A stretch of 64,000 nucleotides of DNA from a virus (taxonomy: Duplodnaviria > Caudoviricetes): the IMG/VR virus record IMGVR_UViG_3300032265_002598, positions 128,001 through 192,000 of that record; one strand, given 5' to 3'. The translations under genes were made by a program, and so were the position numbers. This document shows, piece by piece, positions 1 to 64,000 of this stretch (position 1 is the first letter of the stretch; the number at the start of each line of letters is the position of its first letter). The notes beneath the pieces were generated by a model. The model worked only from the letters and a program-made list of their open reading frames with translations, was not told where the DNA came from and did not search any database.

Positions 1-1
1 C

Positions 2-1510
2 ATTAATAGAAAATCCATAATCTAAATCTCTAATCATATTTAGTAGTATCAAAGAAGAAGCTAATTGATGCTGAGGCATATGTTTGGATACAGTACCAGT
101 AATAGCATCATATGGACTTATGTTTGTAGGTAAGTTTTTGACAGGCTCAAGTATCGGTAAACTTTCTTTCCACTTACCTTGTAATCCTTTGAGAACAACA
201 CTATCAAAATATTTTTCCCATTTTTTAGCTATATTATCCCAATTATAATGCTGCTCAGTAAGCTTGCGTGTTTCAAACCTTTTTTGTTCTTTAAGAAAAT
301 TTGGTAAAGCAAGGTATTCTTGTAGCACTTCTACTAAATGATCATTGTCTGGATAAACTCTAACAGCTTTTGTCTCTAGTTCTTTAAAATACTGGTTTAT
401 CTTAATAGGATATCCACCAACCTTACGAACAACGTCGCTCATAGCACTATAATCTACAGATGCTATTGGAACACCACAAGCCGATGCTTCAACTTGAGGC
501 ATACCAAAACCTTCACAAATAGCATATTGAACATATATGTCAAAAGAATTCATAAGCATATTTAATGTCTGAGAAGATACGCCAGCACCAACATTAGGAA
601 GAGAAAATGCTTTCTGGCTACATCTTGGACAATGAGCCATAGGATGTTGATATAAACAAGGATAAAAATATCCACAGCTTTTGCAACTATATGAGAATAA
701 TACTCTATTGCCTACTTTATATTCTTTTAGTAATTGTGGTATGTCCCAACCTGCATCTGGATAGCTAGTATGAAGATATAGATAGGTTTTTTCTCCTATC
801 GGATTATTTTCTGCTTGTAATTTGGATAATAAAGACTTTAACGCTGAGAATAGTTCAGGAATGAGTTTTCTTTTTTGGTTTCTCATTACAGAACCAATAA
901 TAAAACTATCTGGATCAAGACCGAGATGAATCTTTAATTCTTTTCTATCCTCTATCATATTAAACGTATTTAGATCAACACCGGGAGAAGTAGTATCTAT
1001 ATACTTAATTTTATTATTACTTTGTGCTAATAAAGTTTCTTTACCAAAATCAGAATAGGTAAAAATAGCATCTGCTTGCAAAAAAGTATCAATCCATTCT
1101 TCTTGCTGTGGGGCAGAATCCACAGTTGGCATAAGAACCCAATGAAAGAAGGGCCTTAGTGGAGAAAATTGTTGATACGAACTCATCCAGTAATCTCTAA
1201 CATCAAATACAATATCCGGCTGGAAGTCTAATAATACTCGTTCAAATCTCCAACGACCAAATTGGTTTTCCATAGAACTATTATATTCTTGGCTTCTAGG
1301 GTCTTTAGAATCCACAGCATTGGCATAATATTTCCAATGAATATCGACATCTTTTGGATCATTTACCTTACCATATGAAGCAAATTCTGCTATATCATAT
1401 TTTCCGGTAGCATGAAGTCTTTTTAGTATTTCTCTAGCATATGTTCCAAAACCCGAACTTAAAAAGCTGGCCTCAGAACACATTAAAATTTTCAATTTTT
1501 TGTTAGACAT
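2..1510 (-). CDS. GT4-like (GT-B) glycosyltransferase with internal Cys-rich segment; 3' end runs off the window
   Basis: Hand translation from ATG at 1510: MSNKKLKILMCSEASFLSSGFGTYAREIL...; C-terminal EGFGMPQVEASACGVP motif; CKSC...CPRC segment. Absent from ORF track because no stop lies in the window. Confidence 0.85.
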   Translation of the reverse strand, partial: MSNKKLKILMCSEASFLSSGFGTYAREILKRLHATGKYDIAEFASYGKVNDPKDVDIHWKYYANAVDSKDPRSQEYNSSMENQFGRWRFERVLLDFQPDIVFDVRDYWMSSYQQFSPLRPFFHWVLMPTVDSAPQQEEWIDTFLQADAIFTYSDFGKETLLAQSNNKIKYIDTTSPGVDLNTFNMIEDRKELKIHLGLDPDSFIIGSVMRNQKRKLIPELFSALKSLLSKLQAENNPIGEKTYLYLHTSYPDAGWDIPQLLKEYKVGNRVLFSYSCKSCGYFYPCLYQHPMAHCPRCSQKAFSLPNVGAGVSSQTLNMLMNSFDIYVQYAICEGFGMPQVEASACGVPIASVDYSAMSDVVRKVGGYPIKINQYFKELETKAVRVYPDNDHLVEVLQEYLALPNFLKEQKRFETRKLTEQHYNWDNIAKKWEKYFDSVVLKGLQGKWKESLPILEPVKNLPTNISPYDAITGTVSKHMPQHQLASSLILLNMIRDLDYGFSIN

Positions 1511-1536
1511 AAAAAACGGGGGTGTTTTGCACCCCC
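1511..1536 (-). terminator. Rho-independent terminator after ssb
   Basis: Minus strand GGGGGTG-CAAAA-CACCCCC followed by GTTTTTT. Confidence 0.8.
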
Positions 1537-1564
1537 ATCTCTTAAAATGGTAAAGGGATTTAAT

Positions 1565-1936
1565 TTAGAAACTAACTACTTCTTCAGCCTGATCCTTGTT
1601 TTTCTTAGACAATTTAGTAATCTTAGAAAAATTATTAACACGAACCTTCAGGGAATTATGCTTCACGCCATCTTTTTCCCATGAGTCGTTCCTGAGAGAT
1701 CCTTCTACCAAAACAAAATCACCTTTCTTGAATGATTGTCCGATAATCTCAGCACCACTATCCCATGCTTCACATGGAACGAATGTAGTTACCTTATCTC
1801 GTTCACCATTTGCCTTCGTGTATTCCCTAGAAACAGCTACAGTAAAATTAACTACTGAAGTCTGTTTACCATTTGTATTCACTACACGCATTTCAGGATC
1901 TCTAGCTAAATTACCACGTAGAATATTAATATTCAT
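1565..1936 (-). CDS. ssb: single-stranded DNA-binding protein
   Basis: MNINILRGNLARDPEMR...VPCEAW...GDFVLVEGSLRNDSWEKDG; start placed at ATG 1936 after RBS-like AGGAG. Confidence 0.95.
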   Translation of the reverse strand: MNINILRGNLARDPEMRVVNTNGKQTSVVNFTVAVSREYTKANGERDKVTTFVPCEAWDSGAEIIGQSFKKGDFVLVEGSLRNDSWEKDGVKHNSLKVRVNNFSKITKLSKKNKDQAEEVVSF

Positions 1937-1985
1937 CAAAGTGCTCCTTAAAATAAAAACCAAGGTCCAAAACGAACTGCTCCAT

Positions 1986-2013
1986 ATTATAGCTTGATGG
2001 AAGCCAGAGTCAA
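1986..2013 (-). promoter_or_regulatory. sigma70-like promoter for ssb
   Basis: TTGACT-16 nt-TATAAT overlapping the dnaE-C stop codon. Confidence 0.65.
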
Positions 2014-3641
2014 GTCTTAGGAATATACGTCTTTTCGACTATGAACGAATCACCAGACTTGGCTCTATTACCTTTGATAATGATAACATTACCATCAAAC
2101 AAAATGTTACGATAAGCTTTATATGCTTCCGGAAAGAATACAACAGAATCTATTACTCCCGTGCCATCACTCATGGTAACAAATGCCATCTCTTGACCAG
2201 GGGTTTTGCCAGATTTAGTTTTGGTAACACCTACACTCTCTATCTCTCCACATAGAATAATATTATCTTTAAGAGTAGTATTCTTAAAATCTTTACAAGT
2301 TGTATTAGTCATTGTAATATCATACATATCAACCTTAGAACAAGTAATACTACAGCCCAGGAAAGCATCCTCCGCATCAGATATCCAATCTGGATTATCT
2401 TCTAAAGAATATGGAGGTTTATTATAACTATTAATTAGATCAAGTATAATACTTTTTCTGTTTTTATTAGATTTACCATTATGATACAAATCATATAAAG
2501 CATCTCCTATAGACTTATATTGATACAGGTTAGCTAGTATGAAATCCGATTCTTTTTTTGTTAATTCAGATACTAATCCAAACTCAAATAACATCCCGGT
2601 TCTTTGTTTACCCAAATAAGATATAGCACCACTTTGAATTAAAGCTTTGGCTGATGTAGAATTGATATTTATCAAGACTTTCATAAGCATCTCAACCCAA
2701 TTCATAGTATCAAAATCTAGTTTTTTATCTGTTTTAATTTTAATCAACTTATCAAAAACAGACTGTCCAAAACCCTTAATATCTGTTAATCCAAAATATA
2801 TCTTATTGTTTTTTAGAATAAACAATTGGTTTAGATTTCTAATATCGGGTATACAAACAGGAACATCCATCTCATTAGCATTTTGAACTAATTCTTTGAT
2901 CTCTGCTTTAGGATCAATTTTATCTTTAGCAAATCTTAAGTACGCTGCAAAAAAGATTTTTGGAAAGTGAGCTTTTGTATATGCTGATAAATAACTATTA
3001 ATCGCATAACTAACAGCATGAGATTTATTAAAGGAATATCTTTGAGATTTTTCGATCCATCCAAAAATTTCTTCAGCTTGAGAGGTAGCTACTGTACCAA
3101 CTTTTTCTGTTCCTTCTAAAAATTTAATCTTAATCTTAGCCATCTCTTCTGGCTTTTTCTTACCGATTGCTTTTCTCAACATATCTGCTTCTTGAAGATC
3201 AAAGCCAGCTACTATTTTAGCAATTTCCATAGCTTGTTCTTGATAAATCATTTCGCCATATGTTCCTTTTAGAATGGGCTCTAAAGAAGGATGATAGTAA
3301 TCTACAGACTCTTGACCATTCTTTTTATCTATAAAATGGTTAGAAACTGATTTACCATCTCTAAAAGCTTCCAAACATCCTGGTCTCATAATACTAATTA
3401 AAGCAGAAAGTTGTTCAATATTTTCTGGCTTTAATTTTTTGGCCATAGATTTACCTAGTCTAGACTCCAATTGGAAACACCCCTTTGTATTTCCATCCGA
3501 AATTAAATCCCAAGTCTTCTGACACTCTAAACTAATCTCTTCTATTTTTGGATTAAATTTAAGAGTCATTCTGTCTTTGTCTTCATGTTCAGACAGAATA
3601 TCAAAAGAACAACCGCAACTATATTGAAATTTTTTAGGCAT
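2010..3641 (-). CDS. dnaE: DNA polymerase III alpha, C-terminal part (fingers, HhH, OB fold)
   Basis: GCFQLES, RPGCL, TYGEMIYQEQAM, LRKAIGKK, YSFNKSHAVSY motifs; C-terminal OB fold. Confidence 0.95.
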   Translation of the reverse strand: MPKKFQYSCGCSFDILSEHEDKDRMTLKFNPKIEEISLECQKTWDLISDGNTKGCFQLESRLGKSMAKKLKPENIEQLSALISIMRPGCLEAFRDGKSVSNHFIDKKNGQESVDYYHPSLEPILKGTYGEMIYQEQAMEIAKIVAGFDLQEADMLRKAIGKKKPEEMAKIKIKFLEGTEKVGTVATSQAEEIFGWIEKSQRYSFNKSHAVSYAINSYLSAYTKAHFPKIFFAAYLRFAKDKIDPKAEIKELVQNANEMDVPVCIPDIRNLNQLFILKNNKIYFGLTDIKGFGQSVFDKLIKIKTDKKLDFDTMNWVEMLMKVLININSTSAKALIQSGAISYLGKQRTGMLFEFGLVSELTKKESDFILANLYQYKSIGDALYDLYHNGKSNKNRKSIILDLINSYNKPPYSLEDNPDWISDAEDAFLGCSITCSKVDMYDITMTNTTCKDFKNTTLKDNIILCGEIESVGVTKTKSGKTPGQEMAFVTMSDGTGVIDSVVFFPEAYKAYRNILFDGNVIIIKGNRAKSGDSFIVEKTYIPKT

Positions 3642-4335
3642 GAGATGTTGATTGAAATGAGTCCTTAAACTTAATCTTATTTCCTAGGTTACGATGCAGT
3701 CTCATAAAACGAACCAGAATTTCTGCACAATCCTTAACATCTTTAAGAGCATCATGGGCACCTTCTTTATTAATACCAAGATAATCTCTTAGAGTATCTA
3801 AAGAAAGATTTTTTAGATCACTATTGTTTTCAAACCAATAGAAAACTAAATTCATAATATCTAATACATCTCTTGGATAAAAAATATCACTTCTATCTTC
3901 CTTATTAGTATTACCATATTTGCGACTAAGTCTATCAATAATTGGTAGGTCGAACCTATTAATATTATAGCCAGCGGCAATAGGGGCACTAAATTGGCTC
4001 TTCTTACTAGACCTGCTATGGTGCATAGTCAAATAATTTGTAAATAACTTCCATGATTGATCTTGAGAGGGATATTTCTTCCACTCTGCTAAAATAGACT
4101 CTTTTGAAGAACCTCTTACTTTAGCATGAAAATCTAATATGTCTGTAGTATATTGGTAATCTTCATTATTTGCCAAAACTTCTGGTTTAAAAAAGATATT
4201 AAATTCAGAATTTGGAACAATCTCTAATTTCAATGGATCGATAATCACTGCGGCAATCTGAACAGGACTACAAGACTTTGGGTCAGAGCCATCTGTTTCA
4301 AAATCAAACACACAAATTTTGTTATAGTTAATCAT
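3634..4335 (-). CDS. dnaQ: DEDDh 3'-5' exonuclease (DnaQ/epsilon-like)
   Basis: VFDFETDG (ExoI), AGYNINRFD (ExoII), GAHDALKDV (ExoIII). Confidence 0.9.
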   Translation of the reverse strand: MINYNKICVFDFETDGSDPKSCSPVQIAAVIIDPLKLEIVPNSEFNIFFKPEVLANNEDYQYTTDILDFHAKVRGSSKESILAEWKKYPSQDQSWKLFTNYLTMHHSRSSKKSQFSAPIAAGYNINRFDLPIIDRLSRKYGNTNKEDRSDIFYPRDVLDIMNLVFYWFENNSDLKNLSLDTLRDYLGINKEGAHDALKDVKDCAEILVRFMRLHRNLGNKIKFKDSFQSTSHA

Positions 4336-4532
4336 TCGGTGGTCTCAACCTCTACTTCTATTAATGGTAGAACCTGAATCTTTTGTTCTGGATTGTCTAA
4401 TCTAGCAGCATTTATAACTGTACAACAACTAATTCTTTGTTCTTCAGTCTTAGTATACTTATTAAGTTCAAATGTAAATACCTTACCAATAGCTAAATCC
4501 ATAAATTTAATCTTTTGGGTTGCCATAATCAA
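4332..4532 (-). CDS. hypothetical protein
   Basis: 66-aa ORF overlapping both neighbours by 4 nt (translational coupling). Confidence 0.7.
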   Translation of the reverse strand: MIMATQKIKFMDLAIGKVFTFELNKYTKTEEQRISCCTVINAARLDNPEQKIQVLPLIEVEVETTE

Positions 4533-6422
4533 TCTCCTTTTGATAAAATGTCTTGAATAGTCATGATCTTATCTAACATTGCCACGCCAAGAATATCAAA
4601 CTTGATAATACCTAACGCTTCTAGGTCTTGCATCTCCATGCCAGCTATAAGTTGGTCATTCTTTGAATCATATACCATAGGACACAGAGTATTTAATGGT
4701 TGAGCACTAATTGCAATACCAGCCGCATGTTTAGACTGGTTAGACTTAGTACCTTCTAATCTAATAGCCTGTTCAAACCGTTTGGCAAGTGGTCCCTGCA
4801 ATTCATTTTTTTCATCTATATAGCACCATTCTTTCAGTTTATCTGGCTCATTTTCTAAAGCCCACCGAATAATAGATGCTTCGCCAGTTTCTTCTTTCAT
4901 TTCTTGAAGATCATCAGCAATTTTAGCTTCATCTGGAATACTTTTAGTAATCTTATTCATTTCATCAAAAGATATATTACCATATACTCTTAATACATCC
5001 TTAATAGCTCCACGACCCTTAATAGTATTAAATGTAATCATTTGGGAAACCTTATCAGCCCCATAACACTGTTTAATATATTCAATTACATTTTCTCTTT
5101 TGTTGATAGGTACGTCTACATCAATATCAGGCATAGAGATGTGATCTTTACTATTTCGTCCAGCATTGTAAAATCTATCAAATAATAGACCATATTTAAT
5201 AGGATCAATACTAGTAATACCGATTAAATAAGAGACCAAACAACCGGCAGCACTTCCTCTTCCCGGTCCCGGAAGCCAATTATTTTTTCTAACATAATTC
5301 ACAATATCTTGTACAATTAAAAAATAGCTAGAAAGATCTGCTCCTTGTAGAACCTCAAGTTCATACTTAATTCTATTAACATAATCTTGTTGCTTATCTT
5401 TGTCTATTATATTAGCAATTTTATCTCTCCATCCATTACGACATAATTGTCTGAGATATTCATCTGGATTAGCTCCGTCCGGACAAGGGAATGGAGGTAA
5501 ATGTGGCTTATCTAAGATATTATAATTTTCACATAATGAATCTACTAATTTGGTATTTTCCATTTCTTCTTCAGTATGAAAATGATCCATTTCTTCTGGA
5601 GATAAGATATGGAAGTTGTCAGATGTAAAAAAGCACCCAAGAGGCACTTCCTCGTCGTTACTAATCTTCCTGCTGATCTCTGGGAAGGTCGTTTTTAAAT
5701 TATTACAGAGAAGCACCCTTTGATCTACAGCATCCTCCTTACGGCAATAGTGAGCGTCTGGTGTGGAGATGATTTTTGTGTTGGTCATTTTGGCCAAATC
5801 TCTCATAGCACCAGTCAAAACTGTTTGGATAGGAGAATTGGCCGAATCCATTAATTGTGCTTCTAAAAAGAAATTTTCTTTACCAAAAACATCTTTAAGT
5901 TTACCAATTTGATCAATACCTATATTTTTCCAGTCGCCAAGTAATTGATTATCAACACTAATCTTATCTGCCAAATAGGATCCAGCATGACCACAAAATC
6001 CAATAATATTATTATTACAATATTGTGCAAGAGTCTCTATATTTAGTCTTGGTTTATGATAAAAATGATCGGGTTGATTAGACTCAGAAACAATTCTAAT
6101 AAGACTCTTCCATCCCTCGTAGTTCTTGGCTAGAATAACAAAGTGAGTTAGGTCTTTATTTTCTTTTGTTTTAATCTTAGGATCTTGATCACAAATATAA
6201 ATCTCACACCCTAAAATAGGTTTAATACCCTTCTTCTTCATTTCTGTATAAAATTTAACTGATCCAGCAATATTACCATGATCAGTCAATGCGCAAGAAG
6301 TTGCACCTATTTCCTGACATCTTTCAGTAATAGTTCTCGGTTGCGATAGTCCATCCAAAAGTGAGTACATAGCCCACCTAAGAATGGACATGCAGAGGCA
6401 CATATCCTCTAGTCATGTCCAT
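4529..6422 (-). CDS. dnaE: DNA polymerase III alpha, N-terminal part (PHP + palm); frame interrupted by a 10-nt insert at 6371-6380
   Basis: ALTDHGN, PILGCEIY, TPDAHY, GPGRGSAAG, MPDIDVD, KFDILG motifs. RBS AAGGAG + ATG at 6422 gives MDMTRGYVPLHVHS*; MYSLLDG resumes in another frame at 6370. Confidence 0.9.
6371..6380 (-). other. 10-nt frame-breaking insert (TAGGTGGGCT), candidate bypass/recoding element
   Basis: Removing it restores YVPLHVHSMYSLLDG, the PHP N-terminal motif of DnaE. Confidence 0.7.
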
Positions 6423-6463
6423 ATCTAATTTTCTCCTTATTTCGTTGTTCTAACCAAAAATAT

Positions 6464-7504
6464 TTATACGGTGCCGGGTGCTTTGTAATGACCTATACTA
6501 TAGCCGGGAGCTTGATACTTGTCAATGACAGCTTTCATCCCAGTTGTGTCTATATCATGTTTAACTTGTTCGCACTTTGTCATACATTGGTCTTTAGCTG
6601 TTAGTTGACCATCTCTATATTCTGTTAATGGTTGTATTGAACTATTAGCAAATGTACTTTTCCCAAAGTGGCATAACTTACTGCATTTCCAACTTTTATT
6701 TAGTTGTGGCTTTTGAGTATTCTTTATAGTCTCAAATTTTTGTTTCAACATGATTTCTGTTTTGTATAGATCTGTTTTATCAAAACAAATAGTAAATGCT
6801 CCACCATCATTGATGAAATTAATAGATATCATTACGTGTTCGATCTCTGGGTACATATGCTGAATAGCATAGTGATATATTCTTAATTGAGGATCATTTT
6901 GTAATTTTTCTAAAGTTTTTTCTTCTCCAGTAGCCCAGTCTAATCTTCGTCCTGTTTTCCAATCAATAACTTCTAGAGTATTGTTATTGACTTTGGTAAT
7001 AAGATCAATAGTGCCTTTTATAGCAAGATTTCCTTCAAGGATTCCATCTTTGGTTTCATATCGGTATGATGACCAGGGTTTCTTAATCTCAAGATCAAAG
7101 CGTTGTTCTGGCTGAACGATATGTCTATTCCTAGGATCAAACATACCCTTATTATATTCTAAAGCTTTATTAATCCATGCATGACAATCTTTATGATCTT
7201 TTGGTTCCCAAACATGATGAGTGAACTGAGAAGTATAATATTCATATACTTGATCAGTTATTTTTTTGATACTATAATTATTAATGTCTACTTTTCCCAC
7301 AACATCATCCTCAAAAATTGGACTATTGTTTTGGGTATTTAGTTTAATAAATGCTAAGATTTCTAAAGCCTTATGACAAATAGTTCCTTTGTCTGCTTTT
7401 TTATTTGATGGAGATCTTAAACCAAGGATATACTCAAAAAAATATTGCTGTGGACACATAGAGTGTGTGCCATAAGAACTACTTCTTAGATATGTAATTA
7501 TAAT
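6464..7504 (-). CDS. Cas4/RecB-like PD-(D/E)XK exonuclease, probable ATT start
   Basis: KGTIDL...IDWKTG, QLRIY motifs and Fe-S type Cys (CPQQ...CSKLCHF); open frame extends upstream of the ATG at 7459 as IIITYLRSSSYGTHS. Confidence 0.8.
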   Translation of the reverse strand: MIITYLRSSSYGTHSMCPQQYFFEYILGLRSPSNKKADKGTICHKALEILAFIKLNTQNNSPIFEDDVVGKVDINNYSIKKITDQVYEYYTSQFTHHVWEPKDHKDCHAWINKALEYNKGMFDPRNRHIVQPEQRFDLEIKKPWSSYRYETKDGILEGNLAIKGTIDLITKVNNNTLEVIDWKTGRRLDWATGEEKTLEKLQNDPQLRIYHYAIQHMYPEIEHVMISINFINDGGAFTICFDKTDLYKTEIMLKQKFETIKNTQKPQLNKSWKCSKLCHFGKSTFANSSIQPLTEYRDGQLTAKDQCMTKCEQVKHDIDTTGMKAVIDKYQAPGYSIGHYKAPGTV

Positions 7505-8094
7505 GTGAATATTCCTTTTTCTTTTAAGAAAGCTACTATTAATTCTGACTGTTGGAAAATATTTAATCTATCATTTTGAACAAATGAATCAAACTTCCAC
7601 GGAGAATATTTTTCTGGATCTAGCGCTGTTTCGCTTGGATGATCTGAATGATATGGATTTCTAGTAAGTTTTATTACTAGTCCACCAACAGCTTGAATAG
7701 CTTCCACTTCATTGGGAAATCTGCAATCAGCTATAATAGCCAAATCTGGTTTTTCATTCTTTATTCTGTTAATAGTAGCACTAGTCCATACATCATTTTT
7801 CATTTTACGAAATAAATCAGTACCAACAAATTGCATAACTTCTCTAGCTGTGAGATTTTTACCTTCCCACGAAATATCTGTTTCTGTATTCTTATCCGTA
7901 TCTTCTCCGTAACATTGCTGATAAGTTAATCCAAGTATATTTATACATATTTCTTGTTTGAGTGGATCAGCAAAATTATATATCTTAACAGAACGATCTT
8001 CTCCTACATTAGCTTTATAATAACCCAAAACAGCTTCTGCACAGGTTGTCTTACCGGATTGTTTTCTACCAGCGAACGCTATAATCTTGGTCAT
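7498..8094 (-). CDS. deoxynucleoside monophosphate kinase
   Basis: AGRKQSGKTT P-loop, FADPLK, REVMQFVGT, IADCRFPNE typical of T4 gp1-like dNMP kinases. Confidence 0.88.
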   Translation of the reverse strand: MTKIIAFAGRKQSGKTTCAEAVLGYYKANVGEDRSVKIYNFADPLKQEICINILGLTYQQCYGEDTDKNTETDISWEGKNLTAREVMQFVGTDLFRKMKNDVWTSATINRIKNEKPDLAIIADCRFPNEVEAIQAVGGLVIKLTRNPYHSDHPSETALDPEKYSPWKFDSFVQNDRLNIFQQSELIVAFLKEKGIFTL

Positions 8095-9242
8095 ACAATG
8101 CTTTCTAAGAATGGTTTAATTTCTGTTTCTATTTCTGATTTAGTCATTTCGCCGATATCTGATTTTGAAATTTGTGGAATAAATATTCTATATGTATTTT
8201 TACATTTTTCTTTAATCTGTTCAGCAGCTTTTCTGCCAGCATCATCATTATCTGTTAATATAACAATAGTCATAGCTCCAGAAGAATCAAGCATAATTTT
8301 TTGCCTATCACTCAGAGAAGAACCAAATATAGCTACACTATTATGTATTCCACTTTCTTCTAATCTCCATACATTTCCTGGGCTTTCAACTATTATAGCT
8401 ATTGTACTTTTAATAATATGTTCTTTTGCAAACCAGAAATTATATAGACAGTTTTGACTTTTAAAGTTTACGCTATGTTTCCACTTGGAAGATAACCATT
8501 TCTTTTCATCAGATGGACAGGCCTCTTTTGAATCATGATATGATGAACATTTAGGGCATTTTTCAGATATACTCCTACCGGAACATCCTATCATATGGGT
8601 ATAGTCATTATTATAGATTGGAACAACAACCCTATTAGACATCTCTTTATTTGGCTTATTACAAAATCCAATATCATATTTATTAAGTATCTCTAATGAG
8701 TATCCTCTACTTAAATAATACTCAGCTGGCATTATCAAAGACTTTCTCACTTGTTCTCTTGTAGGAAGTTGTGATACTGGAGTTTGTGTAGCTGTAGCAT
8801 TACCAATATAGTTAATAGTACTAGTAAATAATTTTTTATCTTTATCTGAACCAGATATCTTGATATTCTTTAAGTCTTTCTTAATGAACTTGAGAGCAAA
8901 GTCTAAAGCATCATTAAAAGAACAGGCCTTATCTCCATCTTTTTCCCAGCCATGCTTTTGATGAGATAATACCCCTCTGATAAAACCTATTACTGATGCT
9001 TTAAATACTTTATCACATCCATGTGTTCTACACTTCCAATTACCTCGATATCGATCTCCTTCTGGATATAGATTGATAGCTGAGATGTTGTCTCCACCGT
9101 GGATAGGACAAGCCATTGAAATCATCTTATTATTTGATCTATACTCAATATTAAAAAAGTCTAGTAAGGTATCAATATTATCACATACCTCATCACAAAC
9201 TATTTTAAGCTTGTGTTGATCATTCAAATGGGATTTCTTCAT
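8091..9242 (-). CDS. dnaG: DNA primase (Zn-binding + TOPRIM)
   Basis: CPIHGGDN Zn-binding domain, RVVVPI, IIVESPGNV, LTDNDDAGRKA; start likely MKKSH at 9242. Confidence 0.88.
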   Translation of the reverse strand: MKKSHLNDQHKLKIVCDEVCDNIDTLLDFFNIEYRSNNKMISMACPIHGGDNISAINLYPEGDRYRGNWKCRTHGCDKVFKASVIGFIRGVLSHQKHGWEKDGDKACSFNDALDFALKFIKKDLKNIKISGSDKDKKLFTSTINYIGNATATQTPVSQLPTREQVRKSLIMPAEYYLSRGYSLEILNKYDIGFCNKPNKEMSNRVVVPIYNNDYTHMIGCSGRSISEKCPKCSSYHDSKEACPSDEKKWLSSKWKHSVNFKSQNCLYNFWFAKEHIIKSTIAIIVESPGNVWRLEESGIHNSVAIFGSSLSDRQKIMLDSSGAMTIVILTDNDDAGRKAAEQIKEKCKNTYRIFIPQISKSDIGEMTKSEIETEIKPFLESIV

Positions 9243-10674
9243 TATTTTGTTCTTCAACAACAAATCCATCAGATGCGCCGCCTTTATTATTAATGACTTC
9301 TAATCTTGTTCTGCCTTCAGTAATCTTTGCACACCAACCCTTCATATGGCAGTTGATGTAATCATTATCGTCTAGTCCACCTCCATGTCTGCTAATTAAA
9401 GGAACTAGTTTACGATTGCCATTATCTGGACCATCTTCAGCAATCTCTTCAGGAGTTTTTCTCTTAAAAATACTAAAGTTACTACACAACCAAATGATTC
9501 TATCTGAACCACTTGCTGTATCTGTGCTTTCCTTTGTAATACCATCTCTATTTAATTGGATAAATGCAACAATAGGAACCTTATATCTAACAGCAAAGTT
9601 ATGCAGAGAGGTCATCATAAAACCAAGAACCTGATATTCTTTTAGGTCTTGGCTCATACCAGCACTATCCATTAGTTTTAAATAGTCATAGAAAATGACA
9701 CAATCTTTTGCTGTGCCATCATCATTAAGACCAACTTCTTTTAAAACCCAACGTCTCATAATAGCTAGCTGATCTTCAAATGGTTTACCAGCAATACTTT
9801 TATGAAAGAATGGTGTTTTCTTAATTTCTTCTACTGCTTGTAGTAATTTAGTTTTCTTATCTGGTGATTCTGCAAACTTACCAGTTTCAATTGCATTGAT
9901 CTCAATTTCGGTCATCATTGCTAAGATTCTGTTAATATGATCTTCTTTATTCATTTCCGTATCCATATTCAATACGGGAACCCCCAGCTTGGCTACATTA
10001 CGACCAATATTATCTGATAGTAGAGTTTTACCAGTCTTAGGACGAGCAGCTATAACATTAACCGTGCCTTTTCTTAAACCACCACCAATGGCTTGATCAT
10101 ATGCTGGAAAACCAGTAGGAATACCAATCTGATCAGTTTTGTTCTCTTCAAGATTACGAATATAGGCATCTAGATCTTTACCAATAGTGACAGGATTATT
10201 ATCGCTATCATTTAGTAAAGAAGTAAAATTGAATATCGTTTCTTCTGCAATACCAAGAATAGAACCAATAGGCTCTGTACCATTAACGTCTAGAATTTTT
10301 TCTTGAGCTAATTCAAGTTGTTTTCGTAAAAGTCTAGCAATCTCTAGCTTGCGAATCTTAGCAGCAAATTTACGAACATTATCTAAAGCTACTGGAAAAT
10401 CAATGATAGCTCTAAGATGTTGAACCTCTTCCTTTTTGCTTAAGATATGTCCATAACCCAATTCTTCTGCTACTGAAAAAATAGTAGCCACATCGATATT
10501 GGGCTTTTGTTCTCTTTCACAAACAGTTTTAAGACATTTGTAAATGATAGAATTACTATCAATAGTAAATGATGTATCCTGAATAATATCAGCAATATCT
10601 AAATAAGCATCTTCGCCATAATTACATATTCCAGATAAAACAGCACGTTCTGCTGCAACGTCACAGAGTATCAT
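9220..10674 (-). CDS. dnaB: replicative DNA helicase
   Basis: AAERAVLSG, AARPKTGKT Walker A, FYDYLKL, QLNR motifs. Confidence 0.95.
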   Translation of the reverse strand: MILCDVAAERAVLSGICNYGEDAYLDIADIIQDTSFTIDSNSIIYKCLKTVCEREQKPNIDVATIFSVAEELGYGHILSKKEEVQHLRAIIDFPVALDNVRKFAAKIRKLEIARLLRKQLELAQEKILDVNGTEPIGSILGIAEETIFNFTSLLNDSDNNPVTIGKDLDAYIRNLEENKTDQIGIPTGFPAYDQAIGGGLRKGTVNVIAARPKTGKTLLSDNIGRNVAKLGVPVLNMDTEMNKEDHINRILAMMTEIEINAIETGKFAESPDKKTKLLQAVEEIKKTPFFHKSIAGKPFEDQLAIMRRWVLKEVGLNDDGTAKDCVIFYDYLKLMDSAGMSQDLKEYQVLGFMMTSLHNFAVRYKVPIVAFIQLNRDGITKESTDTASGSDRIIWLCSNFSIFKRKTPEEIAEDGPDNGNRKLVPLISRHGGGLDDNDYINCHMKGWCAKITEGRTRLEVINNKGGASDGFVVEEQNNEEIPFE

Positions 10675-10675
10675 A

Positions 10676-11068
10676 TTAGCCTGCTGCTCCGGAACATTTG
10701 TTACACTTATATCTGTCTATTGAGTCTGTAATTAGCACTGGATTAACAGTCTCTTTCTTTCCACAAACTCTACAAATAGCAGTGACCAAATTGAATGGTC
10801 TAGCTCTTGGTACTGGAGGCTGAACTATTAATTTCTTATCTATTTCAATGTCTTCCATATGCATTCTTTTTTCCATCATAGCATCAAACTTATTATTTGA
10901 AGACTTTGATGTTGAAGGTTTGCTCTTGTTATTGGTACGAGGAGCTTTTTTCTTAGTCTTCAAGTCATTCTGCTCTGATGAAGCATTGTCCTGCTTTGGC
11001 AGCATAGACTGAAGCATTAAAATCATCTGCTGTATTTGCTGAGGATCTAAGTTCATATTATTGTCCAT
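10676..11068 (-). CDS. hypothetical protein with C-terminal Zn ribbon
   Basis: CRVC...CNKC; tight packing in operon. Confidence 0.75.
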   Translation of the reverse strand: MDNNMNLDPQQIQQMILMLQSMLPKQDNASSEQNDLKTKKKAPRTNNKSKPSTSKSSNNKFDAMMEKRMHMEDIEIDKKLIVQPPVPRARPFNLVTAICRVCGKKETVNPVLITDSIDRYKCNKCSGAAG

Positions 11069-11552
11069 GTTTAGTCACTTTCATTCTTTGAATAGCAATT
11101 AAAATATCTGATAAGTTCTTAATAGAGTTAGCTATATATGATAAACGATCAGTTCTTTGTTTAGCATAAATCTTAATTTTATTTAAGGATTGAGCTTTAT
11201 CATTATGTTTAATTGCCTGATTAGATTTTTCAACGTATCCATAACCTTTATAATTATTGATATCATCTGCTATTACTATCTTAGTAGTATCTTCTGCCCA
11301 ATTATATCTAGCTATTTCTCTATTAATAGTTCGTTGAACATGAAAAGAGAACTGTGCTAATCTATAAGATATCTGACCACAATCTTCTGGAGTTAACTTT
11401 TCTAATTCATCTCTATTCATAGATAGATAGCTATTTAGTTCTGCTTCTGGCAAACCTCCAGCAGAATATCTAGGAAGACCTAGATTATTTTCATATTCAT
11501 CTAGAAGATTATCCCAATCTTGTAATTCTTCTTTAGCAGTTTTATTGCTCAT
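11058..11552 (-). CDS. hypothetical helical protein (possible recombination/helicase accessory factor)
   Basis: Coupled ORF between RecA and DnaB; function from context only. Confidence 0.7.
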   Translation of the reverse strand: MSNKTAKEELQDWDNLLDEYENNLGLPRYSAGGLPEAELNSYLSMNRDELEKLTPEDCGQISYRLAQFSFHVQRTINREIARYNWAEDTTKIVIADDINNYKGYGYVEKSNQAIKHNDKAQSLNKIKIYAKQRTDRLSYIANSIKNLSDILIAIQRMKVTKHGQ

Positions 11553-11952
11553 TTTTAATCCTATTAGACCAAAGTTCTACATCTTCATGAAATGGCAACT
11601 CAATATAAGTTATACCATTTATATCACACCATTCCTGTTTTTCCTGATCTCTCTTCTTGTGTTTAACAAATCCTAGCAAAGTGTTATGATAGAATGGCAC
11701 AAATTTATAATGTTGCTCTCCATGCACCTCTATTGTTTTCTTTAGTAGAGGGATATAAAAATCTAAGTATAAAGTTTCTGATCTTCTTAGAGGAATTGCC
11801 ACTTCTTCCAGAATTTGCATCGTGGGGAAGCATTTATGTAGTAAGTCCCTAGCAACCAAGTGCAAGGACGATTTGTTTTTAGCTTTCCCATGCGCAATGC
11901 CTCCAATAAGTTGCCAATTGCACATGTTACCATCAAGATCTTTTACTTGCAT
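11542..11952 (-). CDS. PD-(D/E)XK / DUF559-like endonuclease
   Basis: LYLDFYIP...TIEVHGEQH...RD..KQEWC..NGITYIEL. Confidence 0.8.
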   Translation of the reverse strand: MQVKDLDGNMCNWQLIGGIAHGKAKNKSSLHLVARDLLHKCFPTMQILEEVAIPLRRSETLYLDFYIPLLKKTIEVHGEQHYKFVPFYHNTLLGFVKHKKRDQEKQEWCDINGITYIELPFHEDVELWSNRIKNEQ

Positions 11953-12968
11953 TTAATGCCCATTGTTTCCTTGACTTGTGCTAGTAAACTATCGTAGACA
12001 GCAGGATTATCTACTATATACTGTCTTAGTTTTTCTGTTCCTTGAAATTTAGGCTTGTCTGTAACTGATGTTAGAGTATACCAAGCGCCACCCTTTTGTA
12101 TAATACCAATATCAACTGCAAGCATGAGCAATTCCATTTGCTTATCTATGCCCTGACCATATCGAATATAGCTAGTAATAGTTCCGCCGGGAGCGCCTAA
12201 TGCAGAGCACATTACTTGCCATTGAATTTCTTGACCAATTTGTTGACCATCTTCTGCTGATCCAATTTTCCAAGCGGTGTGGAACTTAGCTCTTAGTTTA
12301 ATATCTGTTTGATAAGCAATAGCCTGACCACTCTTTTCTTTCCATTCAACATGACCAGTACCTGGATTACCCATTAAGTGAGTAATACCAATAACAATAT
12401 TTCTATTCACAGGAATAACATTCGCCACCTTCCTGCAAAACTTAGCCAATAGTTTAGCCCCATCCGCTCTTTGCATTTTGTTCATATCGCTAGTGATTTC
12501 TGTTTCAGTACATAGTGCAGAGTAGGAGTCTATGATAAGAACACATCCAGGAATTTCATTAATAATTCTCTCTCCAATCTGGAGATATTCTTCTGCGTGT
12601 AAAATCTTACCTTGCTGAGAACCTATAATATGAAATCTATCTAGATCTAATCCTGGAATTCCTTCTAGATCCCTTTTCTTTAATCGACCTTCAATGTTAA
12701 GGTAGTACACTTCTCTACCCTCTTTGAATCCCTGATAAGCATATTCGGGTCTTTGTGCTGTGGCAGCAAAGTCTAAAGAGGTCGTGGTCTTTCCACATTT
12801 CGGTTGTCCGGTTAAAATCATAAAACTTCCTTCTGGGACACCACCATTTAAAATAATGTCCAGAGAAGGGCTCACAGGAATTGTAATGAGTTTTTTGTCA
12901 ACAACAGCACTTGCTGTGAGCATGATTTCATTACCGAAATTTTTAATTACGTCTTCTTTGAGACTCAT
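11943..12968 (-). CDS. recA: RecA/UvsX recombinase
   Basis: SLDIILNGG, GQPKCGKTT, LIIDS, KGGAWY motifs. Confidence 0.92.
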   Translation of the reverse strand: MSLKEDVIKNFGNEIMLTASAVVDKKLITIPVSPSLDIILNGGVPEGSFMILTGQPKCGKTTTSLDFAATAQRPEYAYQGFKEGREVYYLNIEGRLKKRDLEGIPGLDLDRFHIIGSQQGKILHAEEYLQIGERIINEIPGCVLIIDSYSALCTETEITSDMNKMQRADGAKLLAKFCRKVANVIPVNRNIVIGITHLMGNPGTGHVEWKEKSGQAIAYQTDIKLRAKFHTAWKIGSAEDGQQIGQEIQWQVMCSALGAPGGTITSYIRYGQGIDKQMELLMLAVDIGIIQKGGAWYTLTSVTDKPKFQGTEKLRQYIVDNPAVYDSLLAQVKETMGIKCK

Positions 12969-13384
12969 TGATCTAAATCCTTAAGTTTGGAAATAATATT
13001 TTTAGAAACTGGTGATTTTATACCAAAAGTGATATTATCTTTTCTTTCAATAGTTAAACTAAGAGTTGTGTTTTCTTGTTTAATATTAATTTCTTGTTGT
13101 TCTATAATAGCAGGAAGATGGGGTGCTCGCAAAGAATAGATTTTCTTGCCTTGATCAGTATTGAGAGCCCTTATGATTGCTTTAGCTGAATATGTCTTAA
13201 GTAATTTATGAGCAGAACCTATTTGATTTCTAAAAAAAGTTGCCCACTTATTATGTACCCAGAAACGATAATGTAAATCTAGTTTGTCTTTTTGGGCTTT
13301 TCGTTCACAGATAATCTCTGTAATAAACTGAGCCTGGGACACTTCTTTCCCATTTGAGTACTTAGATATGTATTTGTCGCACAT
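12965..13384 (-). CDS. hypothetical protein
   Basis: 139-aa coupled ORF. Confidence 0.75.
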   Translation of the reverse strand: MCDKYISKYSNGKEVSQAQFITEIICERKAQKDKLDLHYRFWVHNKWATFFRNQIGSAHKLLKTYSAKAIIRALNTDQGKKIYSLRAPHLPAIIEQQEINIKQENTTLSLTIERKDNITFGIKSPVSKNIISKLKDLDQ

Positions 13385-13800
13385 TACTTTTTAAACTGGT
13401 TTAATTCTTGACAAACACTTTCCAAGGAATTATGAAACTTTTCAAAAAACTTATCCATATGTATTTTCCAATCGTCTTTAGATTTGACTGGAACATGATA
13501 ATATTTTTCTACGATCTCTTTAATTTCACCAAGATATCCCTTATCGTCTATCTCAGATACTTCTGCTTTGATAAAAAATGTAATCTCATGAGGAGCTGTT
13601 GTTACATGCTTAGGATGTATAACATCAGGATGCTTTTCTGAGAAGTCCGGAACTATATTAGGATTATTTGTATCAATATCTGCAAAACGATTATCTTTAA
13701 TTTCTTCGATAGCAGCATTGAGCTTATTTTCTATTTTAGACAGAAGCTGTTTTTCTTCTTCTGTCAATTGTTCGTATACGTTTGCAAATGATTCTATCAT
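13384..13800 (-). CDS. hypothetical protein
   Basis: 138-aa coupled ORF. Confidence 0.7.
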   Translation of the reverse strand: MIESFANVYEQLTEEEKQLLSKIENKLNAAIEEIKDNRFADIDTNNPNIVPDFSEKHPDVIHPKHVTTAPHEITFFIKAEVSEIDDKGYLGEIKEIVEKYYHVPVKSKDDWKIHMDKFFEKFHNSLESVCQELNQFKK

Positions 13801-13805
13801 ATAAT

Positions 13806-14147
13806 TTAATTATTAAAGGGTCTAAAAATACCTTTTTGATTTTTACGAACTTCTGGAGTGTTGGCTTTTTTCAAATCATCATTCATAGAAGAAGCTTCTT
13901 TGGTCATGATTGATACTTTACGAGTTTTACCGGCACTCTCATTAATCATCAAATTCTTAGATGGAGACTTGCCCATAGGAGAAGAAACAGTTTTTATTGA
14001 GGCTTGAGGAGTGGTAGATGGATTATCTACTACATTCTTAACCTGATTATCAGTAAGAGATAATTCATTAGCAATCCTAGGTAAATCCCATCCTTGACTA
14101 TTTAGCCATAGAGCAGCATATTTTTGAACCTTATTAATTCTAGCCAT
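13806..14147 (-). CDS. HTH-containing hypothetical protein
   Basis: GWDLPRIANELSLTDNQVKNVV helix-turn-helix-like segment. Confidence 0.65.
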   Translation of the reverse strand: MARINKVQKYAALWLNSQGWDLPRIANELSLTDNQVKNVVDNPSTTPQASIKTVSSPMGKSPSKNLMINESAGKTRKVSIMTKEASSMNDDLKKANTPEVRKNQKGIFRPFNN

Positions 14148-14548
14148 TATTCTTTCTCTCTTTCAGCATTGTTAAGCCATGCGATATTTTTGGTTTTTAA
14201 AAATTTGACATACCAATTAAACACTTTTTGATTTACTTCAGCAAACTTATTATTTGATCTACAAACTCTATTTAAAAAAGTATTATTAACTTCTTGACCT
14301 AAAATAGATACTGGATTATATAGTTTACCATTATTGCTTAGTCTAATGGTATATTTTGTTGTTCCATTTTTTCTTTTTGTTCTTTTAGCAAAGACCGAAT
14401 CTGTTTCAACTTTTGTTCTTGGAAAATCTTCTGTATCCAAAAAATCTTCCATACCAGATAATGTAAAAAATTCTGCAATAATCTCTTCATCAATATTTTC
14501 TGATGAATATTTGCTCTCAGGATTAAAAATAAAATTATCCATGTTCAT
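14147..14548 (-). CDS. hypothetical protein
   Basis: 133-aa coupled ORF. Confidence 0.75.
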   Translation of the reverse strand: MNMDNFIFNPESKYSSENIDEEIIAEFFTLSGMEDFLDTEDFPRTKVETDSVFAKRTKRKNGTTKYTIRLSNNGKLYNPVSILGQEVNNTFLNRVCRSNNKFAEVNQKVFNWYVKFLKTKNIAWLNNAEREKE

Positions 14549-14555
14549 AATCTCT

Positions 14556-14906
14556 CTATGAGGTCCATTTAGTTTTAATTTTAGGTTTCTGTATTCTAGA
14601 CATACCCTTTGGTAATTCTTTCTGGGATGGTTCTTCTTTATAATCGTTATGTTTTTGTTCTAAACTTATTTTATGGTCTTGACTAAGCCTATCTCTATTA
14701 CGATTAGCTAAATCACCAAGTGTCTTAAGTTCGCTATCTGATTTTTTGATGGAAGTATTAAGTGTCTTGATATCTTCGGTATACAATCTATGTGTTTTTT
14801 TGCTTTTACAATACTCGCATTTTGGTTGAGCAATATAATCCTTGATAGAAAATACTAATTCAAATTTAGTATCACACTTTTCACAACAATATGTATAGCA
14901 TGGCAT
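14556..14906 (-). CDS. FmdB-family zinc-ribbon protein
   Basis: MPCYTYCCEKC...FE...CEYC; start 14906 in TAATG overlap with the HNH gene. Confidence 0.85.
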   Translation of the reverse strand: MPCYTYCCEKCDTKFELVFSIKDYIAQPKCEYCKSKKTHRLYTEDIKTLNTSIKKSDSELKTLGDLANRNRDRLSQDHKISLEQKHNDYKEEPSQKELPKGMSRIQKPKIKTKWTS

Positions 14907-15487
14907 TATAAATAAGACTCTGGAAGGTAAATCGTCCATTCCTCTGGGATGTCTGATCTTATCTTAAGGAGAAGTCCTCTTACTGGCAAGTACTTTGCAC
15001 TTTTATTTGGTACTACTGGAAGATTTCTAAGAGGCATATTAGCCTCTTTTGGTGTTCTATTTCCTTTTTTTCGATTACACTCCACACAAGCTGTAACAAT
15101 ATTTGTCCAACAAGTAGGAGAACCTATATTTTTTTTCCAAACAGATTTGGGAATAACATGATCATATGTTAGTTGATTGATTTCTTTTTCGCAACCACAA
15201 TATTGACAGCTATAATTATCTCTAATAAATAAATTTTTTCTAGAGAAATTAACATTTTGATGATTTAGACGAAAATATTTTGCTGTTTTAACAACTGCTG
15301 GTATGGGTATTTTTTTATTATTAGCCCCACAGATATAATCATCTTTATAAAAATCAATAATTTCTACACCAACATGAGAATTCTCTTCATGTCTAAAAGA
15401 CCACACTAATGCTCTTTTCCAAGAGATAATACCAAGTGGAGTGTAATCAGCATTTAAAATCAAGCATTTACTATTTTGAGGTTTCAT
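14906..15487 (-). CDS. HNH endonuclease (McrA-like)
   Basis: CLILNADYTPL, RDNYSCQYCG, TYDHVIPKS, NIVTACVECNRKKG. Confidence 0.92.
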   Translation of the reverse strand: MKPQNSKCLILNADYTPLGIISWKRALVWSFRHEENSHVGVEIIDFYKDDYICGANNKKIPIPAVVKTAKYFRLNHQNVNFSRKNLFIRDNYSCQYCGCEKEINQLTYDHVIPKSVWKKNIGSPTCWTNIVTACVECNRKKGNRTPKEANMPLRNLPVVPNKSAKYLPVRGLLLKIRSDIPEEWTIYLPESYL

Positions 15488-16199
15488 CTTTTTCGTAGTT
15501 GTCTAGTCGTCCGATAATTTTTCCTATAATTGGATTTCTAACAATATCTGATGCTTCTAATCTAGCTACAGCAATACCTTCAATATCTGATAAAGCATGA
15601 GTCATGGACCAAAATCCACCCTGCATATGTCTATGCAAATCTGATTGACTAACATCTCCAGTTAATACCATCTTGCTGTTAGTACCAATTCTTGTTAATA
15701 ACATCTTTAGTTGATCATACGAAGCATTCTGACACTCATCTGCTACAATAAAAGCATTATGAAAATTACGACCTCTCATCAATCCAAGGGGTACGATCTC
15801 TATTTTATTATTAGTTTTGAGACTAGCATATTTGGCACTAGGTATGAAGTGATTTACTTCATCTAATAATGGTAATAAATAAGGATGCAATTTTTCTTCT
15901 GCTGTTCCAGGCAAATATCCAATTTTTTCTCCTGATTCAACCACTGGTCTAGTAATGATAATTTTTTTTACTTTTTCGTCCAGTAAATATTCTAAAGCCA
16001 TACCAATAGCAATATGGGTTTTACCACTACCAGCAACACCTTGGCAGAATGTAATGACGTTTTCTGCTATATCTCTGATGTATTGTTTTTGATTTTCAGA
16101 TCTGGGTTTTAGCCTATTTCGGTAAATTTCTGGGATGGGAAGTTCTTTAGTAGCATCTATGACCTTGGACCTTTTCTTGGTGGTTTTATTTTTTCTCAA
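15471..16199 (-). CDS. phoH: PhoH-family ATPase
   Basis: GVAGSGKT, ITRP, GYLPG, MRGR, DECQN, LTRIG, GDVSQSD. Confidence 0.95.
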   Translation of the reverse strand: MRKNKTTKKRSKVIDATKELPIPEIYRNRLKPRSENQKQYIRDIAENVITFCQGVAGSGKTHIAIGMALEYLLDEKVKKIIITRPVVESGEKIGYLPGTAEEKLHPYLLPLLDEVNHFIPSAKYASLKTNNKIEIVPLGLMRGRNFHNAFIVADECQNASYDQLKMLLTRIGTNSKMVLTGDVSQSDLHRHMQGGFWSMTHALSDIEGIAVARLEASDIVRNPIIGKIIGRLDNYEKDETSK

Positions 16200-16245
16200 G
16201 GCTTACCCTTTAGCTAATATATGGAATAGAGATCCCAAGTTATTC

Positions 16246-16257
16246 TTATAATACACC
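16246..16257 (-). promoter_or_regulatory. recurring putative phage promoter motif (GGTGTATTATAA)
   Basis: One of about 8 RGTGTAT+AT-rich copies shortly upstream of starts (core also at 18568, 30278, 32943, 35823, 42110, 49808, 63807). Confidence 0.55.
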
Positions 16258-16319
16258 ATATAAGAAGTATTATTATAGTAAACAATTAGTGCTTGCTAAT
16301 TAATTGACCGTTAACTCTA

Positions 16320-18512
16320 TTAGAGTAAACAAGCTCCACCAGCACAGCTGATCTCCTCAATACCCGCAGTATTGTCTTCTGTTTCTAGTAATTGAGTATA
16401 GTCCACCTTCTCAAAACTATCATAAAGATCACAGTATAACTTCCAGTTGTAGACATCCTTCATGCAATAAGTCAGTCTCCTGTTATCTCCATTAAAATAC
16501 TTAGTAGCAAAGTTTTTCATCTTATTAATAAACCTAACTTTATTTTCATCATCTCCATCTTTGGCTTGATTTAAACTAACATAATCACAAGCTGCCCATA
16601 GATTATTGTTAAAAGCATTTAGACCAAGCTCAATCAAACCAGAACACCACAATGCAGCATCTCCATATTCTTTAACAATCTCTCTACTAGTATAAACAGT
16701 AGTAAAAGGAGCTTGTGGATAATCTTTGTCTCCACTTTGAGGAATTAAAGATATACCTGCAAAATACTTTCTATTATCATAGATATATTTTGTTACAGAA
16801 TCCCATTCATCGGGTTTCACTGTTACAGTATTACTAACATTATGACTCAAATATTCTTGTGTACATAATGATCTATTTTTGCCAGAATGAACCCAATTCT
16901 TTTGTGTATCTTTTACAACAGAAAGCATTTCTACTGCTGGTAATTGATTTCTTAATTTAGCTCCATCTGGTACTTCTATTGGAAACTTAACTACTTCATC
17001 AGTATTATTTGCAGACCATGATGATTTCTCACAGGCTTGTGGATTAACTTTCTTGAAGTGTTGATATGGTGCTTCTAAAATATTGGCTTGTACGTGGCGT
17101 ATATAGCGTTTGGCATGGTGTGGGTGGATACCAGAGCTAGTACCAAGCATACTTGATGATGTTCCTTCTGGTTTTAGGCATGTAACTCTAGCCGCTTGAT
17201 TAATATTGATCCTTTGGGAAATCTGCTTATTGGTATCAACAGCAATCTTAGCGCCCTTAGTTAATGTCTTTTCTGTAAGAACAAGATCATGCTTTTCCAT
17301 AGTGCCAGTTAAAGACACTCCCAAAAGAGCTTCTCTTGCAAAAATCTTTTCGCTAGTTTGTCCAAGATAGTCTAGTTTTGTAAAACCAGCTTGTAATGTA
17401 CCAATAATAGCTGCTGCTTTGCATCTCTCATAAAAATCTTCTTCGTCATCAACACTAGAACAATTGATTGTTGAAAGATTGCAGCCTTGCCATCCAGACT
17501 TACCAGATTCTTCTTCAATAGGCCACATACCAATTTCTACACAAGGATTAAAAATCATTTCTGTAGATTCACTCCAGATAAATCCGGGTTCTCCAAATTC
17601 TTTAACCGATTGCATCAATAAAGAAAATTCTTCAAAAGTAGTTTCGCTTTTTAAGAGTAAGGCAGAATTATTGCTTCGTGCTCTTTGTGGATTCTCCATA
17701 TACCAGTTTCCAGTTTTAGCTTTAGCCATTTCTTCATCATTATGACTAAATAAAGCTAGAGATGCACTTCGTCGAACACCACCAGATAATACAGCATCAC
17801 TGCTATGCATAACAATATCATATGCATCAATAGGTCTAAGTTTCTTTTGTCCATTTGCCAAACATCGGTCTAGTAAAGTACGAATTTTTTCAAGACCATT
17901 AGCAAGAGGCTCATATCCTGGGGCTTTGCCTACTCCAGAAGCTAGTGCTGCTCCCTTTGGTCTGATATTAGAATAATCAAATGAAATATGACTATTTTTG
18001 TATTGTTTAAATTCTTCTACAGGCTTGCTGAAATAAGAACTTAACAGAACACCCAAAGCATTGGACCAGCCTTCAATACTATCATCAATAACATACTTAG
18101 TTGATTGTCCTTTTTCCACTTCATGCTCTAATGATGGAAGTTTAGCAACATGGTGCTTTTGAACACTAAAGCCAGTTCCTGATCCACACAATAGTAACCA
18201 AAAACACTCTTGGAAAAATCGTAATCTATCACAATAAGAAGCTGTGCAATTATATATCTTAGCATGTCGTTTGAGAATAGGATCTCCACCAAACTGTAAT
18301 GCTCTCTGACTACCTAATACTTTCTTCTTATACATCATATCGTAAGCCCAATCGATCTCTTCTGAGATTCCAAATGTATCATAACGAGAGTGCATCATTT
18401 CTCTAACTCTGTCTACAGCTTCTTTCCAAGTTTCCCTTCTATTTTGATCACTTAACCATCTGGCATACTTACTAACGAAGGTATAATTTTGAAGTTCTTG
18501 TAGAGCTGACAT
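16320..18512 (-). CDS. nrdJ: class II (adenosylcobalamin-dependent) ribonucleotide reductase
   Basis: IYNC, GSGTGFSVQ, GGVRRSA, NPCVEI, CNL, TCLKPEGT, C-terminal CAGGAC; no beta-subunit gene nearby. Confidence 0.92.
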   Translation of the reverse strand: MSALQELQNYTFVSKYARWLSDQNRRETWKEAVDRVREMMHSRYDTFGISEEIDWAYDMMYKKKVLGSQRALQFGGDPILKRHAKIYNCTASYCDRLRFFQECFWLLLCGSGTGFSVQKHHVAKLPSLEHEVEKGQSTKYVIDDSIEGWSNALGVLLSSYFSKPVEEFKQYKNSHISFDYSNIRPKGAALASGVGKAPGYEPLANGLEKIRTLLDRCLANGQKKLRPIDAYDIVMHSSDAVLSGGVRRSASLALFSHNDEEMAKAKTGNWYMENPQRARSNNSALLLKSETTFEEFSLLMQSVKEFGEPGFIWSESTEMIFNPCVEIGMWPIEEESGKSGWQGCNLSTINCSSVDDEEDFYERCKAAAIIGTLQAGFTKLDYLGQTSEKIFAREALLGVSLTGTMEKHDLVLTEKTLTKGAKIAVDTNKQISQRININQAARVTCLKPEGTSSSMLGTSSGIHPHHAKRYIRHVQANILEAPYQHFKKVNPQACEKSSWSANNTDEVVKFPIEVPDGAKLRNQLPAVEMLSVVKDTQKNWVHSGKNRSLCTQEYLSHNVSNTVTVKPDEWDSVTKYIYDNRKYFAGISLIPQSGDKDYPQAPFTTVYTSREIVKEYGDAALWCSGLIELGLNAFNNNLWAACDYVSLNQAKDGDDENKVRFINKMKNFATKYFNGDNRRLTYCMKDVYNWKLYCDLYDSFEKVDYTQLLETEDNTAGIEEISCAGGACLL

Positions 18513-18663
18513 GATGTATAAATAATACTCCTATAAATTATTCTGACACAGCTTTGGTTCTTGGTAATACACTATCGAACGAAAAAGAATTCGATCTCTG
18601 TGAGCGATGAATTTATCATATCTCCACACGAAAAAAACACCAGCGCATTGTTTTTTATTTGTC

Positions 18664-19668
18664 TCACCAGTCAGAATGTTTGAATTTCAACATAACTTGC
18701 TTTATAGCCATCCACATATCTAAATATTGGTAAGTGGCTAATCTTCCTAGAAAAATAGTATTCTGTTCATTTTTAGATAATTGAATATATTTCTTTGCTA
18801 TCTCAACACCGTCACCAAATGGTATTGGGTAGTAAGGAATATTATTTTGGTTATATTTAACTGGATATTCTTCAGTAATAACTGTTGTGGACTGAGAATG
18901 ATTATGTTGCAAGTAGCTGTGGTCGTATTTTCTAGTATATTCTACAATATTATTATTTTGATTCTCTATAAAATATGGCATTTTTTTGTCTGTAACTGTG
19001 TGCTTAAATTCTAATGATCTATATGGAAGCTCGCCGTAGATATAATCATAGTATTCATCTATCTTACCAGTATATACAGTAAGATCAGTATTAAAATTTT
19101 TCCAGTCTTCATTGGAGCATGATAGTCTGATATCAAACCCTTTAAGCATATTTCCCATCATTTTAGTATATCCGTGTTTAGGCAAACACTGATACTTTTG
19201 TCCCTCAAACCAAGTAGGATCTTCACAATCTTTTGTTTTGGGTATTCTGTTTGTTATAGTTCGTGGTATAGAATCAAAAGGAACGCCCCATTGTTTTTCT
19301 GAGTAATCTTTAAAAATAAACTCTAATATTTCTTCTTGTGACAGCTCTCTACCAATTTCTTTCTTTGTTTTTTTACTATATGGTAAAGAAATAAGACCTA
19401 ATTTGGAATTGCCTTTTGGTTGCAACTTAAATGGAATCCAATCTGTATATCTGCTAAGAAACTCAAATACTTCATCATCATCTGTATGAAATATATGTGG
19501 ACCATAATTATGAATCATTGTTCCACATAAATTACTATCAAAACAGTTGCCACCAATATGATTTCTTTTATCAAAAATAGTGACACTATATCCTCTTTCT
19601 TTTAATAAAATAGCAGAGGTTATACCAGATAATCCGCAACCTATCACTTTAGCTTTTTGTGTTGTCAT
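18664..19668 (-). CDS. glf: UDP-galactopyranose mutase
   Basis: IGCGLSG, HIGGNC, YGPHIFHT, YSEKQWG, LPYRSL, PYYP, GRLATYQYLDM. Confidence 0.95.
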   Translation of the reverse strand: MTTQKAKVIGCGLSGITSAILLKERGYSVTIFDKRNHIGGNCFDSNLCGTMIHNYGPHIFHTDDDEVFEFLSRYTDWIPFKLQPKGNSKLGLISLPYSKKTKKEIGRELSQEEILEFIFKDYSEKQWGVPFDSIPRTITNRIPKTKDCEDPTWFEGQKYQCLPKHGYTKMMGNMLKGFDIRLSCSNEDWKNFNTDLTVYTGKIDEYYDYIYGELPYRSLEFKHTVTDKKMPYFIENQNNNIVEYTRKYDHSYLQHNHSQSTTVITEEYPVKYNQNNIPYYPIPFGDGVEIAKKYIQLSKNEQNTIFLGRLATYQYLDMWMAIKQVMLKFKHSDW

Positions 19669-20497
19669 CGTGTGTATTTTTGTTTTGGAAGGATAAAAGA
19701 ATATTATAGATTTTTTCGTATGCTGCTTCTTTAGTTAAATATTCTAGGGCAAACTTTTTTTGTTCTTGTTTGATATATTTTTGTATCTCAAGATCATTTT
19801 CGATAATATTATAGTTTTGTTCTAAGTCGCTAAGATCTTCTTTAATAGGAACATAGTGTTTCCAAGGAATAAAAAATTCATGCCACCATTCTTTATAAGG
19901 ATTATCTACTATAAAAACAATTCTCGGAGAAGATACTAATATTTTTAATCTAGCAGAATATCCTGCTCCTTCAATATCTAATAAATATTTCCATTTATTT
20001 ATTTGTTCTTGAAAAGATAAATATTTTGAAGTATTTTTCCATAAATTATCTGGATCTTCACGATTCCATTCTAATGTAATAGCTTCGGTCAAAGGAGTAT
20101 TTTGGTATTGATCAATATAAATTCTTCTCTTTTCTCCTGTAATAGCTCCTATCCATCCTATTTTGTTGCTTAATGGAATAGTATCTTCAAAAGAATTGAT
20201 TAATTCGTGATAGTTTTGAATATTACAAGCTGGCCAAGAATCGTAAGCAAAACAAGGAAATGTTTTTTGGTAATTTTGTGTTACAGTTGAAAAAGAAAAG
20301 TTTTCGCTATCGGATGGACGATCACCTGTCCATATAGACATCTCAAATTCTTTTCCAGGATAATTATTATATTTTTTAATACCATAACGAACAGAATTAT
20401 AAATCAGATCTCTTACGGATTCTCCTCTGTTTTCATAATTATTAAAAAGTCTTGTTTCTATTTTTTGAAGATCTTGTGATACTAAAACTAATCCCAT
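19649..20497 (-). CDS. GT90/CAP10-like glycosyltransferase
   Basis: KWKYLLDIEGAGYSARLKIL, EWWHEFFIPWKHYVPI motifs. Confidence 0.82.
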   Translation of the reverse strand: MGLVLVSQDLQKIETRLFNNYENRGESVRDLIYNSVRYGIKKYNNYPGKEFEMSIWTGDRPSDSENFSFSTVTQNYQKTFPCFAYDSWPACNIQNYHELINSFEDTIPLSNKIGWIGAITGEKRRIYIDQYQNTPLTEAITLEWNREDPDNLWKNTSKYLSFQEQINKWKYLLDIEGAGYSARLKILVSSPRIVFIVDNPYKEWWHEFFIPWKHYVPIKEDLSDLEQNYNIIENDLEIQKYIKQEQKKFALEYLTKEAAYEKIYNILLSFQNKNTHDDNTKS

Positions 20498-20500
20498 TAT

Positions 20501-21178
20501 TTATACCTTAAAATTATGAATAATTGTGGCATTCATATCTGCATCTACAAATTCATTGTTTACTACATGCATAGGAATATTTGATACTTCCTCCCAATGA
20601 CCAAAAGAAAGTCCTGCTATTCGTCCAATTAAAGTTAAAATCATATCCATAAAATAATTTTGTGGAAATTTATCAAATAATTCTTGAAATAAACCAAAAA
20701 GATTTTTTTCTTTAATAGTAGTGAAATACTTATTAGAAAAAATAGTTCCACCACACCCAGTATGTATTCTAGGATTTCCAATATTTAATGCATCATATAG
20801 AGCAAACTCTTTTGGTCCACAAGGATTATTTGGGCCAGCTATGTCAAATTTTGGCTCTATAGTAATAGTTCTATTTGTTAATACATCTGTTTCTAGTAAT
20901 AGTGTATGTGTAAAATTCTCGTTTAATCCAAAATCAAAAAAATAATCAGCGAATTTTGGTCCGAATGAACCTCTGCCGCAATGTGTTTTTTTATGCCAGA
21001 GATCCGGTGCATCTATAAATTCAATATTAGAAATATGAGATAGTAATGATTTTGGAGAATCTCCACCAGCATTTATTACTCTAATAGGTATAATAGGATT
21101 GTGTTTTCTAAAATTTTCTAGAGTAAATTTGGCTCTAGCAAAATCATTACGCATAAATAATATTGTTTGAATTTTCAT
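20501..21178 (-). CDS. putative GT-A glycosyltransferase
   Basis: Within glycosylation island; LLLETDV (DxD-like), HTGCGG. Confidence 0.55.
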   Translation of the reverse strand: MKIQTILFMRNDFARAKFTLENFRKHNPIIPIRVINAGGDSPKSLLSHISNIEFIDAPDLWHKKTHCGRGSFGPKFADYFFDFGLNENFTHTLLLETDVLTNRTITIEPKFDIAGPNNPCGPKEFALYDALNIGNPRIHTGCGGTIFSNKYFTTIKEKNLFGLFQELFDKFPQNYFMDMILTLIGRIAGLSFGHWEEVSNIPMHVVNNEFVDADMNATIIHNFKV

Positions 21179-22095
21179 AAGTAGCTCTCATATTTTTTTA
21201 ATATCTCTTTCCAATCAAATGTTTGAGCATATTCTTTTATTATATTTCTAGATATATTAGAACATAATTCTCTATTTTTGATGATAGTACTTTTTACTAT
21301 TTCTTCGTTATCAATTTGATCTTGAGGTATCATAGAAATAAAAGGTTGTGATAGATTTAAATTTTGTGCAGCGACTTCTGATACTACTAGTCCGAGACCG
21401 GCAGATAAAGCCTCTAAACAAACTAATGGATGTAACTCTGATACTGATAATAATACTAAGTTAGTATAATTAGTCAACTGATTAAATACCATAGTACGAT
21501 CCCATAACCCCAAATAATTATCATCTAGTGGATTAAATTCTGCTATAGTATTTTGTCCGGCAAAACAAATACCACAATCCAATGACTGCAAAAAAGCCTG
21601 TCTTTTTCTTTGATCTATTTTTCCTAAACAAATACTTTTATCTTTAAATTTTGGCTTATCAGTAATTCTAAATTGACCATTATCTACTCCGTTAGGTAGT
21701 ATTTTTATTTTAGAATTATCAACTCCATTATCTAATAGAAGTTGCTTTTCCCATGATGTTAACATAAAAAAATTGCAATCTTTAAAAAAACTTCTGATTA
21801 AATTTTTATGAAAAGATTGAGAATATAAAAATCCGCCATCATGAGATGTTACTATTTTTTTACAATCTAAATAAGGCATAATCTGCCAATGTTTACCATA
21901 ATGCAAATGAACGATGTCCGGTTTCGTTTGCAAAACTTTTTGGTATGTTTCATTGGTGTCTTTTTCATTAACAATAGTAACAGTATGTCCCATTTTTTGC
22001 AAATTGATGTATTGATTCCAAACAACTGTTTCTAGTGCTCCCCAACCACTAGGAGGAATACTAATTTCTCCAGGACCAACAAAAGTAATTTTCAT
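21175..22095 (-). CDS. GT4 glycosyltransferase
   Basis: IPPSGWGALETVVW, LPNGVD, LVCLEALSAGL. Confidence 0.85.
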   Translation of the reverse strand: MKITFVGPGEISIPPSGWGALETVVWNQYINLQKMGHTVTIVNEKDTNETYQKVLQTKPDIVHLHYGKHWQIMPYLDCKKIVTSHDGGFLYSQSFHKNLIRSFFKDCNFFMLTSWEKQLLLDNGVDNSKIKILPNGVDNGQFRITDKPKFKDKSICLGKIDQRKRQAFLQSLDCGICFAGQNTIAEFNPLDDNYLGLWDRTMVFNQLTNYTNLVLLSVSELHPLVCLEALSAGLGLVVSEVAAQNLNLSQPFISMIPQDQIDNEEIVKSTIIKNRELCSNISRNIIKEYAQTFDWKEILKKYESYL

Positions 22096-22104
22096 AAATG
22101 AGTC

Positions 22105-22860
22105 CTATTTATGGATAAAATAAACATCTTGTCTATCTATTTCGTATTTTTTAAAATTACTAGTAAAAGGCTCACCAATTAATAGTTTTTTATTAGATAG
22201 TAAATGTCTGAATACATATTGACCTACCCACATATCAGCATTAAAATATTCATATCTCATATCTTCTCTTGCTTGACAGAATGTTTTTAAAAATTCAAGC
22301 ATATTATCATATGAACCTCCTATAACCCCCATATTAATTAAATCCCATTCTTTAGCATTTTCTGTAAAGAACTGTAGATTATCCCATTTAAGATCTCTAT
22401 GAATCCAGAGATATGGGAATTCAGACAGTTTAATGCTGTCTTTACAAATAAAATAGTCTATATTAGAAAAATCTTTTAATACTTGAGAAGGATCCTTTAC
22501 AACTGTAACATCTGAACCATCGGTCAAAAAAACAGAATCAAATTTATTAGCTAATAGATATTTTTTATAAACAAAGAATCTCCAGTCATTATTTGAGTAT
22601 TCTGATGGTGCAGCATAAATGAATTTTATTTTATCTGTTTCATATGTTCTCAAAAATTCATCAGATAAATTATCATAAAAAATTCTAGCTTCTAATCCGA
22701 GAGAAACGACAGAGTTATACCAGTTTTTAATATAGTCAAAATTATTCTGTAATACTCTTCCATCCTTGTCTCGTCCCACTACGGCATCGTCAGAGGGATC
22801 ATTAGGATGTTTTTTTTGTGAAAAATAAGTAGTAAATATTACTGATTTATTCATTGTCAT
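22105..22860 (-). CDS. putative glycosyltransferase
   Basis: RFFVY, VFLTDGSDV, INMGVIGG; island context. Confidence 0.55.
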   Translation of the reverse strand: MTMNKSVIFTTYFSQKKHPNDPSDDAVVGRDKDGRVLQNNFDYIKNWYNSVVSLGLEARIFYDNLSDEFLRTYETDKIKFIYAAPSEYSNNDWRFFVYKKYLLANKFDSVFLTDGSDVTVVKDPSQVLKDFSNIDYFICKDSIKLSEFPYLWIHRDLKWDNLQFFTENAKEWDLINMGVIGGSYDNMLEFLKTFCQAREDMRYEYFNADMWVGQYVFRHLLSNKKLLIGEPFTSNFKKYEIDRQDVYFIHK

Positions 22861-23719
22861 CTTGTTTTGTCATTTCTGATGATAAAGAGGTATAAAAAAT
22901 TTGATTAATTTGTTCCATTTTTTCTATTTGTTCTTTAGCTATTTTATTGCAAGTCTCAGGAGAAACGTTGGATAAATCTAAAACTGCTTTTGGTTTACAA
23001 TCTGGTATCATTACTATATTGCCAAATTTAGAAATTTCAGAACAGAAATTAACATATTCAGGTTGACCAACAGTTGACCAGAAACATTGTTTTAACACTG
23101 GTGTTCTGATCAAACTAAATCCACCATGACCAGCACTTATAGAAATGGGAGAATTTTTATTCCAAGCTTCTCTATCTTCTTTTAGCAAGAATGGGCAGTC
23201 TGTGAATGGTAATCCATGATGAAAATATTTATCTCTAAATGTTAATATATCATAAAAGCTATCTTCTGTAACTTCTTCCATAAGATCTTTAGTTTGAAAA
23301 TCTCGTGTATTGGCAACTAACATTACTGCCATAGGAATAGTTTTAGCTTTTTCAAATAATCTTATAAAATCTATATGATCAAATACAACGTCTGTGTTAA
23401 GTAATAGAGTGTATTCTGTCTCAGCCATTGTTAGCTGATTTAATTTATTTCTACAGTATGAAGATAGTATAAATCTATGTAAAGGCTCCAAACTTTCTAG
23501 TTTGGGAACCCCAAGATCTTCATGTATTAATTCTCCAGATTTATTTTCAAGCCATTTTTTTAATATTTGTTGAGTATTATCTGATGAATCATTTTCGTAA
23601 AAATAAAAATTGAACTTGAAATTTTCTAGATTTGATAATTTTTCTAAACACGCAAGCGTTCTTTCTATATAAGCTTCTGAATCTCTCCATATTCCACAAA
23701 CATTAATTTCTGTAACCAT
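22847..23719 (-). CDS. GT-A glycosyltransferase, resembles GT69/CAP59 or Anp1-like
   Basis: FYENDSSDNT, FYDILTFRD, SAGHGGFSL. Confidence 0.65.
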   Translation of the reverse strand: MVTEINVCGIWRDSEAYIERTLACLEKLSNLENFKFNFYFYENDSSDNTQQILKKWLENKSGELIHEDLGVPKLESLEPLHRFILSSYCRNKLNQLTMAETEYTLLLNTDVVFDHIDFIRLFEKAKTIPMAVMLVANTRDFQTKDLMEEVTEDSFYDILTFRDKYFHHGLPFTDCPFLLKEDREAWNKNSPISISAGHGGFSLIRTPVLKQCFWSTVGQPEYVNFCSEISKFGNIVMIPDCKPKAVLDLSNVSPETCNKIAKEQIEKMEQINQIFYTSLSSEMTKQDDNE

Positions 23720-23727
23720 ATTTTTCC

Positions 23728-24192
23728 TTAAACTTTAAGATTATTAATCCACGATAGGTCTGGGTTTATATATTCAATAGTCATTCCACTCATTTTAATA
23801 AATAGGTCAAATCTTTTCTTTTGTTCTTCATCAAAAAGATGAGTTCCATGATTTTCTCTCATGTAGACTTTTGTTATTCCTTCTTGCCATAAAGCCATTA
23901 TGCAATCATTGCAGGATTGACCTGTAACATATGCTATTCCATTTTCGGGTCTGATTGTACAATTAGATAGAGCATTACGTTCTGCATGAATCATCCAAGG
24001 ATACTTTTCTGGTCGAATATTAGGTAGTTTACTATCATCAAGTCCTTTAGGAAAACCGTTATATCCTAATCCTAAAATCCTATTATGATGATCTGTTATA
24101 ACACAGCCATGTTGGGTTTGTATGTCATGGCTACGAACAGCCACGGCATGTGCTAATCCTATAAAATATTCTTGCCAGTTTGGTCTAAACAT
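23728..24192 (-). CDS. dCMP deaminase
   Basis: GYNGFP, HAERNA, SCNDC zinc motif. Confidence 0.92.
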   Translation of the reverse strand: MFRPNWQEYFIGLAHAVAVRSHDIQTQHGCVITDHHNRILGLGYNGFPKGLDDSKLPNIRPEKYPWMIHAERNALSNCTIRPENGIAYVTGQSCNDCIMALWQEGITKVYMRENHGTHLFDEEQKKRFDLFIKMSGMTIEYINPDLSWINNLKV

Positions 24193-24198
24193 AACTGT

Positions 24199-24226
24199 AT
24201 GATAGATAATTTTTTCATCTGGTCAA
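24199..24226 (-). promoter_or_regulatory. sigma70-like promoter for dCMP deaminase
   Basis: TTGACC-16 nt-TATCAT. Confidence 0.5.
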
Positions 24227-27200
24227 GATTTACATTCGGTTAAGGTGCCATCTTCGGTAATTGTTCCTATAACTTGGGAGAATGTATCATAACAAGATCC
24301 TGATATAAAAATAGCATCACCACTAACTAAATGATAGTTTTGTCCAGAAATAAATGTAGCATTTCCAATAACTGTACCTTTATTTTTACTAAATTCAAAT
24401 GTAGTATTATGATTTGTAGCTATTCCTTTGTTAGTAGAATTTATAAATAAACTATCAGAATTAGTATTAATAATATTTTTGTTTTCAGAATTATCAAAAA
24501 TGCCACCACCATTTTCAATTGAACCATTGTTTATGCTATAATAAAAAATGTAATCTCCAAAAATATATCCATGATCACTTTGAAGAATATGATCATTGCT
24601 CCAAATATATGTTTTTGTTCCAACTCTTTGTATAATAGGAATAGGATAAATTGGATATGGTGGAACGTATTCTATTCTTTCTATAGTATCAGAATTATCA
24701 TTAGTAGAACTCAAAAAAAGAGTTTTACCTGTAATAAAATGAGAATTTTTTGAGTTAGAAAATATTGATACTCCATTGATTGTGCCTTTATTTGTTGAAT
24801 TAATAAAAACAGTAGAACAAATATTATCTTGTATAAATCCAGAAACATATGGTTGCCTATAAAAATAAAGTATTGTTGGATCTATATTATTTTTAATATC
24901 ATCATTTCTACCATTAATAATATTTCCATAATTAATTGAATTATCACCAAAAGAACAAAGTCCATTTAATGTTGCTAAATAAGCATTAATAGAATTACCA
25001 AAAGAAGATGGACCATCTATATTTCCAAAATTTATACTTTTATTGAAACTTCCTCCATTTGCAAGATAGCCACCATAATTTGTGCTTTGATTAAAAAATC
25101 CAGTATTAGAGATTACACTATTTTTAGTTACAATTTTATTTCGAGCTAAAAATATATCAATATCAATATCACTAGTACGATAACTAAAATAAGATTTTGA
25201 TGGATTAAAAGCAGCATCTCCAAATAAAGCCCCATCTGTAAAAGTTGCTCCACTAGCAAAAATAGAGCTTACATATTCAGATTTATCGAAATTTGCTATA
25301 CCACCAACATTTGATGCGAAACATAAAGAGTTGTTCATGGTAAGATTGCCACCTATATCACCATAATTATCTGAATCGGTAAAAATAGCATCTCTAGTTA
25401 TATCTCCAAAATTAACAGAACCACTAAAATTACCACTACTATTAATATTGTTAAAGTTTTTGGAATTATTGAATATTGCAAATGTTGATAATGCACCAAA
25501 ATTTTTTGAACTATTGATGAAATTCAAAGTTCCGCTAATGCCTAAAATGTTACCAGAATTAATTGATCTATCAAATAATCCTAAATCAATAGTTCCATAA
25601 TTAATAGAGTCTTTAAAATTTACCGTATGTTCGATATTTCCATAGTTTGAACAAATTGCTCCTGTTCCAGTAGTACCATTAAAAATAGCAGTAATATGAT
25701 CACTAGGAAAAACTGGATATATAGAAATATTTGCATAATTAATTCCAGTATTTTTAAATATTACCTGTTTATACCCAAAAATATTTCCTCTATTTATAGT
25801 ATTATCTTGAAATATTATAGATGGACTTTTATTAAATAAAGTTAAAAAGCTTTCATTAGTTATGTTACCAGTATAATAAATAAAAGCATTTGATTGTGCA
25901 TCATAAACACTATCTATTGTTAATATTCCACTTGAAGTAAATATAAATTTTTCATGTTCTATTGGAGTCCAATTAAGTTTTCCATTATTTATTCCTGAAT
26001 TTTTAAAATTTATAGCAACATTTTCTAAAGAAGCATTGTTTATTCCACTATCTAATATTTCTATTTGACGAGCACCATATGTAAATTGATCTTGTCCAGA
26101 AACAAATGGTCTTCTCATTGAGCTATTATTTATAGAAAAATCATGAAAATTTGCTATTTCTAATACTCCCAAATTTTGATTTTTTGATCTATGGAAAAAA
26201 TCACCAGATTGTGCATATCCATAATTAGTAGAATTGTTTAAAAAATATCCACTATGTATTCCAGCCATTTTATCATTGAATGCATTATCAAAAAAAACTG
26301 CTCCTTTAGCATAGTTTTTATTAATAGAAGAACCCGAAAAGAAAATTAATCTATTATTTAAATATGCATAATTAATAGCGTTTTCAAAAAAATTACAACT
26401 ATAATTTCCAGAAGCATAATTAATAGAGTTTTGTCCAAATTCTGCAAAAAGTCCAATATTAGATCCACTCATATTACTAGACTGATTACAAAATATTGCA
26501 TTTTGTGCTGTAGCTCCAGAAATATTTTGACTATTACCATAAAAAGATCCATATCCAACATCTTTCCCGTTATGAGAAAAACTTTCAAATCTTCCACTTC
26601 CAACTTTTCCACTATTAGCAGATTGACCATAAAATATAGCCCCAGTAGCATTACCCACATTGATTGAAATATTATTAAAGATACCTAGATTAAAAATATT
26701 TCCACTATTTATTGAATCTTTATTAAATATACCAGTAACTAAACTACCACCATTAACACAGCCAGATCCAAAAGATGCTATTCCGGTTATTACAGATTTA
26801 TTAAATGATGCAGAGTCAAAAAAAGTCAAGGCGGCTGGAGCATTTAATTCACTCCAATTAGAAGAACCACTAATAAAAGAAATAATTCCAGAATTTCCAA
26901 TTGATCCACGATTTTCAGAATTATTCGCAAACAAAAAATTTCCAGAACCATCTCCAATATTGTATTGATTTTTAGCGAATGTGAATTTAGCTCCACTAAT
27001 TAATATACCATCATTAATAGCATAATCAAACCAAGAATATTTTTTTAATAATCCTTTGTTCAAAGTACCAGAATAAAAAATTGCTGGTTCTAAAATAATT
27101 CCTTTGTTGATTGCTCCGCTTACAAAAGTAGTAATTCCAGAAACAACTCCAGCATTAATTGATCCTACACCACTAAAAATTACATCTCCATATATTGTTC

Positions 27201-27966
27201 CACTATTAATACATCCTTTTGTTCCGGTTGAAGCAAAGAAGATATCTCGACCATATAATTTACCTATGTTGAAAGATTCTTGAAATAAAAATGATCCAGT
27301 TAAAGAAGCATTATTTACTGATTGATTTTGAAATATAAATTTCCCATTACCGCTTCCTTCAATATTACAATTATCTAATAAAAAAGAACCATTATATTGA
27401 ATTCTATCTCCTACTCCAGAAGAGTCTATTAATATAGAAAATAAATCGCTTTTTTTAGCTTTAAGAGTTGTAAAATATGGGCTGTTACCATTTAAATTTA
27501 CTCCGCTTAAGTTTATAGTATTTGATGATATATAAGAATTATTAATAGAAGATTTATTATTTAAAATAAAATAATCTAGTCCTTCAAATATTATTTTATT
27601 AATATCATTTTTACCTCCAGAAAAAGAATTAATATTCCACTGGCAATATGTATTTGGATACCAATGAGAAAAAATAATATCGTTTCCTGCAACAACATTC
27701 TCAGCAACTAATTCTGCACAAGTAAAGTATCCTCTAGTATTTCCTCCATTACTGACTATTCCTCCTGTACTTAAAACAATATTAATATTATTGCATTGTA
27801 GAAATGGGATTTGAGAATAACATTGAGCATTATCTATTATAGAATAAGCGAAAAAAGAAGAATCGATCTCTACCTCATCGATCTGATTTCTTGGAATAGC
27901 TATGCTTTGATTACTAAACTTAGCATCTTTCCACCAATGATGAGAATCGCACCACTCAGATGTCAT
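24223..27966 (-). CDS. 1247-aa N/G/S/F-rich repeat protein, probable beta-solenoid virion fibre
   Basis: Dozens of degenerate F-x3-S-x-N-x-G repeats; structural role inferred. Confidence 0.75.
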   Translation of the reverse strand: MTSEWCDSHHWWKDAKFSNQSIAIPRNQIDEVEIDSSFFAYSIIDNAQCYSQIPFLQCNNINIVLSTGGIVSNGGNTRGYFTCAELVAENVVAGNDIIFSHWYPNTYCQWNINSFSGGKNDINKIIFEGLDYFILNNKSSINNSYISSNTINLSGVNLNGNSPYFTTLKAKKSDLFSILIDSSGVGDRIQYNGSFLLDNCNIEGSGNGKFIFQNQSVNNASLTGSFLFQESFNIGKLYGRDIFFASTGTKGCINSGTIYGDVIFSGVGSINAGVVSGITTFVSGAINKGIILEPAIFYSGTLNKGLLKKYSWFDYAINDGILISGAKFTFAKNQYNIGDGSGNFLFANNSENRGSIGNSGIISFISGSSNWSELNAPAALTFFDSASFNKSVITGIASFGSGCVNGGSLVTGIFNKDSINSGNIFNLGIFNNISINVGNATGAIFYGQSANSGKVGSGRFESFSHNGKDVGYGSFYGNSQNISGATAQNAIFCNQSSNMSGSNIGLFAEFGQNSINYASGNYSCNFFENAINYAYLNNRLIFFSGSSINKNYAKGAVFFDNAFNDKMAGIHSGYFLNNSTNYGYAQSGDFFHRSKNQNLGVLEIANFHDFSINNSSMRRPFVSGQDQFTYGARQIEILDSGINNASLENVAINFKNSGINNGKLNWTPIEHEKFIFTSSGILTIDSVYDAQSNAFIYYTGNITNESFLTLFNKSPSIIFQDNTINRGNIFGYKQVIFKNTGINYANISIYPVFPSDHITAIFNGTTGTGAICSNYGNIEHTVNFKDSINYGTIDLGLFDRSINSGNILGISGTLNFINSSKNFGALSTFAIFNNSKNFNNINSSGNFSGSVNFGDITRDAIFTDSDNYGDIGGNLTMNNSLCFASNVGGIANFDKSEYVSSIFASGATFTDGALFGDAAFNPSKSYFSYRTSDIDIDIFLARNKIVTKNSVISNTGFFNQSTNYGGYLANGGSFNKSINFGNIDGPSSFGNSINAYLATLNGLCSFGDNSINYGNIINGRNDDIKNNIDPTILYFYRQPYVSGFIQDNICSTVFINSTNKGTINGVSIFSNSKNSHFITGKTLFLSSTNDNSDTIERIEYVPPYPIYPIPIIQRVGTKTYIWSNDHILQSDHGYIFGDYIFYYSINNGSIENGGGIFDNSENKNIINTNSDSLFINSTNKGIATNHNTTFEFSKNKGTVIGNATFISGQNYHLVSGDAIFISGSCYDTFSQVIGTITEDGTLTECKS

Positions 27967-27983
27967 AGTTATATCCTCTCACT

Positions 27984-29567
27984 TTAATTAAAATACAGAG
28001 TAGAGGTGGTTTCTTGGTTTTTAAACTTGTGGATAGGATAAAATTGTTTATAGTCTAGATTCCTAGGAGGAAAACCGCTATTTGTTGATAATCCTATAAT
28101 TAAACCAAAAGCACTTTGATGATCTGTACAAGCAAAAGGAACACAGCTAGAATCTTCTGAACACGCAGCGGCTTGAGCTTGTGATATAGGATCGCACGGT
28201 TCAGGACATTCTTTTTTACGACATCCTATTAAATCTGGATTTTGATTAAATTTTACTATCTTACTTAGGTGGGTTTCTGTAACTAAAAAACTACCATCTG
28301 GTATTGGTCCCCAACTAGGACCACCACCAGTATTCCAATTTCCCCAACTATTGGCAATTAAGAATACACACTCTGGATATTCTATCTTACGATCATCATA
28401 TCCTATAATGGAGTATGTATGATAATGATTACGATCAGGATAGGTTAATCCGGTAGAATCTCTAGTATTAGGAAATCCAACATTAGTAAATAATACAACC
28501 CCATAGCCATTGTATAATAAATCTTTGACACTACTAGTTTGATCTTTTTGAATAAAACTAATAGTTCTCATTCTTGGAACAATATTGTTTGATATTCCAG
28601 TATTTTTTATATAGTCATAACCATTATTGTTTTGAAAATATTTTAAAAATAAATCGTTTTTGCAAATATTCATACTAGAAGATACAACTGGATCTAAAAA
28701 GTTAGCATATCCATCATATCTTTTTCTTTTAACTATTCCTATATGTTTGAAAACTTCATCAATCCAACCAGTTAAAATATTTCCTCCAAAAGAACTATCT
28801 TCTGATGGTACTAGATATTGAAAATCAAATCTGCTTGTTTGTGGTTGTCCACAACAAAGATTCATTTTATCTCTACAATTACCAGCGCAGCATGGGTCTG
28901 TAGCATAACCCGGATCATCTGCTTCTCTTGTACATGGGCTACAACTATCACATGTACTTTTCATAGTCAATAAATTTAATTGACAAGAATGTGGAGCCCC
29001 TAAAGAACCGGGCACTGAAGTAACAAAACAAGATAATTCTTGATCGCAACCTATTGTTCTTTCTATATCAGGATATGTATATCTACCAATAGAATTAGTT
29101 ATTGCATTTCCATTTTGGTCTAATAAAATACCAGAAACTACATCTGGACCAAGCATCATTAAACAGTCTGGTAGAGAGTTGCCAGCAAAATATTGGAGAT
29201 ATTCTGTAGACATTCTGGCTTCCCAATCTTGATAATTACCACTAACCTCTATATCGCAGGCTCGTGTAATATCACAAGCATTTCTTATACCATAAGCAGT
29301 TCCGCTTTTAATATCAGATTGGATTTCTGTAAATGCTTCAGCATCTAATCTCATTAAAAATTTAAAAGGCATACCTAGTTTATTAGCGCCAGTGCCGCTA
29401 ATATTACCAGTAAGAGCTGGAGAAATATTTGGCACTCCAGAAGTTATTGGATCATAACAAGGCCTATTTAAATGTTTTACAAATTTAACCAAACGAATCA
29501 AGTCGTATGGGGTACCATCACAAATATTTGCAGAGTATTCATTATATAGTTGAGTGGGAGTAAACAT
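27984..29567 (-). CDS. papain-like (C1) fold protein with Cys-rich insertions, catalytic Cys apparently missing
   Basis: Shares RNACD.TRA, NSWG.W and WGPIPDGSFL with 32987..33940. Confidence 0.75.
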   Translation of the reverse strand: MFTPTQLYNEYSANICDGTPYDLIRLVKFVKHLNRPCYDPITSGVPNISPALTGNISGTGANKLGMPFKFLMRLDAEAFTEIQSDIKSGTAYGIRNACDITRACDIEVSGNYQDWEARMSTEYLQYFAGNSLPDCLMMLGPDVVSGILLDQNGNAITNSIGRYTYPDIERTIGCDQELSCFVTSVPGSLGAPHSCQLNLLTMKSTCDSCSPCTREADDPGYATDPCCAGNCRDKMNLCCGQPQTSRFDFQYLVPSEDSSFGGNILTGWIDEVFKHIGIVKRKRYDGYANFLDPVVSSSMNICKNDLFLKYFQNNNGYDYIKNTGISNNIVPRMRTISFIQKDQTSSVKDLLYNGYGVVLFTNVGFPNTRDSTGLTYPDRNHYHTYSIIGYDDRKIEYPECVFLIANSWGNWNTGGGPSWGPIPDGSFLVTETHLSKIVKFNQNPDLIGCRKKECPEPCDPISQAQAAACSEDSSCVPFACTDHQSAFGLIIGLSTNSGFPPRNLDYKQFYPIHKFKNQETTSTLYFN

Positions 29568-29590
29568 ATATTGGTCTAATTAAGCTAACT

Positions 29591-29848
29591 TTATTTAGTC
29601 TGATTTAGCTTATTATAAACCACAAGAGCTAAAGTGCCACCAGCAACACCCATAAATATACCCGCTGGACTCATACTACTATATTGTCCCATTAAATACA
29701 TTATAGCTCCGCCTAAATAAGAACCAGCTACTCCAAGAGCTACTGTTTTAACAAAACCAAAATTTTCTTCACCAGGAACTAAGCTTTTGGCAATAGACCC
29801 AACAAATAGACCATAAACACACCATACTAAAATATTAAACATTGGCAT
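29591..29848 (-). CDS. GlsB/YeaQ/YmgE-family membrane protein
   Basis: GLFVGSIAKSLVPG, LGVAGSYLGG, GVAGG; three hydrophobic Gly-rich segments. Confidence 0.85.
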   Translation of the reverse strand: MPMFNILVWCVYGLFVGSIAKSLVPGEENFGFVKTVALGVAGSYLGGAIMYLMGQYSSMSPAGIFMGVAGGTLALVVYNKLNQTK

Positions 29849-30239
29849 TCTCCACTAGGGTTTTAATTTCATCATCCGTGAGAACTTCTCCTGTTTCTAA
29901 CAAAGCATTCAAAATACTTAATGAATATTTTTCATAATCTTCTCTATTCATTTCTCTGCGTAAAATTTTCTTAATTCTCATTTTTGTAAACCAGCCTCTA
30001 CGTTCACTGAAAGTATGTAGCTGTTCACCATATATAGAGTATTTATCTTCTGCTGTTGAACTAGCTGATAGTTTATTTTTATTACACTCTTGTAAAATTC
30101 TTACACAAGTTAATACTATACTAATTATCATTAAAATAGTAACAATAGCAAATCCATATACTTCATCTTTTTGTACATTAGATTTTTCTAAAATTTTAAC
30201 AGCTATAGCTTTTAGTTTTTCATTATCTGGAGTTGTCAT
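29835..30239 (-). CDS. hypothetical membrane protein
   Basis: One transmembrane-like segment FAIVTILMIISIVL. Confidence 0.75.
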   Translation of the reverse strand: MTTPDNEKLKAIAVKILEKSNVQKDEVYGFAIVTILMIISIVLTCVRILQECNKNKLSASSTAEDKYSIYGEQLHTFSERRGWFTKMRIKKILRREMNREDYEKYSLSILNALLETGEVLTDDEIKTLVENANV

Positions 30240-30286
30240 AATTATTACCTTATTAAAATGATTGAATCTTAATTTGATACACCTTA

Positions 30287-32320
30287 CTATACGTTTGCGG
30301 ACTCAAGAATTACAGAAGGATATCCTCCATCTGTTCCTATACTAGCTATTCTATAAGTACCTGAAATATCAGCAATTCCAATACCTACCGAAGAAGTAAT
30401 TATAACTACTAATTCTCCTACAATAAAAGTTCCAGTAACTGTGCTACCAACTCCGGCATTAACTCTACCATTTTTTACTCCTAAACTAGATGTATATAAC
30501 GCTGTTTGAATAGCCCCAGAGGTTTGACCAGTCATACTAGACGAATTAGCAGGATATGATTGGCTCCAATTACTAAAATCACTAGGAGATACTTTAACAG
30601 TTGGGTTGGTTTTAAAGAATCTTTTTCCTATGGTAACTGTTGCTGGGGCATAGATATTTGGAGTTGTGTAGTATCTATATACTGGGGTGCTTTGACAATA
30701 GCTATCTCCAAATTGATTATATACTGTACATATATTTGCATATCCTATCCTTTTTCTATATTTTCTTACATATGCAAAATTAGAAACATTAAATTGTGGA
30801 GATGTTGCATTATTACTATTGATCATATCTCCTCTGTCAATTGTCAATGTCTGAGCAAATTCTGTTTCCATTGGATCTATATTATTAAGATTATATCTAT
30901 CAGAACCATCAGATGTTGATCTATATTTTTCATAGATAAAATTTGAACCAAAAGTAAAAGTTCCACCATTTGGGTTTGGAATTCCAGTTCCTAAATTGGT
31001 AAAAGTTATAGGGTATTGAGCAAATACTGAGGATGTTCCTCCACTACAAGAAATAGAAAAATCAAATGAACCTGATACTATACTTAATTCTAATGCTTCC
31101 CAACCAGATAAATCTGAAACAAAAGTATCTCGATACCATATCACGGGGGCTATCATAATACAACCACCACCCAATTCATCACGACATGTATCTACTCCAG
31201 TTGCATATGGATCTCCAGATATTGGAAGAAAATCTACTACAGACGGATATGGTATAGTAAATGTGATACTATTTTCTGGTAATAAAAATTTAAAAGAAGA
31301 AATCAGATCAATATTTTCATTAGTTTTGGAAGTATATAATGAACGATAATCTATTAAAAGATCTGGGTCTGTAAATGCAACTGTTGTATTAAATGTCTTA
31401 TGATTATTATTAGAAAATGTTACAAGACCGGTGGCTTTAGAAGCTCTATCAACTGTGAAAATAGTATATTTATGAGGAAACGAACTACTTATAGTATATG
31501 CAATATTATTACCATCAACCATATTCAATCCAGTAGTAGAAATAATACCAGACCAATATTTACCTTCTGTACCTCCATAAAGACCTCCTGCTGGAGAGGC
31601 GGTTTTATATTGAATTTCTATCAAATTTCCTGCTCTAGCATTTAACCCAGTATTATATATCACTCCGCTGTAAGGCCAAGTAGTTTCAAAGTCTCGTACT
31701 ATCAAATTCTCTGTACGAGTATTTAATCCTGTGGTAGAAACAATACCACTAACATATTTACCCCCAACTCTACCATATTTATTAGCAGCAGGCGTTCCTG
31801 CATAAAATTGAACTTCCATGTTGTTTCCAACAATAGCATTTAATCCAGTATTATAAATTACTCCACTATATGGCCATGTCGTCTCAAAATCTCGTACTAT
31901 TAGATTTTCTGTTCTACTATTAAGTCCTGTTGTAGAAATAATTCCACTAAAATATTTGCCTCCAACACCACCATATTTATTAGCTGCTGGAGTAGACGAA
32001 GCAAACTGTATTTCCATATTATTACCAACTCTGGCATTTAATCCAGTAGTTGCAATACTTTGATAATATGGATAAGAAATAGAATAATTAATATCTATTA
32101 AATTATCTTCTTGTGCAGTGGAGAACACTGTAGGATTGAAATCTTTATTGCTAAATCCTACTCCAGAAACACCACTCAGTACAACTAAATATCTTCTTAA
32201 ATTTTGTATTGATGATTCTCTAGACTCTGGCAAAGAATTAGTTTTATTATATCCAGTTATAACATAAACTAAATCATCTTCTACAATAGGAAATGGGGGA
32301 GGAAGATTTGGATCAAACAT
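30287..32320 (-). CDS. 677-aa probable virion protein with internal 66-aa repeats
   Basis: S/T/G-rich; repeat visible in protein and DNA. Confidence 0.75.
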   Translation of the reverse strand: MFDPNLPPPFPIVEDDLVYVITGYNKTNSLPESRESSIQNLRRYLVVLSGVSGVGFSNKDFNPTVFSTAQEDNLIDINYSISYPYYQSIATTGLNARVGNNMEIQFASSTPAANKYGGVGGKYFSGIISTTGLNSRTENLIVRDFETTWPYSGVIYNTGLNAIVGNNMEVQFYAGTPAANKYGRVGGKYVSGIVSTTGLNTRTENLIVRDFETTWPYSGVIYNTGLNARAGNLIEIQYKTASPAGGLYGGTEGKYWSGIISTTGLNMVDGNNIAYTISSSFPHKYTIFTVDRASKATGLVTFSNNNHKTFNTTVAFTDPDLLIDYRSLYTSKTNENIDLISSFKFLLPENSITFTIPYPSVVDFLPISGDPYATGVDTCRDELGGGCIMIAPVIWYRDTFVSDLSGWEALELSIVSGSFDFSISCSGGTSSVFAQYPITFTNLGTGIPNPNGGTFTFGSNFIYEKYRSTSDGSDRYNLNNIDPMETEFAQTLTIDRGDMINSNNATSPQFNVSNFAYVRKYRKRIGYANICTVYNQFGDSYCQSTPVYRYYTTPNIYAPATVTIGKRFFKTNPTVKVSPSDFSNWSQSYPANSSSMTGQTSGAIQTALYTSSLGVKNGRVNAGVGSTVTGTFIVGELVVIITSSVGIGIADISGTYRIASIGTDGGYPSVILESANV
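31520..32060 (-). repeat. about 2.7 copies of a 198-nt (66-aa) tandem repeat
   Basis: GGCCA anchor of the TTWP codons at 31674 and 31872 (198 nt apart); boundaries approximate. Confidence 0.85.
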
Positions 32321-32341
32321 ATGATTTCAAACTCCCCATAT

Positions 32342-32689
32342 TTATTTTTTAATAGGACATTTGCCATCGGGACAATTGATTGGTGCTGAATATGCTTTTG
32401 AAGAGGGGGCTTGTGGGTTAAACGACTTAATTGGACCTATAGAGATAGACCCTTTATCTGCTTCACAGTATGTACAATCAATTTTAAGAATGCCATCTCC
32501 ACTCATATACCAGCCTTTACCCTTGCAAACTGGACAATCTTTTCTTTTATACTTTTGTGTGACTTCCTGTACATGCTTGGCTTTAATAATGCCTCCAGCA
32601 AGAGTTACTGGGGCTGTTGTTGAGCCATAGTAGTGAGATTGGGTAAACAATAAACTAACGCAAAATAAACCAACAAATAATTTATTCAT
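32342..32689 (-). CDS. signal-peptide protein with DnaJ-type Zn finger
   Basis: Hydrophobic N-terminus; CPVCKGKG...CTYC; C-terminal CPDGKCP. Confidence 0.7.
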   Translation of the reverse strand: MNKLFVGLFCVSLLFTQSHYYGSTTAPVTLAGGIIKAKHVQEVTQKYKRKDCPVCKGKGWYMSGDGILKIDCTYCEADKGSISIGPIKSFNPQAPSSKAYSAPINCPDGKCPIKK

Positions 32690-32907
32690 TTCTTATCTCT
32701 CCATGGAAGAGGTATAATATTATCAATAGTATCTACAACTCTTTTTAAGGGTCGTGGTCTATTGGGTTTAACTGGAGAGTCTGGATTAACTTTGGGTTTT
32801 GGTCCAAACTTTTCTTGAGCTTTGGTAAATAAATTCACCAGAGTTTCAATAACGCCAATGATCATGTTAATAACAGCGCGAAGTTCTAATCTTTCTCTTA
32901 GGTTCAT
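32686..32907 (-). CDS. hypothetical small protein
   Basis: 73-aa, overlaps next ORF by 4 nt. Confidence 0.7.
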   Translation of the reverse strand: MNLRERLELRAVINMIIGVIETLVNLFTKAQEKFGPKPKVNPDSPVKPNRPRPLKRVVDTIDNIIPLPWRDKK

Positions 32908-32986
32908 AAAATATTCCTAGAAATTTAGATATATAAATTATATACACCTAATAGAGATGATGGTTTAAAATAGCTAATTGCGAATT

Positions 32987-33940
32987 TTAGAGATAGTCTT
33001 CAAATCCATAGCTTGGTAGCTTTTGGAGAGGAAAACCGTCAAAACTGCTAAATGTATATGATCCATTCATGGCGAGCATACCAGCAGCCACATCAGCATG
33101 AATTAAAAATGAACCATCTGGAATTGGACCCCATTCGGGATGTCCTCCGTCGTTCCACTTACCCCAGCTATTTTGGACTAAAAAGGCTGGCTCACTGCCA
33201 GTATCATCACACGCTATCCAAGCCATACAATGTCCCCAACTACCAGATTGTTTAGCAAATCCCTTTTTATCTCTTGTATTACTAAAACCATAATTAGAAC
33301 ATACTGCTACTCCATAACCATTAGATAGAGCATCACGAGCCTCTTCTACTGTTCTGATTAATGAAGCAGTCTTAATCTGATGATCATTAGCTAAATCTAA
33401 TACTTTATCTGGAAGTCCTCTACCTCCCCAGCCAGCACCTAGATTACCATTATATTTACTGAAGTCAGCAATGCCTGGATAATTCTTTCTAAGAACTATT
33501 CCACCAATTTTACTAACAAACTCAGCAGCCCTAGCGCAACTCATGCCTTCACCAGAGAATCCTCTAGCACCATAAATAGCTTCTGTGGCTCCCTTGGTTA
33601 CCCAATCTTCTCTTTCATTATTTACATCTATTTCAACTGCTCGGGTAACATCACAAGCATTTCGTGTTCCATGACTAACACAATCTCCGACAGTTTGTCG
33701 TTCATTATAAGGATTCTTCTCAAATCTCAACACACTCTTGTATGGTGTTGAAAGTTTTCCTTTACCAGAATTCTTAATTTTTTTACTAGCATCACCAAAC
33801 AATGGATATTTTGCATTCTCCATAAAATGGTCGTATACGTGTTGCTCCCATATGCAACCACTAAATCCTTGACGATAGTTATCGTAAAGTTCTTTTGGAG
33901 AATAACGTGGCATTATTTTGACCCTTCGTTGCAAGCCCAA
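32987..33940 (-). CDS. papain-like cysteine peptidase (C1)
   Basis: QTVGDCVSH (Gln/Cys), WGHCM (His), VQNSWG (Asn). Confidence 0.88.
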   Translation of the reverse strand: MGLQRRVKIMPRYSPKELYDNYRQGFSGCIWEQHVYDHFMENAKYPLFGDASKKIKNSGKGKLSTPYKSVLRFEKNPYNERQTVGDCVSHGTRNACDVTRAVEIDVNNEREDWVTKGATEAIYGARGFSGEGMSCARAAEFVSKIGGIVLRKNYPGIADFSKYNGNLGAGWGGRGLPDKVLDLANDHQIKTASLIRTVEEARDALSNGYGVAVCSNYGFSNTRDKKGFAKQSGSWGHCMAWIACDDTGSEPAFLVQNSWGKWNDGGHPEWGPIPDGSFLIHADVAAGMLAMNGSYTFSSFDGFPLQKLPSYGFEDYL

Positions 33941-34404
33941 GCTAAAGCATTAAGACCTTCTACAGCTTTAACTCTTAGCTCTTTGGATAAAAGAATTTGA
34001 TCATCACCAATAGAAGCAACTACTACTTCTTTTGCTTCTTTAGCTAGATTTGGATATTTACCTTTCATATCCAATCTGAGCATAATACCAGCTAGACTAT
34101 TAGCTTGACGAATTTCTTCAGTACTTTTAATTACTTCGTCTTCACCGTCAAGTTCAACTAGCTTTGCTAAATCAATATATAAATCTCTTAGCTTCCTAGC
34201 TTCTGACTTGATACCAGCTTCTTTTAGAACTATTACAACATCATCAGTTTCTTTTTTTACAGCTTCATCTGTTGGTACTGATAATTCAAGAACATCTACT
34301 ACAGCTGGTCTAGGCTTAAACATATCAGAAAACTCTGGCTTAAGTAGACCTACTAAAATGAGTAAACCACCTAGTACTAATAATACTTTTTTATCCATGC
34401 TCAT
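33913..34404 (-). CDS. membrane-anchored hypothetical protein
   Basis: N-terminal VLLVLGGLLILVGLL. Confidence 0.75.
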   Translation of the reverse strand: MSMDKKVLLVLGGLLILVGLLKPEFSDMFKPRPAVVDVLELSVPTDEAVKKETDDVVIVLKEAGIKSEARKLRDLYIDLAKLVELDGEDEVIKSTEEIRQANSLAGIMLRLDMKGKYPNLAKEAKEVVVASIGDDQILLSKELRVKAVEGLNALAWACNEGSK

Positions 34405-34790
34405 GATACTTTATCCTCTTTTTTGCAAACATTGGGACTTAGGAAAGGAAACATTTGGTCAGCAACCTTAACTGCTTCGCCGCAACCGCTTTGAACAGCC
34501 AAATCTCTGGTTTGCTTCCATGATACAACTAGCTTAAAAAAAGTATCATCTGGTTGATTAGCTACTAACTTTGGAACAACAACAGCATCAACTGATGGTA
34601 CAACAATTGGTACAACAGAAGAAGGGGTGGAGCCTTTCATTTTAGCTAATAGACCACCCAAGAATGTTTGTATGGGACTCAACTTATCCTTAAATAAAAC
34701 CCATAGTACAAGACCAGCACCAGCATAAAGAGCCAAATCCATTGTGCTCAAACGACTACTAAACTCTTGGAAACTTTCTGTGAAATTCAT
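34401..34790 (-). CDS. membrane-anchored hypothetical protein
   Basis: LALYAGAGLVLWVLF segment. Confidence 0.75.
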   Translation of the reverse strand: MNFTESFQEFSSRLSTMDLALYAGAGLVLWVLFKDKLSPIQTFLGGLLAKMKGSTPSSVVPIVVPSVDAVVVPKLVANQPDDTFFKLVVSWKQTRDLAVQSGCGEAVKVADQMFPFLSPNVCKKEDKVS

Positions 34791-34805
34791 TGGAATCTCT
34801 CTTTC

Positions 34806-35234
34806 TCATTTATCTGAAACTTTAGGGGTATTATCGACTGTATTATCAACTGTTGGACTACTGAAAACACCAGTATTTTTAAAGGTAGTAACCATAGCAT
34901 CTATAGAAGCGCCAACCAAAATCATTAACAGCTGTTTAACGTACCTTTGTATAATAGGTTGTAGCAAGTGTGGTAGAAAGGGAAATTCAACTACTAAAAA
35001 AACCTGATCATAAAAACTAGAAACAGCATTCATAGCTATCTCTTTTTTATCAGATCCTTTTAATTCTGGATGACTTACTTGAATTTGTTGAATTATATCT
35101 GCTAAAGCTAACTGTAATAAATTCCATGCTTGAGGAATAGCTACTGATTCTGTTTGTTTTAAAACAGACTTAGCGGCTTCTATTAGATTATTGATCTTTA
35201 ATAATGCTACTTGATTCGTTACTAGATTTGACAT
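34806..35234 (-). CDS. hypothetical protein
   Basis: 142-aa helical/amphipathic ORF. Confidence 0.7.
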   Translation of the reverse strand: MSNLVTNQVALLKINNLIEAAKSVLKQTESVAIPQAWNLLQLALADIIQQIQVSHPELKGSDKKEIAMNAVSSFYDQVFLVVEFPFLPHLLQPIIQRYVKQLLMILVGASIDAMVTTFKNTGVFSSPTVDNTVDNTPKVSDK

Positions 35235-35541
35235 TGGTTTTTCCTGTTTTTTTGGGTTTTTTCTTTTTTCTGTAATTACTTCTATTTGCTATTTTTCTTT
35301 CTTCTGGATTAGCTGTGTTCCACCAAGTTTTTTTCAATTCTGCTCTACTTGATACATACTTAAATAGAACTGTTAATTGTCCTATAATAAGTATTGTAGC
35401 TTCTAGACCTCTACTTGTTTCTTGAATCAAATCTTCTTTCTGACTATTCTCTCCAATGATTCCCATTAAATATAGTCCACTAAAAACAAAGCTGACCATA
35501 GTGAACCAAAATTCGCTAGTTCTATAGCCGGGTTTGACCAT
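35188..35541 (-). CDS. two-TM membrane protein, holin-like
   Basis: KPGYRTSEFW N-terminus, two hydrophobic segments, very basic C-terminus. Confidence 0.6.
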   Translation of the reverse strand: MVKPGYRTSEFWFTMVSFVFSGLYLMGIIGENSQKEDLIQETSRGLEATILIIGQLTVLFKYVSSRAELKKTWWNTANPEERKIANRSNYRKKKKPKKTGKTNVKSSNESSSIIKDQ

Positions 35542-35577
35542 GAATGTTAAACTCCCATTTTAAATTACCAAAAAATA

Positions 35578-35787
35578 TCATGTGCCGCTAGGTAATACTT
35601 TAACAAATATACCATTATAGAACTTATTGCCATATTTATTGTAGATGGTACTGATTGCTGGTGTGTTCTTGACGTAATTATTATTTGTTGAATATTTACC
35701 AGTAAATGTTGTTGATACGACTGCTGTGCCATTTTTAACCACATTACCACTGATTGCAGCTTGAACGTCTGTGTATGGTCTAGCCAT
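35578..35787 (-). CDS. hypothetical protein
   Basis: 69-aa ORF with RBS GGAG. Confidence 0.7.
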   Translation of the reverse strand: MARPYTDVQAAISGNVVKNGTAVVSTTFTGKYSTNNNYVKNTPAISTIYNKYGNKFYNGIFVKVLPSGT

Positions 35788-35826
35788 TGTTTGATTCTCC
35801 AGAATAAGGGGTTGTAATTATATACA

Positions 35827-36144
35827 CTATTTTTCGATGCGGTCTTCTAGAGCCTCTAGAGTTTTACCAAGTGTTGCTATTTGAATTTTTAATTCTGTCA
35901 TAACTTCAGTGTTTCTTTGTAAAGCATTAGCGAAAGCTGCTTGAGTTTCTTTATTAGTATTTAATCTTTCCATAATAAATTGACGATCATGTACATATGG
36001 AGATTGTGTTTCAATCATTACTAATACTTCTGATTTAGTAGTCATATTTCTTCCTATAGCTACCCAAAATCCTACCATTGTGACAATAATGCCAATAGCT
36101 GTTGTAGCAATATTTTCCCAAAAATGAATAATTGTTTCGCTCAT
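35827..36144 (-). CDS. TM + coiled-coil protein
   Basis: IATTAIGIIVTMVGFWVAIG then heptad-rich C-terminus. Confidence 0.75.
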   Translation of the reverse strand: MSETIIHFWENIATTAIGIIVTMVGFWVAIGRNMTTKSEVLVMIETQSPYVHDRQFIMERLNTNKETQAAFANALQRNTEVMTELKIQIATLGKTLEALEDRIEK

Positions 36145-36165
36145 CGGATTTACTTTCTAAATAAT

Positions 36166-36207
36166 AACTAAAAGCCAACGACACTCAAGGCATCGCTGGC
36201 TTTAGTT
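36166..36207 (-). terminator. Rho-independent terminator
   Basis: AAAGCCAGCGAT...GTCGTTGGCTTTT stem after the 36233..36787 gene. Confidence 0.7.
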
Positions 36208-36232
36208 GTATAGTAAAATTGATTAGTTATAC

Positions 36233-36787
36233 TCAGCCAGTCTTAGCCTTGTAATCATTATTAATAACTGGTACTACACCGCCAAGCTTGTAAGTAAGTT
36301 GACCAGGAGCAGAACGAGTTGGATTTGCAGCACTATCTGTTGCTAATGTATCAACAGCTACAACAGGATAGCCAGCATCAAATGTGCCTGTGTAACGATT
36401 GTATTTATTAGCTCTAATAGCTGTTGTAAATCTACGAGTTCTAAGAACTTCAAGCTTATTTATACTACGAGTAATACCTGGAACATTAGCACCACTAAGC
36501 AATGAAGTATTAGCAACACCAGCCAAATCTGATGTGGCTCTCATGGCAACACCATTTTTATCATTAAAAGCAAAAGTGCCAGCACTTAGAGCTTTATCAG
36601 CCCAACTATTATCAAGAACTGTTGAAGCAAATACTGTTGTGTTATATCTACTAACGCCTACGTTTGTGAGCTTACCAGAAGTAACTGAGCCACCACGAGC
36701 TACTGTGCCTCTGTTATTAACTGAGCCACTGGACTTTACGTTTGGGGGTACTGTATAATCAGAACCAGATGTTTTTGCTATAGCCAT
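36233..36787 (-). CDS. hypothetical protein, probable virion component
   Basis: 184-aa S/T/G/A-rich, strong RBS, followed by terminator. Confidence 0.75.
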   Translation of the reverse strand: MAIAKTSGSDYTVPPNVKSSGSVNNRGTVARGGSVTSGKLTNVGVSRYNTTVFASTVLDNSWADKALSAGTFAFNDKNGVAMRATSDLAGVANTSLLSGANVPGITRSINKLEVLRTRRFTTAIRANKYNRYTGTFDAGYPVVAVDTLATDSAANPTRSAPGQLTYKLGGVVPVINNDYKAKTG

Positions 36788-36837
36788 TTTATTCTCCCAT
36801 GGTTGACGGAAATGCTAATTATACTATACCCTAAACC

Positions 36838-37494
36838 CTAAGAACTTTGGTTATTTTTGGATAATAATTCTAACCCATTAATAGAATTGACCTTAATACC
36901 ATATAATTTAGTTCGATTGATATTATTAATTTGGCTAATATTCCAAACATTACCATTACAAATAATATTAATGGGTACTTTTTTATTGATTAGAGCTGCT
37001 GCTAAGATATTATCATTGATATCATCAAGAAGATATCCAGAAGATGGATATATAGTATTGATACCAAAATCCATTAAAATTTGAGAAACTTTATATAGAA
37101 GCTCATAAGAGAAAACTCTATATTCTAAAGTATATCTTAATTCAACAGATGATTTATTACAAAGTTCTAAATTGGTTTTGATATCTTCCCTAAACTTGTC
37201 ATATTTTCTGTTACAGAAATGTGAGGGTTGGGCGACTATATTGACTATGTGAGTTCCAGCTTTGATAGCTGCTTCTATTGCAATTCCTCTACTTTTTGTA
37301 TCTAAAATACCAAGAGGATAATCGATAGGAGTAGAAATTAAAGTATCTGTTTGAGCAATAATATTCTTTGCTATCTTGATATGATTGAGAAATACTGAAA
37401 TTGTAGATGGACTATAGTGAATAGCTGATTGAAGACTTTTTTTTAATTCTTCATCAGATAAAGAAATATCATAATTAGAATATTCTATGATCAT
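36838..37494 (-). CDS. deoC: deoxyribose-phosphate aldolase-like protein, probably catalytically altered
   Basis: PIDYPLG, AIKAG..IVNIV, TIYPSSG replacing the usual FVKTSTG. Confidence 0.72.
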   Translation of the reverse strand: MIIEYSNYDISLSDEELKKSLQSAIHYSPSTISVFLNHIKIAKNIIAQTDTLISTPIDYPLGILDTKSRGIAIEAAIKAGTHIVNIVAQPSHFCNRKYDKFREDIKTNLELCNKSSVELRYTLEYRVFSYELLYKVSQILMDFGINTIYPSSGYLLDDINDNILAAALINKKVPINIICNGNVWNISQINNINRTKLYGIKVNSINGLELLSKNNQSS

Positions 37495-38171
37495 TTTTTT
37501 GCTTTATATGTTTTAAGTAGTTCAATACTAGGGTATTTCTTACTACCTAATACACCGTCAGCAAACCCATATTCTACAGCTTCATTCGATGTTAAAATCC
37601 AATCACACTTATTTGCTAATTGTGAAGTGATGTGTTTTCTGGCCATCATTTTCTTCCAATTTTTTTGTTTAGCTAGTTCACTTTCCATACATCTATCGGT
37701 AAAAATTTCAATCATCTTATCACATTCTTGTTCATTCCATTTAATAGAACTAGCAGCAGCCTTGGAGTGTTCGCTATCCATACTGAATGATCCATAGTGA
37801 ATAAGCATGGTAGCATTAGGAGTCAGAATCCTTAGTGGTGCAGCTTGAAAAATTACGCTGCTTGATGATTCTACTTTAGCATAAGCCAGAATAATAATTC
37901 TTGATTTTGAAAATCGTATGGTATCATAAATACCTAAACAATCTTGCCACTCTCCACCCGGCAAGTGCATATGAACTAAAATAGGTTCACTAGATAGAGT
38001 GTTTAGATATCTAATATTTTTTTCAAATATGACCGCTGACCTATAATCAACCCCTCCCTCATCTGCACCATCTATGTGGGAGTGTAAGTATACTTCTCTA
38101 TTTTTGATGTCTATATTAAAATTATGAATTTCATTAAGTTCACTATCATTATTTGGTGAATTGACTACCAT
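37491..38171 (-). CDS. clpP: ClpP-like serine protease subunit
   Basis: MHLPGG, ESSSSVIFQA, RILTPNATMLIH, LTSNEAVEYGFAD. Confidence 0.85.
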   Translation of the reverse strand: MVVNSPNNDSELNEIHNFNIDIKNREVYLHSHIDGADEGGVDYRSAVIFEKNIRYLNTLSSEPILVHMHLPGGEWQDCLGIYDTIRFSKSRIIILAYAKVESSSSVIFQAAPLRILTPNATMLIHYGSFSMDSEHSKAAASSIKWNEQECDKMIEIFTDRCMESELAKQKNWKKMMARKHITSQLANKCDWILTSNEAVEYGFADGVLGSKKYPSIELLKTYKAKK

Positions 38172-38172
38172 A

Positions 38173-38601
38173 TTAATTACCTAGGTATTCATATATCTGA
38201 TCATTAATTTCTTTCATTACTCTAGCATCATCAAAAACTTTTCCTATAGATATTCTAAATCGATATCTAGTAAAAATATCAAGAGTTTCTACTCCATCTA
38301 TTTGATCTATAATATTTACTATCTGATTATTAATATTAAAGTTTGTATGACCAACCCAAAAATTAAAGATTTTACCAGACGCAGTATTTTCTGTATAAGG
38401 AATTAATCCCATTGGAGTAGCAATTGCTCTTAATGGTTGTTTGACATTTTGCATTTCATCAACATATTCACCATCAAGATCTTCTTCCTTATCATAATGG
38501 TCATCGTCCAACTTGTCATGCTCTATAGCATCATCCTCACCAAATGGATCGAACCATTTTTGCCATACTATTAAATTAGCTGTCCCATAAATATTTCTCA
38601 T
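38173..38601 (-). CDS. hypothetical protein
   Basis: 142-aa ORF in operon. Confidence 0.75.
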   Translation of the reverse strand: MRNIYGTANLIVWQKWFDPFGEDDAIEHDKLDDDHYDKEEDLDGEYVDEMQNVKQPLRAIATPMGLIPYTENTASGKIFNFWVGHTNFNINNQIVNIIDQIDGVETLDIFTRYRFRISIGKVFDDARVMKEINDQIYEYLGN

Positions 38602-38617
38602 TAATTATATCCATTCC

Positions 38618-39034
38618 TTACTTAGTATAGTTTTTAAATACACTAGAAGGCTTAATTACTGGGCCATAAGAACTATTAAATAGGCCTTTTTTCTTTAGCT
38701 CTATCCATGCCTCTAACACTTTTTCCACAAAAAATGAGTCTGAAACATTATTTTGATCAGCAATAGATGTTAGACTACTAACAATATCTTCTCTAAGAGA
38801 ACCATTTTCTAAAATAAACATTAAAGCTCCATATTGATTAGCTATATTAGTAATCATTATTTCATCAAGTTTATCTAAATCTGGCCAATAACAAACAATA
38901 TTAACCGTATTATCAAAATTTAATTCAAAGTTGACACTGCATAAAAAATCTCTTTTCTCTCCATTAGTTTGAGGGACAATTATTATAGGTTTTGGATAAA
39001 TTTTTTCTAATAAATTTTTCCACCACTTAAACAT
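38618..39034 (-). CDS. hypothetical protein
   Basis: 138-aa ORF in operon. Confidence 0.72.
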   Translation of the reverse strand: MFKWWKNLLEKIYPKPIIIVPQTNGEKRDFLCSVNFELNFDNTVNIVCYWPDLDKLDEIMITNIANQYGALMFILENGSLREDIVSSLTSIADQNNVSDSFFVEKVLEAWIELKKKGLFNSSYGPVIKPSSVFKNYTK

Positions 39035-39374
39035 ATAATAAACACTTTCTAGATATAGGATCTATAAGAGCTAGATTTAAATTGACATAATAACCAGAGT
39101 TAAGTTCTGTCTCAGGAGGAATCGAACAGGCAAAAAAGATATTGATATGATTGTCTTTTTTTAGAACATCAACTAACATAATTTTAACAGAATCGTATTT
39201 TAGAGCTACATACTTTTCAAAAACCCTTGCTGCCGCATAACGAATAGAGTCATCTTCTTGCTCTAGTTCTAATACTAGAGGGACATAAATTTCTGGATGT
39301 GAGGAAACAACACATCTTTCATTTTTATTTAAATCAAAAGATGAAACAAAAATACTTGTTGTTACTTTAAACAT
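39027..39374 (-). CDS. hypothetical protein
   Basis: 115-aa coupled ORF. Confidence 0.72.
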   Translation of the reverse strand: MFKVTTSIFVSSFDLNKNERCVVSSHPEIYVPLVLELEQEDDSIRYAAARVFEKYVALKYDSVKIMLVDVLKKDNHINIFFACSIPPETELNSGYYVNLNLALIDPISRKCLLYV

Positions 39375-39948
39375 AAGCTCTAATCTTTGCTAAACCCTTT
39401 TGGATATTTTGTCGGACTGCTTCTCTAGTTACTCCAAATTCTTTACCTATTTCAGATAAAGTTTTCTCTTCAAAATAATACTGTTTGATTTGATCTTTTT
39501 GTTTATCTGATATGATTCCAGAAGAGAGGATATTTTCAATATTCTTTTTCAGGGATTCTTCGTATTCATTATTTTCAACAACTATGTAGGGATCATATTC
39601 CTCTTTGTCTGGGATATTATCAGCAAAAGAAACATCATTTTCATTAATGTTATTTAGTGAATAATGAGTATTCTGCTTACGATACTTATTTGACAAATAT
39701 GTTTTAATAGCCCAAATACCACATTGATTCCTATAAGAATATTTGGTTTTTGATTTTCCATTAAATCCAGAACGATCCTTGTCCCATCTCCAATCACCTA
39801 TCATAATAGCAGAAGCGATATCAGCAATAGCATCTTCATTCGATAATAGCTCTTGTCTTAATGCTGAATAAAAAGTGGGCGCAAACTTAGATATAATCTT
39901 CTTGGCTAGGGTAATATATGTAGGCAGACTATCAAACTCTTTTTCCAT
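39367..39948 (-). CDS. phage sigma70-family sigma factor
   Basis: Region-4 HTH KTLSEIGKEFGVTREAVRQ; region-2-like KTKYSYRNQCGIWAI. Confidence 0.85.
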   Translation of the reverse strand: MEKEFDSLPTYITLAKKIISKFAPTFYSALRQELLSNEDAIADIASAIMIGDWRWDKDRSGFNGKSKTKYSYRNQCGIWAIKTYLSNKYRKQNTHYSLNNINENDVSFADNIPDKEEYDPYIVVENNEYEESLKKNIENILSSGIISDKQKDQIKQYYFEEKTLSEIGKEFGVTREAVRQNIQKGLAKIRAYV

Positions 39949-39993
39949 TATTTATTTCCTTTAAGTTAGATTCCTAATGTCCGAACTATTTAC

Positions 39994-40920
39994 TTAGTTC
40001 TTCTTCTTATTTTCTTCGTCAGTTAACTTTTTCCAAGTTTTTGGATCTGGTCTATCCTTGTTACCACGTTTGGCTGGCTTATAATTTTTGCCTTCTCTTT
40101 CTTTCTTTTTGCGAATATTATCCCATAATCCCGTTTTGGAAATTGTGGATGGTTCTGAGGTTTCAGACATTTCTTCTGTTTCATTGTTCTCATTTTCTTG
40201 AGATTCTTCATTAGTTGTGATGGGTGCGCTAAAATGTAAAAATGGAAAATTATGTAAAAATGATGGTTGGATTTTCTTTTTTTTCTTAATAGCTTTATTT
40301 GCTGTAGTATCACTATTTTCAATATCGTCAGAATCCTGAGAAAACATGAGAAAATCATGTATTTGTCGAACATAGTCAGCAACTACAGCGATTTTACCCT
40401 GAAGCCAAGCTTCTGTCAAATTGTCTTTTACGTCCATGTTGTTATTGTCAATAGCATTTAAAATTCCCTGTACATGTACATTGATGGACTTTATGGAAGA
40501 AAGAGACATATCATATAATTCTTGTATTGTTTCTTCATTTTCTACTATAGAAGAATTTTCTTCGTCCTCAAATAAATCTTCTGGTGAAGATGTTATTAAA
40601 TCAAAAACATCATCAGCATTACTTTTGATACCTAATTTTTCTTTACTAGCATCAGGTAATGCTGATACAAATTCTGAGCCTTTTTTCTTACAAAAATTAT
40701 AAAGCTTTCTTAAAAAGGCATCATAAGTCATTTTTCCACTCATTCTCCCATAATTACTAATAGCATCTTTTACATCTGTTGGAGATACGATTGGAAATGA
40801 TTGTGTTTCTGGAAAAAGAAAATCACTATCTTTCAGATCACTTCTTTTTTTGCCGTCATATGTTTTTTGTGAAGCTATTGATTGCTCTATATTTAGTAAT
40901 ATTTTATGAAAACTATTCAT
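39994..40920 (-). CDS. mosaic hypothetical protein (possible internal head protein)
   Basis: Short motifs KRSDLKDSDFLFP...FPI and GLWDNIRKK...KP separated by acidic linkers. Confidence 0.7.
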   Translation of the reverse strand: MNSFHKILLNIEQSIASQKTYDGKKRSDLKDSDFLFPETQSFPIVSPTDVKDAISNYGRMSGKMTYDAFLRKLYNFCKKKGSEFVSALPDASKEKLGIKSNADDVFDLITSSPEDLFEDEENSSIVENEETIQELYDMSLSSIKSINVHVQGILNAIDNNNMDVKDNLTEAWLQGKIAVVADYVRQIHDFLMFSQDSDDIENSDTTANKAIKKKKKIQPSFLHNFPFLHFSAPITTNEESQENENNETEEMSETSEPSTISKTGLWDNIRKKKEREGKNYKPAKRGNKDRPDPKTWKKLTDEENKKKN

Positions 40921-40929
40921 TATTAATCC

Positions 40930-41520
40930 TTATGCTTGAATAGAAAGGAAGTTGTCTAATCCCATTTGTTCAATAAGTTTTAAGAAACCACTATATAGTA
41001 TAATGCCATCTTCGCTGCCTTGAAGTAGAGGTATCATTATATTAGCAGTAATTTCATCACCAACTGCTCTAGCAGCAGAAATAGTTGCTCGTTCAGCTTT
41101 TGATGCCTCTTGGACAGACTCTAGATTATATTTTATCATATCTATCATATCGTGTCTTTTCCATGTCTTTGGTTGAACAATGAGCGGTTGATAGTCTGCA
41201 TCAAAAAATTCTAGTCTCGATAAGTTGATCATAGCATGTTTATGTTCCTGTTTAGCGTCTGCTTTTATCATCTTAGCAAGTTTATTATATCCCCATCTTT
41301 TTAAATGAACAGCTTGTGCGGATAAAGCGGTAGTCTGTTGCCAATGAATATTTAAAGACTTTTTTAGTAGATCTACTACATTATCATTGATATAATTTTG
41401 TGCATCTTTATCGGATAATAATTCTATATGATCTGCCATAATTTTTGCCTTTTCTTTGATGGATAACTTAGATTCTTGTTCTTTTAATAGTTCTGAAATA
41501 CTACAATGATTTTTTGACAT
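40930..41520 (-). CDS. bfr: bacterioferritin/ferritin-like four-helix protein
   Basis: LKRWGYNKLA, QEHKHA, AVGDEITA motifs. Confidence 0.78.
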   Translation of the reverse strand: MSKNHCSISELLKEQESKLSIKEKAKIMADHIELLSDKDAQNYINDNVVDLLKKSLNIHWQQTTALSAQAVHLKRWGYNKLAKMIKADAKQEHKHAMINLSRLEFFDADYQPLIVQPKTWKRHDMIDMIKYNLESVQEASKAERATISAARAVGDEITANIMIPLLQGSEDGIILYSGFLKLIEQMGLDNFLSIQA

Positions 41521-41529
41521 ATTGATTCC

Positions 41530-42087
41530 TTATGTTAAATCTGAGACATTGGTTTTTGACCACATTTTACAAGACCAATATTCTGCTTTCCATTTTGGTC
41601 CAGGATTATCACAGTTATGCCTTGCTCTATAAGACTTCCTTCTTTCTGGATCGTCTCTTTTAATTTCCATATTTGGATCACCGAAGTTTACTTTTACAAC
41701 ATTACCTTTTTCATTTTTAACATACACAGAAAACTTTTTGGGACCACTTGGGGTGCGAAAAGGTTTATTCAATGTTACTTTTTTATTGTTTTTATTATTT
41801 TCTTTAGCTATGATCTGTTCATCATTATCTTCATAGATTATTTCTGGAACAATTTCTTGAGTAAATTCATCCCATTCATTATCATATTCAGCTCTTAGAT
41901 AAGCTAAATTGTCTTGAACATCCTCTAGTAATTGATTTTTAGCATGTTTATCTTTTTTAGTTTGAGATAAACAAATAGCAACTCTTTGCTTGCTATCAGG
42001 ATACTCTTTTTTCATTACCTCACTAGACATACAGCGAGATACAAATTTATCTTTATCTTCATTTTGATGTGGATTAGGAATTGGCAT
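41530..42087 (-). CDS. two-module hypothetical protein (MPIP...FVSRCM module + DUF6321-like module)
   Basis: KVTLNKPFR...KKFSVYVKN...FGDP...RARHNC...YWSCKMW; start at 42087 with RBS AAGGAG. Confidence 0.75.
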   Translation of the reverse strand: MPIPNPHQNEDKDKFVSRCMSSEVMKKEYPDSKQRVAICLSQTKKDKHAKNQLLEDVQDNLAYLRAEYDNEWDEFTQEIVPEIIYEDNDEQIIAKENNKNNKKVTLNKPFRTPSGPKKFSVYVKNEKGNVVKVNFGDPNMEIKRDDPERRKSYRARHNCDNPGPKWKAEYWSCKMWSKTNVSDLT

Positions 42088-42098
42088 AGTATTTCTCC

Positions 42099-43160
42099 TT
42101 ATTTTTCTATACACCTAACTAATTGCTTGGCCGAATTTTCCCAAGTAAAGTTTTGAGCAGTTTGTAGTCCTTCGGGATTGGTGCCAATTTTATTAGTGTA
42201 CACATATTTCATATAATCAATAATTTGATCTTTTTCTTTTTGATCAATTTTAGCCCAATTACCATCTCCATGAAACCATTTTCCATCTTTTGCTAATTCT
42301 TTATCTTTAATATCTACCAAATAAGAATTTTTATCATTACAATATTCTGTATGAGCAGAATAATTTGTTGCAATAACTGGCTTATTCATAGCCATAGTTT
42401 CTAATAATTCTAAATTCCAACCTTCTGCCCTAGATAAATACAGACCACAATCAGCATATGATAGAACTTCTGCTACATTAGTTTGAGTAGGCAGTCTTGG
42501 AAAAACTTTAATTTTATTTTTAAGTTTAGATCTATTTACCATAGATAACCATTCATGTTCTTGCTGTTCGTTTAAAAATGGATTATGAGTTATCATCCAT
42601 AGTTCAACATTATCCTCATTAGAAAATGCTTTATTAAAACACTCTATAACAATATCATGAGATTTACGAATTTCCCATTTACCTACTGTTATAAAGATAA
42701 AATTTTGTGGTCTAGTTGGTATTTCTCTTGGATAAAAAATAGAACCATCTACTCCAAGATGTACAATACCAATATCTTTTTTAATATTATTGTCTAATAG
42801 AATTTGTTTGGCCCATTCACTACTTGCTATTAGTTTATCTGGAAAATTTAGATGATATTTTTCTAAACTATTAAAAGTATCTATTTCAAAAAAGGGATAT
42901 GCTAAATATTGTCCTCTTCCTGGTCTAGTAAGTAAATCAAATTGATGCCATATTTTAAGACAAGAAGTGTCATAATCCATACTGATATTAAGATCAATAG
43001 CATGATTTATTAGAGCTGAATCTAATGGAGACTCTACTTTGGGATTACCTATTGGCGTTAGACAAACTTTATGTTTTTCTTTAGTTAATTCTTTTAACAG
43101 ATTGAACGAAACATTCCCGTAACCTGTAACACCTATTGGGGCATATAAATTAATATTCAT
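42099..43160 (-). CDS. GT4 glycosyltransferase
   Basis: TGYG, GKWEIRKS, SRAEGWNLELLETMAMNKPVIATNYSAH. Confidence 0.88.
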   Translation of the reverse strand: MNINLYAPIGVTGYGNVSFNLLKELTKEKHKVCLTPIGNPKVESPLDSALINHAIDLNISMDYDTSCLKIWHQFDLLTRPGRGQYLAYPFFEIDTFNSLEKYHLNFPDKLIASSEWAKQILLDNNIKKDIGIVHLGVDGSIFYPREIPTRPQNFIFITVGKWEIRKSHDIVIECFNKAFSNEDNVELWMITHNPFLNEQQEHEWLSMVNRSKLKNKIKVFPRLPTQTNVAEVLSYADCGLYLSRAEGWNLELLETMAMNKPVIATNYSAHTEYCNDKNSYLVDIKDKELAKDGKWFHGDGNWAKIDQKEKDQIIDYMKYVYTNKIGTNPEGLQTAQNFTWENSAKQLVRCIEK

Positions 43161-44281
43161 TCGTAAATCCTATTATGTGTATTGTTGACTTGAATAAAAG
43201 TGGTTTTTTTGCCAAAGTCTTTAATCTTAGATGCTCCTATATAAGTACAAGCACTTCTAATTCCTCCAAGAATATCTTGTAAGATAACTTCTGCTTTATC
43301 TTTATATTGAACAGTAACGCATTTACCTTCGCTAGTCCTGTAGTTTGCTACTCCATTATGATATTTATCCATAGCATTTTTAGAACTCATGCCATAGAAC
43401 TTGAGTTTAGTTTTCTTCTTTTCTGTTTCATAACCAGGATTAAATGGTTGCCAAAATTCAGATGTTAAACCAGCTCTTTTGCATAAGAACTCGTATTCCC
43501 ATTCTCCTTCGCACTCATCAGAACCAGCAAACATACTACCTAACATAACAAAATCAGTATTTGCTCCAAACGCTTTGCAAACATCTCCGACTATTTTGCA
43601 TCCACCATCAGAACAAATATGACCACCTAATCCGTGAGCAGCATCAGTACATTCCATTACTGCTGCCAGTTGAGGATAGCCTATTCCTGTTTTAAGTCTT
43701 GTGGTGCAAACAGATCCTGATCCTATTCCTACTTTAACAATATCTACTTTACCATGAAGAATTAGTTCTTCAACCATCTCTGGAGTTACAACATTTCCGG
43801 CCATAATTATGACATCTGGATATAGTCCACGAATATGACTAGTTGTTTTTACAAATTTTTCGCTATAACCATTTGCAACATCAATACAAATATTAGGAAT
43901 TTTCTTTCCAATAGAAAGTAATGAGTTAAAAACTGTTACTAGTTTTTCAATATCTTTTACAGATGTTCCTATAGAATAAAAAACAAGATCTTTATCTATA
44001 TCATTTTCAGCAGAATAAAATTTGACTAGATCTTCTATAGAATAGTGCTTATGTAAGCAAACTATACTTCTAGCTGAACACACTGGATTAGTCATACCAA
44101 ATGTTCCAGTAGTGTCCATATTTGCCACCATAATAGGAACACAAGAAAGTTTCCTTGGAGAGTGAGCAAAATTAAATTCTCTAACTAAACTAACATCAGA
44201 TCGACTACTTAATGAAGATCTTTTGGGCTTGATTAAAACATCATCAAAATCTAGTTTTATCTCATTAATTATTTTTTGCAT
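43157..44281 (-). CDS. guaC: GMP reductase
   Basis: LDFDDVLIKPKRS, ANMDTTG, IDVANGYS, KVGIGSGSVCTTR, SDGGC, GSMFAG, FYGMSS. Confidence 0.95.
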   Translation of the reverse strand: MQKIINEIKLDFDDVLIKPKRSSLSSRSDVSLVREFNFAHSPRKLSCVPIMVANMDTTGTFGMTNPVCSARSIVCLHKHYSIEDLVKFYSAENDIDKDLVFYSIGTSVKDIEKLVTVFNSLLSIGKKIPNICIDVANGYSEKFVKTTSHIRGLYPDVIIMAGNVVTPEMVEELILHGKVDIVKVGIGSGSVCTTRLKTGIGYPQLAAVMECTDAAHGLGGHICSDGGCKIVGDVCKAFGANTDFVMLGSMFAGSDECEGEWEYEFLCKRAGLTSEFWQPFNPGYETEKKKTKLKFYGMSSKNAMDKYHNGVANYRTSEGKCVTVQYKDKAEVILQDILGGIRSACTYIGASKIKDFGKKTTFIQVNNTHNRIYE

Positions 44282-44696
44282 TATCCAACTCTATTTTAGG
44301 TTTGTCATTAAAATATTTATTTCCATAATCTACGAATATTTCATCTTTTGCTTGAATATCTTTAATAGATACTATATCGGCTATCAGATTACGATAGTCG
44401 AATTTCCATTCAGTATTAGCATTATCTTGATGATTATAAATCATTCCATAGCCTAAGACCATATGAAATATAAATCCATGATTTTTACATTCATTGCATG
44501 GACAGGTTGGTTGAGTATATAGATATCTATAAAGTTGTGGATCAGAATGGTATTTGGATCTAAAAGATAAAGGGACTAGCGGACATCTTTCTATTATCTC
44601 CCCCTCTTTAATATCTCTGGTTGCAAAAACTCCACGACCTTCTATAGCTGAAAGTCCAATCTTAATAGGAAAGTTATTTAAAAATTTTATGCTCAT
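44265..44696 (-). CDS. SET-domain lysine methyltransferase
   Basis: GRGVFATRDI, IYNHQDNAN, EIFVDYG. Confidence 0.9.
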   Translation of the reverse strand: MSIKFLNNFPIKIGLSAIEGRGVFATRDIKEGEIIERCPLVPLSFRSKYHSDPQLYRYLYTQPTCPCNECKNHGFIFHMVLGYGMIYNHQDNANTEWKFDYRNLIADIVSIKDIQAKDEIFVDYGNKYFNDKPKIELDNAKNN

Positions 44697-44697
44697 A

Positions 44698-45168
44698 TTA
44701 TTTAGTAATTTTAGTTTTACCTGTTTTTACGTTATCTGAATCAAAATAAGAATTACCATACCCTACAAAAATTTCTTCTTTAATCTTAATATCAGTAATA
44801 GCAATTACATCCGCAAATAGCTGAGAATAATTGAATTTCCAAACAGCATTAGAGATATCTTGATGGTTATATAACATCCCATAACCTAAAACCATATGTA
44901 AAATAACTCCATGTTTTTCACAGTCTTCACAAGAACATGGAGGCTGGGCATACATATAAGCAAAAATTTTAGGATCTGATTGATAATTTGATCTATAGTC
45001 CATCTGAATCAATGGACATCTTTCAATAATTTCTCCCTTGGCAATTCTGGTAGTAGCAAAAACTCCACGACCATGCACAGATGAATCACCTGCAATAATC
45101 TTATATGGTGGAAGATAATTTAGTTTTGTAGGATCGTCAGGTCTTATAATGTGTTTTGTCATAATCAA
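44698..45168 (-). CDS. SET-domain lysine methyltransferase (tandem paralog)
   Basis: GRGVFATTRI, LYNHQDISN, EIFVGYG. Confidence 0.9.
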   Translation of the reverse strand: MIMTKHIIRPDDPTKLNYLPPYKIIAGDSSVHGRGVFATTRIAKGEIIERCPLIQMDYRSNYQSDPKIFAYMYAQPPCSCEDCEKHGVILHMVLGYGMLYNHQDISNAVWKFNYSQLFADVIAITDIKIKEEIFVGYGNSYFDSDNVKTGKTKITK

Positions 45169-45169
45169 T

Positions 45170-45394
45170 CTAGAGTTTTTTCAAGAATTCATCTGTATCA
45201 TAGCAAGTTGTTTCTTTATTCCAACCAACTTCACTAATACATATTTTAAGAGCCGTACTTAATCCTTTTCCTTTGAATGCTTTTAATGTGTCATTGATAG
45301 CAATAAGATAATCAGGTCTGTCTATTATATATTTCACTTGTCCAGATTTGACATAGTATTTGGGCATGATGAATGTATGGTAAAGAAATACCAT
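45170..45394 (-). CDS. hypothetical protein
   Basis: Small ORF; true start probably MPKYY at 45367. Confidence 0.65.
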   Translation of the reverse strand: MVFLYHTFIMPKYYVKSGQVKYIIDRPDYLIAINDTLKAFKGKGLSTALKICISEVGWNKETTCYDTDEFLKKL

Positions 45395-45903
45395 CTCTTA
45401 TGGGTGTCTATGTTTTCGGATGAATCTATATGAACAAGATATTCTCTAATTTCATCCCATGTAGAAAAAATTGTTTGATGTGGAATAGTGCCGAATAGCC
45501 AATCTGGAGCATATTTCTTGCCTTGTTCCATATGAATTATAATAGGTTTTTTCTGTCTATTGGCCCAAAAGATTTCTTCATATGTTCCACAAGGATGGAT
45601 ATCTAAATTCAAATTAACAATCAAAAAATCACTAATATCAACTAGTCTGAGATCTACTGCTCGTATTGTTTTCATCATAGAAGATAATTCATCATAGCTT
45701 TCTTTTGCTTTAAATTTAGTTTTGATAGCATGAACATCAGAATCTTCTAAACCTATATTAGATGGTTTACTAATAGGATTAAAAACTTCTATTCCTAGAT
45801 TTTGTAAAAATGGAGTTATGCTATCTCTCCATGTAGATCCTCTATCTGCGACTCTATCCATTGCCCCAGCTAAATATACTCTTTGACTGTGTAATCTATT
45901 CAT
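45334..45903 (-). CDS. nucleoside 2-deoxyribosyltransferase-like protein
   Basis: VYLAGAM, VFNP, DLRLVDISD, GTYEEIFWA. Confidence 0.8.
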   Translation of the reverse strand: MNRLHSQRVYLAGAMDRVADRGSTWRDSITPFLQNLGIEVFNPISKPSNIGLEDSDVHAIKTKFKAKESYDELSSMMKTIRAVDLRLVDISDFLIVNLNLDIHPCGTYEEIFWANRQKKPIIIHMEQGKKYAPDWLFGTIPHQTIFSTWDEIREYLVHIDSSENIDTHKRWYFFTIHSSCPNTMSNLDK

Positions 45904-45912
45904 AGTTTTATC

Positions 45913-46620
45913 TTAAAAGTTATTTACTATTTTACCAAAAAAATCACCATTTTGATGTTCTAATATCCATTTGTATAAACCAAAATCTCTGTAATAATAT
46001 GCTGATCTTTCAATACCATTATTATAAATATCTTTTTTCATTGTAAAAATTCTTGAATCATAAAATTTTATATTTCCATAATTTTTAATAGAATTTATTT
46101 GTATATTTTCTGTATTATAAATACTAGATGAACCACATTCCAAATATATTGCTTCAGCTTTATTTACTATTGTCTTAAAATTATTAGTATATTTATCTAT
46201 AATATGACCACCAAAAGCACAAGTATTAGCATGTGGTCCTTTTACTATATGTAATTCATGATCTCCTATAGTATCATTAAGAAAATTATATTTATCATTG
46301 AAAGAATAATCAAAAGTTGTAGTATCTAGTATATACAAATATGATTTATCTATTATAAGACGATGATATCTCCAAGTATACAGAGCATGATATGCAGTAT
46401 AGTCATAATTGTTCATTGCCATACCAACAACTGTAATTTCATCATCAAAATTAAGATCAGTTATTTCTTTAATTTTTTTTATGCGTGGGCTAAAATTTTC
46501 ATATTGAGAAATAACTAAAATAATATCTTTAAATCTTGTAAAATTAACCTTTTTTAAAGATCTAAATAGAAGATTTAAGGCTTTTCTATAAAATAGATTT
46601 GAATTAATTACAAGTTTCAT
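45913..46620 (-). CDS. hypothetical protein (possible glycosyltransferase-like)
   Basis: Likely start MKLVINSN at 46620; YLYILDT motif. Confidence 0.6.
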   Translation of the reverse strand: MKLVINSNLFYRKALNLLFRSLKKVNFTRFKDIILVISQYENFSPRIKKIKEITDLNFDDEITVVGMAMNNYDYTAYHALYTWRYHRLIIDKSYLYILDTTTFDYSFNDKYNFLNDTIGDHELHIVKGPHANTCAFGGHIIDKYTNNFKTIVNKAEAIYLECGSSSIYNTENIQINSIKNYGNIKFYDSRIFTMKKDIYNNGIERSAYYYRDFGLYKWILEHQNGDFFGKIVNNF

Positions 46621-46621
46621 A

Positions 46622-46744
46622 TCAATTAGGAAATAAAAAGTCAAAAAGATTTTTAGAGGAATATTGTTCACTAGAATTATTTAATTTCCTACTTCCATCC
46701 ATCCATCCCAAAACCAAACAAAATAACAATAAAAAAGAATACAT
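46622..46744 (-). CDS. 40-aa small membrane protein (below ORF-track cutoff)
   Basis: MYSFLLLFCLVLGWMDGSRKLNNSSEQYSSKNLFDFLFPN* fills the gap between flanking genes. Confidence 0.6.
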   Translation of the reverse strand: MYSFLLLFCLVLGWMDGSRKLNNSSEQYSSKNLFDFLFPN

Positions 46745-46748
46745 AGTC

Positions 46749-47294
46749 TCACTTTGAATATATGTAAACGGGTAAATCAAACCAAATATCATTAATTAGA
46801 TCAGAAATAAAATTCCAGTTACCTCCAGCCAAACCGCTACCAAACTTTGGCGCATGTATTTCCACTTTAGTTTTTTCTGTTCCATCCTGAGTATTCTTGC
46901 ATACTGTCCTAACCTGATTCATGCAATATACAAGAGCAGCATAGTTTAATGGTCTTTTATTTTGATTATTAATAAGTTTATTCTGTGCTATCATATTTGC
47001 AAAAATAATTTTATGACGATACTTTGAATCTGTCTTAACAGTAATAAACTGAGTATGTCCTAATTTAGCTTGTTGACCAAGCATATGAAAATTAGCCTTT
47101 ACTTCTGGATAAATATGAGCTACTTCACCAGCAAATCCAGCACCAAAAGCATTGCTATTATTACACACATGAGGAACAATAACCGTGCTACCATTAACTC
47201 CAGAAGAAATTCTGGTATTGATAAGCTCAAATATATTTTGATTCTTAACGAAGCTAAAAGTATTAGCTGTATTTTTGTTTATTTGAGTTGGCAT
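46749..47294 (-). CDS. macrodomain protein (ADP-ribose binding/hydrolase)
   Basis: HVCNNSNAFGAGFA and IHAPKFGSGLAGGNW motifs. Confidence 0.85.
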   Translation of the reverse strand: MPTQINKNTANTFSFVKNQNIFELINTRISSGVNGSTVIVPHVCNNSNAFGAGFAGEVAHIYPEVKANFHMLGQQAKLGHTQFITVKTDSKYRHKIIFANMIAQNKLINNQNKRPLNYAALVYCMNQVRTVCKNTQDGTEKTKVEIHAPKFGSGLAGGNWNFISDLINDIWFDLPVYIYSK

Positions 47295-47298
47295 AGTT

Positions 47299-47553
47299 TT
47301 ACCTTTTTATTTTTAACCACTTATTTAGTGGACACTGTTGATCAGCCCATGCCAGCTTATTTAAGAATATCTTTTTCTTACTAAGATTACAACCACAAGC
47401 CAAACATTGACTAGAGGTATTATGAAACATTTCGCAGGTTTGGCAAATTGCAAATCTTTTATCTATTTCCTCTTGGGTAGATTTTGGAAATCCGGCACCT
47501 ATATGAAATAGTAAAGACTTAAGAAATGTTAGGAGTTTTGTCCGTATACTCAT
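47299..47553 (-). CDS. Cys-rich small protein (DUF6171-like)
   Basis: RFAICQTC...CLACGC...CPLNKW. Confidence 0.75.
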   Translation of the reverse strand: MSIRTKLLTFLKSLLFHIGAGFPKSTQEEIDKRFAICQTCEMFHNTSSQCLACGCNLSKKKIFLNKLAWADQQCPLNKWLKIKR

Positions 47554-47782
47554 TCTTATGTTCCTTTAGAGCCAATATATTGCCATCTTTGTCTCTATAA
47601 TATAGGTCCAATGATTCTACTACAGAATCTTCAACTAACCAACTAGCAAAACCTGTTTGAATGTCTATTGACATTTTTTTAGTTTTTTGATCCTTAGTAG
47701 ATTTGAAATCACCAGTAAGAATAAACCTCTTCTTATCTATTAAGAATAAATCTCCGGGTTTTAATTCTTCAAGATATTTCAT
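47519..47782 (-). CDS. hypothetical protein
   Basis: 87-aa coupled ORF. Confidence 0.7.
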   Translation of the reverse strand: MKYLEELKPGDLFLIDKKRFILTGDFKSTKDQKTKKMSIDIQTGFASWLVEDSVVESLDLYYRDKDGNILALKEHKNEYTDKTPNIS

Positions 47783-47957
47783 TTTCCCAATCTTCCCACA
47801 ACTCTTCTACTCTTATATTTTCTTTTTGTTTCTTGAGTTGTTTCTTCATTTTGTTAATATCACGAGAATCATAGGATTCGGCTTTCTTATTCAAAAACCT
47901 ATGTTCTATGTTTTCTCTTCTGGAAGTTTTTCTTTTATCAAAATCTGAATCGCTCAT
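47769..47957 (-). CDS. hypothetical protein
   Basis: 62-aa ORF downstream of a sigma70-like promoter. Confidence 0.7.
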   Translation of the reverse strand: MSDSDFDKRKTSRRENIEHRFLNKKAESYDSRDINKMKKQLKKQKENIRVEELWEDWENEIS

Positions 47958-47975
47958 TGCACACCTTTCGTAGTA

Positions 47976-48003
47976 ATCATACGCCCCATTGGAGACAAGT
48001 CAA
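47976..48003 (-). promoter_or_regulatory. sigma70-like promoter
   Basis: TTGACT-16 nt-TATGAT. Confidence 0.6.
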
Positions 48004-48079
48004 GCTTGAGGCTTAGAATTTTTAAAACTTGACAGACAACGATCATCATATTATATCTTATGCAGAGGGTGATTAATAA

Positions 48080-49009
48080 TTAGAGTACAGGTCTAATGAT
48101 ACCATAGCCCTCATATTTCTTTATTCCTGTATAATTCTGCTGATGCAGTTTCATGGCTTTTTTAGCAAAAACCGCCACATAATCGTCAGATGATTTTAGC
48201 ATATTCTCAAGCATAGCAAATTTAATTTTTTTAGCAAACGATAAAAATAAAGCAGCACAGCCTACCGCAAATGGTGTTGCCATACTAGTTCCAGACATAG
48301 AAGCATAGGTATTCCCAGGTACAGCACTAATAATATCTGCTCCCGGTGCCAAGAAGTCAAGTTCTTCTCCACAGCAACTAAATGAACAAATATTCAATCT
48401 CTCATCTACTGCACCAACGCTAATTGTATTATTATATTTTGCTGGATACTGAATTCCTGATTCTATACCACTGTTTCCTGCTGCACAAAAAATTATTACA
48501 TTTTTGTATTTAGCATATTCTATAGCTTTTTCTATCTGAATAGCAGGATACTCTGAACCAAGAGACATAGTGATTAAATCTGCTTCGTGGTCAGCAGCCC
48601 ACACAATAGCTTCAGCGACATTTTTATTAATACCTGACCCATCGGCCCCAAGTGCTTTAATAGGCATGATCTTGGCTTGCGGAGCGACTCCTACCATGCC
48701 CACTCCATTGTTAACAGCAGCTATCGTACCAGCAACGTGAGTACCGTGACCATTATCATCTTGTGGTGGTTGATCTGGATCAATAAAATTATATCCATCT
48801 ACAATATTATCTTTAATATCTTCATGATTTAAATCGCACCCAGTATCTATTACTGCTACAGTAACACCCTCTCCTTGAGAATGTCTCCATTGTTGAGGAA
48901 TGGAGAATTTATCAATGGGCCAACTATGAAACTGACTAGAACCTACCGACAAACCATAAATATCTTTTCTTGTGTGAGGTAAAAGCTTACATTGTTTCTT
49001 TTTTAACAT
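48080..49009 (-). CDS. subtilisin-like serine protease (S8)
   Basis: VAVIDTG, HGTHVAG, AAGN, SGTSMATP catalytic motifs. Confidence 0.95.
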   Translation of the reverse strand: MLKKKQCKLLPHTRKDIYGLSVGSSQFHSWPIDKFSIPQQWRHSQGEGVTVAVIDTGCDLNHEDIKDNIVDGYNFIDPDQPPQDDNGHGTHVAGTIAAVNNGVGMVGVAPQAKIMPIKALGADGSGINKNVAEAIVWAADHEADLITMSLGSEYPAIQIEKAIEYAKYKNVIIFCAAGNSGIESGIQYPAKYNNTISVGAVDERLNICSFSCCGEELDFLAPGADIISAVPGNTYASMSGTSMATPFAVGCAALFLSFAKKIKFAMLENMLKSSDDYVAVFAKKAMKLHQQNYTGIKKYEGYGIIRPVL

Positions 49010-49011
49010 AA

Positions 49012-49752
49012 TTATTTCTTAATAATGTTTCTAATCCATGGAATATACATACTAATTCTTGTATGACAACTTTCATCACCGTATGTTGAGTCTGGTTTAC
49101 CATCATACCCCAATACTGAAGAATTTATACCAGCAAGTTTTCCATCTATAAAAAGACCGCCACCACTATCTCCACTACAAATTAAATATTCAAGTTCTGT
49201 GATTTTTTGGCTGGGTTTGGAAGCATTACAGACTAAAGTTCCTCTTTCTATTTTTGTAATATAGTTAGATCCAGCTCTTTTTTTACCATCAAAAATATTT
49301 ACTCCAGTATTGAAATTTCCAGTAAGTCCAACACCAGCAATAGCAGCTATTTTTCCAACTTCATCTGAATCCTCATATAACTCTGGATAAGGAGACATAT
49401 CTACTTGTTCTGAGATGTGACCTACTGCTATATCATAATATCCAAAAATATTGTCACTATATTTTTCATGACAAATAATAGAATCTAAATTGTATTTTTT
49501 ATCATCAACAATTATTTGATGATCTTTCATATTTTTTACAACATGAGCTGCTGTTATTATCCAATTATTATCTACTATTACAGCAGAACCCGCTGCTTGT
49601 CCATTACCATCATAGCAAACAATTTTAACAGTATGTTTAAATTTAGATCCATATTCTATATATTTAGAGTCTTCAACATTGGGATCAATTGTCCCAGCGA
49701 AAGAATTTGAAAGAAATAAAAAAACACCCAGAAGAAAAATTAAGCTTTTCAT
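49012..49752 (-). CDS. trypsin-like serine protease (S1) with signal peptide
   Basis: WIITAAHV, YDIAV, GDSGGG; hydrophobic N-terminus. Confidence 0.92.
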   Translation of the reverse strand: MKSLIFLLGVFLFLSNSFAGTIDPNVEDSKYIEYGSKFKHTVKIVCYDGNGQAAGSAVIVDNNWIITAAHVVKNMKDHQIIVDDKKYNLDSIICHEKYSDNIFGYYDIAVGHISEQVDMSPYPELYEDSDEVGKIAAIAGVGLTGNFNTGVNIFDGKKRAGSNYITKIERGTLVCNASKPSQKITELEYLICSGDSGGGLFIDGKLAGINSSVLGYDGKPDSTYGDESCHTRISMYIPWIRNIIKK

Positions 49753-49779
49753 GGGTCATTCCTTTGACGGATATGTAAA

Positions 49780-50085
49780 CTAAGGTCTATTTTTAACCTT
49801 ATTTAAATACACCGAACAATCTTCTATGACCGATTTATTATAACTCTTAAAGTTCATTAAATGACCAAATAGAAAGTGGCATGGGTCTGCACACAAAGTC
49901 ACAAGATTTGAAGGATCAAGTTCTAGCTCTGGACTAATATGAACTGGGGTTTTATGATGAACTTCTAATTTTTTATCTCTACCACAAGCAATACAATATG
50001 GATTTTCTTTTAAGTGTTGTTTTCTTACATTACTCCATTTTGGAGATCGTACTGCAAACCTAATTTTATTCAGGAAATTAAACAT
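49780..50085 (-). CDS. small HNH endonuclease
   Basis: CIACG, EVHH, NLVTLC, CH; start 50085 in TAATG overlap. Confidence 0.85.
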   Translation of the reverse strand: MFNFLNKIRFAVRSPKWSNVRKQHLKENPYCIACGRDKKLEVHHKTPVHISPELELDPSNLVTLCADPCHFLFGHLMNFKSYNKSVIEDCSVYLNKVKNRP

Positions 50086-51086
50086 TATAATACCTTTGCA
50101 GCAATTAAACATCCTTTAGCAACAGCGTGTAAGGGGTCTGCCGCATGTCTGACTTCTTTAATTTGCAACGGAAATCCATTTTCTTCTAATTTTTTAGCAA
50201 ACTCCTTAATATATCCGTTAGCTTGAGAAGTACCACCGGCTACCACAATAACCAAAGGATTTTTAAATTTTGGTAATGATTTATGGTTTAATAAAGCATG
50301 GGCTAATTGTTTTGTAGTATAGTCTATTAGTCTCTCATAATAAGCTGACACAGCACCTAAAACTGGATTATCATTAGGTTCACCAATCGTAAAACCCCCA
50401 GCCTCTTTCTCTGCCTGCACAACACTATCTGGTTCTCCTGTAGCAACAGAACTCATGCGATCAATCCAGTCTCCACTTTTGGTTGTGCTGAATACTACAG
50501 TAGGTTCGCCATTTAACATAACACAAACATTTGTCATACCAGCCCCACAACTAACAGCAATACCAGTATAATCCTCAACTTCTAATTCAGCATAACAAAG
50601 AGCCTCTGCTTCATTAATAGCTTTAGCGCTATATCCACATTCAGCTAGAATAGTTTTGACTACATCTTCATGGTATCCGACATCAAAATCTTCATCTTCT
50701 TGATCTACTGGTTGAGCAGGGACGCAGAATACTAACTTTTCATTTTCTTCTTTAGCTTTACCCGCTACTTCTTTCAAGATAAAAGCCAATATTTTTTTGG
50801 CATCTTTTTCTTTGGCAGATACTACGCCTTTATACATTGGTCTTTTAGCAGTATCATTTCTTTCTATAGCTTTTTCAATAGCATCTTTACCTAATAGGAT
50901 AAATGATCCATCAGTATCTTTAATAAAAACTTTTCCTGCTAATCCTTTCTCTATCATCTTTGTAGCAACTGGTGTGGTTGGTTTGATAACATAAAAAGCA
51001 TCTCTAAAATCTTTATAAACAATACTATTTTTATTTTCTTTTGATAATACTATGTAACTTGTACCAACGTCTAATCCAGCTGCCAT
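50085..51086 (-). CDS. actin-like ATPase (MreB/MamK/ParM superfamily)
   Basis: GLDVGTS phosphate-1, INEAEA connect-1, SCGAGMT phosphate-2, VAGGTS adenosine loop, AVAKG connect-2. Confidence 0.85.
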   Translation of the reverse strand: MAAGLDVGTSYIVLSKENKNSIVYKDFRDAFYVIKPTTPVATKMIEKGLAGKVFIKDTDGSFILLGKDAIEKAIERNDTAKRPMYKGVVSAKEKDAKKILAFILKEVAGKAKEENEKLVFCVPAQPVDQEDEDFDVGYHEDVVKTILAECGYSAKAINEAEALCYAELEVEDYTGIAVSCGAGMTNVCVMLNGEPTVVFSTTKSGDWIDRMSSVATGEPDSVVQAEKEAGGFTIGEPNDNPVLGAVSAYYERLIDYTTKQLAHALLNHKSLPKFKNPLVIVVAGGTSQANGYIKEFAKKLEENGFPLQIKEVRHAADPLHAVAKGCLIAAKVL

Positions 51087-51089
51087 ATT

Positions 51090-51422
51090 TCACCTCTTCA
51101 TATTTTTAAGTTTATTTATTGAAGTACTTATATCTTCTTCAGATTGATTGATTTCTCCCAAAGATTCGTACTTCTTTTCCATTCCAGATGTCTTAATATC
51201 AACCACATATTTAGTATCATCAATAGACACAACCGTTTTATCTTTTTTCGTTTCTTGAAAAAAACTTGTTGGTTTACTATTAATAACAGTATTACATACA
51301 CCAGCATTAGATTGCTTACCAACAAAATAGCCGATTAAAAACAAACACACCCCTAAGATTAGGAGTGTGCTTGAGAAGAAAATAATAGTGGGTAAGTTTA
51401 TTGATACTGATATTTCATTCAT
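51090..51422 (-). CDS. single-TM protein
   Basis: IIFFSSTLLILGVCLFLIGYFVG then soluble tail. Confidence 0.75.
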   Translation of the reverse strand: MNEISVSINLPTIIFFSSTLLILGVCLFLIGYFVGKQSNAGVCNTVINSKPTSFFQETKKDKTVVSIDDTKYVVDIKTSGMEKKYESLGEINQSEEDISTSINKLKNMKR

Positions 51423-52344
51423 GTTTATATGAGCCTATCACTCTTCCCTTTTGGGTTCTTACAGCAAAACCTTTTCGTACTAGATATGGTTCTATGCTAT
51501 TCTCAATAGTGTCCATAGCAATTCCAGTTAAAGCTGAAATACTCTTTAGGCCCAATCCAGCACCTTTAGAATTAGCAAGCACCTTTAAATACATCTTATC
51601 ATACACATCCAAACCGTCCTTATCAATGCCCTGACTATTAAAGATTTCATCCACACTCATCTTCTTCTCTGTATAATACGCACTACAATTCTTATACCAT
51701 TGTAGTCTACCATTCAGAATTCTAGGAGTTCCCTTGCTTCTTTTAGCAATTTCTAGCAAATCTTCATCACTAATATGTAAACCTAGTTTGTTAGCGTTCA
51801 ATCCTGCTAGTTTAGCTAGATCAATTTCATTATAGAAAGACAAATGTTCTTTAATTTGAAATCTGTCATAAAATGGCTGACTTAAAGATCCACCACTAGT
51901 TGTTGCTCCAACCAAAGTAAATACTGGCAACTCAATAGTCTCTGGCTTTTCTTTGTCTTGTTCATCTTTAACAGTAATATTTAGAACAAAATCTTCCATA
52001 ACAGGATATAGAAATTCTTCGACAATTTTTGGTAGACGATGGATTTCATCAATAAATAAAACAGAATGCTTTTCCATTCCCATAATATAGGGCAAAATAT
52101 TTTTGATACCACGAACAGTGGCAGCATTGATGGTATATAGGTTGACTCCCATCTCAGTAGCTATAGCACTGGCTATTGTAGTCTTTCCTAGCCCCGGTGG
52201 GCCGTCTATTAAAAGATGAGGCATCACACCACCAGAATTTTTACAACCAGCAACCACGATGTTTAACCGTGTAATCACTTCTGACTGTCCAATAATTTCA
52301 CTAAATCGCGTGGGACGAATTGCATTAGCCATTTTTTTCTCCAA
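51415..52344 (-). CDS. ruvB: Holliday junction branch migration ATPase
   Basis: RPTRFSEIIGQ, GPPGLGKTT, FIDEIHRL, GATT, DRF, GTPR. Confidence 0.95.
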   Translation of the reverse strand: MEKKMANAIRPTRFSEIIGQSEVITRLNIVVAGCKNSGGVMPHLLIDGPPGLGKTTIASAIATEMGVNLYTINAATVRGIKNILPYIMGMEKHSVLFIDEIHRLPKIVEEFLYPVMEDFVLNITVKDEQDKEKPETIELPVFTLVGATTSGGSLSQPFYDRFQIKEHLSFYNEIDLAKLAGLNANKLGLHISDEDLLEIAKRSKGTPRILNGRLQWYKNCSAYYTEKKMSVDEIFNSQGIDKDGLDVYDKMYLKVLANSKGAGLGLKSISALTGIAMDTIENSIEPYLVRKGFAVRTQKGRVIGSYKHE

Positions 52345-52738
52345 AGTTTTTTAAAGCCTGTTTGATTAAATCAACGCAAATATAAGTAGGTGTTCTGTCA
52401 AAGGTTGAGACTATTAGTTTCTCAGCTTCACTAATATCAAAACCATATCCAAGTAAAATTGTACAAGATTGTGTTAAAAGATCTAAAGGAATAGTTTCTT
52501 TCTTTTCCTCCGTTTCTGCTGCTAAAGATGACTTCTTTTGAGTCTGACTATAGATAATCTCATTTTTTTCTACTAGTTTTACCCTAAGTATCTCATTGCA
52601 GTCGCAGACTATTCTATATCCTTTTGTCTGTGCCTCTTTCATGGAAATCCAATGGTCTGAAGAACATTTAGGACATCTATATTTTAGATGAACATCTTGA
52701 TCAATCGGTCTCAGGCGTTTCTGTTTGATTGTTGGCAT
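52325..52738 (-). CDS. Zn-ribbon protein with RuvA C-terminal-like domain
   Basis: CPKC...CDC; C-terminal ILLGYGFDISEAEKLI...LIKQALK resembles RuvA domain III; adjacent to ruvB. Confidence 0.6.
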   Translation of the reverse strand: MPTIKQKRLRPIDQDVHLKYRCPKCSSDHWISMKEAQTKGYRIVCDCNEILRVKLVEKNEIIYSQTQKKSSLAAETEEKKETIPLDLLTQSCTILLGYGFDISEAEKLIVSTFDRTPTYICVDLIKQALKNFGEKNG

Positions 52739-53135
52739 CTTCTTTTACCCAAAAAATGAAATCGTTTTTTTCACTGTCGTATCCACTATCCAAAACCCCC
52801 TTGTTAACCAAGGTATTCAAAATATTGCTGACCATTCTTCCGTTCAAATCTTCTATAATCTCTCCTAAAATTTTATCAGTAAGTGAGTATCGAATTTCTT
52901 TACTTTTTTTATTGATTTGTTTTCTAGCATGATTCTTAATGATAACAGATGCTTCCTCATGACTTAGAGTAATATCCATCTCTTCTATTTCTTCTTTACT
53001 CATTATTGATAAAGAAGCTGTCAAAGAATCTGCTGCTACTTCATTAACTTGTCCAAATAAATTAAAAACCAAAGCTCTTGAATGGTCAACAAATTCTTCA
53101 AAATTACTTATAAAAAACCATTTTTCATTCTTCAT
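52701..53135 (-). CDS. hypothetical protein
   Basis: 144-aa coupled ORF. Confidence 0.75.
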   Translation of the reverse strand: MKNEKWFFISNFEEFVDHSRALVFNLFGQVNEVAADSLTASLSIMSKEEIEEMDITLSHEEASVIIKNHARKQINKKSKEIRYSLTDKILGEIIEDLNGRMVSNILNTLVNKGVLDSGYDSEKNDFIFWVKEDANNQTETPETD

Positions 53136-53371
53136 TATACTAATGTTTCACCCTCGTACTTGGGGATTGTTGTCCATTCCAGTTTAGCAGAAAAAGCTGT
53201 TTTGTAAACCACTACTGTTCTATCGGTTTTCTTGTCTTTCTCCATTACCTTTAGAGGAATTCTTCTATCTTGATTAACAGAATTTTCTATAAAGAGAATA
53301 GTGTCCGACATTGTATCACAGACTTTACTTACAGTTTTATCATTAAAATATATCTCAAAATATGTGGTCAT
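53135..53371 (-). CDS. hypothetical protein
   Basis: 78-aa coupled ORF. Confidence 0.7.
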   Translation of the reverse strand: MTTYFEIYFNDKTVSKVCDTMSDTILFIENSVNQDRRIPLKVMEKDKKTDRTVVVYKTAFSAKLEWTTIPKYEGETLV

Positions 53372-53622
53372 TATTTTTTATTAATCTCCGTTTGACAATT
53401 GTTGTGTTTGTCCACGAAAGTTCTTTCAAATCCTAGCTCCGCTAAAATTGGCATCTTATAAAAAGTAATAGTAAATCTTACATTATTATCATCATCTGTC
53501 ATTTTTGTCCATTCTACTCTTTGTGCTTTGCTCATATGAGTTGCTAGATCATATGCAACAAAAGGAGTTTCAGTCAATGAACTGAAGAACATAGCCACAT
53601 ACAATAGTGCTGCTGGTAACAT
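53371..53622 (-). CDS. hypothetical protein with hydrophobic N-terminus
   Basis: 83-aa, RBS GAGGA. Confidence 0.7.
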   Translation of the reverse strand: MLPAALLYVAMFFSSLTETPFVAYDLATHMSKAQRVEWTKMTDDDNNVRFTITFYKMPILAELGFERTFVDKHNNCQTEINKK

Positions 53623-53631
53623 CCTTGTCCT

Positions 53632-54048
53632 CTAATTAAGTATGTCGAACATACCCATATAATAGTTTGGTTGCGAAAGAAAATGAACCGCGTGTGATAC
53701 TAAGTGATTTCTATACGCCACATCTAAATTGTTATGTATAAAGTATTTGGTTTTATAGACTGGTTCTTTATAATGATTGTTCCCCAAAAACAGGGAGTTT
53801 TTAAAGTTCCCTGATTTGGAGAAGTAATCATTCACAGGTAACGAACCTTTATCGAATCCATGTCCAATATACCAGACATTAGAAGGATATTCAACTATGT
53901 CATTTAAAGCTTCGTATAGCATTTTACCCCAAGCATCCCATGCACTAGGATCAAACTTGAAATAGTTTTTATGCTGACTCTCTAAATTGTCCTGACTACT
54001 ATCTTCATAGTCATCATCGTAGTTGTAATCTTCGTCTTGTTGTCCCAT
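53632..54048 (-). CDS. hypothetical protein with acidic N-terminus
   Basis: 138-aa ORF. Confidence 0.72.
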   Translation of the reverse strand: MGQQDEDYNYDDDYEDSSQDNLESQHKNYFKFDPSAWDAWGKMLYEALNDIVEYPSNVWYIGHGFDKGSLPVNDYFSKSGNFKNSLFLGNNHYKEPVYKTKYFIHNNLDVAYRNHLVSHAVHFLSQPNYYMGMFDILN

Positions 54049-54055
54049 AAAATTC

Positions 54056-54334
54056 TCAATTTTCTATATTAGACCATCTTGATCCAGTAGTGGCAATTAC
54101 ATTTGTTCTTGTTGGTTTTCTTCCTCTTCTTGCTCCTTTAAATCCTAATCGACGTATAACATGACACATAGTTTGATATCCGTTATAGAATTTAATGCCT
54201 CTAAAACCATTGTTTTTTATGTGTTCATATACATCGAAAGAACAATTGTATTTCTTCATCAGTTCAACAAATTCTTGTTTTGCTGATTCATCATCAAGCA
54301 ACATCTGCGTTAATTTATTAGTATGTCTACCCAT
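54056..54334 (-). CDS. hypothetical protein, possibly DNA-binding
   Basis: 92-aa, RBS AAGGAG, basic tail RRGRKP. Confidence 0.7.
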   Translation of the reverse strand: MGRHTNKLTQMLLDDESAKQEFVELMKKYNCSFDVYEHIKNNGFRGIKFYNGYQTMCHVIRRLGFKGARRGRKPTRTNVIATTGSRWSNIEN

Positions 54335-54355
54335 TTGTTTTCTCCTTATGTGGTT

Positions 54356-54392
54356 GTGTCAAAGGGTATGGAGTCTCCAATACCCCTGACAC
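54356..54392 (-). other. intergenic stem-loop downstream of RepB-type primase
   Basis: GTGTC..GGGTAT.GGAG/CTCC.ATACCC..GACAC nested inverted repeat, no U-tract. Confidence 0.6.
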
Positions 54393-54399
54393 TAAACCC

Positions 54400-55551
54400 T
54401 CACCCGATACAAAACTTGTCACTAATTTGAGAAGCAAGGTCTTTAGCAGAGTTGGACAAGAATCTATTGTTGCTAAAGTAAAGCGGCGTTGAGACTTGAT
54501 TAAGGAACTCCACGACCGTTTTTAAAAGCTTGGTCTGCTGACCGTCCAGACTCATATCTTCGTCCTCTACGGGCATCCTATCGTCTACCAGAGCATCCTC
54601 ATCTTGGATGGGTTGAACTGGCATTGGATCGCCATAAGCCTTTTGAAAAACTGTACTCTTAGTATAACCATAAACATCCTTATAGGATTCTGTACTATTG
54701 TTATAGTTCTCAGGATTTGAAACTCTCATTTGATTAAGAATTTCTGTGGCAACATTTACTGACACTGGAACTCCCGTAATGTCAGACTTCTTATAAGCCT
54801 TAGCATATTCCTTAAACCACTCATCGCTAGTCTTATTAGCAATAATATTGACCACAGCAGAAACACCATCAAGAGCCTGCTTCAGTTGCTCAATATTTAC
54901 TGGATTGCCAGTTGATCCTGACAAAATACTAGTAAAGTAAGGTTGCTTACCCTCCCAACCTTTTCTCCACCAAGTATAAGGAATACGATAAATCTGATTA
55001 ATCTTAATAGCTCTGGCATCACCACCAAAATGATTTACCAGTTTCTTTTGAATACCGCTCCAATAAGTCTTATGAGGACTATTGGTATTTTGATTTAGAA
55101 TCCAATAGCACTGATAGCCATTACGAGTATCAACAACCCAGCTTGGTTTTACTGGAAAGTTATTGATCTTATTTAAGAACTCCCGCTTCTTTTGCATAAC
55201 AATGCTAGGCTTTAAATAGCTACCCTGCTCATCTCGTCCAGCGTCCATATCAACAAAACAAGCACGAACCCTGCTAATAGCATATTGCTTACGTCCACCA
55301 TTAACATAGAAGTAAGCATCAGCACCTTGACTATCGTTTGCAATAGCAACAGTAGTAAGATTGTCCGTATGGTTCATGCTACTGATCTTCTTACGAGGAT
55401 CGCCATTGTAGCAAAAAATCTGTTGACTACCCAAAGACTCAAAAAACTTATTCCTCAAAGTAATTTGATCTCTTGTTCCAATAGCACTATGAGTCTTATC
55501 GAACGGATTAAAAGCCAAAGTATCACTAAACATTTGTTTTCCTTTTTCCAA
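54400..55551 (-). CDS. RepB-family (AEP-type) DNA primase
   Basis: FYVNGG, RACFVDMD, PSWVVDTRNGYQCYW, RIPYT motifs. Confidence 0.75.
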   Translation of the reverse strand: MEKGKQMFSDTLAFNPFDKTHSAIGTRDQITLRNKFFESLGSQQIFCYNGDPRKKISSMNHTDNLTTVAIANDSQGADAYFYVNGGRKQYAISRVRACFVDMDAGRDEQGSYLKPSIVMQKKREFLNKINNFPVKPSWVVDTRNGYQCYWILNQNTNSPHKTYWSGIQKKLVNHFGGDARAIKINQIYRIPYTWWRKGWEGKQPYFTSILSGSTGNPVNIEQLKQALDGVSAVVNIIANKTSDEWFKEYAKAYKKSDITGVPVSVNVATEILNQMRVSNPENYNNSTESYKDVYGYTKSTVFQKAYGDPMPVQPIQDEDALVDDRMPVEDEDMSLDGQQTKLLKTVVEFLNQVSTPLYFSNNRFLSNSAKDLASQISDKFCIG

Positions 55552-55612
55552 CTTCCTATCTACAATTTTGATATTGGGACAGTAAACACTACCATCAAAA
55601 GCAATATCTTAA

Positions 55613-55694
55613 AAGATGGTAACGGAATCGAACCGTTATTGTACGATAGCAGAAACTATATAGGTGCTACCTTACAAGTTACCAAACACCACCT
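55613..55694 (-). ncRNA. tRNA-like RNA resembling a stand-alone tmRNA tRNA-like domain
   Basis: AGGTGGT/ACCATCT acceptor-like stem with G3.U70; AACGG-TTCGATT-CCGTT T-arm; stemless GTTTGGTAAC D-loop; 13-bp central helix. Confidence 0.6.
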
Positions 55695-55701
55695 TGACTA
55701 T

Positions 55702-56586
55702 CTAGTTATAAAAACCTTCTTCGTCCAACTCATCTTCATCGTCACTATCAAGATCGTCCTCATCCTCGTCCTCGTTATCAAACTGATCCCAATAACTCTC
55801 GTCATAATCATTCAGATAATCATCCTCATCATCTTCGTAATCATCTTCACTGAAATTGGCCTTGTAAAGAGGCTTGAGCAATTCGCCCTCATACTGTCCA
55901 ACCACTTCGTAGCGACAAGTACGAAGCTTTTCACAATTAGAATCGCTTGGAACACTGACTACATCCTTGGGATTGATCTTAACGATCACAATACGATCTC
56001 CAGCTTCCAGACTACCATAATTAGCAACATAATTTAATGCTCCAGCATGAAGTCCATTAGAACAACCACGACCACGATCATCGTCAACTTTTGCTCTTTG
56101 CATTTCGCAGACTTGACCAACACGGTTGTCAAAAACTCCTCTATACTTATCCTTAAAATCTGAACGAACAGCCTTATAAGCGAGAAAGAAACCATCCTCA
56201 GTAATGGGAAGATGCTCATGCTCCAAGAAATCATACAGTTCTTTTTGACTCTGCATACTTGGATTTTCCATGATATTATTCAAGAAATTAACAAGGGGCT
56301 GAAAAGGTAATCCCTTGCTCATAAACTCCAAAATACGCTTACTAATACTACCATGAACTTCCTCGCCCTCATAAAGAACCTGTCCATTCTTGATCTCCAC
56401 AAGACCATCGCTAAAAGCAGCAACAGCTTTCTGAACATCAACAACTTCCAGTAGTTCATCTGCCGTAGCAGTAGGAAGTCTTTCCAGAATCAACTTATAG
56501 TTGATATGATCTGGCAACACCTGATAACTCTGATTATTAAGAACCAGCGTCAAATTACCATCCACAAACATAAACGGAACAGCCAT
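55702..56586 (-). CDS. rIIB: rIIB-like protein with acidic tail
   Basis: LPITEDGFFLAYKAV, GLHAG, VKINPKDVVSVP.D...KLRTCRYEVV; directly follows rIIA. Confidence 0.85.
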   Translation of the reverse strand: MAVPFMFVDGNLTLVLNNQSYQVLPDHINYKLILERLPTATADELLEVVDVQKAVAAFSDGLVEIKNGQVLYEGEEVHGSISKRILEFMSKGLPFQPLVNFLNNIMENPSMQSQKELYDFLEHEHLPITEDGFFLAYKAVRSDFKDKYRGVFDNRVGQVCEMQRAKVDDDRGRGCSNGLHAGALNYVANYGSLEAGDRIVIVKINPKDVVSVPSDSNCEKLRTCRYEVVGQYEGELLKPLYKANFSEDDYEDDEDDYLNDYDESYWDQFDNEDEDEDDLDSDDEDELDEEGFYN

Positions 56587-56630
56587 AATCCAAACTCCTA
56601 GTTTCTAGTTACGATACCTGTGATACTCTC

Positions 56631-56658
56631 ATTTTACACTAATCGGCAAGCTTGTCAA
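56631..56658 (-). promoter_or_regulatory. sigma70-like promoter for rIIB
   Basis: TTGACA-16 nt-TAAAAT. Confidence 0.65.
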
Positions 56659-56679
56659 GGGGTCTTGAGAAATTTCTGA

Positions 56680-59370
56680 CTACTTGACTAAACTACTCAA
56701 CTGAATTCTAAATAGGTCAATATTCTCTTGGCTCATCTGCATGATCCAATCCTTACCATCATTATTATAATACGAGTGACGATCATCAAGCTGATTAATA
56801 GGATTCTTCTTAGCTCTTAGATCAGTAAGAGTTCCAGTAACTTGATGACTACCAAGAATATACTTTAGTATAGGATTCTTATCAAGTTCAGTTCTGACGC
56901 TCTCTCTAATCTTAGAGATTGCTGGAAGTTTAAAGTTTTCCTTAGACTCACCCTTAATAATCTTCAGATAAGTTTCGGCCTTATCAGAATTAGATCCAGT
57001 ATAAAGTGATCGACTAATCAAACTGGTCAAGACATTGTAGGCCAAACTAGCCTTACGAATATCCTTACTATCTACTGATCGGATATTGGCTTTGTCCATT
57101 AACTTTGAGATATGAGAGAAATAATCTGATTGAGAAAATCTTTCAATCCTAAAGTTACTGTCATGAACAGTATTAGCAAAGAATTCCATGAGCATAGTAG
57201 TGTCTATGCACTCAACTAGAGTCTTGCTACTAATAAACTTTTCATAATTCAACCCAAAAATATTCAGCATATGAAACATGAACTGCTTGTCCATAGTTCC
57301 GTGATTGTAATATCTATAATGGTTATTCTTATGTTCCTCACTTGCATATTCTTTCTTACAGAAGTCAACAAGATCATTGAAAGAAGCCAAACTTGAAAAA
57401 TGTTTCTGAGTAACAATCTTTAACTGACGCTTAAAGAACTCATTAAAACTGACAAGATTATACCCATCATTTTGAAGCTTTTTAACAAAAGCATTTTTGA
57501 TAGCATAAATCTTACTATCTCCCAGCAAATCCTTGACTATAAACTTCAAACTATCATCACCAAGAGTAGTGGTAATATCATTAATCTCAGGATGACCAGA
57601 TTCAGCCTCAGTCTTATATCGAAGCATAGGAACGTACACTATCTCGTCCTGCTCTAGAAAATCTTCCAGTTGTTCTTCTGAAAGAATTCTTAGACAAGTA
57701 GCATCATTATAAGGATTGGTAATCTGCTTACTATCTTTGTCATAACCATGAATAAAGAATACATCTTGATCGCTTACGCTACCATTAGAGTTTCTATTGT
57801 AAGACTTTCTTGGGCCAGAACTTTGAGTAAGATGTTTGTAGTCTGAAACCTTTAGCAGATTTTCAGCACCAACATCTTCAATCAGTTTATCAAAACCTTC
57901 TCCACTCTTGGTGTGGTCTTTAGTATCAAGCATCAAGTAGGCAAAACAATCATTACTATTGCAATACTTTGTGATGATCTTCTTGGCTGTTTCTTCTCCC
58001 TTAACGTCACAGATAAAGAAAGCCATCGTGCCTTTTTTCCTCTGGTTATTCCAATAATAGGAACCTTTACCAGTAAGAGTTTCATGATGAATCTTATCTG
58101 TCAGAGCAACTTGGCGACGAGAACGATAGCCAGCAGTCTTATAATTAAAAACGTACAGACTCTTGCCAGCCGGAATTTTATATTCCAAGTCATTTCCAGA
58201 ATTGATCGGATGATCTTTACCCTTGGGATCAGTCCAAGTGGCACCAACACCCCAGCCGCCAGCCAATTCATTCATAGTATAATATGAAGTAATTGCTTCT
58301 ACCTTGGTCTTGGATGCTTGAATTTTCTTGGAGAATTCTTCCTTCATCTCCATGTAAATTTCTTGGGTCTTTTTACGAAGAGCCTTAATTACATCCTTGG
58401 TATACTGCAAACCTTCGCGGCTAACGTCCATCTCAAGTTCACCGATACCAAAATCCAGTTCAAGATAAAGGCCAGAGTTAAGAATCTCTCCCACAAAACT
58501 CTTCCAAGAATCAATGTCTGCTTTCTGGAAAGCCCTATTCCACTTCTGAATATGGTCGGGCATTTCTTCCTTTTCTTGACCAACAATCTGTGCGGTTTGA
58601 ACAGGATACGCAATATTTCCCATGATAGCGATGATACCACTATCAATTCGATGATAATTGCTGGGAAAATAACTGTTATCATTATTGAGTCGGCAAACTC
58701 TCCAACCCTCACCACTAATAACGATATTGGTATTGCTATACTTATGATCCATAAGATTTCCACCAACACCACCCTCAATGATGGGTTTCATTCGGAAGTA
58801 GTGAAAAATTCTCTTAGCCTTATCGGTGAACTCTTGAAAGTCATGCTGCTTAACAGCAAAACTAATCTCAAGACCATTAGGCTCAGATGTTTCGGCAGTA
58901 TTAAAAAGATTCAGAGTAGGAACACCACTCTCATCAATTGCTGCAATATAGGTATATTTCTTACCATTGTAATATGATGCAGTGGTAAAGCTCTTGGTGT
59001 AGGCAAACGGACTCTTAGACCCTAGACCAAGACAACCAACAAAATCATTGCTATCGTTCTTATTGGAAGCACCATAAGTTGTATACAAGTCCTCCATATC
59101 GGCCTGACTAAGACCAGTACCATAATCTCTCACCATAAAGGTAGGATTAGCAGCGGTGGGCAGAGTAACCTTAAAGGGATTCTTATTACCGGCAGAGATA
59201 TGACTATCATAAGCATTAGTAGAAAGCTCACGAATTGCTGCCATTACCTTATCAGAATAAAGAGAGTCTGAAAGGATTTTAAACATCTTGCTAGTCTGAG
59301 CGATGTTAAACTGATTCCTGCTTGCAACACCAACGCTGTGAGTCTCAATCGTCCTATCTGCCAACTTCAT
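56680..59370 (-). CDS. rIIA: rIIA-like protein (N-terminal GHKL/Hsp90-type ATPase)
   Basis: LSDSLYSDK, IRELSTNAYD, VRDYGTGLS, GCLGLGSKSPF, SREGL. Confidence 0.9.
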   Translation of the reverse strand: MKLADRTIETHSVGVASRNQFNIAQTSKMFKILSDSLYSDKVMAAIRELSTNAYDSHISAGNKNPFKVTLPTAANPTFMVRDYGTGLSQADMEDLYTTYGASNKNDSNDFVGCLGLGSKSPFAYTKSFTTASYYNGKKYTYIAAIDESGVPTLNLFNTAETSEPNGLEISFAVKQHDFQEFTDKAKRIFHYFRMKPIIEGGVGGNLMDHKYSNTNIVISGEGWRVCRLNNDNSYFPSNYHRIDSGIIAIMGNIAYPVQTAQIVGQEKEEMPDHIQKWNRAFQKADIDSWKSFVGEILNSGLYLELDFGIGELEMDVSREGLQYTKDVIKALRKKTQEIYMEMKEEFSKKIQASKTKVEAITSYYTMNELAGGWGVGATWTDPKGKDHPINSGNDLEYKIPAGKSLYVFNYKTAGYRSRRQVALTDKIHHETLTGKGSYYWNNQRKKGTMAFFICDVKGEETAKKIITKYCNSNDCFAYLMLDTKDHTKSGEGFDKLIEDVGAENLLKVSDYKHLTQSSGPRKSYNRNSNGSVSDQDVFFIHGYDKDSKQITNPYNDATCLRILSEEQLEDFLEQDEIVYVPMLRYKTEAESGHPEINDITTTLGDDSLKFIVKDLLGDSKIYAIKNAFVKKLQNDGYNLVSFNEFFKRQLKIVTQKHFSSLASFNDLVDFCKKEYASEEHKNNHYRYYNHGTMDKQFMFHMLNIFGLNYEKFISSKTLVECIDTTMLMEFFANTVHDSNFRIERFSQSDYFSHISKLMDKANIRSVDSKDIRKASLAYNVLTSLISRSLYTGSNSDKAETYLKIIKGESKENFKLPAISKIRESVRTELDKNPILKYILGSHQVTGTLTDLRAKKNPINQLDDRHSYYNNDGKDWIMQMSQENIDLFRIQLSSLVK

Positions 59371-59410
59371 CTTTATTCTCCAAAAGTGTTATCGTTCCTG
59401 TGATAGCCCA

Positions 59411-59439
59411 AGTATACCATCGGCATACTGTCTTGTCAA
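59411..59439 (-). promoter_or_regulatory. near-consensus sigma70 promoter for rIIA
   Basis: TTGACA-17 nt-TATACT. Confidence 0.8.
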
Positions 59440-59687
59440 GCATCACTTTTCTTTTGTGTGCTATCCGATATGATCTTTAATCCTATTGCTATATCAATTA
59501 ATCCCAAAGCTCTTAAAAAGGGTATAGGTAAAAAACAAACCCACCCACCAACAAAAATACAAACTATTGCCATTATCCATTTGATCAAATTTGGCATCCA
59601 AGAGAATAATGATAGAAGATAACTAATTGGGCCTATTATTAGCACAGATAAAAAAATTATTGTTACTAGTAGAGCTAAACTAGCCAT
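59436..59687 (-). CDS. three-TM membrane protein
   Basis: Almost entirely hydrophobic 83-aa ORF. Confidence 0.75.
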   Translation of the reverse strand: MASLALLVTIIFLSVLIIGPISYLLSLFSWMPNLIKWIMAIVCIFVGGWVCFLPIPFLRALGLIDIAIGLKIISDSTQKKSDA

Positions 59688-60004
59688 TAGTATTGATCTT
59701 CTTCATCATCATTCTCTTCTACCTGATAATCTTCTTGTTGATCATAAGGAGTCCAATCTTCATGATCCTCTTCCTCTTCTTCATCAATATCTAAATCGTC
59801 TTGTTCTGTGAGAAGCATGGTAAATGTATTCAAGAGATCTATAGTTTGATCAAGCTTATTCTCTATTGTCTTAATTTTATTCTCAATATTCTTGATGCCT
59901 TTTTTAAGTTCGCTAATGTCTTTAGAGATATGAGCATCCATATTATGAATCTCCTTATTACTTTTCATTACCTCTTTGATAACATCATCAATATTTTTAG
60001 ACAT
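59687..60004 (-). CDS. coiled-coil protein with acidic tail
   Basis: Heptad pattern then D/E-rich C-terminus. Confidence 0.72.
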   Translation of the reverse strand: MSKNIDDVIKEVMKSNKEIHNMDAHISKDISELKKGIKNIENKIKTIENKLDQTIDLLNTFTMLLTEQDDLDIDEEEEEDHEDWTPYDQQEDYQVEENDDEEDQY

Positions 60005-60014
60005 TTTGGCCTCT

Positions 60015-60371
60015 TTATTTTAGGCGTTTGTATTCTTTAATATCACCATTCTCCAGAATCTTATTGTGTTCATAGGGTTCAGCTACTCTACGATAAAATT
60101 CTTGCTTAATATTCTCTAATACACCAGTAATCATAGCAATTTTGGAGTAAGAAGTAGTACCCATCATATCTCCTAAAACTCTAGAAAAACAGTAATTAAT
60201 GTCTCCAAGAACTGTTGTTAGTTCTTCATTAGATAAAGCTCTACCTTTAGTCATATGAGCATTAACAAAATATTGACCATTTTCTTTAATAGAATTGATC
60301 AAGTTTTCTATAGCATCATCTAAATTTTTTCTGTTTTTTTCACTAATATATGGCATTTTAAATTCCTTCAC
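60015..60371 (-). CDS. hypothetical protein
   Basis: MPYI...GDINY...KQEFYRRVAEPYE..K...NGD pattern, recurrent in phages by recollection. Confidence 0.75.
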   Translation of the reverse strand: MKEFKMPYISEKNRKNLDDAIENLINSIKENGQYFVNAHMTKGRALSNEELTTVLGDINYCFSRVLGDMMGTTSYSKIAMITGVLENIKQEFYRRVAEPYEHNKILENGDIKEYKRLK

Positions 60372-60882
60372 ATTTACATTTGTATTTCAAACAATAGGAA
60401 CATTTGGGGCCGGGATCGGTATTTCCAAAATAATTAGAATGTCCTTCCCAAGTTTCTTTACCAGTATCAATACATACTAATTTATTTTTACCATCTACTC
60501 TAATATAACCAATATTTTCCCAATGACAATCCCAAAATTTAAGTTTGGTTTTTATGTAAATTGTATCAACTAATTTTTGTATTCTAATTAATGGTATAGA
60601 ATTTTTATCTAGTGTTTTAGCTATCTCTGTGATATATCCCCAACCACTTCTTTGGCCGGGGAACAATGTATCATATTTCATCTTACATAATTTAGAATAT
60701 ACTTTTGGTGCAAGATTATGCCTGCTTAATTTAAGCTGAACTTTCCTAGCGTATTCAGCCCTAGATTTAGAGATAAATTCCTTAAAGGCTAAGTTCTTAT
60801 GATTGAGGATACAATAAAATGTACAATATCCTCCTTGATCACTATATGAGTGTAGATCAATCTTATATTTGGTGTTTATCAT
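60358..60882 (-). CDS. protein-kinase-like fold protein
   Basis: AFKEF Lys, APKVY, YITE hinge, DCHWEN catalytic loop, CIDTG (DFG equivalent). Confidence 0.65.
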   Translation of the reverse strand: MINTKYKIDLHSYSDQGGYCTFYCILNHKNLAFKEFISKSRAEYARKVQLKLSRHNLAPKVYSKLCKMKYDTLFPGQRSGWGYITEIAKTLDKNSIPLIRIQKLVDTIYIKTKLKFWDCHWENIGYIRVDGKNKLVCIDTGKETWEGHSNYFGNTDPGPKCSYCLKYKCKCEGI

Positions 60883-60883
60883 C

Positions 60884-61210
60884 TCAATAAGAAACAACCT
60901 GCACTTCTTCACCAGTTAAATAATATAGAAAATTAAGAGCTTTATCTAGATCATAAAACTCTCCAAGAAACATTGGGTCAGACATTACATCATCCATATA
61001 TCTCTTGCCATAAATTTGATAGAAAGGCTCATCACATGATTCATTTTCAGTTGCTAAAAATTGAGCAGCAGTGTTGATCTCATCAATGTATGTGCCTCCG
61101 TCACAATCATTACATTCTCTTACTGTAACAAGAACAAAAGTATCTATCGGAGACTTAGGATTATGATTCTTAACAGTCGCTCTACACAATCTATTTCCTT
61201 TGGGTCTCAT
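60884..61210 (-). CDS. hypothetical protein
   Basis: 108-aa ORF in operon. Confidence 0.7.
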   Translation of the reverse strand: MRPKGNRLCRATVKNHNPKSPIDTFVLVTVRECNDCDGGTYIDEINTAAQFLATENESCDEPFYQIYGKRYMDDVMSDPMFLGEFYDLDKALNFLYYLTGEEVQVVSY

Positions 61211-61212
61211 TT

Positions 61213-61449
61213 TTACTTCCTGTATAGTGGAACCACAGAACTTTGATCAACATGAATATTATTACACAAACGAGGATCAAACAAATCCCCACGCTTATTT
61301 ATTCTAGCCCAAGCAACGGGATTAGCAAGATTGTTTTCTTGAAGTTTTTTAAGTTCGTCTTTAGCATTATTTACTACAAAACGATCAGCACCACTTGCCC
61401 AAGCAAACTCAATTAGATATTCAATAGGATTAGAATTTTGTTTCATCAA
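61213..61449 (-). CDS. hypothetical protein
   Basis: 78-aa coupled ORF. Confidence 0.7.
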   Translation of the reverse strand: MMKQNSNPIEYLIEFAWASGADRFVVNNAKDELKKLQENNLANPVAWARINKRGDLFDPRLCNNIHVDQSSVVPLYRK

Positions 61450-61655
61450 GAATTTTCCTTTATAATAACTTCAGCACCAACAAACTCAGACTTATAATAG
61501 CCTGTTAAACTATCTTTCTGATAAACATCATGAACCATAAACTTAATATCCAAACCGTTGGGAGCTTCCATAATCTCACTATCAATATATCTCTCAATGG
61601 CTTTTTCAATATCATCAGGAGTTAAAGTAATATGTGTTCTGTTGTGGATTTTCAT
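61446..61655 (-). CDS. hypothetical protein
   Basis: Start moved to MKIHN at 61655 (RBS AAGGA) to avoid overlapping the tRNA. Confidence 0.65.
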   Translation of the reverse strand: MKIHNRTHITLTPDDIEKAIERYIDSEIMEAPNGLDIKFMVHDVYQKDSLTGYYKSEFVGAEVIIKENS

Positions 61656-61675
61656 TAATAGTTCCTTTAAATTAG

Positions 61676-61950
61676 TAGGAGCGGTGAGAATCGAACTCAC
61701 ACTGGATGGATTTTCTTACCACTATAGTTTTCACTACCATTTCTGTTTGTGGTCTGGACTTTATCTTAACCATAACTTTCGTTTTAGGTTCCTGCCGTTA
61801 AGTCTCTACACCTTCTTAATATTTCTATTAAGCTTGGCTCGGTATTAGCAGTTAAGCCTTCACCGAATTTGACAAGTTCTACATTAAAGATTTCTCTCTA
61901 AGCACTCAAATTGTATAAGTCCACTGTCTCTGCCGTTGGACTACGCTCCC
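61676..61950 (-). tRNA. trnL: tRNA-Leu(UAA) interrupted by a group I intron; no encoded CCA
   Basis: Exon1 GGGAGCGTAGTCCAACGGCAGAGACAGTGGACTT (61950-61917) + exon2 AAAATCCATCCAGTGTGAGTTCGATTCTCACCGCTCCTA (61714-61676) gives a cloverleaf with CU-UAA-AA loop. Confidence 0.92.
61715..61916 (-). ncRNA. 202-nt group I self-splicing intron without ORF
   Basis: Inserted after U34, ends in G; GAGU can pair with exon ACUU (P1); R-like GTAGAGACTTAACGG and S-like AAGATAAAGTCC elements as in cyanobacterial trnL(UAA) introns. Confidence 0.9.
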
Positions 61951-61954
61951 ATTT

Positions 61955-62038
61955 ACTTCCAAGCTACATATCATAACGATTGGTTAGATTTTGTCTAGGT
62001 TGTCTCTACCAATATTTATGAGGGATGTAGCTGGAAGT
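61955..62038 (-). ncRNA. 84-nt long imperfect hairpin upstream of tRNA-Leu
   Basis: ACTTCC/GGAAGT, AGCTACAT/ATGTAGCT, TCATAA/TTATGA, ATTGGT/ACCAAT nested pairings. Confidence 0.55.
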
Positions 62039-62050
62039 TTTGGGTTAATA

Positions 62051-62335
62051 TCAACCGTTAGAATGAGCGGCCTTTAGGCGGCGAACAGTCTCAGCCATAG
62101 CCTCGACATTATCCACAGTCTTAATGGGCTTTGCTCGTTCCATAGCGGGAAGTTCAATCCCCTTAACAGTCAGAGCGGCCTTTGTACGAGCATAACGAGC
62201 CATCGTACTAGCAACCTTCTGACCCGTCTTTGACGCAATCTCAGCATAAGTCTTACTGGAAAAAACTGCCTCAAGGAACTGGTCATCACTGCAACGAACA
62301 CGACTCTGCTTCTCAGTAGTAGTAACTTCAGCCAT
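62051..62335 (-). CDS. small basic HTH-like early protein
   Basis: MAEVTTTEK start with GGAGG RBS; SKTYAEIASKTGQKVASTMARY; GC-richer codons. Confidence 0.75.
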   Translation of the reverse strand: MAEVTTTEKQSRVRCSDDQFLEAVFSSKTYAEIASKTGQKVASTMARYARTKAALTVKGIELPAMERAKPIKTVDNVEAMAETVRRLKAAHSNG

Positions 62336-62395
62336 AATAAAATCCTCCAAATTATTAACCAATCTTACAAACGAGGCTCAGTCGAACGACTGATC

Positions 62396-63013
62396 TTACC
62401 TCGCGTTGTTCCTTCGATTATACAGTATGGTATCGTCAATGTCAATAGGCGAACTTGAAATTTTTTTCGTTCTCGCCAGAAATTGTTGTTGAACGTCTTT
62501 AAAACTCCAAGGAGTACCAAACTCTACCCCATCTCTTTTATTATCGACTCCTACATCAAGCGTGAGACTGCCAGAAATAACGTCCTCACGATGAAGTCTG
62601 CCATGAACATGACCATAGAGCATCCAGCTTTTCCTATAACTACCTGACCAACTTCTCATAGGATAATGACACATAAATATTTTTTGATTGATATACAGAA
62701 TCATTTTCTGATCAGAGACACTAGAAAATCCACTAGTGAATTTAGTTGGCTCATCATGATTACCAAGAATAACGTGAACATTTTCACAAGCTATTCTTTC
62801 TCTATAAGATAGAGCAGTGCCGCCTTTATGGCAGAAATCTCCTAGAACGTAAAGAATGTCATTTTTTCCAACTGTTTCGTTTATGGAAGAAATAATCTTT
62901 TCGTCCATTTCTTCACCAGTAGTGAACGGACGATTACAATATCCTATAATATTTCGATGTCCAAGATGAAGATCAGCAGTAAAAAATACTTTCTGACCGA
63001 CTATCTTATCCAT
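62396..63013 (-). CDS. calcineurin-like metallophosphoesterase
   Basis: ADLHLGH, LGDF, GNHD, MCHYP, YGHVHG, DVGVD. Confidence 0.92.
   Translation of the reverse strand: MDKIVGQKVFFTADLHLGHRNIIGYCNRPFTTGEEMDEKIISSINETVGKNDILYVLGDFCHKGGTALSYRERIACENVHVILGNHDEPTKFTSGFSSVSDQKMILYINQKIFMCHYPMRSWSGSYRKSWMLYGHVHGRLHREDVISGSLTLDVGVDNKRDGVEFGTPWSFKDVQQQFLARTKKISSSPIDIDDTILYNRRNNAR
62417..62445 (-). promoter_or_regulatory. consensus sigma70 promoter
   Basis: TTGACA-17 nt-TATAAT. Confidence 0.8.
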
Positions 63014-63017
63014 TATA

Positions 63018-63203
63018 TCAATCCTCTGTAGGCAACACTAAAGCAAAAAGTAAATAAACCCAAAACAAAATACTTCCAGTAAAAATTGCTCCAAGACAAA
63101 AACCTATTCTTAATAGAGCGGCATCTACTCCTAGATTTTCTGCTAGTCCTCCACAAACGCCGAATAAAACTCTGTTCTTATTACTCTTGTGAAGTTGGCT
63201 CAT
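63018..63203 (-). CDS. pspC: PspC-domain membrane protein
   Basis: LHKS.KNRVLFGVCGGLAENLGVD..LLRI...YLLFALVLP. Confidence 0.9.
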   Translation of the reverse strand: MSQLHKSNKNRVLFGVCGGLAENLGVDAALLRIGFCLGAIFTGSILFWVYLLFALVLPTED

Positions 63204-63295
63204 GGGTAGACCCTTTAATTATTTGTTGAATTTGATATTCATTATAGCCAGAGAGTAACATAGCTTGGTTAAATCCCATTACGGGAATCAATTCA

Positions 63296-63598
63296 TTAAT
63301 CATGTTTTTCCTTTGTTGAGAATAAGGTAACTTTGATTATTATATAGCCATCTCGCCCACTGTCAATGTTTTGTATCGCTGAGATTTTACCTTTACCCAA
63401 AAAAGAATCGCCCACTAATAAAAATGGGCCACCATCTAAGTTAGCAGAAGTTATTATTGATATATCTGATTGACAACCAAATCTAGCCCAATCGCTTTCT
63501 CCCTCAATCAAATATTCATTCTCACCAATTTGTGTTATTACTCTTTTATTTTTAGACCGTAAACACTGGCTCATTAAAAGCCTCACTATCAAGAACAT
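63296..63598 (-). CDS. hypothetical protein
   Basis: 100-aa ORF; true start may be MSQCLRS. Confidence 0.65.
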   Translation of the reverse strand: MFLIVRLLMSQCLRSKNKRVITQIGENEYLIEGESDWARFGCQSDISIITSANLDGGPFLLVGDSFLGKGKISAIQNIDSGRDGYIIIKVTLFSTKEKHD

Positions 63599-63767
63599 AA
63601 CCTTCGTTATTTTCTGACGTTAGATTATTAAGAACGTCTTTTAGATTGTTGTTTTCTCTTTCTAGAGTGGTAATAATTTTCTCAGCTTGATTTAAAGCTT
63701 TTTGTAACATCTTCACTCTATCAGCTAATTGATCATTCATATATTCTACTGCTGTTCTGACGACCAT
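63552..63767 (-). CDS. small coiled-coil protein
   Basis: 71-aa ORF with RBS GGAGG. Confidence 0.7.
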   Translation of the reverse strand: MVVRTAVEYMNDQLADRVKMLQKALNQAEKIITTLERENNNLKDVLNNLTSENNEGYVLDSEAFNEPVFTV

Positions 63768-63812
63768 AATTAGCCTCCCTGTTATAAGTTAGGAAACCTT
63801 ATAATATACACC

Positions 63813-63998
63813 TTAAAGGCTAAGTCCACTCAGGAATTTTTGTAAATCTTTTAATTGCTTTTTGTCTAGCACCATCTGATCAGAATAGGGTTTTTTATAT
63901 ACCAAAACCTGAAAACAATATCGTAGTCTCTGCCATAATGACATCTTATTACTATAATTTGTATAATGTTCAAATATTGCAAGATCAGCGATATCTAT
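63813..63998 (-). CDS. hypothetical protein, 5' end outside the window
   Basis: Hand translation ...MSLWQRLRYCFQVLVYKKPYSDQMVLDKKQLKDLQKFLSGLSL*. Confidence 0.7.
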   Translation of the reverse strand: MDIADLAIFEHYTNYSNKMSLWQRLRYCFQVLVYKKPYSDQMVLDKKQLKDLQKFLSGLSL

Positions 63999-64000
63999 TT

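Follow-up and report, generated by a model that had tools for sequence, protein, structure and literature searches.

The stretch of 64,000 nucleotides (nt) analyzed here, hereafter called the window, covers positions 128001-192000 of an IMG/VR phage record that is complete, 201,067 bp long, and bounded by direct terminal repeats. On its minus strand, rIIA (positions 56680-59370; PHROG 612, E 7.8e-113) is followed by rIIB (coding sequence 55702-56586, stop codon TAG at 55702-55704; PHROG 609 RIIB, E 1.3e-70). Downstream of rIIB, the ORF list contains a gene of 377 aa on the same strand (54400-55533), here called the MFSD... gene. Its probable start codon is ATG at 55531-55533; an AAGGA Shine-Dalgarno sequence is located in front of it, and the product weakly matches primase/polymerase-like PHROG families. 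rIIA and rIIB are separated by 93 nt, and within this gap we noticed a near-consensus sigma-70-type promoter (56631-56658, minus strand; TTGACA, 16-nt spacer, TAAAAT; 11 of 12 matches). No GenBank phage matched this phage at the DNA level, and the rIIB proteins of the closest cultured phages are at most 41% identical to its rIIB, indicating that it is a member of an uncultured freshwater clade.

The 3' end of rIIB (55705-55780, minus strand) encodes a hypervariable, acidic, D/E/Y-rich tail, which differs in length and sequence even among phages with approximately 90% identity over the first 245 rIIB residues (same region of loci L002-L287). Among close relatives, the last 60 nt of rIIB are only 71% identical.

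Directly downstream, the rIIB sense strand (minus) contains a tRNA-like element at positions 55613-55694, with the sequence first quoted in the initial annotation. The RNA proposed there turned out to be real, conserved, and not annotated, and the fold drawn for it is the minimum free energy (MFE) fold. All of its parts are located on the minus strand. A 7-nt leader, AUAGUCA (55695-55701), which is conserved in classes A and B of the family described below, connects the rIIB stop codon to A1. The acceptor stem is formed by the 5' strand AGGUGGU (55688-55694) and the 3' strand ACCAUCU (55614-55620); it is supported by the fold and by covariation and is 100% paired in 26 variants. Nucleotides 8 and 9 are absent, and the acceptor stem is followed at once by a D-like hairpin, GUU-UGGU-AAC (55678-55687), which carries the GG of the tRNA elbow and is supported by the fold and by covariation in class A. 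In place of the anticodon arm there is a class-specific central hairpin (55639-55677) of 12 bp and an A.G mismatch with the 13-nt loop CCUAUAUAGUUUC (55652-55664). The T arm, AACGG-UUCGAUU-CCGUU (55621-55637), is followed by the 3' acceptor strand and then by the discriminator U (55613) and a U-rich trailer (together 55610-55613).

The MFE fold (-21.9 kcal/mol, z = -2.56; 2 of 200 shuffled sequences folded equally well) comprises the 7-bp acceptor stem, the central helix of 12 bp and one A.G mismatch with its 13-nt loop, and a 5-bp T stem with the loop UUCGAUU. The acceptor end has A1-U72, G2-C71, G3.U70, and U73 and lacks an encoded CCA; A1-U72, G3.U70, U73, and the missing CCA had all been read correctly at the outset. 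The D region was initially described as a stemless loop. It does contain the UGG, but it closes as a 3-bp hairpin (GUU/AAC with a UGGU loop), which covaries in relatives. An alternative fold, in which UGGUAAC would pair with GUUACCA, had also been suggested; this pairing showed no covariation and is broken in 6 of the 26 class-A variants.

The searches proposed in the initial annotation, ARAGORN and the Rfam tRNA, tmRNA, and YrlA models, returned no match at the window's element. The ARAGORN runs covered its default, intron, mitochondrial, and tmRNA modes. Lowering the thresholds produced only inconsistent folds around the T arm, with anticodons differing among family members, and in tmRNA mode a lowered threshold produced nothing at this position. 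With default settings, ARAGORN called nothing in the window and recognized 0 of 99 family members. The Rfam models gave no match at gathering thresholds or at E values up to 10, and at E up to 1 the loci of 10 relatives yielded no tRNA match. The sole Rfam match in the relatives' loci was that of a T arm to the tmRNA model at one locus, with 18.5 bits (threshold 47 bits). Compared with a canonical tRNA, the element has the 7-bp acceptor stem and the 5-bp T stem with a T-psi-C loop; a 5-bp anticodon stem with a 7-nt loop, U33, and an anticodon is absent, and tRNA finders do not detect the element.

Versions of the element in related phages

Searches of IMG/VR based on rIIB confirmed 177, 442, and 416 related stretches. 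From approximately 280 loci of related IMG/VR phages (some contigs were taken more than once), we obtained 99 distinct versions of the element. All 99 are located downstream of rIIB, 4-34 nt (mostly 4-13 nt) past the upstream stop codon, and all share a 7-bp acceptor stem, a directly adjoining D hairpin whose loop is UGGN, a T arm of canonical form, and a trailer rich in U. This comparison indicates that the element is one member of a large, strongly conserved, unannotated family of tRNA-like RNAs. Because the family is invisible to ARAGORN and Rfam, it represents a gap in phage genome annotation. Four of the GenBank phages with the closest rIIB were examined and lacked a tRNA-like element after rIIB; two of the closest GenBank phages examined have a plain hairpin and a U run at the same place.

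The T arm is 99.6% paired across the 99 versions, with three to five pair types at each position. Its stem has 5 or 6 bp, with 6 bp (and thus 13 rather than 12 stacked pairs) in 18 of the 99, and its loop is UUCGAUU in 89, UUCGAUC in 7, and UUCAAUU in 3. The element clearly descends from a tRNA gene, and among its natural T-arm variants is one with exactly the sequence found in the phage tRNA-Arg. Acceptor positions 3-7 are 92 to 100% paired, with three to six pair types each; the 1:72 and 2:71 pairs are weak or mismatched in class C. The D hairpin has 3-4 bp in the relatives (mostly AGUC-UGGN-GACU or CCGC-UGGG-CGG) and is 97% paired; its pairs show compensatory changes. In 97 versions the discriminator is U, and in 86 of 99 the four bases that follow the acceptor stem start with UUU. 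Pair 3:70 is A-U in 39 versions, G.U in 30, G-C in 21, and another combination in 9 (including A.C in 4, G.A in 2, and also A.A).

The part that replaces the anticodon arm is variable. It ranges from 5 to approximately 45 nt and occurs in at least five forms across the family. Classes A and B have a 13-bp helix closed by a 13-nt loop, and class C has a larger domain that is branched. Class D has 13-14 nucleotides without pairing at this place, and class E has a hairpin of 6 bp closed by a hexaloop. L206 is the smallest member, with a center of only 5 nt (14 nt if the D hairpin is counted). Members of classes A and B share the conserved loop motif CUAWAUAGUUU, and compensatory changes maintain their central helix. 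A T[AG]GTT motif is present in the center of 71 of the 99 versions, while approximately 9 were expected. Sites complementary to the 13-nt loop are not enriched in the genome (16 sites versus 7-24 in shuffled sequences), giving no sign of antisense targets. The initial annotation had listed a decoy for anticodon nucleases among the possible functions. Since the region of the anticodon arm is the least conserved part, such a role is unlikely.

A covariation analysis in related phages had been proposed as a test of the element, and it revealed compensatory changes in every conserved helix. In class A (26 distinct sequences), 99.9% of the cells are paired and six pairs are compensatory, which was matched by 0 of 500 shuffles. 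Three of the compensatory pairs belong to the central hairpin. Apart from one U-A to U.G substitution at 7:66, the acceptor stem differs among these sequences only at 3:70, where A-U or G-C replaces G.U. In 41 diverse relatives, whose alignment was made with a covariance model and hence leans towards structure, the 15 pairs of the top half (the acceptor stem, D hairpin, and T arm side of the molecule) are 95.1% paired, compared to 75.1% in shuffles and 46-61% in slid controls, and 14 of the 15 have compensatory changes. The segmentation of all 99 versions was model-free. Because G.U cells outnumber A.C cells in these 99 versions (76 versus 7), the structure is read on the sense-strand RNA.

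The element is also more conserved than its neighbors. Among 38 class-A haplotypes, its identity is 93.2%, whereas the coding sequences on either side reach 84.6% (rIIB) and 83.3% (next gene). The element is thus under purifying selection.

Flanking sequences and a second tRNA look-alike

Shortly after the element, the 5' UTR of the MFSD... gene contains another structure, hairpin 2 (55570-55608, minus strand). RNAalifold predicted an outer 7-bp stem, an internal loop, and an inner 8-bp stem, with 10 of 15 pairs compensatory in 21 diverse relatives; invariant UG and CCC flank the inner stem. Hairpin 2 is found only if the MFSD... gene follows and travels with this gene, not with the tRNA-like element. 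It could serve as a 5' stabilizer or as a translational operator. Approximately two thirds of the loci have hairpin 2 and then the MFSD... gene after the element. In approximately one third of the relatives, a different gene starts 7-30 nt past the element; some of these starts lack a Shine-Dalgarno sequence, such as UUUAAAUUAUG of class E. A gap of 7-30 nt leaves no room for a promoter, so transcription must pass through the element.

One subgroup (L075-L080, approximately 3805-4516) has an extra ORF of approximately 650 nt between rIIB and the element, with a GC-rich hairpin and a U run ahead of the ORF. Given this insertion upstream and the gene replacement downstream, both flanks of the element are points of gene exchange.

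A plain T-arm pattern scan of the whole genome detected a second anticodon-less tRNA look-alike outside the window (genome positions 19613-19693, minus strand). It has the acceptor stem GUGUGUG/CACACAC, a 5-bp D arm whose loop contains GG, an irregular center, and the T loop UUCAAAU. It begins 5 nt past the stop codon of a small acidic ORF and ends 3 nt (UUU) before an ATG at 19607-19609, which opens a conserved ORF of 169 aa lacking a Shine-Dalgarno sequence. Approximately 20 relatives retain this junction, with UUU or UUUU before the ATG. In one divergent relative, the acceptor stem is GUGGAUG/CAUCCAC, the T stem also has compensatory changes, and the look-alike is located 8 nt before the ATG. 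The layout is that of mitochondrial tRNA punctuation, and by this analogy, a near-leaderless mRNA would be produced. The acidic ORF in front of it shows no similarity to the acidic gene that follows the rIIB element in relatives.

ARAGORN and both covariance models missed the second look-alike. In the whole 201-kb genome, the covariance models (R1 and R2) detected the window's copy and true tRNAs only. As they found no further copy, the tRNA-like element does not punctuate operons in general. At genome positions 25871-25887, we noticed a third perfect T arm, ACGGG-UUCAAGU-CCCGU (minus strand, outside the window); a D-arm-like segment and a CUAUAU-containing hairpin are nearby, and the acceptor pairing is weak.

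A candidate processing mark and alternative readings

We favor the reading, with a probability of approximately 55%, that the element is a cis-acting processing mark of the RNase P/RNase Z type, comparable to t-elements or mascRNA. The initial annotation had named such a signal among several functions, and of these it fits the comparative data best. RNase P, RNase Z, and the CCA-adding enzyme recognize their substrates by the tRNA top half and elbow. The reading as a processing mark is based on the conservation of this top half while the center varies, together with the covariation, the purifying selection, the constant position between cistrons, the trailer, the layout of the second look-alike, and the precedent of the t-elements. 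Fold, conservation, covariation, and the invariable position between cistrons are direct observations, and from them we infer the following enzymatic steps. The element would be a tRNA top-half mimic built into the rIIA-rIIB transcript, retaining what the tRNA end-processing machinery of the host recognizes: the coaxial helix of acceptor stem and T arm, the elbow of D-loop GG and T loop, and a CCA-less, non-C trailer. RNase P would cut 5' of A1 (55694), creating the 3' end of the rII message 7 nt past the stop codon, and an RNase Z-type cut after the discriminator U (55613) would give the downstream message a 5' end that lies a few nucleotides upstream of a stable hairpin. The released RNA of approximately 82 nt, probably CCA-tailed, would be unable to decode and not alanine specific. 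At the second look-alike, a cut after the discriminator would yield an mRNA starting 2 nt before the AUG.

The trailer is in line with such a cut. RNase Z prefers U after the discriminator. The CCA-less tRNAs and the tmRNA of the phage have (C)UU trailers in eight of nine genes, and with its U-rich trailer the element resembles them. C residues and CCA after the discriminator are RNase Z anti-determinants (PMC7479834). Several features are untypical of good RNase P substrates, namely A1-U72, A instead of U at -1, the lack of nucleotides 8 and 9, and the weak 1:72 and 2:71 pairs of class C; the 6-bp T stems in 18 of the 99 versions also count against a processing mark. A search of JGI metagenome contigs for CCA-tailed copies gave five matches, all of them unrelated coding sequence. 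Furthermore, a pure cut-site model neither requires nor explains the central helix and the CUAWAUAGUUU loop that are kept in classes A and B.

This last point leads to an alternative in which the released, probably CCA-tailed top-half mimic is a trans-acting product and processing is only its maturation. It could serve as a decoy or sponge for host factors that bind the acceptor end or elbow of tRNAs, for instance defense toxins directed against tRNA 3' ends, or RNase P/Z and the CCA-adding enzyme. Conservation above that of the flanking genes, selection on the class-specific central hairpin and its loop, and the recurrence of T[AG]GTT in 71 of 99 centers agree with a trans-acting product, and an immunity that cleaves tRNA tails has been reported (PMC12851939). 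This alternative is compatible with the processing model and does not exclude it. Against it, the center is unconserved across classes and nearly absent in minimal members (L206), a single RNA would face competition from all tRNAs of the cell, and complementary targets of the loop are not enriched. A gene for a partner protein was not found either: searches of the genome for a CCA-adding enzyme, SmpB, and Ro60 (TROVE domain) gave no match, and a search for Rnl1 gave none in the phage genome nor in any control genome and is therefore uninformative. Because the central helix, the loop, and the T[AG]GTT motif are not explained by a cut site, we give a trans-acting role a low but appreciable probability. 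Slightly less probable is a combination in which decoding-dead tRNA mimics punctuate transcripts as in mitochondria and the released CCA-tailed half-tRNAs are themselves active. The possibility that the element is a branched intrinsic terminator or a 3'-end protector of the rII operon appears improbable. In this case, the acceptor helix together with the U tract would halt the polymerase or shield the message from 3' exonucleases, and the fold would stay on the mRNA. The U run that adjoins the acceptor stem hardly varies, there is a weak terminator-like call overlapping the T arm, and two of the closest GenBank phages examined have a plain hairpin and a U run at the site. However, read-through is required where the next ORF begins only 3-30 nt downstream, as in approximately one third of the relatives and at the second look-alike; the stem beside the U tract is A/U-rich and often mismatched, and a long-range helix that closes a branched insert of 50-75 nt would be an atypical terminator.

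The initial annotation stressed a resemblance to the tRNA-like domain (TLD) of tmRNA with alanine identity, which would make the element an AlaRS-charged mimic bound by SmpB or EF-Tu and modulating trans-translation. G2-C71 and G3.U70 are indeed present in the window's copy and in most members of classes A and B, and the phage invests in trans-translation by encoding a tmRNA of its own (genome 195237-195586, minus strand, outside the window; tag GKTSLALAA, G3.U70, A73), next to tRNA-Ile(UAU) (genome 195784-195860, minus strand). However, the 3:70 pair varies, being A-U or G-C in class-A variants and A-U, G-C, A.C, A.A, or G.A elsewhere; position 73 is occupied by U instead of A, an encoded CCA is lacking, and many relatives do without the long helix. 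Since G3.U70 is not conserved, the discriminator is U, and no CCA is encoded, the TLD/alanine reading fails. Neither ARAGORN nor Rfam called the window's element, the genuine tmRNA is separate, an SmpB gene is absent, and t-elements, the closest analogues, are not aminoacylated (PMC11658184). We regard a charged mimic as very improbable, and equally so a decaying tRNA pseudogene without a function of its own. The evident descent from a tRNA gene, the T-arm variant shared with tRNA-Arg, and the inconsistent anticodons called among members at lowered ARAGORN thresholds would suit a pseudogene. Its decay is contradicted by the covariation, with compensatory changes in every conserved helix across several hundred contigs, by conservation above that of the neighboring genes, and by the fixed position.

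Under the combined reading, in which the elements punctuate transcripts and the released RNAs are active, excision by RNase P/Z of the host would set how soon the rII message decays and, at the second look-alike, create leaderless mRNAs. The released half-tRNAs could then act as decoys for host defenses or enzymes that recognize the acceptor end or elbow of tRNAs.

Comparison with known tRNA-like RNAs

Marks for RNA processing that are shaped like tRNAs without being tRNAs have precedents in plant mitochondria and in a small number of eukaryotic long noncoding RNAs; our literature search found no description of such marks inside bacteriophage operons. If the host enzymes RNase P and RNase Z cut at these sites, a large clade of freshwater phages would set mRNA ends through the tRNA-maturation machinery. 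This would provide a cheap control of message stability and translation, with an almost leaderless mRNA at the second site.

Mitochondrial tRNA punctuation was reportedly described by Ojala, Montoya, and Attardi in 1981. There, excision of tRNA-shaped units between cistrons yields mRNAs that start at or near the AUG, a geometry similar to that of the second look-alike. Mitochondrial punctuation uses working tRNAs, whereas the phage units are unable to decode, and the 201-kb genome yielded only two such sites. For MALAT1, Wilusz et al. reportedly described mascRNA as a tRNA-like 3'-end module in 2008. In this system, RNase P makes the 3' end of the upstream RNA, and RNase Z and CCA addition release a small tRNA-like RNA. 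Both mascRNA/MALAT1 and menRNA are tRNA-like 3'-end modules (PMC9777231), and the phage element resembles them as a tRNA-like structure that ends a longer transcript and has a poorly conserved anticodon region. In contrast to these eukaryotic, nuclear RNAs with their triple-helix-protected 3' end, no such protector is visible past the rIIB stop codon.

Plant mitochondrial t-elements have a conserved T arm, are located at mRNA ends, and are cut by RNase P/Z, CCA-tailed, base modified, and not aminoacylated (PMC1920247, PMC11658184). The phage element shares with them a tRNA-derived, non-canonical cloverleaf in which the acceptor stem and the T arm (GGTTCRANYCC) are conserved and the remainder is non-canonical, the location at mRNA ends, and the lack of an encoded CCA. 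It is also positioned at a cistron boundary as t-elements are, with a start codon within 3-30 nt in many relatives. The differences are the phage instead of organellar setting with an independent origin, the replaced or deleted anticodon arm, and the missing nucleotides 8 and 9; processing here is a prediction.

Other tRNA-like RNAs resemble the element in fewer respects. In the TLD of tmRNA, as in the element, the 5' and 3' ends pair to give the acceptor stem, the D region is reduced, the T arm is canonical, and a helix replaces the anticodon stem; the window's copy also shares its G3.U70. Unlike tmRNA, the element has no mRNA-like domain, no P2-linked pseudoknots, and no tag reading frame, and its helix is closed by a 13-nt loop. 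The YrlA-type Y RNAs of bacteria and phages also include a module that mimics tRNA and has both T and D arms. The long Ro-binding stem of YrlA is built from its ends and the acceptor-like helix is closed, whereas the ends of the phage element form the acceptor stem; an assignment to Y RNAs was rejected on this basis, together with the lack of an Rfam match and of a TROVE domain in the genome. The stable RNAs C and D of phage T4 (species 1 and 2) are encoded in a tRNA gene cluster, have tRNA-like ends, and are of unknown function. Like the element, they are small phage-encoded RNAs with such ends, which in T4 are matured by the tRNA-processing enzymes of the host. In contrast to the element, they are longer, unrelated in sequence, and not located at the end of a protein-coding operon.

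With regard to genuine tRNAs, ARAGORN reported eight in the genome in addition to the tmRNA. A tRNA-Leu(UAA) gene in the window (61684-61950, minus strand), which ARAGORN did not report, is split by a group I intron (61733-61926; detected by Rfam). The intron is inserted between U34 and A35 of the anticodon, at the site of the cyanobacterial and plastid tRNA-Leu intron. Relatives such as L124, L089, and L107 have an intron-less tRNA-Leu(UAA) gene.
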